DNA of 64,000 nucleotides from Ylistrum balloti (GCF_031769215.1 NW_026781907.1:1178001-1242000), one strand, 5' to 3'. Numbered from the stretch's first letter, positions 1-64,000 are shown. Translations and numbers: made by a program. The notes: generated by a model not told the origin, from the letters alone.

Positions 1-11958: not shown

Positions 11959-14900
11959 TCATAAAATTTCATCAATCAAACCGAATTCTTTGGCTTCAAG
12001 TGGAGTCATGTAGTTATCCCTGTCCAATGCTTTCTCTGAAAAGAAAAAGTTATAATTTGACACTTAATGTTATCTACTTGAGACTTCCATCTAAATCTAC
12101 ATGATTAATATAATTGGTATACAGTGATTGGCAAAATAAAGTTTGGGTGGTCGGGTGGTGCAGTGGTAATGCACTCGCCTTTCACCTAGCCGACCGGGGT
12201 TCGATTCCCAGAACGGACATGTAAAGGTAAGGGGTCACCTGCCCCACCACATGGGTTTTCCCCGGGTACTCCGGTTTCCTCCCACAAGAAGACCCCTTGC
12301 GCGCTTACATCCAGGCTAACAAGAGTGAAAAGTATAGGTTGACATAACTTGTTTTACAATTGTTGTAAAATGAATAAAGTTTATATCAAAATAAAGTTTA
12401 CAAACAAATCATTTTAAGCATGATGATGCATATCTAAGTCAAAGATGTATATCAGCTTTTCAAAAGATGACAAAATAATGACTGTAGCCTCCGGAAAAGC
12501 TGAAGAATGACTAGGAGAGACCTATCTATAACCAGGGGTGTTAAGCCAGTGTGTTTAACATACACCTCCCCAATCGAATACTTACTAATAACCGAGGGTG
12601 TTAGGCCTGTGTGTTTAACATACAGCTCCCCAATACACTACTTACCTATAACCAGGGGTGTGAGGCCTGTGTGTTTAACATACAGCTCCCCAATAAACTA
12701 CTTACCTATAATTAGGGGTGTAAGGCCTGAGTGTTTAACATACAGCTCCCCAATAAACTACTTACCTATAACCAGGGTTGTGAGGCCTGTGTGTTTAACA
12801 TACACCTCCCCTATAAACTACTTACCTATAACCAGGGTTGTGAGGCCTGTGTGTTTAACATACAGCTCCCCAATCAAATACTTACTATAACCAGGGGTGT
12901 GAGGCCTGTGTGTTTAACATACAGCTCCCCAATACACTACTTACCTATAACCAGGGGTGTGAGGCCTGTGTGTTTAACATACAGCTCCCCAATCAAATAC
13001 TTACTATAACCAGGGGTGTAAGGCCTGTGTGTTTAACATACAGCTCCCCAATACACTACTTACTATAACCAGGGGTGTTAGGCCTGTGTGTTTAACATAC
13101 AGCTCCCCAATCAAATACTTACCTATAACCAGGGTTGTGAGGCCTGTGTGTTTAACATACACCTCCCCAATACACTACTTACCTATAACCAGGCGTGTGA
13201 GGCCTGTGTGTTTAACATACACCTCCCCAATAAACTACTTACTATAACCAGGGGTGTAAGGCCTGTGTGTTTAACATACAGCTCCCCAATCAAATACTTA
13301 CTATAACCAGGGGTGTTAGGCCTGTGTGTTTAACATACAGCTCCCCAATCAAATACTTACCTATAACCAGGGGTGTTAGGCCTGTGTGTTTAACATACAG
13401 CTCCCCAATCAAATACTTACCTATAACCAGGGGTGTTAGGCCTGTGTGTTTAACATACAGCTCCCCAATCAAATACTTACCTATAACCAGGGTTGTGAGG
13501 CCTGTGTGTTTAACATACAGCTCCCCAATAAACTACTTACCTATAACCAGGGGTGTTAGGCCTGTGTGTTTAACATACAGCTCCCCAATCAAATACTTAC
13601 CTATAACCAGGGGTGTTAGGCCTGTGTGTTTAACATACAGCTCCCCAATCAAATACTTACCTATAACCAGGGTTGTGAGGCCTGTGTGTTTAACATACAG
13701 CTCCCCAATACACTACTTACCTATAACCAAGGGTGTTAGGCCTGTGTGTTTAACATACAGCTCCCCAATCAAATACTTACCTATAACCAGGGGTGTTAGG
13801 CCTGTGTGTTTAACATACAGCTCCCCAATCAAATACTTACCTATAACCAGGGTTGTGAGGCCTGTGTGTTTAACATACAGCTCCCCAATACACTACTTAC
13901 CTATAACCAGGGGTGTTAGGCCTGTGTGTTTAACATACAGCTCCCCAATACACTACTTACCTATAACCAGGGGTGTTAGGCCTGTGTGTTTAACATACAG
14001 CTCCCCAATCAAATACTTACCTATAACCAGGGGTGTGAGGCCTGAGTGTTTAACATACAGCTCCCCAATAAACTACTCACTATAACCAGGGGTGTTAGGC
14101 CTGTGTGTTTAACATACACCTAAACTACTTACCTATAACCAGGGGTGTGAGGCCAAGCTCCCCAATAAACTACCTATAAAGGGGTGTTACACTACTTACC
14201 TATAACCAGGGGTGTGAGGCCTGTGTGTTTAACATACACCTCCCCAATCAAATACTTACTATAACCAGGGGTGTTAGGCCTGTGTGTTTAACATACAGCT
14301 CCCCAATCAAATACTTACTATAACCAGGGGTGTTAAGCCAGTGTGTTTAACATACAGCTCCCCAATACACTACTTACCTATAACCAGGGGTGTTAGGCCT
14401 GTGTGTTTAACATACACCTCCCCAATCAAATACTTACTATAACCAGGGGTGTTAGGCCTGTGTGTTTAACATACAGCTCCCCAATACACTACTTACCTAT
14501 AACCAGGGGTGTGAGGCCTGTGTGTTTAACATACAGCTCCCCAATACACTACTTACCTATAACCAGGGGTGTGAGGCCTGTGTGTTTAACATACAGCTCC
14601 CCAATACACTACTTACCTATAACCAGGGGTGTGAGGCCTGTGTGTTTAACATACAGCTCCCCAATACACTACTTACCTATAACCAGGGGTGTTAGGCCTG
14701 TGTGTTTAACATACAGCTCCTGAATCAGCTCCTTTGTTTTCTTCATATTGGCAGCTTTTATTTTAAGGTCTGTGACATAACCCTGAAAAGATGGATTCCT
14801 TTAGATCATTCCTATATCACAAAAGATAAATGTATTTCATCAGAGGGTAGGGTAGGTTTCCAATGCCTAACAAAAAAGTTCTTTAATTATAAACTAAATA

Positions 14901-17329
14901 CATTGTAATGCATTAATTGAACTTAAATTTGTTTTAATTACATTTATTTATCTGTCTATATGTCCAGAACACATATATAATGGCTGACTTCATTATTAAG
15001 GGTCAGTTTATTAAATAGTAGTGATATAGCATGTATGAAAGCTGACATTTCCACTGAAACTGTATTGTCAAGGAATAATGTAGGTTACCATAAAAGAACA
15101 TAACTCATGGCCAAAATTGCAGCTTCTCTGGTCAGTCATACCTGTAAACCAGTGGTAAGAGGTTGATGGACCATAATAGTGGAGTTCGGTGAAGCATATC
15201 TCATGCCTGTGGTACCTGCAGTAAGAAGGAGGGAACCCATGCTGCAGGCCTCACCTATACACAGTGTTGCAATAGGGTTGTTGATGTACTGCATGGTATC
15301 ATAGATAGCCAGACCCGCAGATACTTTTCCACCTAGTAAATCAAAACTTTTGAATGGAGCAAAACAAATGTGAATTTAAAGGAAAAATATACACATTTGT
15401 CTTATCATTCCAAAGTGTTGTTAGTTCATTCTAATAATGTCTTACGTATCAACTGGATTAAAAAAGACTGGTATCTGAAAAATTTGTATACTGATTTTCA
15501 TTTTGAATAACTAATATTTTAACTCAGACCAATCTGAAGTCTCCAGTGTGTTACCATGGTAATGATAATAGAAACATTTGATTTTAATATGTCAAATTAC
15601 AGCCAATGACTAGTTACAATATTTGGCACAACATTTCAAACATGCTATCATGGAAACCAAAAAAACAAAACAAAAAATGTAAACATATCTACATAGCAAA
15701 GTCTGACTTTTACTTATATTCTCCATTTATGGTTCTACTTTTAAAGACATATTACAGTAAGCTAGTCTGGATCTACAGATATTTATATTGCAAGAAGCAC
15801 TGTCTATACAATTGTCTTGCCTGGACTGTTGATGAACACTCGGATCAATTTTTCTGGATCTTCAAAGTGTAAACATAATAGCTGAGCCATCACCTTTTCT
15901 GCTACATCATCTGTTACCTAATGATCAGAGGTAAAAAGGCACAAATTTCTGTAATCTTTTAATGTTTTTTATCAAAATGCTTTAACGGGAAAATCAGAAC
16001 CTGAAATAAAGTCATCGAAATGAAGTTAAAACATATTTGAGATATTGTTGCAAAAAAATATTTGCAAAGGTACTAAACCAATTTCAAAAGTAAATTTTGC
16101 AACTATGCATACATTGTATATATATCAGTTTAGAGTGCTGATATCCTTGAAATCTTCCACCATTTGACAAGAAAAGAACATGTTCAGAAATACTGACATA
16201 AAAATAAATGCAAGGAAAAATGATTCAAGGAAATTTTAGCATATACTTTTCTTATATATAATGTATGTAAATTTCATTGCCTGTCGGACTTTTATCATCA
16301 TCAATTAGCACCAACGCCATTAAGCAGTAAACACAAATGCCTTTCAACAATTTTTTGTATTTTTAATAAATGGACAAAATGTTCATCTCTCTAAGTGGAA
16401 AATGTGAAACATCTTTCAAATTTTAGTCTGCGTTGGGTACTTACAGTTCCCATCAGACAAATGATCCTATCCCTCATCAGTCTTGTGAAGACATCTATAG
16501 GCTTTCCTCTGTCTGCTGTTTCTGTTATTGATGGAGCATTTGCCAAATTAACCACAGGCAGTTGGTGAAGCTTTCTGCAACTGGTTAAAGACTGTACGAA
16601 ACTCCTGCCATGTTGACAAAGAGGAACTGTGGCTTTCTACAAGAAAACACCCATATGTTAATTTACCATTGTTATCAATTCACAAAAAATGTAACTTTTA
16701 TTTTCTAAATGTCAAAATTTTCATTACAACAACTTCCACTCAAAGATGTTTGTATTGATTGTGTCCCAAAATATATCAAACTACATACATGTATACTACG
16801 AAAATCAGAAAAAAATGTATGAAAATTTAATTCTATTTCAATAGAAAATTAATTTTACATTGCCTCTAGAAAATATTATCCTCTTATTTCAAGCATTATA
16901 TATCAGATTTCACCAGAAAAAGAAGGAGGAAGAAAAATATGAACAGGTTGGGAACATCCTTAATTCGAAGGATACTGATACAATGGACCCCCAGTTTGAT
17001 GCATCCTCACGATTTGGGGAATCATTCTACTTCTTGGTGTCATAGTACTATACACAGTATTATATTCAATCACAATTACATCTATCACTTTCATATGCTG
17101 GAGTAGTTAATTTTGCCATTGATCACAATGATGGGCAGATATCATTGGTTAAAAAATAAGATTTTAAAACACGTTCTTATCGCGCGTCCTAACGGGAATC
17201 GAACAAGGGCCGTTCGAGTCTACAGCTGTCGACCAGCGTCTTTCACATACAACTGAACACCGGTTACAAAAGAATTGTATCGCCCGTACATGGTTATGTG
17301 TATCTTACTCGGGGAAGGTTAACCGGCAT
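11959..17329 (-). CDS. CLPP: ATP-dependent Clp protease proteolytic subunit, mitochondrial type, about 227 aa. Exons in minus-strand order: 17329-17309, 16636-16445, 15917-15821, 15332-15142, 14782-14677, 12035-11959.
   Basis: The spliced translation contains [61 protein letters not shown] (catalytic Ser), IMVHQP (catalytic His) and [22 protein letters not shown] (catalytic Asp). Phases are consistent (0,0,1,0,1); the total is 684 nt. Intron 3 has a GC donor. The first exon (MPVNLPR|gtaaga) is the least certain part. The N-terminus is Arg/Ser-rich like a transit peptide. Confidence 0.92.
12145..12386 (+). mobile_element. tRNA-derived SINE with a V-domain-like central core, in CLPP intron 5 and antisense to the gene
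   Basis: Pol III A box tggtgcagtgg, B box ggttcgattcc, core gggttttccccgggtactccggtttcctccc, an AT-rich tail and a perfect 13-bp target-site duplication caaaataaagttt at 12132-12144 and 12387-12399. Confidence 0.9.
12526..14720 (-). repeat. 60-bp (some 59-bp) minisatellite, about 37 copies, made of the last 44 nt of CLPP exon 5 plus the first 16 nt of intron 5
   Basis: The minus-strand unit ggagctgtatgttaaacacacaggcctaacacccctggttatag|gtaagtagtgtattgg encodes [14 protein letters not shown] followed by the donor. The terminal unit is the real exon end at 14677. There is a scrambled patch at about 14110-14200. Confidence 0.97.
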
Positions 17330-18893
17330 GACAGACTGTAATCGGCTGAAACATTTTGGCCGGTGAACTGTTTACACTTTTGTTTCTAAACGACGGTTGT
17401 CAGATATATGTGGGAAATATCCCATCAGTTTAGACTTTGTATGAACAAAGCGTAACGCATAAAATTAATTCTTCAATGAATCTCTGATAGCATATTACAT
17501 TTTGCGTACCTTCAGAAATGAAGCTATCATGGTAAATCCGGTTGGTATCCGCTTCTGATTGTTTTTACTCTCAATCTGGATCTATGGAAGGCTTGGTGTC
17601 TATCGAATCACATCTAAGCTTAATATTAACCACGGTGAAGACATAGCAATTGTCAAATAGGTTTATTTTTTTCCGGCAATGCATTTTCAAGCCGACAACC
17701 CCACACAAACCTAACTCCACACCACCCATCCCCTTTACCTTTTCCTTGAAAAGATACGGGTGTGCGATGGGTCGATTTTACCGGTGTATAACATATTTTT
17801 GATGTGTATTTCAGTAGCAAAACCCCCATTGAATGCCTATATACATATCGAAGACCAGAAAGGTTTTTTTTTTTAATTTGGTGTTTACTCTGTGGCTTTA
17901 CCTTTACATTCATTTTTGAGTACAGTGAGTCGGTCTTGCTCTGTCTTGTCGGTTATACAACGTGGATCTACAAGGCTTGATTCCTGGTGCGCTTTGAGAA
18001 CTTTTACTTTCAGTGTAGTCAAGTCCTAAATAGGTTCTAAAAGCCTGGATATAACATGTAATAACTAAATAAACTTGTCAAATACAACAAAATAAAATCT
18101 AAAAGGTTATAATGATATTTATAATGTAATAGTCTATTTAAGTTAAACAGAAAGTTCCTTTGTCGAATTTATGCGCTGAAATATGGCTGTTTTCCTTTTA
18201 CTGCTGAATAACTCAGTCTGTAACAAAACATATATCTGGCGGTACCAGTTATAGGGTAAATCTGCGTTCCTATGTATGATAAATGCTAACCCATAGCTTA
18301 GGAAAGTAGATAGGTATCATACAGTATATTTTTTAAACTATTCCCGCCATTTCCTTTCCTCTGAGCCAGAAAACGTCCGAACTGTCATCAGAGACGTTAA
18401 AGATAATATGTCGGTTTTATTTTTATTTTGAGCTAAAATGTACGTCGGTATCAGTATCACTGTATTCATGATAACATTTCATATATTTCACTTTAGGGAT
18501 AACATTGATAGCAATGCATTGTTTAATTTTATTTTCGTTTCGTTTCGGAGTTTGCCAATGTGTAAATCTGTAATATACACATTACCGAGCGGGCGACTTG
18601 AACATGTCTGAACATTCCGAAAAGGAAACAATTACATTGGAAGGTTCCTGGTTATTTTCACGGCGCATGTCTCCACACATCTGAATATTATTGTACTCTG
18701 ATTTGGAAGACATCGACCACTGACATGTGTCACAGATATTTGAACCCGTTCCAAAGAATGGATTTAGAATTACCGTGATAGCAAAAATGTGATTCGTCCA
18801 CTTCTCGGCGAAGGGCTAGTGAATTTTGACGTTATTCCACTTCATTTTGTTATTATTTAATTGATTGTTTATTTATATATAAGGATATTCACA
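17330..18893. promoter_or_regulatory. Divergent (head-to-head) intergenic region between the CLPP and SASS6 start codons; candidate bidirectional promoter
   Basis: The two ATGs face away from each other about 1.56 kb apart. The region is locally enriched in CpG relative to the flanking introns. Transcription start sites cannot be determined from sequence. Confidence 0.5.
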
Positions 18894-21800
18894 ATGGCAG
18901 ACGAACTATTTACCAAAAAATTACCGGTAGTATTCAAGTGCCCGGACCGTGAGGATAGGTAAGCACACCAGGCCTCGAATTTAACATTTTGTGTCACTTG
19001 CTCAAATCAATTTAATTCTGTGAAATGTTAGGAATAGACGGCACTCACAGTTTGCATCTGATGAATCCACTTGCTGAAAAAAGCAAGTCATTATTTTTTC
19101 TACTCGTAATTCTTGGATTTGTACTTGCAAATAGCCAGTAAAAAGCCTTAAATTCAAGGCCTGCACATTTTACGGGTAGAATATTGGTGAATGTTGGAAG
19201 GTTGAGACTAGTATAGGCTATAGATCATTTGAACTGTCACCATTCATACAGACCTTATCAACATGCTCAGTATCATCTGTAGAAGCATCATCCAAGTGTG
19301 ATCACGAATATTTTCACAAGAAAGTGTACGTGTGTGTGTGTGTGCGAGTGTGTTTACACAGGAAGATCATCATTCTCTTTCTCATATGCTGTCAATGTCA
19401 AGACGATTGTTCACTGGTTTTATCATCCCATCAACAGCCAGATTAATTTTGAAGCAGGGTACCAGAGAGTAGCTGGTGGCTACCTTACTAAACAATGTAT
19501 AGGAGGTCTGTGCCCTTTGGTCTCTAGCCAGATACTCTGACACTTGACTAGAGAGAAATTCCCACTCACCAAAGCTAATAAGGACTAAGGTGACCTGAAC
19601 ATTCAATTTCTGTGCTACTCCGTCCATCACAAAATCTCCACCCCCAAAGACAAAAACAACAACACAGGTTCAGTATCTCCAAGGAAGCATCTCAATCTCC
19701 TATAGCTTCAACCCTTGAAGTGGTCAACATCACCAAATCTTTAATAGGAAGGAGTAATGGAAAGCACCTTGCCACTGCTGGGATTCGAACTAGCAACCTT
19801 TCAGTCTCTAGCCAGACACCCTACGGCTGGACTAAAGAGGAATTCCCACTAGCCAATGCTAAAGCATATCATAGTCTGTGTCTTGAAGGTCTTCTGCTGT
19901 AGTGGCTATAATTTGTAACTTATCACAGACAATATGGGATAGATACATCTAGATCTAGAATATTTCAAGTCCATGACAAGACACATTAATCAGTGCTCTA
20001 CTGATCATGACTGAGCTATGATGTGCTCATTGTGACCCTGATATCAGATGATGTCTCCCTTGGCGTTGGTCATAGAGATTGAAACAGTTACAGGAATAAG
20101 GCTTAATTATAACAAATCCTTGACCTTGTTTGAAGTGCCATAAGAATTAAGTTTTGGATCCTACAGTGGTCAACCAAATTGGAATCGAGAATGAAATTAT
20201 ATTGTTTTAACATTGTTCTATCAAAATTCCAAATTATAATGGCTAGGTGTGTCTCAATATGGTTTTCAAAGCAATAATTACTGACCCACGTCAACAACTA
20301 ATTTTTGAGAAAGGCTAGGGAGGGAAACTTGGGAGATCATATGTTTACCATCATAAGGAAATGCAGCCATACTTCATATTATGATAAAAAGAATATCAAG
20401 TGATCTTTGATGTCTTATACTATTTTTCAGGCGCATGTATGTGCAGTTGAGGATGGAACTGCAGACAGTATCTTCACCTTTACATAAAAAGGTTTGTACA
20501 AGAGTGTTTGGATTAAATATATCATTTATAACATTTATAGCAAGTCAACTCTCCAATGTGCCATGCATCAATGACAAGTTTTCAATAACAGTTGTCAAAA
20601 TTACTTGTATAGTGAATATAAATTTCTTTTCCTTATGTGATTTTTAATTCCACAAATTTGAAATAATCTCTAAAAAGGAAATTATCTTTTTATGAAAATA
20701 TGATGCAGCAGATTCCTATATTAACGAGGTGTTCGGTTGATTTGTTGACTTTTAAAGAATTTCATCAGCTTACCTGGAAACTGGAATGTGCCTTTACAAA
20801 CCAAACTCAGTCTAATTCTTTGGCACCTACGGTTTATAGTCCTTTTGCATGCATACACTTTATGTATAAATGAAAACCATGCTACAAATAATGTTCCCCT
20901 ATATAGCTAATGATTCCTTCTCCAGTTATCTCTGTTTAACAAGAAGATGCAAAATCATTAAATATTGAATGGTGGCTATGGAAAGTCTACCATGTTAACC
21001 ATGATCTCATGTATCAAACATGTAGATATTGGCAGAGAAAATCTATATCTTTGCTTTGTCAGTCTTGCAGGACTGTAAACAACAAGATAACAGACATTTT
21101 AGGGATCTTTATGGTTTTTTTAAAAAAAAGTTTTAATTTCAACTTTTCCCTTTTTTTGATGACAGGAGCTTGTGGTAAAAATGACAGATGACAAGGACTT
21201 GTTCTTTTTGTATACACTGCGTATTGGGGAAGAGGATTTCCAAAGGTAATCAGGCTTATTACACCAAACTAGTGTAATTGAAAAAAGTGTTGGGGATGCG
21301 TAAATTTCAATGCTTAGGTTAGGACTTTTTGATGAAATAAATGTTAGTGAGAATTGAATTATTCATCAAAGTTTGGAAATTACAGTTCAATGTATTATAG
21401 CCTCAACTTTAAGATAAGGTTTTTGATGAATTTTAGGGTGGTTTTTTTTTTCTTAAGATAAATTTTGCCACCAGAAAACTGTTGTTAAAATGGTAATAAC
21501 TTTAAATTTTCTTGTTTTTACAGCTTAAAAACACAACAAGGCCTTTTGGTGGATTTTGCGGCATTCCCTCAGAAATTTATTGACCTTTTAGATATGTGTT
21601 TACGAGAGGAACACAAAGAAATGCCAAAGTATGTAGTATGTAATGTGTGATATACATGTACATGTGTAAACAACGCAAAACATATTTCAGTAACTATAAT
21701 GGTCGTTACAAAAATTTACATCGAGGGAGAGGAGCCTGGAAGGCACATTTTTGTCACAATTACATCATGCTATTAATTAAACTTCACCACACATATCTTT

Positions 21801-24800
21801 AAGTGCCTTTAAGCCTTCAAACTGGATGTTTATCCTTGGATAAATACTTGATCTAGAGCATTTGGCAAAAGTTGGATAAAGTAACAAATTAACACTAGTT
21901 ATAGACACCAAGGGAGGGTAACATGTTAACATGTTAATGTTATTAAGTACGAGCATCCAAATCCTAAGAAATGTGTGTGATACTTGTAATTTGATCATTC
22001 CAGATTCGTGTTACACTTTGTGTCTCAAAGTTCTGTTAGTGGTGACAGAACTATGTCTGTGTTGAATGTGATAGAGACCAATCCGTTTAAGCATCTTACC
22101 CATCTTAGTCTCAAGTTTTTCCCGGGAACTGATTCTGACGTGAAGAAGTACTTAGCGGATTGCCTGAAGCAGCTGAGGGTATATAGATTTATAGCCTTTC
22201 TCATTTACTCTTCAAACGTTTGTTATTTTATCAAAGAATGTCTGTAAGTAAAAGGATATTGTGTAAAGCTACATAATCACTTTATGTCATGATATATCAG
22301 GATTGTAGAAGCAAGACAACAATATCTTGGAAAACTTTAAAAAGTTACACAAGTTTATTTCTTTGTAAAAACATACATGTTCCAGACAGATCAAGCACGA
22401 AGACTAAATCAATATCAATTCATACTGAAAACAATTATTTGATACTTCAATTTGAATAAATGTTAAGCATTTTTATAATCACACCTTGAAAAATCTGGGT
22501 CATTATGATGTAGCGATGCGCAGATCACAAGTTTTGGGTTATGTTTAAAAAGCCAGCGATGAGAAAGGGACATGACTACTAGTATTATGTCTGATTTTGC
22601 AATAACCAGGTACCTAGTTAAGACATGTCATCTCGAGATATATATTTCAGATATTTTGATAAAAAAAGGAACATTAGAAAAAAGTTATATGTTACAATTT
22701 TATTTAACAAAAATCACGATATCATTACAAACAATACCATCAAATTTTTTCTGATATTTTAAGGAAGACTTTGTTCCTGCTCTAGCAATACATAGCTTAA
22801 ATAAACATGTTTGAACCTTTGTCATATGAAAGACAAGGAATAGTTCTTGCTCATATTGAAGAAATATCACAAGGTATATGAAATAGTAAATAAGGCAGCA
22901 ATGTTTCTGGGAATCATGACATTTTGGTTTTTTTTTTCCACCAGGATACTAATGCATTGTTACAACAAAGATTAGAGCACACAGATGCTGACCTGAACCA
23001 CAAGTTACAGCAAACACAGGAGGTGAGTATTAGCTGTTCAGGGCAGTATCTGGTAAAACTGAACTGATATACACATGGTGGTGTTCTCAACCACAAGTTA
23101 CAACAAACACAGGAGGTGAGTATCAGCTGTTCAGGGCAGTATCTGGTAAAACTGAACTGACACACACATGGTGGTGTTCTCAACCACAAGTTACAACAAA
23201 CACAGGAGGTGAGTATCAGCTGTTCAGGGCAGTATCTGGTAAAACTGAACTGACACACACATGGTGGTGTTCTCAGCCACAATTTACACACACAGGAGGT
23301 GAGTATTAGCTGTTCAGGGCAGTATCTGGTAAAACTGAACTGATATACACATGGTGGTGTTCTCAACCACAAGTTACAACAAACACAGGAGGTGAGTATC
23401 AGCTGTTCAGGGCAGTATCTGGTAAAACTGAACTGACACACACATGGTGGTGTTCTCAGCCACAACTTACAACAAACACAGGAGGTGAGTATCAGCTGTT
23501 CAGGGCAGTATCTGGTAAAACTGAACTGACACACACATGGTGGTGTTCTCAGCCACAACTTACAACAAACACAGGAGGTGAGTATTAGCTGTTCAGGGCA
23601 GTATCTGGTAAAACTGAACTGACACACACATGGTGGTGTTCTCAGCCACAACTTACAACAAACACAGGAGGTGAGTATCAGCTGTTCAGGGCAGTATGAG
23701 GTAAAACCAATCCTATATTACCTTTAAACAGCACTGCATTTATTGTTTCTTTGTGGTCGCTGTATAATTCATGTACTGTATGTGTTATGTATGTAACAGG
23801 GTGTAGATAATGATGTAAGAAACAATTCTGAGTTCAGCTGTTGCTTTTAGGAAAAGAAACTTGTTCTCCTTATCTCCTTAAGTGGTAGTAGATTCTGTTC
23901 TGACTAACATGCATTATCAAGTGAAGTCACAGTATTCACTCAAAATTGCATGTCATTTTGGAAACTAAATCACCAAAAATAATTTATTATACCCCTGACT
24001 TAGTAAAGACGGGATACATATTATGTCTATAGTGTATTGAATTGTCTTTGTGCGTCCATAGGACAAAACGTTTGTACAAGATATCTCATGAGCCCCTCAA
24101 CAGCTTAAGTTGTATCACAATATCAAATTCTACACCTGATAAGATATTGTATTATTGGTGATCATCGGTCAAGTTTTTTAAGTTAAATATCACACTTGAC
24201 CATATTGAAACAAAATCTTTCAAACATTTCTTATGAAATTCTCAATAAATTTAGTTCATATTCATAGCATCCTACTATCACAACATTAACTTCTACTCTT
24301 GAAAAGGTTTTGTTGGTCATCGGTCAATGTTAGGGTCAAAGGTGACACTTGACCAGGTTTGGAAAAAAATTTAAAAAATTAGAACCTTTGTTTATTTAGT
24401 TTGTATTTTGGCAGAAATATACATAGATCTGTCTACAACACAATTATTGTATGGTGTTTCCTCTCACTGGTCTTGTTCTACAACAGACTCTCACATCCAA
24501 GTCAGTGGAGCTGGAGCATTTGAAGGCTGAGTGGACAGCCAAACTAACTGACCAGGCAGCGAGACACAAACATGAGATAGCAACAGAGAAAGAAAAGACT
24601 CTACAGGTATATCTACCTTAAACTTTTATAGGAAAAACATGTCTGTATCAATGATCATGTCTTAATACATTAAAGTGGTTCAGTTTGAATTCAGCTTGCC
24701 AAGAAATGTGTCAAACATGTCCTGGGGATTTAATCTGAATGTAGAAAATGTAGAGAAGATAGTTGCATAATTATATATTTTTTATCAAGTATTCAACAGT

Positions 24801-27800
24801 TTTAATTCTTCATGCGGATGTTGTCTGGTCCTCTACATTTGCTGTTTATACATCTTTGAACCAGACTCCTGTATTCCACTAGGAAGACTGCCGATATTAC
24901 TGAGTCTACCAGACAGGACGTTGGATCTGTTTTTCTTTGTATTATATATATTTTTTGTATTCTGGGCAGGAAGATACTAATACAATCTTTCTTAATGCTA
25001 TGTTTGGAAATTAAAAGAAATTGGAAACTTTTTCGGCTGTACTTTAATGTTATGTACACTTTGCAAAATCTTATAGATGTCTAGGAAAATCCCAAAATAG
25101 TCAACAGGGAAAAAAACCTTTTTCAGACAATTATGGGATTTTTGTATAACCAAAAAAGGTGAACAATTCCTTTTATACACTGCATATGCCAGTGCTAGTA
25201 CGCTCCACACTGGTTTGTCTGATGGAGGTGACCATGTAGGCATCAAAATGTCACACTCTAATCTTCTCCTGGTTGTGTTTTAAGAACTTCTATTCTTTTG
25301 AAATGATGAACCCGAAGAAAATGTTACGAAATACAAAATGCACTGTTTGTAAGCTTTCCTTGATAAGTGGAAAGCATTTCTGCTGATATGATATGCATAG
25401 TAAAGACATACCTGGCTTACTGTGGAAAAGATTTGTTTACAGACAAATTGAGACAATAACAATTGTCAATATAAAAAGACACACGATTTCCATAACATAA
25501 ATTATAGCTCTTACTAATGATCCAGGATCTTTTTACCTTAAAATGTTTTTTAGAAGGACATTTTTAGTCTGGAAACATAATTAAGGGAGTTAATTTAGAT
25601 TGATATATATGTAAGTTTTCATGTCCTTTTTCAGATGCAAAGCAGTTACCAACAGAAACAGGAAAGGGATCGTAAAGATATGGAACAAGCTCACATGAAA
25701 ATTGTTAAACAAATGGAATCAAAGTTATATGACCTGGAAGGTTCCAATAAGGTAATTAAAGTTATCGTTATTCATTGATGTTTACTGCATACATGGAAAC
25801 ATTTGCCCAGGTTTCCTCACAAACCTAAAATAATCATAACTTTTATACTAACTTTAATGTCAAACTTCAGCTCACTTTTTTCTGTTTGCCCTACTGCCTA
25901 AAGTAATTTTCTTCATGTGTTTACAGTAGGCAATTTTCACTGTAAGGGAAATCTGTATTCATTTTATTATTAAAAGTGCTAATCTCTTGATTTTGCAAAC
26001 AATAGTTTTTATCACTCTTGTGACTTATCAGCAAGGTAAGCATAGCTCATGCAAAGATATGGAATTGCATTAAAACATAAGATATTTTACTGGTGTGTGC
26101 TGGTGACTGAGACCTTGTCGAGATAATGGCATTAAAAAAAAACGTTTTGGTGTACACTTGATTCTGTGGATAAATATGTCTAAACAATCTACTTCCACTT
26201 ATTTGAAAAGTTCATGAACATATGAATTTGTTTAATTTCTTTATTGAGTGTACCCACAAAATCAATGAAAATTAATCCTCCACAAAAATTGGTGATATTG
26301 CAGTAAGTCAGTGACACTATTTGTTGTGGTACTTCAATGTCCTCCTGTCATTATTTTGGCATGAGTTGTTCATAAGGAGTATTAAACTTGGATTTTATGA
26401 GGGACTTTGTAATATGGTAAAAGTTGATCCTAACTACATGATTAAATTGTTTCTTTTTTATAGACTTGGATGACTTGGATTGTTTGCAATGTTTTAAGAG
26501 TATTTTGCATTTTCCTTCAGGACTTGTTAGACCGAAAGTATAAATCCGAGTCCAGTATTCGGGAAATGAAATCCAAGTTATCATTATTGGAGGAAGAACA
26601 TTTACGAGCTAAACAAGAGCTACAGAGTTTGAGGAAACAGAACACATCCCTTGATGGCGAGTACCATGAACAAGAGAAAGTCATTAATCAGCTCAGTACC
26701 CGTGTTGCGGTCCTGGAACAGGAAGTCAAAGATAAAGAGCAAGTTATAGCAAGATCGTCAGATTTGTTAGGGTCTGAACAGGACCAGAAGGTGAGTGTTT
26801 AGGTCTTGATTCACTGGTGCAATCTTTAATATGTTTAAATTATACCATATATTCTACTGCAGACAAAAATTACTCAGAATATTAACTTTGTTGGATACGA
26901 TTTTTGAGAAAGGTCTCTCACATGTGTTGCTCTCATACTTCACAAGTAAATTATGTTTGTAGGAAAAAGGTAGATATTTCTTCCTATAAGGAAAAGACAG
27001 TTTACTTGACGAAAGGATGTGTGAATAATTTACATTATGTAACCATGTGATAGTTAGATGATGTCATAAATTTGTGTTCATGACAATAACATCCAATTTA
27101 TTGTGATTGCAATGCCTAAGGAAAAAACATTAACCACAGTGTAATTTAAATATTGTTTTCAGTTTATTTTTTCATATATGTCATATTTTTCTGCATATTT
27201 TCTTCATTATTTTCAGAGAAAATTCGAAGATGAGGTGGACTTCAAAAGTAAAGATATTTACAAATTAGAAAACAAAGTGCGAGCTATGTCAGAAGAACTG
27301 ATGAAAGGCAATGAGATCATTAAGAAATTACAAGGAGAGATTAAAAATTATCATGCAAAGGTAAATCCTGCTTGATATATCTATGATTGACCTGGTGTTG
27401 ATCCTCAGTTCTTTTATATCGATGTGATTTGGCAGTTGTACAAATAAAGAACTGTCCTTTCAAGTGGAGAAACAAATTTTGAAAATTGATGTTGAATCTG
27501 ATGGTAGAAGCTTTGTATATGGTGATTACATATTTAAAAGACAGTTTTTTGTGAATTTTCTAGAGGTTTGAAGACCATAGATATTTATTTTAAGTGAAGG
27601 TCCGATAGAGGGTGACTTATAACCCCAGTACTTTAAATCAGAACTTAATCCACATTCTAAGGGTAAAATAAGAACTTAACGCAACATTCTAAGGGAATTG
27701 GGAAAATATGTACCTTATTGTTTTATCTGTGTCTTGAGAATTTTCTTGTTGTTCATTCAATAAGTTAAGAAATCTAGGGAAAGATTTTTTTTTTTAAAGA

Positions 27801-30541
27801 TTTTGAAGAAGAGGAAATATTGTATAATATATAGCACACAGCTTCCACTAAAATCATTACTGCTGATGTCTGTTGACTTGAAGTGGTGTGATGACTGTGT
27901 TGTAGATAAAACTGAGGAATCAGATTGCCACAGAACAAGAAAAATTACTGGGCGAGAAGGATCAGGAGCTGGAGCGATTAAGACAAGATCTGGCCTCTAC
28001 TAAGGACAATCTCAAACAAAAAACAGAAGAGGTATTGAACCAGACTTAAAGTGTCAACAAGAAATATCTTTGATCACTGGTGTGGCCCAACAAGTTTCGG
28101 GAATATTTTGTAATAAGCTTGTCTGCTGTTTGTCTATCCCATCTTCTCTTTGTCAGCATCTCAAATTCAGAATATCTCAATGAAATGTTTTATTCATAAC
28201 CAGTACTTGGTATTCTTATTTCCAATGATTATTATTATGATATGCGTAACAAGAAATAATTACAATATATTTGAGATTTAAATTACACGCCCACAAAAAA
28301 AAATCTTCTACTGTAAAACAAGGGTAATAAGTCTGGATTTATCAGTACAATTACCGCATGGTTGATTACTATTGATTATGTTGAGATCTCGTGGTAATTT
28401 CAGAATGAAAAGTTGAATGAGAATCTCAAGGGAACAATGGAAAAATTAGAAGAAAGTCGTCAACTCCTGAAAACAAATGAAAATGGTTTGTTCTGATTTA
28501 CATGTTATCATTTTGTATATTACATAACAAATTGTTTTTTAATTTCACTTGTGTTATTGAAATTTACATGACAAGCAATGATAAGACAGCACTCTATTAA
28601 ATAACTTCCTGTATGACCATTGTGATAATAGCCAACAGGATGTGTGCAAGTCCTTTTGGTGATGCCACCTCTTGATTAATCTTATTTGAGTATAACTATT
28701 ATCTAATATTTAATAAAACCCCTGCTGTAAGATTTTCCTTTGAAAATTAAAAAAAAATTTGTTTTAATTGATATTTTCAGTGATACAGTGGTTGAATAAA
28801 CAGATTAACGAGACACAAGTGAACCACCAGAGGGCAGGCATGTTTGAGATGCCAGGTGCTACTACCAACTTTAGGCCTTCCTCAGCTATGGTAGGTCATT
28901 CCTTATGAAAATATTTAGACTTTAACTTTCATTTTGATTATATTTGTCTCAAGAGGTCTATGAAAAGAGAGGGAGAAAAAAAAGAGAGAGGGAGAGGTAA
29001 TGCAATATGTATTCTGTTAAGGATTTGATTTTTTTTTTTTTGACAGCATAATTACAGTACATCAAGTTACGGGTCCCAGGGATCACATCCTGAGAGTCAT
29101 AGTGTAGGGGTTGCTATGCCAAGGTCATACCCAAATCCTCACAGACACCAACAGGTACACAACACAATATCTTTATTGTAAAGAAATATCGGCCCCATTA
29201 TGCCATTGTGAAGAAGTATTCATTCATAATTGGCTTTAGGTGGTATTCTTTATCATTAATCATGGATGCTAAATCTGACCTATTTAAAATGCATAATTTA
29301 CATGGTCATTTTCCGGTCTTAACAACGTACTTCAGAGTGTTAAGAAGGGTTTGCTGTACACTTAACTGATAAAGTTAATGTTGCTTCATTTTTTTTAAAT
29401 ATCTGATATATTGCTATTCTTCAGGTACAATACAACCCAGGAAACCCCAGGAAAACTGGATTGCCCCAACCCTTACCAAGTAAAGGGAAGATAGCACCTG
29501 TTCCCATCCCTGAGGAGATCAGACCACATCACTCTCCAGGATCAGGAGGCTCAGGCGGAGACAAGGAAAAGTAGGTGGCAGAAAATAGTAAAGTCTTCTT
29601 ACTTTTGTCTTGTATAAAATTGTGTTACAGGGACGAAGTAAACCTACTTATTTTAGAGCAATATCAATTTCACAAGAATTATGTATTAATGACAAACAGA
29701 AACTGCAGTTATTAATGCATAGTCATATTTTAATGCTAAGTCTTGAGCTCAAAATGATATAAGATATAAGATTACCACTGTATTATGTATGTTTACAAGT
29801 AAATCATTTATTTTGATTTAATGTAAAAAAAAATCACTTATTTAAATGATATGGGCCTTTAGTTCATTTGTGTATAAATGTTTCTGCATTCAAAAAAGAC
29901 ATTGACGGCTGTAAATACGAAATGCCCGTCTGCCTTAGAAGTCGGATTGTACAAACCTTACAACCTATTGAAATATAAACATAGACTACACTAAACCTGA
30001 AATAGACATATTTAAGGATTCTCTAAAATAAGTGATTAGTTAAAATCAAGAAAACATTGATTTAAAAAAAAAAATCTGGTAAATTTTTCATTCTTATTGT
30101 TCTTAAACTTTAAATTAATTTTTTTCCTCATTAACAACATGAAAGAATTATTTTCATCATAATCTATTAACGTGCTTTGTCCAGTGTTTTGAGAATTTCC
30201 CTGTTAACGTTTGTTCAGGGATTTAAGACATTGTAATCATATAGACTTACATAACCTATATTGTTAAAACATTATCAACACACATGTATATTTTGATAAC
30301 TCACATTCACGTTTATTTTTCTTTAAACAGTGATCCTCCTTTAGATCCAAAGTACCTTCAGAAGCGCGATGATGTTATTCCTTTACGAGGTCTTGTTCAG
30401 CACTCCGGATCTCCACCTCCCATACAGTCTAGTATCTTACCTCCAAACAATACTGTACGACTCAGCCAGCAGGGCATAGTGCCTAGGACTACACAGCCAC
30501 CACTAGCCTCAGCTTACTTTCCTGGCCAGAAGATGTCATGA
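18894..30541 (+). CDS. SASS6: Spindle assembly abnormal protein 6 (SAS-6), 665 aa, 16 exons: 18894-18958, 20431-20491, 21166-21245, 21524-21628, 22004-22178, 22945-23022, 24487-24606, 25635-25751, 26521-26790, 27217-27360, 27906-28031, 28404-28485, 28781-28890, 29047-29154, 29425-29570, 30331-30541.
   Basis: SAS-6 head-domain motifs ([54 protein letters not shown]), a long coiled coil, the [15 protein letters not shown] motif and a Pro/Ser-rich tail ending [10 protein letters not shown]. All 15 introns are GT-AG and phase-compatible; the total is 1998 nt. Confidence 0.95.
19500..19870 (-). mobile_element. Two decayed tRNA-derived SINE heads in SASS6 intron 1
   Basis: Direct repeats gtctctagccaga...gacta.agag.aattcccact at about 19520 and 19805. 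The second carries a B box (gttcgaatccc on the minus strand, about 19780-19790). Confidence 0.5.
22996..23706 (+). repeat. 93-bp minisatellite (one unit is 90 bp), about 7.6 copies, made of the last 27 nt of SASS6 exon 6 plus the first 66 nt of intron 6
   Basis: gag|gtgagt donors at 23023 (the real one), 23116, 23209, 23299, 23392, 23485, 23578 and 23671, each preceded by a copy of the exon end (NHKLQQTQE coding). Confidence 0.97.
23984..24470 (+). mobile_element. Possible decayed DINE-1/HINE-like element in SASS6 intron 6
   Basis: It starts ttatacccc...cggg..acatatt, has a gtgcgtcc remnant, and contains internal repeated ggtcatcggtcaa...cacttgacc blocks. Confidence 0.35.
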
Positions 30542-31107
30542 CACCTGTCTTTGGACTCTATAAATGACTATTTTAATGACTTTGATATACTTCAGAGTCC
30601 CAGTAAATTTGACCAAGTCAGATATGTTTCTGTATGTTTCTGTCACTCTTCCTTACATGACAACACTGAAATATACGATATATTCCATTTATGCTGTTTC
30701 TGTTTAACTATAAACAACGAATCTCCATTCTGGCATAAATGATAACAAGAGATATTGCACATTAATAAATCTTTTCTTTTGTCAAACATTTACAAATGAA
30801 GATTACAAAATTGTGAATGAAGAACTTTTTATAACTAAATTGCATATTTATGAAATATAAAGCTAACACTTTTGATACATGCATGTTATCATCGTCCGAA
30901 GTCTTGACTGTTAAATTGCTAAGAATTGTCAGCAGTATCAAATGTTGGTCATAGAAGGCATTGTTTGAGAACCACACATAATTCAATTATCTAAGTCGTT
31001 CTATCTTAATGTTGATGTACGTGGTCAATATTTACAAAAGAAATATTTTCAATATTAAAGAAGGGTGAAAGGTATTTACATAAAAAATTATTTATCAATA
31101 GATTAAA

Positions 31108-31270
31108 AGTTCTTATAGCCCAACCAGTAGAAGATTCTGTACCTATTAATTCTACTGGTTGAGTTCTGAGAACTTCTATATTCTACTGGTTGAGTTCTGA
31201 GAACTTCTATATTCTACTGGTTGAGTTCTGAGAACTTCTATATTCTACTAGTTGTTTTATAAGAACTACT
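31108..31270. repeat. 31-bp tandem repeat (3 copies plus a diverged fourth) preceded by one inverted copy, downstream of the SASS6 stop
   Basis: Unit ttctactggttgagttctgagaacttctata. caaccagtagaa (31121-31132) is the reverse complement of ttctactggttg (31150-31161). Confidence 0.85.
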
Positions 31271-32577
31271 GTTCTATTGACATTACCAACCTGAAGAAAA
31301 ATGTTACCCAAAAATGAACTTATCAAAGCTTGTACACTATAGACTGAGAAAAGAAAACTCACCTTGGGGATAAGGGCTTCACATAGCACATTTAAGACAT
31401 GTTTAGGGGCAATGGTGATGCACTTTCTAATATATTGTTTTAGGTGATAAAACAGAGATTTGTCAGTAGAGGTGAGAAGAGTTTAAGGCATGAACTGTCA
31501 TTAAAAAAAAAGAAACATTCTGTTTTATATGCAGCCAATTTATAGGAAAATAAATTATGACTCGTTGCTGTGTTTGGTATTATAAGTGACCAGACATATT
31601 TTCCTACAAGCTTTCTTTGTGACATGTTCAGTTACGGAGAGAAAGGTTATTTTTTGTGCTCTTTGATCCCAGTGCAATCTCTTATTTGATGTTATTATGA
31701 ACAGTCGTAGATAACTTGTGAACCACTTATAAAGAAACATTGCTCAGGAGATCTTACATACATGATTTTTACCTATAAGGGAGTTAACTCTGTCATCGCG
31801 ATCTATCACATCCAGCATTAGCTTAAAAATGTATATATGCAAGCAATCACTGAGTGACATTTTATGTTGTTATTGGTGTGATGATAAAAGGGAGTACACT
31901 GAATCAATACTGAGGCATGACACATGTTGACCTGCAATAAAGTTAATCTGTACATTTTGTAAATAATCATTTAATATATGTCTGTATCAATTTCATTAAA
32001 TCACTGAAATATTCAACTGGCGGTTTGTCCTGATGTATTACAAGTTTGGTGGCTTCATTGTAGGCCTGTGAAGTAACTTTTCCTTCTGTTTAGATATGTT
32101 GAACAAGTCTTGATGTTGTTGATGATGTAATCTGTTGTGAAGGTGTTTATTGCCAGATGTACTCTAATTTTGATGCAATCTAATTTTATTGAATTTTTCT
32201 ACGATAACTAAACAAACAGTGTTTAAGTGTGATTGACGTATCGAGTCCGGATAAGAGGAATGTTCGGTTAGAACTTCGCTGTGTTTCCACTAGGTAAGGT
32301 TGCCCGGAGAAAATGCTTACGTTGTGTATATATATATATATATCTAAGGTCAAGGTTACAATCACGAGTCTCGATGTGAAAAACCAGGGAGTATTTCAAG
32401 GTCTTTATTTTTACACTGTATGGCGCGACTGTCTTGGATGAGTAATAATTCAGATTTTGACATTTAGTAACTTATGTAAGTGTTTAAAAACATGTACACA
32501 GCCACCATTAAGAAATAACTATCCGGAAGTTGTAGTGTTGGACTCCTGGGGTGTGCTATCTATACAGATATCTAACC

Positions 32578-32985
32578 AGGTTTTCTTAAAATCGAGGCAG
32601 AATTTCACAAATAATTGACATCAAATATCGGATCTGGTTTTCCGAAAAGATGAGACAGAATTGCACATGGAATTAACATCAAATATTGGATTAAGGTTTT
32701 CTTAATATTTGGACCAGAACTTCATATGTAATTGACAGCAAACATCTCAAGATTTCTTAACAATTAAGACAGAATTGCACATGGAATTAACATCAGATAT
32801 CGGGTCAAGATTTCTGAAAATTGAGACAGAATTTCACAAATGATCAATGTCTTCAAATATCAGATAAGGGTTTCTTAAAATTAAGGCAGAATTTCACATG
32901 TAATTGACATCAAATATCGGATCAGGTTTTTATAAGAATTGAGACAGAATTGCACAAGTAGTTGACATCAAAATGTCAGAAAAAT
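32578..32985. repeat. Old degenerate tandem repeat of about 58 bp, about 7 copies
   Basis: Recurring tttcttaaaattgagacagaattgcacatg.aattgacatcaaatatcgg. Confidence 0.85.
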
Positions 32986-33954
32986 ATATCGGGGCCCAGG
33001 AGTGGTAGCTGATCTGAACTCGTATACTGAATAAGGAATTAAGGTAGATTATAAGGTACATAGTATGAAAACTATCTATTTTATTTATTAGGTTAAAGTG
33101 CTTTATACTGTCGATTTTCACCTTTTATAATTGTGACTTCGTAGTGTTGATTGCTTGAACCTACTCCCTGCTATTTCATAACATTGACCCAAATACTCCG
33201 GTTACCAACAGCGAGTGACCGCTAACTTAGCCTAATTCATACCCTAGCCACCTACAGCAAAGAGATAAAAGATTGTGCGGTTGTTTACCAACACAGATAA
33301 CTAGCTAAAGCCATCCGTATGCTTCATGATCACGCGTGTTCCTACCAGAATATACGTGTCTATGCCGATATAGATTTTTATTTTATCTCAAGAGTCCGTA
33401 TTGATTGCATAAATAATTATTAATAGACAAAAAAAAAATGCAGCTGTGACTTAAATCCGATCTCTTCTAATTTTAATAGATTAAGGCTTTACCTTTCCGT
33501 CCTTGTCAACAATGACGCTGTTTGAGTTCGATCTTTGGATGAGCACCACAAAGGTACACAATTATTTTATGTAAATTAACATGCTCTTCATGATACATCT
33601 TGTTGAATGAGAATTTCGGGAAGCCTTCAAAATTTGCTGCATTAAAGAGACTGTCTTTCGGGAGAAATTGTGTTTTACAAATCATTTGTTTAAAATATGT
33701 TAGATATAAACTATTTAATGTAAAAAAAAATCCCAGATATTTTGGATGTTACGATATCACTATTAAGTAATAGATTAGAAGTTTTGGTAACTGGTTATAG
33801 CATACCAATTGCAAGCCACAACTGCACTGAGAATAATTTGGGTGTTTAATTCTTTGGAAGTTTTAAATTATCAATTTCTTACTTATCATTTTGAGAAAAT
33901 CACAGTACTGTACCATCCTAGCATAATTTGATTGTTGACGTCTGTAATGTCTAC

Positions 33955-34783
33955 CTAAATTTGAACATAGATCAATTTGTGAGTTTCGAGAGTTTTGATG
34001 TTCCGTACTCGCATCCGCTAGTTTGCCATTAAAGTTACTGTAAATTCTCATTCCGGCTTCTGTTAATTGAAAAGGTAGGAATTACTTAATATATATTGAA
34101 GCTAGTTTTCATTTTCAAGCGGTAACTTGCCAATTTTACCTGCAGATTGCTCATCGAAAAGCAGGTAACAAAGATCTTGCCAAGTCCTTCATAATGATAG
34201 TATACATCAGAAATTGAAATGAGTTATAGGAGTGACTCATACTTCTATCACTTACATTGATCTTTGCCTACAACGTAACCAAATGACAGCTTTCTGCTAA
34301 GTTGCATATTGACGCTATTTTTTCCTTTTCTGGATAGTAACGTTGCTTCCCCAGCCCATGGTTTCTACATGTTGCTGTTTATTCGGTATCCTAACTCCTG
34401 TGCATGAATTCAATGTTACATGTACTAGCTTAGTATTAGCCAGCTTCCCGTGCAGTCTTTAAAATCCCACTCACAAAGTCTATGATGTACAATTCCCTAA
34501 TTTGTAGCTGTGTGTTTAAAAGACGGAGCATCAAAAAGAATACAACAGATGTTTATTCCTAAGGTGCTCTCTACAATTCTAAAGCATTTGACAAGAGACC
34601 ATTCACTTACAATCGGCACTGCTTCAGAGGATATCTGAACACCTAACAAGAAATACAGCTGTACATTCATTGTTTGGCTCTACTGTATCTTGCTTTGAAT
34701 TATGAAAAGATACTATTCACTTGCGTGTCTTTTGTACAATCTGTCAGATACAATATTTCGTAGCAGGCCATTTTGGACATCAT
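33955..34783 (-). CDS. Putative uncharacterised micro-exon gene, partial. Exons 34783-34721, 34642-34611, 34496-34475, 34293-34256, 34186-34140, 34059-33955; possible further exons 33650-33597 and 33532-33493.
   Basis: Six GT-AG-bounded segments with introns of 69-181 nt join in phase into an uninterrupted 102-codon frame: MMSKMACYEILYLTDCTKDTQVFRYPLKQCRLELYIIDFKAVIWLRCRQRSMTWQDLCYLLFDEQSAEAGMRIYSNFNGKLADASTEHQNSRNSQIDLCSNL. No family was recognised. Two acceptors are weak and the 3' end is unresolved. Confidence 0.5.
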
Positions 34784-36889
34784 CTGTGTATGGAAATATG
34801 TGATGGAATGGGTTTTGTGCAATAGAGAACACGGTGATCGATTCTTTGTAATTTTTCATTTATGATGTACTGTAGCATTTAAGTTTCCCGATCTTGTGTC
34901 GATCTCACTTATCTAGTTATTTTTACGTATATAATTTCCACCGTTTGACTACTTGGAATTAGGCTGAAATTATTTTTGCTCTACGTCATGCGTCGCCAAT
35001 AGGTGGCGTGATGGTAAAGATTTGCACTTTGCAAATTCTGATATTGCCTGTAATCTGTACGTGTCACTCGGGCAGCACAGGTAGCGACAGACAGATGTAA
35101 AAATCTATTTCTGTTTTTCTTTGTGCATTTATTGTTACTATCGTCTTAAAATAATTTCGGAAATAATATTCAATTTTGATCAGTAAATTTTTGGTTGTGT
35201 AGCTTTTCTTGCAGGTGAATATATATATATTGTTTGAAAATAATTTGTTTTATTTAATAAATCGGTCACAGTACCTATATCGCAGTGAAATACATGTATT
35301 TGGCGTAGTTTATCTGATTAGATAATTGGTTAGTCCTAAATATGATCTTAAGTGTCTTGTTATCTCGAAATTATCTGATATTTACTTTACATTCATGCCC
35401 TTATCTCGAGTTTATTAACAAAAAAATCGAGATGTCCCTCATCGGATTAAGTGCAAATATTTTCCTTTTACATTGTGAAAATTTGAATCAACAGATGTTT
35501 AAGGTAAAATTTGCCGGATGTTTTAAGTATTTTGAACTATTTTTATCATGTACATGTGTGAGTATATTGTAAATACTGTTACACTGATAATGTTTTGTTT
35601 TCAAGCGATAAATCGTGGTTACTAAATAACTGGAACTTAAGGGTGAGATTTGGCGATGAGGTTACACAATTGGTACTAGACTAGTCTTGTCATACATCCA
35701 TCGATTGTGAGTGCACATTATATTTGTTATGATATCATTTTAACCAACACTTGCCTGTAATTTCATAGTAAATATTCATCCTTCATTATTTATTTATCAA
35801 AGTCATATGAATCTCAATTTTGTTTGTAACTTGTTATTTTGGAGGAAATGAAATAACAATAGTGCTGGACGATGTGAATAGAAAAAGTCAAAGCTCGTGG
35901 GCACATAACAAATAACTTTTTTGAAAAATCGATAAACTATGTATAGGATTAGACCTAACACGACCAACGCTACAGAGTATACCGATTTTAAAAGCTATTT
36001 GTTATATGGTCCTGTCAGAGTGAGCAGTAGCCCCTGTGATTACGTCAATTTCAAAATCTGACTCGGAAACATTTTGCAATCTTCATGTTGTTTATGGGAC
36101 ATGGCTGATTTTAAGAAGGACATATTATCAACACGTCTTTCATTTCATCTCAGAATATTTTTAATGCTTGAATAAAAGTACAATATTGATCGGACAACAG
36201 ACAAAGTCTATACTAGCCCTCACCTTATACCATTAACAGTACATCATTACACATCACTATCAATAATACTGGATATTAAAAAAATAGGATTGTCTATTTA
36301 GAATTATACTGAGGATCAAGTAAAGAGAAATACACATAGTCACAATATGTCTCCATTTGAACAATAGTAATTAAGAAATATTGTAAAGAAATAATAACTT
36401 GTCAGAAAAAATATTACTAAAATGACAATATCTATTAATACAATTACATTTATACAGTTGATGAACCAGTCATATTTATTTTATGATGAACCTGTAAAAA
36501 GGTTAATGTTCATTTGATGAAGATGTATGTCTTAATATGCATTCAAATAATTTTGATCTGTCTCAAATAATTTATTACTGAATGGCTCATTTAGTTCTGT
36601 TAGACGAACGTACTACTTTTATGTATATTGCACATTTTGTGTGTAAATGAGCTGAGACGTTGATAATACTGAAAATATATAATAAAATAATTAAAGGGGA
36701 AACAAATCTACAGCCAGTTCAATAAAAAAATGTGGATGCCTAATTTAAACGTGTGATATATCTGATGCATCCGTGGATAAACATAGGGGGCAAACTGAAT
36801 GTATTCATAATCATGAACTAGACAATAACACACTGATGCTTATTCTTTTTAATTCTGATCTGGATATATAGGCTTAATAAGCCTGCGTC

Positions 36890-36894
36890 CAGTA

Positions 36895-36934
<40 letters not shown>

Positions 36935-38300
36935 ATATCAAATTTTATATCAGTATTACTTACTTAGAGGCCGCGTTAAAAAGCCTGGGTAGTTTGTGGA
37001 ATGGTATTATTCATGTTAGAGATGTTATCCAGCATGAGAGTTCTTTGGTTAGTATATTATATAATACAATATTATGACAACTTAAAAATTTGGTAAGTAA
37101 CTTAAATCAGGACTTGTTCAACTCTCATTTAACTGATAGCACTGTCTGCCTGTGTGGTTATTCAAACGAGGATTGTAAATACCACACAGGCAGACAGGGT
37201 TATCAGTTAAATAAGAGTTTAACAAGTCATGATTTAAGTTACTTGAAGAATTTCTAAGTTGACATGATAATATATCAAGTTTTTCTATCGCCATGGATAT
37301 TATGATGTAAAAATTCACTTTTTAAAGTTCTGATAGGTGTCATGGAAGGAAACAGTCAGGCATCACCATTCCGTTCTGCCATTAGAGATGGAAAGAAACT
37401 GTTACAATATGAATGTGTCCTGGATGCGGGTAAGTCAAATAACCCATTATGTCGAAAACTGTTATCATAAGTGGTACTAATAAATAGTTGAAACAGGTCA
37501 TAGATATAGGAAGGGCGGTCATTGGTCTTAATCCCTCCAAGACCATTCTCTGTGATCTATTACATGAATATTAAGAGAACCATTTCAATATGTTACCACA
37601 AAACACCATGTTCTTCAGTTTTAACCATAAGCCATCATTCGAAACCCCACCGAATGCTTGACTTATGTCACAGAATACCATTCTAGCTTATGTTCTTTCA
37701 CTCTAATTTTTCACGATTGTATCAAACATATTTAACTGGTAAGTAGTCGAATCTTTGGGTAGAAATCCTCATTAGGTTTTACAGATAAGGTTTCTTGTAT
37801 TATTTTACTTATTATATAAGCTATAGATATTGGTATACATAATTTCTTACTCCCTTGTCCCGTAAATAGGCGTGAACATTTTCCCATGAAGCAGGAAGAA
37901 AACTAGTTCAGACAGATTTTTTGAAGATGAAGTAAAGGGGCCTTTCTAGAGAAGTAGAGACCCATTTGATAACTTTCGGAGGGATATTATCAGGACCTGC
38001 AGGTTTATTAGTATTGGGAGGATAGGCCTGATCAATTAATGAGAAGTCGCGGTCGAGGGCAGTCTGACGGTAAATCGTCAACATTCGTTTCACTTACAGA
38101 TAAAGACAATAAAATGATTCAGTTTTACCAATAACTATCGGAGTATCAGCAACACTTTTATTTTTAAGATTCATGATAGATTTTGCAAAGCGCCACCATT
38201 TATCAGGCGATATACACTAATCTCAGAGATGATTGAAGTCTAGATAGATAGTTTTTCTTCGGCCTCACTGATCATGGAAATCACTTAGTTTCGAAAAGTT
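36890..38300 (-). mobile_element. Decayed CR1/L2-clade-like LINE fragment with internal deletions
   Basis: Remnant motifs KWWRFAKSIMNLKNK, KPAGPDNIPPKVIK...LERPLYFIFKKS and QLRNSSSNLNHDL...TDNPVCLCG occur in the order expected for ORF2, ending at a (TAA)n tract at about 36894-36935. Confidence 0.7.
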
Positions 38301-39899
38301 CTAAATTTTGCCCAAGAGACAGGTGTGTTGTGTAATCTAGCTTTAGAATGCTTACAATTTCGCTGACGTGTTTTCAACCTTATGTCATTTATCATCCATT
38401 ATCCATTTATCGTTAGGTCTAAGAAGTATTTGTTTTATGAGGTACAAACATATTTATAGCATTAGGTATTTTATCGAAAAGAATGTCATTCATATTATCA
38501 GTGTCGCTATGTAGTCAAGTCCAGTTAATGGATGTAAAAATTCGATCCGTCATAGTCAGTATCATTTAAGTTCAATCATGTCTTTTTTGAGTGCAAAATC
38601 AACATTTTGGGGTGTTTTAAAATTCAGACCAACACTTGCAGGCAGTAGCATTGCATTAGTGTATACTTGCATGCTTAAGCATACCGTCGAATTTCAATGA
38701 TATATTTTCTTAATTTTGTTTTTTACTTTATTTCCCCTCAGATCCCCCACCGAGGCTTCGCCCTCTGGGCCCTCTCTTGAAAGCATACACTCCTAATAAG
38801 ATTTGCTACGACACTGACAGGACAGTAGCCACTACAGGAAGACGAGAGCGCCGTGGTGTTATGTTGTTAGTGAGGACAACATGAAGTGGTTTCGAGGAGA
38901 GAAGATAATTCTAAACACATGCTCATCCCGATATTGAATTTTTGAATTCATAATTCAATAGGAATCTGTTCAGATGTAAATTAGAATTAAGACTTAACAC
39001 ATCTTTGGTTGATATCACTTACCAGTATAACTTCCTTGTTTAAGATTGACTTCTTTGCGTTAGGGCTTACTTTATCGGTTTACTTGAATTCAGTCCGACC
39101 AGAAATCAGGCTCGGCGAATACTTTAATCATATTGGCTACATGCATTCGACGTGAAGTTTATATGAATTATTTAAGACATGTTGCGTGTTTTTATTTCCA
39201 CGTGAGAACGCGGAAAGGATAATTTTAAGTAAGATTTTTTTAACAATTACCAGATCGGAATTCCGGGAGATCCAGCTGTCAGTGCTGGTCGCATAAGTAA
39301 TTGTTTACTACCCATTCTAACTTTAAAGTACACAATAAACGAATCCTAAATACCGTTCACAAACGGTGTGGCCACTTCAAGATGATATGAATATATCATC
39401 GTGCTTTTGTGGTTTCGCTAAAGTCCGTTTATTTGCGCTGATTAACATTTGTATAGATAATAGGGGTTCGGCGTGACTATCCCAGCCGGATATAAAACAG
39501 GGCTTTGGCTCTTATCTTCAACGTTTACTCAAACTAAGTCATCCTGCGAGTTACGAGAATCGAAATGTTACATAAAATACATTACAATAAACAGCTGTTA
39601 TTCTAAAGTTGATACCAGGAAGTGTTCACAGAATTGTTTTCTTGTCTTTGTGTTTACATTTCTTCTAAGCAACGAATACGATTTCGGTTTATTGGCAGGG
39701 GAAAAAAAGTTGGAGTTATATTTATAGAGATGCACGTAATGTACGCCAGCTCTAAGAAATCACGGATTGGTCAAAATGTTTGAAAATTATCCCTTTGTTT
39801 TAGCAATGTATATTAACTGTGTCTAAATGCATAATGGGGCGGTGAATATACACGAACATTACAAATGTATAATGAATTACCCTATTGCATGATTAAGAA

Positions 39900-40560
39900 G
39901 TATTGAAGATGCACTTGTGAGAATTGATTTCATAAGTGTAAATGAGTTCGGCGGCAACATTTTTCAGCAGGCCATTGGCACACCAATGGGAAGCAATTTA
40001 ACTTCACTTTGCTCCTGGGAGACATTGTTATGGTTTTATCGAAGATATTTATACAACCTTATAATGAAATGTACAAAACATATATTTCAAAACATCCAAT
40101 TTACAATTTAGAAATTTCGATGATGTGTTTTTTTTTTCAGATAAAACAAAGACAAAAAAATCTATGTCTATTTATAGAACAAAAATCTAGTTTCTTGTAC
40201 TGGACATGAAACAAACACAGCTGATCACTTAGCAGTGTGATATTTGAGAAATTTTCCATTTTGTTGTGATGTTTTAATCTCGAATAATCTCTGTTGCCCC
40301 AAACCTACGACCATGATTAGATATTCATGTTGTTATTTTCAATATCACAACTCCCATTATAGATGTATTCACCTTGATCTACCAGCCAGCTGAAAGGAGT
40401 CAAATCTGTTTGACAACATTTCGAATGTAACGTTACTTGGCATGCAATGTCTGTTCTTAGTTATATAAAAGCTTCCCAAAGTCCTGCGTTATCACGAATT
40501 GACTTGGAACGTAAGAATCCTATAACATTTAGACTTATGAATATGCATGATGGTTTTCAT
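39900..40560 (+). mobile_element. Decayed Penelope-like retroelement reverse-transcriptase fragment
   Basis: EFGGNIFQQAIGTPMGSN matches the PLE FQQxxGIPMG motif, with further decayed downstream similarity near 40330-40400. Confidence 0.55.
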
Positions 40561-40854
40561 TGGTTCCTGGATCGTACCAATCGATAAATCCAGGGTTTTT
40601 CTTCCTGCAGGCAGATTTTATCTTAAAATAGAATTGCATTTTCGTTAACAGCATGTGAGGTTTTGCCTCCCACATTTGAGTGAGTGTCTTTTATATCGGC
40701 GTGCTTGCGAGGACTTTCGAGCCCGGCGTTGATTTTGGGGTTTAAAGGTTTTGTTGCAAGCGTTAAATGACTGTGCTTAGATTAGATGAAATAACTTTTG
40801 AAATATGTGAGACTTTACATAGTGATAAATACGGTCTCATCTTTTATTAGTTAC

Positions 40855-40910
40855 TAAGCCGGTCAGCTACCAATTTTGGGGATCCGGGTTCGATTCCTGG
40901 TCAGGAATGT
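40855..40910 (+). mobile_element. tRNA-like SINE head remnant
   Basis: B box gggttcgattcc with a T-arm-like stem; no complete cloverleaf. Confidence 0.35.
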
Positions 40911-41124
40911 GCGTTTTCCCTGTTCTTTCTCAAAGTGAAATTTAAAGAATTGCTGACCATGTATAGCCAAGTACATGACCAGTATATCAGCTGCCTTTTA
41001 TAGACGTTAATTATCATCGGGGTGCCTTATCAGGAACAGAATATCGAGTTCAGTAATTACTTAACGACCCACTGTTCGAATTATGCAGCTAGCTGCCTCA
41101 AAATAGTGGCATTATTTGACATGA

Positions 41125-43704
41125 GAATGTCAGTTTCAGTATTTCCGGTACAGATATGATGGTTTCAGTATTTCCGGTACAGATATGATGGTTTCAGTAT
41201 AACCGGTAGAGACGTGACAGTTTCAGTGTTACCGGTAGAGATATGATGGTTTCAGTGTAACCGGTAGAGATGTGACAGTTTCAGTATTACCGGTAGAGAT
41301 ATGACGGTTTCAGTATTACCGGTAGAGATGATTGCTTCAGTATTACCGGTAGAGATGTGACAGTTTCAGTATTACCGGTAGAGATGTGATGGCTTCAGTA
41401 TTACCGGTAGAGATGTGACAGTTTGAGTATTACCGGTAGAGATATGACAGTTTCAGTATTACCGGTAGAGATATGACAGTTTCAGTATTACCGGTAGAGA
41501 TATGACAGTTTCAGTATTACCGGTAGAGATATGATGGTTTCAGTATTACCGGTAGAGATGTGACAGTTTCAGTATTACCGGTAGAGATGTGATGGTTTCA
41601 GTATTACCGGTAGAGACGTGATGGTTTCAGTATTACCGGTAGAGATGTGATGGCTTCAGTATTACCGGTAGATATGACTGTTTCAGTATTACCGGTAGAG
41701 ATGTGACAGTTTCAGTATAACCGGTAGAGATATGACAGTTTCAGTATTACCGGTAGAGATGTGATAGTTTCAGTGTTACCGGTAGAGATGTGACAGTTTC
41801 AGTATTACCGGTAGAGATATGACAGTTTCAGTATTACCGGTAGAGATGTGTTAGTTTCAGTATTACCGGTAGAGATGTGACAGTTTCAGTATTACCGGTA
41901 GAGATGTGACTGTTTCAGTATTACCGGTAGAGAGATGATGGTTTCAGTATTACCGGTAGAGATGATGGCTTCAGTATTACCGGTAGAGATATGACGGTTT
42001 CAGTATTACCGGTAAAGATATGATGGTTTCAGCATTACCGGTAGAGATGTGACAGTTTCAGTATTACCGGTAGAGATGTGACTGTTTCAGTATTACCGGT
42101 AGAGATGTGATGGTTTCAGTATTACCGGTAGAGTTGTGACAGTTTCAGTATTACCGGTAGAGATGTGACTGTTTCAGTATTACCGGTAGAGATATGATGG
42201 TTTCAGTATTACCGGTAGAGATGTGACAGTTTCAGTATTACCGGTAGAGATGTGATGGTTTCAGTATTACCGGTAGAGATGTGTTAGTTTCAGTATTACC
42301 GGTAGAGATGTGACAGTTTCAGTATTACCGGTAGAGATGTGACTGTTTCAGTATTACCGGTAGAGATATGATGGTTTCAGTATTACCGGTAGAGATGTGA
42401 CAGTTTCAGTATTACCGGTAGAGATGTGACTGTTTCAGTATTACCGGTAGAGATGTGACTGTTTCAGTATTACCGGTAGAGATGTGATGGTTTCAGTATT
42501 ACCGGTAGAGATGTGATGGTTTCAGTATTACCGGTAGAGATGTGATGGTTTCAGTATTACCGGTAGAGATGTGTTAGTTTCAGTATTACCGGTAGAGATG
42601 TGACAGTTTCAGTATTACCGGTAGAGATGTGATGGCTTCAGTATTACCGGTAGAGATGTGACAGTTTCAGTATTACCGGTAGAGATGTGATGGTTTCAGT
42701 ATTACCGGTAGAGATGTGATGGCTTCAGTATTACCGGTAGAGATATGATGGTTTCAGTATTACCGGTAGAGATGTGACAGTTTCAGTATTACCGGTAGAG
42801 ATGATGGTTTCAGTATTACCGTATTACCGGTAGAGATGTGTTAGTTTCAGTATTACCGGTAGAGATGTGACAGTTTCAGTATTACCGGTAGAGATGTGAC
42901 TGTTTCAGTATTACCGGTAGAGATGTGATGGTTTCAGTATTACCGGTAGAGATGTGACAGTTTCAGTATTACCGGTAGAGATGATGGTTTCAGTATTACC
43001 GGTAGAGATGTGATGGTTTCAGTATTACCGGTAGAGATGGTTTCAGTATTACCGGTAGAGATGTGATGGTTTCAGTATTACCGGTAGAGATGTGATGGCT
43101 TCAGTATTACCGGTAGAGATGTGACAGTTTCAGTATTACCGGTAGAGATGATGGTTTCAGTATTACCGGTAGAGATGTGATGGTTTCAGTATTACCGGTA
43201 GAGAGATGTGACGGTAGAGAGTTTCAGTATTACCGGTAGAGATGTGATGTTTCAGTATTACCGGTAGAGATGTGATGGTTTCAGTATTACCGGTAGAGAT
43301 GTGATGGTTTCAGTATTACCGGTAGAGATGTGATGGTTTCAGTATTACCGGTAGAGATGTGATGGTTTCAGTATTACCGGTAGAGATGTGACAGTTTCAG
43401 TATTACCGGTAGAGATGTGATGGTTTCAGTATTACCGGTAGAGATGTGTTAGTTTCAGTATTACCGGTAGAGATGTGACAGTTTCAGTATTACCGGTAGA
43501 GATGTGACTGTTTCAGTATTACCGGTAGAGACCGGTAGAGATGTCAGTATTACCGGTAGAGATGATGGTTTCAGTATTACCGGTAGAGATGTGATGGTTT
43601 CAGTATTACCGGTAGAGATGTGATGGCTTCAGTATTACCGGTAGAGATATGATGGTTTCAGTATTACCGGTAGAGATATGATGGTTTCAGTATTACCGGT
43701 AGAG
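41125..43704. repeat. 29-bp satellite, at least about 88 copies, running into the assembly gap
   Basis: Unit tttcagtattaccggtagagatgtgacag, with a constant core containing TACCGGTA and a variable 7-nt segment. Confidence 0.98.
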
Positions 43705-43930
43705 NNNNNNNNNNNNNNNNNNNNNNNNNNNNNNNNNNNNNNNNNNNNNNNNNNNNNNNNNNNNNNNNNNNNNNNNNNNNNNNNNNNNNNNNNNNNNNNN
43801 NNNNNNNNNNNNNNNNNNNNNNNNNNNNNNNNNNNNNNNNNNNNNNNNNNNNNNNNNNNNNNNNNNNNNNNNNNNNNNNNNNNNNNNNNNNNNNNNNNNN
43901 NNNNNNNNNNNNNNNNNNNNNNNNNNNNNN
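43705..43930. other. Assembly gap (226 N)
   Basis: A run of N directly after the 29-bp satellite. Confidence 1.
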
Positions 43931-46900
43931 ATTGCATTTTACTTCCAAATGAAATAGTTATTATTTATGTGTTATCAGTTATTTAGTCCCCGACCGAGTC
44001 AAATCTGTCAAACAAAGTTTCCCGAATGTGTTGTTACCATGTAAGCGCTTGAGTTTTGGTATGTTATGTTGTCTATGTACTGAAATAGATTGAAAGTGTG
44101 CGTCATCACTTGAGCGTGCTGCATATAAAGTTTTATGTATAAAAGATTCCAAAGCCGTACATTGTAAAGCATTGTCCTGTAATATATTGACCGCATAACA
44201 GACTTGTAAATATAAGTAGTGGATCCGGGACAGAGGGTGTGACTATTATCTGATAAGCGATCGATTCTGTGGATCCCAGGATGGTTTATGACCTCATCCG
44301 TTATGTCCACATTTTCATCAAAGACCGATTTGTAACGAGCTACAACGGAGATTAAAACGAGACATTTTTTAGCTAGGCATTCTGGAATTACACACAAGTC
44401 ACCGTATAAGGAAACAAGATTTTGATCTCATTTTGCATATGGGATTATGATAAACATTTTCATAATATTATGATGCACACAAATGACTTTATACCTGTAC
44501 ACATATAAACATTGATAAGATATGGAGATAGGTTGGATACTGATAATGGTTTAGTAAACACTGATACATCAAACACCAAAATAACAGTCGATGTGTCAGG
44601 TATATAAATTTATATATTACTAACCCTTTGTGACAACCACGTAACATTATAAACCGTGTACTTATCCTGGTAATCACATATATAAATAGTATATTATAGT
44701 CCCTGTAGAAATTTAAATCATGGTTTATTAAAATCACTGTAAACAGATATATAAATGATATAAAAATCACATTGTTGTTTGAGTAGACAGATGTTCCCTG
44801 TACATACACACATTTTACAAAATATCGTATACTAAACATGGCGTGACAATCTCCTTCTTTATCCGCACACATTCCTTGAAAACCCCATTTAAAGACGACG
44901 TTTTTGTAAGGAAATCTCCAGCAAACTAAGTTTAAATCAGCTGGCCATTGCTGGATATTAATAGGGTGAAATTGAACTAACTTTATAACAAATAACCTGG
45001 GTCGAAGCCATCGCTGCATTCCTGTCAAAATTCATATTTTTTTTACCGAGTGATTTGATAACTCTGTTTGATAACATTGTTATGGTGTGACAGTTATTTA
45101 GTATTTAAAGTTGAAATTAGGTATTCGTTAATATAGTATTATATAGTAAAAAAATGGGAGGTTCTGCACTTCCGGATCGTACTGTTTCATTCATAAAATC
45201 TCGGTAAGTTTTGAATCATAATCCGTCACATTTGACATACCCATTGACGCTGTTACCATATATTTGGGAACGTGGAAGCCCTAGGGCGACCACACGCCCT
45301 AGCTCCACTGTGGTACCGTAAACAAGCTTTAGAAGACAACAAAATCCCGGAACGTTCTAAACAACGATGTGAAATTTCTAGTTTGAAACCTATAGTTTCA
45401 TTAAAATACCAATTAATGCAACATAGACTACCAAACATTTGTTAGAGACGTATTGAAGTGTTAATTTGATAATCAAGGCTTGCACCAGGCCTAGGTATGG
45501 CTAACGGCGGTGTTTGTGTAACACTCCTTATGAATGAGATCACATATATTAGTACATACTCACTACTACATAGTAAGATGTGCCAATAATGATAAATACA
45601 TAGGGGAAGTGTTCCTGTTACACAGCGGACATATTTTTCAACACTTTTCTTTAATCGCATTTATAAGTATATTTTGTGCTTATTTTGAGTAAATTTGTCT
45701 TTGCGTCCAATACAATTTGTACATAAAGTTCTAATGAAGTAGTGAAAGAGAACTCTTTTTTATATGTATACAAATGTGAAAAAACATGTATTTGTATATA
45801 CCTGATTAAGAGAATGAACAAAGTCATGACAGTACATTACCTACGGTATTATCAAATGTAGCATATTTAGCCATCTGCAAAAAACCAATTTACCAATTCT
45901 TAGGAAATACCAAGAAAAACATCCTTATAGTTACAACATCATAGAAAACATTAAACTTCCTCATGCAGTGTCTACAAGCCGTATTCATTCATTCATTCAT
46001 TCATTTATTTATTCATTGAACGATTTTTACGACCACTACCACGAACAAGAAAAGATAGGGAAATGAGTAGAAGAGGAATAACAGGCGATGGGAGAGAGTG
46101 GAATACAGAAATGATGTAGAGAGGGGTCGTCTATACTACCTGACCTGTTCTTAAACTATGATTTAGAAAACGACCCCTTGGCCTAATTGTAACCCTAGGC
46201 TAACACGAAGCACTTTACTGCTTGTATCGGTGTATAGGTTAAATATAGGTAAGCTAACCTGATGTTGTCAGCTTATAAAATGTCATAATTCTGATTTGAA
46301 CCAGCCATATAGCATATGATTAACGCCTGTATCAACGGCAAAAGATTAATTAATTATTATCATATTAATACCAAGATTAATGATGATATAATTACACAAA
46401 GGTATATGTTTTGATATTTCGAGTTTATTACACAGAAAAAGATTTTTGAAATAAGGCAAACTTCAGTCACAAACAATCAAATATTGCCCTGCATGTCCTT
46501 CACAGAGCAGGTTGATCCACTTATAAAATCATCTGGGCCAGAAATCCAATGTATTCTTTTTAAAACTGAAATGAGAAGACATACCATCCATACATATCAT
46601 ATTTTGTTTAAAAATCAACAATGATAATTTTGTATTTAACCTTTTTACCCAAGAAATCTTCAACATGGCTTAATTCATTAGCTAACTGCAATTAATGGTA
46701 AGTTTTAAGTGAAATGCTGAATCTGTGACGTGTGTTTATGGTTATTTATAGATGTATGTTCCAGATTTTCTCGTGATAACCTATATACTAAGAGAGAAAT
46801 TAAGCCCAACCTTGAGCTAAACCGTAAACTTTGAAAGACGCATTAAAAAATGTCAACATGATGTTACAATTCTGATTGAAAGCATTTACAGAACGTTCTG

Positions 46901-49194
46901 GCTTGTACATGTATGTAACCGTTAAGCAGATTTGGTGATGACAACACTTTCATTGAACATTTCAGCTACCGCCTGGCCCATCATTCCTCATTGACATCAA
47001 TACCTGCAAGAAACACTACGGTTGCCTGGAAGTCGTCTCGAATATGCGTAAAGAAACAGTTGATCTACAGTTATATCTTCACGTCCTTTGCTTGCCGATC
47101 CTTCTTGTTCAATTAAGATCCTCAATCTCACACTAAAGACACTCACACACAAATGCAAACAAAAAACAAGAGAACAAGTCCAAAAGTTTTAGTATAACGC
47201 ATGCACTGTCATACACGATAAGCAATATGAACAATTAAATATAGCGAGCAGTGGACATTACGTAAGATGCTAACGTTTACGGAGTGTAAGAGAAACGACG
47301 GGACATGCAACTCGCACATCGGTAAACTATCGCTACTACGCACGATTCTGACCAGGTAAGTTCACCCTTTAGCTACCAAATCACGGGTTTACCGGAAGTG
47401 ACCATCGTCGATTATGCTTTATAGCTTTAGGCACACAGTCGATAACCACATCCGGACAGAGCAGTGCCATTCATAAGGCAAGTTTGGCACACTCTAACCA
47501 TTTCCCGAGTCACCCTACACCAGCCACTTTCTCTGGATTTGTGATGTAATGTATTGGGGGATGATAAAGATTTTGTATTTTTGAATGGAGGAGGGTGGAG
47601 TGTTAGATAGCAAACGTTTATATGTGTGTGGTCTCGATGTTGAAATGTGAAAGGGGGACTATCAGCACCCAGAACAGTTCACTTAAATTAATTACTATAC
47701 ATTTTATATATTATAGTATATCATTAACATGAATGAATGTGGTTAGTCTGGCGCATAGGGCAATGACATGAAGCCCAAACAAGTGCGCGCTTATCTAAAT
47801 CGTCCCTTGGTTTCATGTACTGAAACCAGCGACGCATTCTACTATAATAACTCATTTAAAATATCCAGTTATTGACGGGTGAAGATTTAGTCCTCTGAAA
47901 TGTCGAGAACTAATGACCACGATTACGGCAGAGCATAACGACAATTATCACCATATTGTCCCATTCAGATTTCGTTTAAACAGACTCAGCAATCATATCG
48001 TCAGTATTATATCCTTTTATAGACCTTAGGTATATTACAGACAGTGTATTGTTTTGTCATCAGTAAATATTTGTTATTTGTGAAATTATCATCAAGGTCA
48101 AAATCTGTTGTCAAAGTTGAATAATAAATATAAAGGTTACATCATATCACGTGAACGCCTCGCACTAGAACTCGTGGAGTAGTCTTTGACCGGTATGGCC
48201 TAACCTACATACTTTTTTATGAAAGCAAGTCACGTCAGTCATTCGCCACTAAATATCAACCTGGAAAATACACAAACTTGGTTAAAGATATTTTGATAGC
48301 AGTGTGACTTTGAACAGCGGTATCTGTGAGCTCTCGCCGTTTGATTAGCTGTAAAAGCTCATATCGTTTCGTGTTACACGTGAAATGTTATCACACTTTC
48401 TTCTTACACAGTTCTGTAGTGGTTGTGTCCTTGCGCACGACATTTGACCTCAAATGCTATGGATATCATGTGACGGTCTCCCGTATGTTGTTCATTAAGG
48501 TAGTCACCAGATACTTTAAGTAGACACTGCCTCAAAATGATCTTGGATGTTGACATATCGAACAAAAACATCATTCTGACCTTGACGTTTTAAATAAATA
48601 AATAAAAAGCTGAAACGTATTTTCAGAAAGGGTCAACACTCCCTGCAGAAATACACTTTGAGTCTATATCTAATACAGACGTAGAAATGTTCCTTATTCC
48701 ATATCGTACACAAGTGTTGATATCATATAAGATCTGTACTTGCTTAAGATGAGATTCTCACACATATTGATATATTTTTTCAATTGAAATTTGTATCAAA
48801 ATACAGGGGAAAAATGTAAAATAACCGGTTTTTTTATCTTCCTTCCGATTAAAAGGAATTCGTCAATACTCGTTTAAATTTCATGCATTGCACAGGAACC
48901 CGTATTTCGTCGTTCTATAAAACACGTGTGGCTTGTTTCACACACTAACCACCTCTCCTAATTTGGGATGGAAAACGATCTGTCATCTATAGAGGCCTGA
49001 CGGCGGTTAAATGAAGATGTTAACGACCTTATGATTCATACGTTACTATATATCAATAATACCTTCACATATCAAAAGCTATAATCAATTTTCTTTACAA
49101 TAAAAAATCAGAGATTCTGCAATTGTCAGGATTTCGAAAAAAGTGGGTATCAATAAGATTGTCCCTTTGGAGTGTCTTGCCCGAGGGTGATTGG

Positions 49195-49850
49195 ATACTT
49201 GTGTGGTTGGAATAGTCGTAAGTGTTGTTGTGTCCTTGTCTGGTTGGAGTAGTTGTAAATGTTGTTGTGTCCTTGTCTCGTTGGAGTAGTGGTGAATGCT
49301 GTCGTTTCCTTGTCTGGTTGGAATGGTGGTGAGTGTTGTTGTGTACTTGTCTGGTTGGAGTAGTGGTGAGTGTTGTTGTGTGCATGTCTGGTTGGAGTAG
49401 TGGTGAGTGGTGTTGTGTGCTTGTTTGGTTGGAGTAGTTGTAATTGTTGTTGTGTCCTTGTGTGGTTGGAGTAGTGGTAAGTGTTGTTGTGTCCTTGTCT
49501 TGTTTGAGTAGTTGTAAATGTTGTTGTGTCCTTGTCTCGTTGGAGTAGTGGTGAATGTTGTCGTTTCCTTGTCTGGTTGGAGTAGTAGTGAGTGTTGTTG
49601 TGTCCTTGTCTGGTTGGAGTAGTGGTGAGTGTTGTTGTATCATTGTCTAGTTGGAGTAGTGGTGAGTGTTGTTGTGTCCTTGTCTAGTTGGAGTAGTGGT
49701 GAGTGTTGTTGTATCCTTGTCTGGTTGGAGTAGTTGTAAATGTTGTTGTGTCCTTGTGTGGTTGGAGTAGTGGTGAGTGTTGTTGTATCCTTGTCTGGTT
49801 GGAGTATGTGTAAATGTTGTTGTGTCCTTATCATGTTTGTGAAGTTGTAA
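49195..49850. repeat. 37-bp minisatellite, about 17 copies
   Basis: Unit agtgttgttgtgtccttgtctggttggagtagtggtg; spacing measured at 49591, 49628 and 49665. Confidence 0.95.
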
Positions 49851-49894
49851 ATGTTGAATACGGTCGGTATTGTAAATCATTATTAATTCAATTG

Positions 49895-49960
49895 CCTCCA
49901 CATGGATTCGAACCCAGGACCTTTGGCTTACTAGACTTACGCTCAACCGATCGAGCTGAG
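49895..49960 (-). mobile_element. tRNA-derived SINE head or tRNA pseudogene
   Basis: The minus strand reads agctcgatcggttgagc (A box) and ggttcgaatcc (B box). The anticodon stem does not pair and there is no clear acceptor stem. Confidence 0.5.
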
Positions 49961-51784
49961 ATTTTCTCTTTAGACGCCATGATGATAACCACCGGTATTT
50001 ACCAGCGTTACAATTATTAATTGCGATAACAATTATACAATATTCAAAATAATGAGGACAAAATCGTTGTCGTATTGTGTGTTTATTTTGGTAACAAATA
50101 ACATGTAATGCTGCATATTGAATGGAAAACAACCAGCATGATTAAATACGTTAGAAAAATAAACATTCTGTAAAACTTTATTGTCTGTACACTAAAACTA
50201 ATACATATATGGGGAATGCACGTGACCGAAGTGTATGACCAATGAAATACGCCTGTGTCACCTATGTTCGATGTGGACAGAGATGCCGAATCAGAAGAGA
50301 AGTTTTTTTCTTCATTTGAATTTGAACAAAAGTTTGCCTCGTGCTTAATTTCAAAACATCATTATTCCGAGACTGAAACTCTCTGTTTACATCACGAAAA
50401 GGCAATTAGTAGTTTTTTTGTCACAAGTTCTAAAGTGGTAAATATATAAAGTTGGAATCACGTTTTCAGTCATCAATGAAACACGACTATGGACACGAAT
50501 GACTTTATCGGATTGTGACATTGTAACGCTAAGCGACATGAAGCAAAATCTGGAATGTGTGTGAGGTATGGGAGAGAATATTGCTATTTGTTTGTAACTT
50601 AAAACTGTATACATTGTAACATACTACATAAAAAAGGTACTCGTACAAACAAATCGTGTCGTTTGGATTTCATTATAATCAGAGAACTGTGGCACAGTGT
50701 CTTTATTCTAGAGACTTGCACACAACGTTAACTTGTCCAGTGACTACTTCGCGTCAACATAGGTATGGAGTGGCTGGTTGGTCCTTCATATGTATCAGAG
50801 AAGTAGCCAACGTGAATTATGAATCAAGTCTTTCCAATCACGGAAAAAAATAAACAAGTTCAATATTATGATACACATCTCTGCATAAACTCCTGACCAT
50901 ATCATTGTTCTCAATGTCAGCCGTATCTGTTTAAAAACATACTTTAGAACTGTTCTTTGTCCATAAGTTGATCACCGACCAAGAAACACTGAACAAAGAG
51001 GCGCTACAATGCAATATGTTTTATGTCCGTGCGTTTCACTCCATTCAACATACAAAATGGGCACCGAAATCTCCATATTAAGGTTTCAATAGAAGTCCTT
51101 TTTCTTTGCGTCTGGTTGCATATAAGTCCTGGATAAACATATGCTTGATGACGGAATCGTTCTCCCTATACCTAGAACGTATGCTGATATACAATCACTG
51201 ATCGTAATGAACGAAGCATTTGGTACGTTTATTTAGTGTAAACATAAAGTGACCTCTAATTACGTATGTCGTTATAACTATATATCTAACATAGCCTGGT
51301 AATTACGAGATAATCATAATGTTGACGTAACGAGAAAATATCCGTCTAACTGGATTTCGGAAAAAATAATTTCAGCTGATAAAACGTATTTTAATTGTTG
51401 TTGCAAAAATGAATAAAAATTAAAAATGTAAATTAAAGAAATGAAGATATAACAGGCAATATTGATATATGTAATTGTACATAACGTTGATTGTTCCCTG
51501 GGAATGCGTAGATTTACAAAGCACTTGTTACAGAACTTGTTCCTTCATACTCTTCTGAATCCACTCAGAATGAATATATCTTGAGCCAGTTAAATACATT
51601 CATTACTGAATTCCTTGAAAAATTTCAAAGAAAATTCCGAACTTCATCATAAGATGGATCATTATACGTTAGGTCTACAGATCACAGTCTCCTGGTTTTG
51701 ATAAACCAACCTGGACCACATATTGCACTCTACACCTGTTGGGTTGAAAGTTTCCTAACTTGTCACAGTTCGATCTTTTCAACC

Positions 51785-52183
51785 TCAGCCTATTTTCTCC
51801 CGCTGCATCCGATGCCGAAGCTTGCTCCCGAACTTTGTGACCTCGTAAATTGACGAACCCGGTGTTTCCGGATGGGAGATGGCAACAATGGTGATGTCGT
51901 GGATTTTATGGACGACTAAAACCTCGTCATCAGCTTTCCCTACCAAAGTATCTTTGTCATCGTTGTGACGAAAACACGTGTAATAATTGTCACAAAATTT
52001 CATTGTCATTAGCGATGAGTATTTGGCGGATACAGCACATCCGATAGACCTTATATCCTTCTCGCTAACTTTGAAGTCGTGACTACAGGCAAGCATGGTA
52101 TGTCCATCGTGATGAAATATAGCAGCTTTTTCTACCTTTCCATTTTTTGTAAGTCTTGTCAATAAATCCTTCCAGGTATTCAT
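51785..52183 (-). CDS. Profilin-family protein, divergent and profilin-4-like, 132 aa, CDS in a single exon
   Basis: The ORF MNTWKDLLTRLTKNGKVEKAAIFHHDG...DFKVSEKDIRSI...YTCFR...LVGK...PGSSIYEVTKFGSKLR matches the profilin pattern (W near the N-terminus, AAI..DG, F.vs..e...i, Y..lR, terminal helix) and typical profilin length. Confidence 0.8.
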   Translation of the reverse strand: MNTWKDLLTRLTKNGKVEKAAIFHHDGHTMLACSHDFKVSEKDIRSIGCAVSAKYSSLMTMKFCDNYYTCFRHNDDKDTLVGKADDEVLVVHKIHDITIVAISHPETPGSSIYEVTKFGSKLRHRMQREKIG

Positions 52184-54339
52184 TTTTTAATTCACAATGT
52201 ATCAACACAAACAATATTGGAGAATGTTTAACTGGACTTTCAATGATAGTCTTTACCAGATAGTTAATGACAAGGTTAGAGTCACTCTCAGTTCACATAT
52301 ATCATGTATTCATATAAATTTCCAATTGGAAAACACACCACTATCAGTTAGCGATAAGCTGACCTGCTTACCTAGCATCACAACACTGAAACTGTCCAGG
52401 TGAGCCACATACATATATAGGTATGTAGCTCCGTGACGTAGCTGCAATGATTGACAGCGGTTTGTGATAGCGTTAGATGTATGTACACAGGTACCGCCCA
52501 CCGCCTTGACATAATGTTACGGAAGGGCACGGCAGGTATTACCTCAAATTGTACAGGTAATATATATACAGCGATCCTATATCCGTACCTAGCAGTCCTA
52601 ACACAGCGACCCCATACCTCAGGAATTTAGATTATTATTACATATGTTGTCGTCACCTTATCGCTAAAATTGATTACAAAATTAAAAAATAAAATAAATT
52701 TGGGATAATAATTAAAAATTGATATAAAATTAATGTCTTTGTTGTACTTTACATCCTGATTGAGGGATGATGTGGCAGAATTAATATTGAGTAATGCGTG
52801 CGGTGAATAGATTACATCACCGACTTTTCATTAGAAAGGGAGCATGTTCTTCACTTACATATATATATCACTTCCCCGATAACAAAATCGCGCGCATTAC
52901 CAGAGACTACGTGTTTTATTCAAACTTAGTAAGCTTGCGTATTGTACCGTCATTCCTCTGGTCGGACTGATTTTGTTTATTTTTCACTATCTCGTATTGC
53001 TTGTGTTGTGTAATTTGTTTTCTGGGTTTATCGTCTCGTCAACAGCCAAGGTCATTTTGAAGTAGAGTCTCGCTGTAATATCTAGCAACTACGTCAATGT
53101 ACATGATATATACCGTACAGGTACAGCAAGGGGCGGGGCCACTATCTGGAACGGGGAGAGGAGGGAGTGTCATATGCCGACTTTGGCACTTGTCATAAGT
53201 ATTAACAGCAATCCTTTTTCATCCAGTCGGAGATATTAAATGAAATCGTCAAAATTAATGATATTTAGAATCAATTATATTTCCTTTCAAATTAGTCACT
53301 TATAGAAATGAAACACGTGTCGTCGCGTGCATCTTAGAAGCAGGGTCCATCCGTTTGCCGTCCATTTAACATGAAACACGTCTTTCTGTTACCACACGAG
53401 AAAGAATTTCGTGTTTGTATTATGAAGATAGTAATCCATTTCCATCACAGCACTATGTATTTATGTTATTTCGAACGAGTTGACCGCGGAACATTTCCAC
53501 GGCCGATCTGGTCTCGAACCTCGGTTGTCTACAGGAAAGGTGGACAAGAAGTCGACATTTGATACAGATACAATAGACAATATATCGACTTTATTTAATG
53601 TTTCATATCTACGAAAGCCTGGAGAATGACATGGAATTAATTATGATCCTCGGTGTTGGTTTACTGGTATTTCGTCAGGATTTTTTTTTTATTTCAAATT
53701 ATCTTAATCACACAGGCGACTGGATGTCAGTCTTTAATTTTTTCCAATTGAAAGGTATATGAATAATTGTTTAGAAGACGTGTTTTATTGTTGAGCGGAT
53801 CATGAAGGAAAAGTGGGGTTGGAGGTTGGGGGTGGGGCTTGGGAGTGGGGTAATGAGGGTGGTGGTGGTGGGGGGGGGGGGGGTTATATAATTGTATTGT
53901 GAGTTGTGTGAATTGATTGCTAGTAAAGATTAACGACAACAGCCTTAGCTTCTGAAATCCACTAAACAATATTGATCACCATTTCTTAAAAACGGAATTT
54001 TCTTCTGAATAAGTTACACATGTAAGAATATCGTAGCAACTGTAATGAAATCTGAAAGCATATGCATGTAGCCAACACAAGTGCAAACCTAATCGTTTGT
54101 AATTAGCTATCTCGATGTTTACAGAGAAATGCAATGATTTAGTATCATCAACGACATTTATTTGTCTCATCACAGTTTCTTTCATTTTACCCAGACCTTC
54201 TAGATGCATGACGTCATTCCTGTTTTCATAGTCGCAGCATATTAAAGATAACGATTTATTGGAGGGAGGTACAATATATGAAAGTGAAAGATGAGTACGT
54301 AATAGAATTGCAGGACATGATGAAGTACTTATAAGATCG

Positions 54340-54680
54340 TGCTTTAAGGTGTGACACGGATGTTGATAGCGTAATAGTGCACGTGGGGTTCAAGAAATAG
54401 AGCACGTGGGGTGCAATAAAATCCTACTTACGTTATTAAATACCAGGATCCATTCTCGAAGTTTGACAGAATGTCTGAATAAAAAAAATGCCATACCTGA
54501 ATCGAGCAGACACCAAAACAACAGGAAAGACAACATATTCGGTACAAATATCCGGAAAAACATAAGTACAAACAGGATTGACAACATACGTGTACAAATA
54601 ACAGGGGGAGATAACAAGCATACTAACACCTGTAGAAGCAACGTACGTGTATTCAAATGATATGAAAGACAGCATGTTTA
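54340..54680 (+). mobile_element. Possible decayed LINE ORF1 esterase (SGNH-like) fragment
   Basis: DVDSVIVHVG and a duplicated HVGCN resemble the VIVHVGTN motif. The region is fragmented. Confidence 0.3.
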
Positions 54681-54797
54681 CACACAACAGAAAAGACAAC
54701 AAAGAAACCTGTTTTTAGTTATTGTTTAAGTTTTTAGTCACAGGCTGTATTTTCAATCCCACCGCCCTTACTTACTGTAAATTAATTGTTGAAAATG

Positions 54798-54830
<33 letters not shown>

Positions 54831-55216
54831 ATATATTATATATGTGGAGTAAACGTTTATTGTAACATCATAAATATGTATCATTCATACTTTTATTTAT
54901 TTTACAACAATTGCGAAACAAATTATCCAATTATAATAATCACGCACCTAAGCTGAAGTTTCTAACCCACTACTTCAAACATATGTTATGGCATAATATC
55001 TTATTATTATCTTTATTTCCTCCAAATATGAAGATTTACAAAGACAACAATATAAACAGCAATAAATTACATAAATTTACACACGTACACACCAACACGC
55101 ACATACATATATATACAGTTACAATATGTTTTGATAGTTAATTAGAGATATTTCACTACTTTCAACACATTTTCAAGATATAGGGTTTTGGTACTTATAT
55201 GTACCAGAAAAACAGA

Positions 55217-56760
55217 TTACTGATAATAGTTTTTCAACATTTGACATACACATGAGATAGCGCCTAATCTGAAATGTTCCATTTTCTCTGAAGATAAATC
55301 ATACTTTAATAGACTGCCCAACAGAGCATTAGTTAATTCGAAATCCGATAAGTTATGTATATGGACACTGAATTGAATATCTGACATGTTAATAACATAG
55401 CACCATAATTCGTCTCTAATACCTGCATTTGCATCACAATTTAGAACAATATGAGTTATAGAATCATTGTAAAATTTTCCACAAACATGACACAATTCCG
55501 TATTGGTAGACCTGCGAGAGGTTCACACACCATCTTAAAATACAATGTATAGATCTAGAGTACTGAGGATATTTTGCAGCAAGTTTCCATAAGCAATGTG
55601 ACTCTAGCTTGTTATGAATCGACGCGAACCGGAAGAAGTCACTGTCATTTGACATTCTTTGTTTCAATTCATTTTCTTCAAATATATATACGTACTTATT
55701 TACCAATGTTTTCCACTGTCGTTTACCAGGTAACGAGCCCGTTCTTATACAATCTGAAAAAATCCATACAATATATACTTTCGTAGGATCCGTACAATAT
55801 CTGGTATGAACCCACTTTGTTTTGCAGTACTCGTATTAAACATAAAAAATATAGTGGAAAATATTTTATATACCAAAGTGCTAATGTTCATACTATATAT
55901 TCGCCTCAAAAATAGTAACTTTCTTATATCAATATAAGCCTCAATAGATGTCCAACCTAATAATGAGTTAAACATATCGGTTCTCGTCCTTTTTTCAAAA
56001 CCTTGGATGGATTTAACAATAAAATTTTGTGCTCTTTCTAACATGGCTATTTCAGCTTTCGAGAGTATCCATAGTTCACAACCATACAACGCAGACGGAT
56101 ACACTTTAATCTTAACCAGTTTAGCTACAGTAAGAGGGTTAAGTGCACTGGGGTGAGCACCAGATTTAAGGAGAGACATGGTACCAGATTTTAGATTGTT
56201 GCAAGCTCTTTCTGTTCTTTCAGTTGAATTACATCTACCGTTTAACAGTATACCTACATGTCTAATTTCACTATCTACTGGCAGAACACAATTGTACAGG
56301 TAAACCTTTGGTATATTATATGGATTGCATTTCTTTGAGAAACATACTATTTTACTTTTTGTAGAAGAGAAGGTAAATCTCCACTTTTTGCTATAATGTT
56401 CACACATGCTGACCATTTGTTGGAGACTTCGATGATTCGTGCTCACTAAACATATATCGTCTGCTTGAGTTGGTATATTAACTTTAAGGTCAATAATCAT
56501 TGCTCCTTTCCCACATGTCTCTATTTCATTCAATAATTCATTAATAAAGATAAGATACATTTTAGCAGACAGAGATCCCCCTTGTAAGATTCCTCTATTC
56601 ATTTTAACATTTGGTGAGGTGAAACCATTATATGAAACAGAGCTTTCAACATATATGAGTGATATGCAGGTGCTCACTGTTATATCACAATTTTTCCTAG
56701 TATTTCTGGTTTTGATTTATTACAAATCATTGCCCGTGATTGACCTAATTATGTGCTGCT
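55217..56760 (-). mobile_element. 5'-truncated non-LTR retrotransposon: RT and C-terminal zinc-knuckle, frameshifted
   Basis: RT motifs GILQGGSLSAKMYLIFINELL, PTQADDICL and FSSTKSKIV in the 310-aa ORF. It continues after two frameshifts into CHVCGKFYNDSITHIVLNC. Confidence 0.9.
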
Positions 56761-57589
56761 CTGTTATTAACTCTTGTTTGTTTATCTTACTATGTTTTAC
56801 CTTCATGTGATAATTTGTTTATGTAACATCACATGTTTTGTTTCTGTTGTTTTTAATTATGTTTGTTTAAACAAATTAGCGCTACGGCGCTAATGTTGTT
56901 CCTTGTTTGACGTATGCGACGTCAAAGAAAAGTTTCTTGTGTCGTCTAACGACACAGGGGAGGTAACTGCGGGGAAACAAATTGGTATCCTTCGGAGGTT
57001 CTCTAAAATTTTCATTACTTGTCACAGACTTCGGCAAGGTGATCCGATGCGTTGATAATGTAAACAAAAGAAGACGGTAAGATAAAAAAAATTGTAATTA
57101 CGACAAAAACAGCAAACAAATATCAATAACTTCTATCCTAAATAATTAAAATGCACTATTCACTTTTGATTTTTAAGAGAAGTTAAGATATATCAGCACA
57201 TGCAAATTGTATCGATATATATGTAGTCTGGTTTACGTGTGAACATGTGAAGTTTCCATATTACATCCGGGATACATCACAAACGTACACAGGTATTCCA
57301 CGATAGATAGCTACGTAATGTCTACAGGATGTAAATATATAGTTTAAGATGTAAGTAATCATTAATAACAAGATATATACAGATATGTGGAGCCACACCT
57401 GTTATAATCTATTCTTTATTTTCCTGCTGTAACGTAAGGTCTATCATAAAGTGCCAGCGTCTTGGAAGCATTTGAATCTTGTATAGTCTAGATTGACTGT
57501 GAACTTTGACGTGTTGTGTCGAGGATGACAACTTAATTATCTTAAGTCGAAAGTAAAAGAATTTGAACATTAGAGTGTAAGCTCAGAAT

Positions 57590-57905
57590 GTCTTGTTTGA
57601 TTTACACGTATATGATGGGAGTGTTTGAACTTGTCAAACTTGTCTTCTTTAATTGAGTGTGACAGAAGTTGAATCTCGTCCTATTTGATAGACGGTGAAA
57701 GTCTTTGAATCGTGTAGTGTAGATTTAGGGTATTTGAGTTTAAATCTCATCCTGTAAGATTAAGGGTGAAAGTGTTTGAATCTCCTCCTGTTTAGTTAAG
57801 AGTGAAAGTTTAAATCTTGCCCTGACAGGTTTAGGATGACATAGTTTGAACTTCGCCCTGTCAGGTTAAAGGGGACGGTGTTTGAATCTTATCCTGTCAG
57901 GTTAA
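57590..57905. repeat. Degenerate tandem repeat of about 37-40 bp
   Basis: Recurring gtgtttgaatct..tcctgt.aggttaag.gtgaaa blocks. Confidence 0.7.
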
Positions 57906-58264
57906 GGAAGAACTTGTTCACATACAGTTTCAAATGAAAGAGCCTGACATCAGCTTGTCTGGTATTGACAGTACAGATATACATTGACAAGGAAGAAAAA
58001 AAATTACAGGTGATGGGCAACAGGAAATAAATAATTACTGAAATGGAATATTTCTGGAGTAAAAATTTCCCAATATCAATACTAACTTGCACAGCACCCG
58101 TATTAGATTTTGCAATTCCACTCACAATCTATTTTCTCGTTGCTCTGCACTTTGTAACATCTATTGCAACAGATTTGCCTGTACATTAAGGACGAGCCTC
58201 TCAACCTCGTAAAACCTGGCTGTAATACTCTTGCTACCCTCACAGCTTGCTACGTTTGACACCA

Positions 58265-60397
58265 ATGTCAAGAGATGAAAAGAAGGTAGTGTTTCTTCCA
58301 GCTAAATGTCTGCAGCTTCTTACAAGTTTGTAGATTTAATTGTGAATAAGCGATTTTTCCTTTTATTAATTTCGAACAATTTTAAGCAGTAAAACTTTAG
58401 ACACATAATGGTGTCATTATCCGTTGGTAGAACTGCAAACAAAATGTTGCCTCTGCTACATGTACATTTTCAGGTACACAAATATACCTGTTTGTGTTTT
58501 ATCATATTTTCATATCAATTCAGAAGCAGGTATATCCTTAACACAATGGAGAACTTGGTTCTTGTGTTCCCCAAGATTCATCACAGATACATTTTTCTGA
58601 TCCAAATTCACTGTCCTTCTTTATATTATAGATTACAATAGTCTCCTAGACTTTGATATCAATATGGTTTCAATGTAGACGACTAATACAAATGTTCCCC
58701 GAGACCGTGTGTGATTAGTATCTATTGCTATTCCATCCATAGATGCATGTGTCAGATGGGTTAGAGGTACATGAGGCAGCAGCGACTGGTGATGCTGACT
58801 CGTTAGTGGAGTATCTCCGCACCAACAAGTATGACGTTAATTTGAAGGATTCAGATTGGAATGACCGTGCTGCTTTACACTGGGCTGCCATGAGAGGTAC
58901 TGACTTTAACTTGAGGCAACACTTCACTAGAGTGAGGGGTAACCAGACTCTCCATCGGATCTTATTTTCCTTCAAGTTTCTGTATAAGGGAACCAAGTCT
59001 GTAGTGAGCTAAAATGACTACATATTCCTTCCATTTCCTGTAGATAAAGATGATCTTAACTTGAAGTGTACTTCTTATACCAATTCCTGTTTTTGGGGTA
59101 GTAAAAAAACTGAAATCAATTAATATCTTAAATTGTTAGGTCATATGTTTGTCTGTTTTGGTGCACATGCATAAATTTTCGCATTTTGAACATCTTCTCA
59201 AGGTCCACTGGTAACATTAAACTGGTAATTCATGGTGTTGTTAAGGAAAGGATGCTGACAAAATTTTCTTACTTATTTGGCCTGGTCAATAGTTCTACCT
59301 TTTACAGTCATGATGGAAATTTGAAACATACTTGCACTTAGTTGCAGGTTCAGAATATATATATGAGCTTGATGTTTTTCCAAAATTATCAGATATATAA
59401 AAATGCTAAATTCATTGAATTATGGGGCTAGTACACCTTCCCATCTAGATTTTGACTTTACATCTGATTACTTTGGGTTTTCCTAATTCATCCCTTTGGC
59501 TTCACAATTTGGGTCCTTCGCATCACTGATGAGGTCTAGAAGGTAAAAAACAGCTGTATGATGCTGTTAAATTCATTGTTAACTGGCTGTAATGTATCTT
59601 AATGTACACTTGCATTTAAAGGTGCTATTTTTTACATACAATTATCCTGCACTGACAATGAGAACATTTCACTGTAGGTTTTGTTGAGTGTATACGGATC
59701 CTACTTGAACATGGAGCAGATGGAGTGATCCGGACAGACTCGGGATGGACTCCAGCCCATTGTGCTGGAGAAACAGGAAAGCTGACTGTACTGAGAGCCC
59801 TCCACAGTGCTGGTGTTCCGCTAGACCTCACTGACAAATATGGGGATACCCCCAAGGACATCGCAGCTATTTACGGCCATCATGACTGTGTTCAATTTTT
59901 AAACCAGTAAGAATTCAGTATGCAACTTTGAAGGCATTAGGTAAACTAACGTGATATGTAGGCGAGGCAGGGTGGTGTTGGATGGGCTAGAGGGTCAGGG
60001 GTTAGGCTTATTACTAGGACAATGAGAAATGATTAAAATGAAATGAAGTTCTACTGAAGCTGCAATAGATGTTTGTGGACTTCTTAAAAGGAGCATGTAT
60101 TTATAGCAAAATAAATTCAAATGTAACACAACAAAAGATTTTATATAAAGAAGAATTCCAGGTAACTGAAAATATTGATCGAGATAGAAATTAAATTACA
60201 TTAAATTATTTTGGAAGTGAAGTGTTTTTAAAACATCTTTGAATAAAGGATAATATTTAAAGCTGTGGATCTAATTACAATAAGAATTATGTTAACAATA
60301 GAAAATCAGGTATTGAGCCTTGCTGGGATTAACAGGTGTTAAACTTTTATTTTCTAGTGTTGCTGAAGAAAAAGAAAAGGATGAACATAGGACGTGA
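58265..60397 (+). CDS. ANKRD66: Ankyrin repeat domain-containing protein 66-like, about 147 aa. Exons 58265-58285 (tentative), 58743-58896, 59678-59906, 60358-60397.
   Basis: Motifs HEAAATGD, KDSDWNDRAALHWAAMRG, GWTPAHCAGETG and GDTPKDIAAIYGHHDCVQFL match what I recall of ANKRD66 (DWNDRTPLHWAA, GWTPAHFAAE, GDTPKRIAQIYG). Introns are GT-AG in phases 0,1,2. AATAAA lies at 60657-60662. Confidence 0.85.
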
Positions 60398-60904
60398 CAA
60401 ATCTCCTGACACCAAGTCTTGAATCATAATTTCTACATCTCAACAACACCATTGCTAAGAAGATTGGTCATGATGTCAATCCATTAATGAAGATACAGTG
60501 GATTCATTATCATAGAATAGAAAAAAAAAAAGAATTGGAAGTGGGAAGTTTGGGACAACCATCACTTTCAGCTGTGTTTACTAACTCACTACAAGAACAT
60601 TGTATATAAACTGTTGTGGATATAATAAGTAAATACTGTTGAACATATTTATGTCAAATAAAAATTATAAATGACAAGTACAGTTAAGGTGATTGAATAT
60701 CAATCAATATAATCCTATCGATATGTCATCATTCATTGCAGACTTCTGTATGGTATACAATCATATATACGTCCACTGGGTAGTATGTTGTACATTGTAC
60801 AGTTTCTACCCTTGTTCAACATGTATCTCTGTAGTTGTTCAGATTTGATCACACGGAAAAAATGTCAATGATAGAAACAATTAATTTGTTTGTGCAGCTT
60901 TACT

Positions 60905-61225
60905 AAACAAGAGAATCGGTAAAACTGATGGATGCTCCCTGAATAAATGTTGGAAGTTTCATGTTGATACCTCTCATAGTTTCTGTGTTATGCTCTGGAC
61001 AAAATTTAAGCATGAAAAATAACAAAGGGCAATAACTCCTAAAATATGAAAAAGAGAGTTATGGGTCTTGTACACTGCACTTCTCCTTATTGAGATTTGT
61101 CTGCCTATGAAGTTTCATGTTGATACCTCTTATAAATTTTGTGATATGCTCTGGACAAAATTATGATGGTAGGTCAGAGGGACAAAGCCACAACTATATG
61201 CTCTCCCTTTGAGAAGCATTAAGAT
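60905..61225 (-). mobile_element. Non-autonomous Helentron-associated (HINE/DINE-1/Pearl-like) element, copy 2
   Basis: Reverse-complement homologue of 8975-9335, sharing cttgtacactgcacttctcctta, gttgatacctc and ggacaaaattat. It has the terminal hairpin atgct...agcat and the aacaagag end. Confidence 0.65.
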
Positions 61226-61971
61226 TTGTTTACATGTTAAGCTGTTCTGTTTACCCTTCAGCAAGTCAGAGGGTCAAGATATTACCTCTAAAATAGGGCT
61301 GTAGTCTTATTACAGGACAAATTGATGACAATTGATGAATGGATGGACAAACCACAGAATTTGCAAATGCACGGTGGTCTGAAAAATCTGATGAATTCCC
61401 ACGATGATATTTCAGACCATATTTGGTATAAATTCATTCAAGCATTAAGGAAGAAAAAGTGTTTTGAAGCAAAATCATTGACTAACTTTCCCATTTGGGG
61501 TCCTGGCCCAAGGTCTCTAGGGGGTCAAATCAACTTTCTGTATTTAAGAAATGATGATCCACCTGCAACAATGTTTCAGATAAAATTTGGTTGAAATATA
61601 CCCAGGCATTAAGAATGAGTAGCATTTTGAAGCAAAATATTGCCTTATTTCCCCTTTTGGAGCCCCATGAACCAGTCCCTAGGGGTTTAATCAAATTTCT
61701 GAATTTAAGAAATATTTGCCTATACTAACTGATGAATCAGGCCAAATAAGTTGAAATCAACAAAGGTATGAAAGAGGAGTAGGGTTTTAGAAGATTATGC
61801 ATGACACAAGGAAGACGGCACACGACGACGGACGAAGCTTGATGACTATAAAAATGCACTTTACACATCAGTAAACAAAAAAAGGGAAAATTGTTTCTTA
61901 CATTTACCTTTTGTAAGCATTTTTTTCTTTGCTTTAAAGCTCCTGTAAAACTTAAAATGTGGTTCATTGGA

Positions 61972-62078
61972 CACAGCTGTACAACTGATGGAATAGCTGT
62001 ACAACTGATGGAACAGCTGTACAACTGATGGAATACCTGTACAACTGATGGAACAGCTGTACAACTGATGGAATAGCT
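61972..62078. repeat. 20-bp tandem repeat, about 5 copies
   Basis: Unit acagctgtacaactgatgga. Confidence 0.93.
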
Positions 62079-62349
62079 AAACATCTGAATGCAGTTCACT
62101 GAAATGTTTTCAATACAGGAAGTTATCAAAAAACAGTTTCACAATAACGTCAGACTTGACGTTGACTTAAATGTTAACATCAAAGACAAGTCGCATCACG
62201 TGTAAGATCAGTTTTAATACATGTAATACAATGACAATACCTTATTACTGACCAGACCAGGATGACTGGACAGTAATGATAAAAAACAATTTCTCATCGA
62301 CATGAAATGGCTTAAACTGACACTAACTCTCCCTAATGTACACCAACTC

Positions 62350-63345
62350 TTCTTCCTCATCTACTTCAAATATCCCTCATAGACATCAAATCTTCCTTAT
62401 AGACACCAAATATCCCTCATAGACATCAAATCTTCCTTATAGACACCAAATATCCCTCATAGACATCAAATCTTCCTTATAGACACCAAATATCCCTCAT
62501 AGACATCAAATCTTCCTTATAGACACCAAATATCCCTCATAGACATCAAATCTTCCTTATAGACACCAAATATCCCTCATAGACATCAAATCTTCCTTAT
62601 AGACACCAAATATCCCTCATAGACATCAAATCTTCCTTATAGACACCAAATCTCTCATCTATATCAAATCTCCCTCATCGACACTAAATCTCTCTCATCT
62701 ACATCAATCTCCCTCATTGACACCAAATCTCTCTCATCTACATCAAATCTTACTTATAGACACCAAATTTCTCATCTATATCAAATCTCCCTCATCGACA
62801 CTAAATCTCTCATCTAGATCAAATCTCCCTCAAAGACACCAAATCTCTCTCATCTACATCTATATCAAATCTCCCTCATCGACAATAAATCTCTCATCTA
62901 GATCAAATCTCCCTCATCGACAATAAATCTCTCATCTATATCAAATCTCCCTCATCGACACTAAATCTCTCATCTATATCAAATCTTACTTATAGACACC
63001 AAATCTCTCTCATCTATATCAAATCTCCCTCATAGACACCAAATCTCTCTCATCTACATCAATCTCCCTCATTGACACCAAATCTCTCTCATCTACATCA
63101 AATCTCAGTTATTGACATCAAATCTCTTTCAGAAACACCTGGATATCTGGACTGTAATGATAAAACTTGTGGATACATAATTTCTCATTTGTACATCAAT
63201 CTATCATGGACACCAAATCTTTTCTGGACATCAAATCAGTTAAGGATATCAAACCTCACTCATGTGGCACCTATCTCTTTTATGGACACTAAATATCTTC
63301 CTTACACCAAATCTCTCTTATTGGACATCAAATCTCTCAAACCAC
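62350..63345. repeat. Minisatellite based on a unit of about 20 bp: a perfect 40-bp dimer block (about 62370-62650) grading into degenerate 20-22-bp units
   Basis: agacatcaaatcttccttat and agacaccaaatatccctcat alternate exactly, followed by diverged atcaaatctctctcatct units. Confidence 0.93.
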
Positions 63346-63566
63346 AAGGATGACTGGACAAAAATGCTGCAACCATTCACTAATAGTATATACAAATTGT
63401 TAACAATTTTAAATTCCCAGGAGCTAAGAACATTATAATGGTATTATGATAACCAGCTGCCTCAGGATTATGTATCTCAGTGTACCAGTCTGGGTCAAAA
63501 TACTTGTATAAATTTTAACACCATCAATTCAAGTTAAAGACCAACAAATATAAAATGTCGAACTTT

Positions 63567-63897
63567 CTGTGTTAGCCCTTATAACTGTAAATTTGACTGT
63601 GTCTTAGCCCTTATAACTGTAAATTTGACTGTGTCTTAGCCCTTATAACTGTAAATTTGACTGTGTCTTAGCCCTTATAACTGTAAATTTGACTGTGTGT
63701 TAGCCCTTATAACTGTAAATTTGACTGTGTCTTAGCCCTTATAACTAAATTTGACTGTGTCTTAGCCCTTTTAACTGTAAATATGACTGTGTCTTAGCCC
63801 TTATCACTGTAACTTTGACTGTGTCTTAGCCCTTATAACTAAATTTGACTGTGTCTTAGCCCTTATAACTGTAAATTTGACTGTGTATTAGCCCTTA
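63567..63897. repeat. 32-bp tandem repeat, about 10 copies
   Basis: Unit ttagcccttataactgtaaatttgactgtgtc; some units lack gt. Confidence 0.95.
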
Positions 63898-64000
63898 AAC
63901 TCTTTGTTTGATTTGTTTAAAGTGATATTGAGACCTGGAGCATTATTTGTTTTACCAGAATCCATAGCTACAGGCTTGTTATCAATGATGTTGAAACAAT

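What the first reader, a model, noticed from the sequence alone, without database searches (positions are those of the whole stretch)
22945..23706. SAS-6 exon-end array has evolved complete mini-introns and potential micro-exons
Seen: seven extra copies of exon 6's last 27 nt plus GTGAGT follow the exon. Four units carry ttctcAG (AG at 23275-76, 23458-59, 23551-52, 23644-45) instead of ttctcAA, with a CTGAC branch-like motif 24 nt upstream. Each of these has a 68-nt GT..AG mini-intron followed by a 22- or 25-nt micro-exon with a strong donor. Including any three restores the frame; three 25-nt units read [25 protein letters not shown] with no stop. One, two or four units cause a frameshift, and read-through of the real donor hits TGA at 23065-67. 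Inference: exon birth by tandem duplication of a splice junction, able to generate either a 24-25-aa insertion at the start of the SAS-6 coiled coil or NMD isoforms. SAS-6 dosage is known to control centriole number.
Basis: partly seen in the sequence, partly recalled or inferred. Interest (0 to 1): 0.8.

Follow-up and report, generated by a model that had tools for sequence, protein, structure and literature searches.

The report
Splice-junction minisatellite in scallop SAS-6 intron
Intron 6 of a scallop's centriole gene SAS-6 starts with seven extra tandem copies of the preceding exon's end plus its splice donor; this is a known, usually harmless type of repeat ("mirage"), and nothing available shows the copies are spliced in as extra mini-exons.

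Summary
The sequence observation is correct in every detail I could check. A 93-nt unit (last 25-27 nt of SAS-6 exon 6, the donor GTGAGT and about 62 more intron bases) is repeated 7.7 times at 22996-23707. All eight donors are identical. Four unit junctions read AG instead of AA, and the frame arithmetic holds.

The origin claim is supported: this is a local tandem duplication of an exon-intron junction. The functional claim (mini-introns, micro-exons, a 24-25-aa insert or an NMD switch) is untested, and the indirect evidence points against it.
- The array is unique to this locus.
- It is absent from the orthologous intron of Mizuhopecten, Argopecten and three other bivalves.
- It is very young; units 3 and 5 are identical.
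- The AG is one substitution spread by repeat turnover.
- The candidate exons are 22 and 25 nt, so not frame-preserving, and including all four shifts the frame.
- The candidate acceptor is T-poorer than all 13 real acceptors of the gene.
- Sixteen mollusc SAS-6 proteins are gap-free across this junction.

No RNA run was available, so usage could not be tested.

This class is already described: amphioxus "mirages" and the human F7, IFI6, CBS, LMNB2 and PDGF minisatellites. The scan has already reported the same kind elsewhere in this genome. Verdict: a new member of a known kind, of low to moderate interest.

The parts
22945..23022 (+). SAS-6 exon 6 (26 codons, phase 0), start of the coiled coil
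   Evidence: Translation. The exon is 96% identical to exon 6 of Mizuhopecten and Argopecten.
23023..23030 (+). Authentic 5' splice site GTGAGTAT, the first of eight identical donors
   Evidence: Only this donor gives an open frame into exon 7 without an intervening stop.
22996..23707 (+). 93-nt minisatellite, 7.7 copies; its first unit spans the exon 6 / intron 6 boundary
   Evidence: Tandem Repeats Finder; unit table. The unit is unique to this locus in the assembly. It is supported by DNA contigs of run X1.
23065..23067 (+). In-frame TGA reached if the first donor is skipped; it recurs in each unit
   Evidence: use of donors 2 to 8 all read into this stop.
23116..23676 (+). Span holding the seven pseudo-donors (GT at 23116, 23209, 23299, 23392, 23485, 23578, 23671), each identical to the real donor over at least 14 nt
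23275..23276 (+). First AG variant at a unit junction (ancestral AA); the same variant lies at 23458-59, 23551-52 and 23644-45
   Evidence: Column 93 of the unit table. The tract before the AG is identical in all four units, with 10 of 18 pyrimidines and 6 of 18 T.
23277..23298 (+). Candidate micro-exon 1 (22 nt; the unit with the 3-nt deletion)
   Evidence: There is no expression evidence.
23460..23484 (+). Candidate micro-exon 2 (25 nt)
   Evidence: There is no expression evidence.
23553..23577 (+). Candidate micro-exon 3 (25 nt)
   Evidence: There is no expression evidence.
23646..23670 (+). Candidate micro-exon 4 (25 nt), in the last, partial and most diverged unit
23708..24486 (+). Non-repeated remainder of intron 6, ending in the real acceptor (AG at 24485-86)
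24487..24606 (+). SAS-6 exon 7 (40 codons)

Best explanation
This is a young, lineage-specific 'mirage' or 'donor-echo' minisatellite. A 93-nt segment spanning the exon 6 / intron 6 junction of the single-copy SAS-6 gene was duplicated in tandem. It was then amplified by slippage or unequal exchange, partly as a 3-unit block, so the real donor is followed by seven perfect pseudo-donors.

I infer that the spliceosome uses the first donor, the one that closes the 78-nt exon 6, and removes the whole array as part of a 1464-nt intron. That is what happens in the experimentally studied cases of this architecture.

The A>G change that creates AG at four unit junctions is a neutral repeat variant spread by array turnover. 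At most it adds a low level of cryptic, mostly frame-shifting splice products that nonsense-mediated decay (NMD) would clear.

Shown: the anatomy, the local origin, the absence from relatives, the youth of the array, and the single-copy status of the gene. Inferred: which splice sites are used.
For: Anatomy.

Local origin:
- The unit is found only at this locus in the 648.5-Mb assembly.
- The exonic part of the unit matches the orthologous exon end in Mizuhopecten and Argopecten.

Lineage-specific:
- The orthologous intron 6 has no array in Mizuhopecten (321 nt), Argopecten (720 nt), L009 (87 nt), L005/L006 (390 nt) or L008 (2.5 kb).
- L007 and L010 have no intron 6 at all.

Young and homogenised:
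- Units 2, 3, 5, 6 and 7 differ by 0-3 of 93 nt, and units 3 and 5 are identical.
- There is a 276-nt higher-order period.
- All repeats share a derived A at unit column 13, whereas the exon copy keeps the ancestral G.

The first donor must work:
- SAS-6 is single-copy here.
- Every other donor choice reads into TGA.
- Sixteen mollusc SAS-6 proteins, several derived from transcripts, are gap-free across the junction.

Background:
- 16 minisatellites cover 16.8% of this window, and a second junction-spanning array sits in the neighbouring CLPP gene.

Precedent:
- Amphioxus mirages do not disturb regular splicing in RT-PCR (PMC3087553).
- Only the most upstream site is used in human F7, LMNB2 and PDGF (PMC1557585).
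Against: - There is no RNA evidence for this species, so exclusive use of the first donor is inferred, not shown.
- In two human precedents (IFI6 and CBS) the two nearest pseudo-donors are also used.
- The pseudo-donors here are perfect copies of a strong donor.
- The four AG units do have a YTNAY motif at -24 and a short pyrimidine run. Their tract is no worse in pyrimidine count than the gene's two weakest real acceptors, e11 and e12.
- A close relative has an 87-nt intron at this very position, so short introns are not excluded in this clade.
Confidence: 0.68

Rival explanations
1. Leaky splice-site competition. A noticeable share of SAS-6 pre-mRNA uses a downstream pseudo-donor or an AG unit. 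This gives transcripts with a premature stop that are degraded by NMD. The array would then lower productive SAS-6 output as a by-product, without being selected for that.
For: - There are eight identical strong donors.
- All alternative donor choices, and inclusion of 1, 2 or 4 units, give a stop either in the first repeat unit after exon 6 or within exon 7.
- The candidate acceptors fall within the range of the gene's weakest real ones.
Against: - In F7, LMNB2, PDGF and the amphioxus Adh3 and globin mirages only the authentic site is used.
- SAS-6 is single-copy and essential for centriole assembly (established knowledge), so strong leakage should be selected against.
- No RNA data exist either way.
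Confidence: 0.22
2. The AG units are real mini-introns and micro-exons whose regulated inclusion yields either an in-frame 24-25-residue insert early in the coiled coil, just after the head domain, or an NMD switch that tunes SAS-6 dosage.
For: - Complete GT..AG intervals of 68 nt exist, with a CTGAC motif at -24.
- Any three units restore the frame with no stop.
- An 87-nt intron exists at this position in a relative.
- The literature has proposed exon birth from mirage repeats as a model.
Against: - Exon lengths of 22 and 25 nt are not frame-preserving. Exactly three of four must be included, and including all four shifts the frame.
- The AG is one mutation copied by turnover, not repeated evolution.
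- The array is absent from five related bivalve genomes.
- No mollusc SAS-6 protein has an insert here.
- The insert contains Pro and Gly and its length is not a multiple of seven, so it would break the coiled-coil register next to the head domain (inference from the sequence).
- The acceptor has the lowest T count of the gene's acceptors.
- The real exon 6 would have to splice across 254-437 nt holding perfect pseudo-donors.
Confidence: 0.04
3. Assembly artefact: the array, or its copy number and variants, is a mis-assembly of reads.
For: Repeats of this size are error-prone in assemblies. The amphioxus paper notes a mis-assembled mirage in a draft genome. The contigs of run X1 break up inside the array.
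Against: - X1 contigs reach both edges of the array (records ending at 23040 and starting at 23668).
- An exact 90-nt unit-junction contig sits at about twice the flanking depth.
- The internal structure is orderly, with a 3-unit higher-order repeat and diagnostic variants.
Confidence: 0.04

Closest known systems
Amphioxus 'mirages': minisatellite-like tandem duplications of exon-intron boundaries in Adh3 and the globin genes BflGb6 and BflGb9 (PMC3087553)
   Same: In both, tandem units span an exon-intron boundary and derive from the gene's own sequence, and many units keep AG/GT signals. Both show concerted evolution inside the cluster, with the boundary units less homogenised. Both occur in a marine invertebrate genome rich in such arrays. 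The paper already proposes that an exonic part of a unit could become a real exon.
   Different: Here the host gene is SAS-6 in a scallop, and a derived A>G gives four units a complete GT..AG interval.
Human F7 intron 7 37-bp VNTR and its relatives (IFI6/6-16, CBS IVS13, LMNB2, PDGF) (PMC1557585)
   Same: In both, the first monomer spans the exon-intron boundary, so the authentic donor is followed by identical pseudo-donors. The monomers are of similar size: 100 bp in LMNB2, 81 bp in PDGF and 93 nt here.
   Different: In the human genes the choice of site was measured: the upstream site only in F7, LMNB2 and PDGF, and up to two extra sites in IFI6 and CBS. Here it was not. The F7 monomer holds only 4 exon bases, against 25-27 here. 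The passages I read did not discuss AG acceptors inside the units.
Intron gain by tandem duplication across AGGT proto-splice sites (Rogers model; PMC3265369, PMC4974935, PMC2891723)
   Same: In both, a tandem duplication copies splice signals and so offers new GT..AG pairs without step-by-step evolution of each element.
   Different: In those cases an exonic segment is duplicated and part of it becomes a new intron, and the outcome is documented by transcripts. Here an existing junction is duplicated inside an existing intron, and no new splicing is documented.

Membership tests
Mirage / donor-echo minisatellite (exon-intron boundary tandem repeat) | Head-to-tail tandem array of a minisatellite-size unit | tested here: met
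   Period 93, 7.7 copies, 95% matches, score 1277.
Mirage / donor-echo minisatellite (exon-intron boundary tandem repeat) | The first unit spans the exon-intron boundary, so the authentic splice site is reiterated in the intron | tested here: met
   Unit 1 is 22998-23090 and holds the last 25 nt of exon 6 plus its donor. Seven further identical donors follow.
Mirage / donor-echo minisatellite (exon-intron boundary tandem repeat) | The unit derives from the gene's own sequence, not from a dispersed repeat | tested here: met
   The unit matches only this locus in the 648.5-Mb assembly. Its exonic part is orthologous to the exon 6 end of Mizuhopecten and Argopecten.
Mirage / donor-echo minisatellite (exon-intron boundary tandem repeat) | Regular splicing is kept (the authentic site is used) | not testable with these tools
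   No RNA run was found, and the only run laid was DNA contigs. The support is indirect: the gene is single-copy, all other donors meet a stop, and orthologues are collinear.
Mirage / donor-echo minisatellite (exon-intron boundary tandem repeat) | Copy number is unstable between haplotypes (VNTR behaviour) | tested here: inconclusive
   X1 shows a unit variant (23559 C>T) and uneven depth across the array, but contigs cannot give copy number.
SAS-6 (SASS6) centriole cartwheel protein | N-terminal SAS-6_N head domain followed by a long coiled coil, collinear with orthologues | tested here: met
   PF16531 hits exons 4 and 5. Fifteen exon matches are 81-83% identical to scallop SAS-6. The exon order is collinear with turtle, amphioxus and mollusc proteins.
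Conserved alternative micro-exon | Frame-preserving length (a multiple of three) | tested here: not met
   The units are 22, 25, 25 and 25 nt. Only exactly three together keep the frame.
Conserved alternative micro-exon | Present at the orthologous position in related species | tested here: not met
   No array and no extra exon in intron 6 of five related bivalve genomes. No insert in 16 mollusc proteins.
Conserved alternative micro-exon | Inclusion seen in transcripts | not testable with these tools
   No RNA run holds this stretch. No same-species transcript-derived protein was returned.

The most novel reading that the evidence does not exclude
The AG-bearing units are really spliced in this scallop. 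A measurable, perhaps tissue- or stage-dependent, fraction of SAS-6 pre-mRNA includes 22/25-nt units or uses pseudo-donors. The array would then act as an unproductive-splicing (NMD) sink on a dosage-sensitive centriole gene. That would be a caught-in-the-act case of exon birth from a splice-junction minisatellite.
Probability: 0.1. Interest if true: 0.55.

Novelty: new member of a known kind. Interest (0 to 1): 0.25.

Why it matters
As it stands, this is one more example of a described repeat class. It sits in a genome where the class seems common, so on its own it changes little.

Its value is as a natural test case. It offers eight identical strong donors and four identical new acceptors in front of one real acceptor, in an essential single-copy gene whose dosage controls centriole number. 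Transcript data from this scallop would show directly whether a mollusc spliceosome follows the 'most upstream donor wins' rule established for human F7. It would also show whether a single A>G inside a mirage repeat is enough to create exons, the model proposed for amphioxus globins but never observed.

Tried and rejected
RNA evidence:
- The look-up of sequencing runs (kind rna, 21500-27400) returned no RNA run. It returned one run of unknown kind. When laid on the window, this proved to be DNA contigs with even intron coverage. It therefore gave no junctions, starts or expression.

Array in other assemblies:
- I searched the 5.8-billion-protein collection with the 245-aa minus-strand ORF that runs through the repeat (22917-23651).
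- Nothing scored at E <= 0.001. That ORF is therefore a by-product of the repeat, and no haplotype comparison was possible.

Protein searches:
- The first full-length representative (P0007) turned out to be a turtle protein, and the search with it listed only vertebrates. It confirmed the gene's identity but wasted a search.
- A mixed alignment of a transcript protein with single-exon rows (A1) stacked the coiled-coil exons on top of each other, so I did not use it as a query.

Full report
**What is there.**
- Tandem Repeats Finder gives a single array at 22996-23707: period 93, 7.7 copies, 95% matches, score 1277, with a higher-order period of 276 nt.
- Units begin at 22998, 23091, 23184, 23277, 23367, 23460, 23553 and 23646. 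The fourth unit has a 3-nt deletion and the eighth is partial and diverges after 52 nt.
- Unit 1 is the real end of a coding exon: 22945-23022 translates without a stop in phase 0, and the next exon starts at 24487.
- All eight donors are identical over CAGGAG|GTGAGTAT.
- At unit column 93 the ancestral A, which comes from the exon, is G in units 3, 5, 6 and 7. This gives AG at 23275-76, 23458-59, 23551-52 and 23644-45.
- The frame arithmetic holds. The candidate exons are 22, 25, 25 and 25 nt. Any three restore the frame with no stop. One, two or four units shift the frame and meet a stop inside exon 7. Skipping the first donor meets TGA at 23065-67.

**The gene.**
- Pfam SAS-6_N matches the exons at 21546-21650 and 22008-22130.
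- A representative search with the 90-codon exon at 26521-26790 returned SAS-6 homologues.
- Named hits of two word searches are all 'spindle assembly abnormal protein 6 homolog'.
- The closest proteins are those of the scallops Mizuhopecten yessoensis and Argopecten irradians, at 81% and 83% identity over 14-15 exon matches. The window therefore comes from a scallop.
- The gene is single-copy in the 648.5-Mb assembly.

**Origin.**
- The 93-nt unit matches nothing else in the assembly, so it is not a dispersed repeat.
- Its exonic part is orthologous to the exon 6 end of the two scallop relatives.
- The array is missing from the orthologous intron in every relative I could fetch:
  - Mizuhopecten (intron 6 of 321 nt)
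  - Argopecten (720 nt)
  - an unnamed bivalve contig L009 (87 nt)
  - L005/L006 (390 nt)
  - L008 (2.5 kb)
- Two further relatives (L007, L010) have exons 6 and 7 fused with no intron.
- So the array arose in the window's lineage, after its split from those scallops, by local tandem duplication of the exon-intron junction.

**Age and dynamics.**
- Units 2, 3, 5, 6 and 7 differ from one another by 0-3 positions, and units 3 and 5 are identical.
- Units 1 and 4 share three diagnostic variants, which fits duplication of a 3-unit block.
- All repeats carry a derived A at unit column 13, whereas the exon copy keeps the G also seen in Argopecten. This is the usual pattern of homogenisation inside a cluster with the edge unit left out.
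- The AG variant is linked to a second change at unit column 7. The four AGs are therefore one substitution spread by array turnover, not four events, and they give no sign of selection.

**Would the sites work?**
- The donors are as strong as the real one by construction.
- The candidate acceptor tract (-20 to -3) has 10 of 18 pyrimidines and 6 T.
- The 13 real SAS-6 acceptors I could place have 9-15 pyrimidines and 7-12 T. The candidate is therefore the T-poorest, and only e11 has fewer pyrimidines.
- It has a YTNAY motif with its A at -24.
- No SAS-6 intron in this species is shorter than about 270 nt, although L009 shows an 87-nt intron at this very position.
- The 68-nt intervals join a pseudo-donor to the next AG. 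To keep the frame, the real exon 6 would have to splice across 254 or 437 nt that contain perfect pseudo-donors, and then exactly three of the four units would have to be included.
- If all four were recognised equally well, the default product would be frame-shifted.
- Sixteen mollusc SAS-6 proteins, several from transcript assemblies, are gap-free across this junction.
- The hypothetical insert contains Pro and Gly, and its length is not a multiple of seven. I infer it would interrupt the coiled coil just after the head domain.
- I did not fold or search any joined model, because joined sequences have no reference.

**Expression.**
- The only holder is a set of DNA contigs that differ by about 1% in the flanks, so it is apparently another individual, though the alternative haplotype of the assembled animal is not excluded.
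- These contigs confirm both edges of the array and a unit junction at about double depth, and they show one unit variant. They say nothing about splicing.
- Which sites are used is therefore inference.

**Comparison with what is known.**
- Minisatellites whose first monomer spans an exon-intron boundary are described in human F7, IFI6 (6-16), CBS, LMNB2 and PDGF.
  - In F7, LMNB2 and PDGF only the most upstream donor is used.
  - In IFI6 and CBS the two nearest pseudo-sites are used as well (PMC1557585).
- In amphioxus the same structures are called 'mirages'.
  - RT-PCR shows normal splicing.
  - The authors already sketch how an exonic part of a unit could become a real exon (PMC3087553).
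- Intron gain by tandem duplication across AGGT is a related, documented process.
- Earlier notes of this scan report the same kind of array in several other genes of this genome and cite the same two precedents. I checked both papers myself.
- In this window, 16 minisatellites cover 16.8% of the sequence. A second junction-spanning array (60 nt x 36.7) fills an intron of the neighbouring, divergently transcribed CLPP gene.

**Verdict.**
- The origin by duplication of a splice junction is supported.
- The claim that mini-introns and micro-exons have 'evolved' and act on SAS-6 is untested and, on indirect evidence, unlikely.
- Most likely (about 0.68) this is a tolerated mirage repeat removed with the intron from the first donor.
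- Leaky cryptic splicing feeding NMD is the main rival (about 0.22).
- It is a new member of a known kind, already seen by the scan elsewhere in this genome. Interest is 0.25.

Noticed in passing
window 12526-14720 (minus-strand gene): A 60-nt x 36.7 array fills the intron that follows a CLPP exon. Each unit repeats about 44 nt of the exon end plus GTAAGT and about 10 intron bases. This is the same architecture as the SAS-6 array, and the two genes are transcribed divergently with 5' ends roughly 1-2 kb apart.
   Followed up: partly
whole window: Sixteen separate minisatellite arrays (periods 20-114 nt) cover 10,764 nt, or 16.8% of the 64-kb window. With this density, arrays that happen to start in an exon end are not surprising.
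   Followed up: partly
window 24714-25383 (SAS-6 intron 7): DNA contigs of run X1 pile up to word depths of 100-41,000, against about 12 in the flanks, with many loose ends. This indicates a very high-copy dispersed repeat inside intron 7.
   Followed up: no
L007:8729-8923, L010:520-711, L008:5589-5843: Intron positions vary among bivalve SAS-6 genes. Exons 6 and 7 are fused in two relatives, and exons 5 and 6 are fused in a third. Intron 6 ranges from 87 nt to 2.5 kb in the others.
   Followed up: partly
L013:9983-10497 (Argopecten irradians SAS-6 intron 7): A 70-nt x 7.4 array at 99% identity starts about 100 nt after exon 7. It is another young minisatellite in the same gene of a related scallop, but it does not span the exon boundary.
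   Followed up: no
window 22914-23651, minus strand: A 245-aa open frame runs through the array on the opposite strand. It exists only because the unit has no stop in that frame, and it has no relatives in the protein collection.
   Followed up: yes
window 49198-49829 and 49870-49960: A 37-nt x 17 array has a consensus that contains GTGAGT, and its minus strand reads as Thr-rich open frames. It is followed by a stretch that looks like a tRNA-derived SINE. No exon end was evident at either edge of the array.
   Followed up: partly
window 23023-23030 versus L012:7982-7990 and L013:9041-9049: The exon 6 donor is GTGAGT in this species but GTTGGT in Mizuhopecten and GTCAGT in Argopecten. The amplified donor is therefore closer to the consensus than its orthologues.
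   Followed up: no
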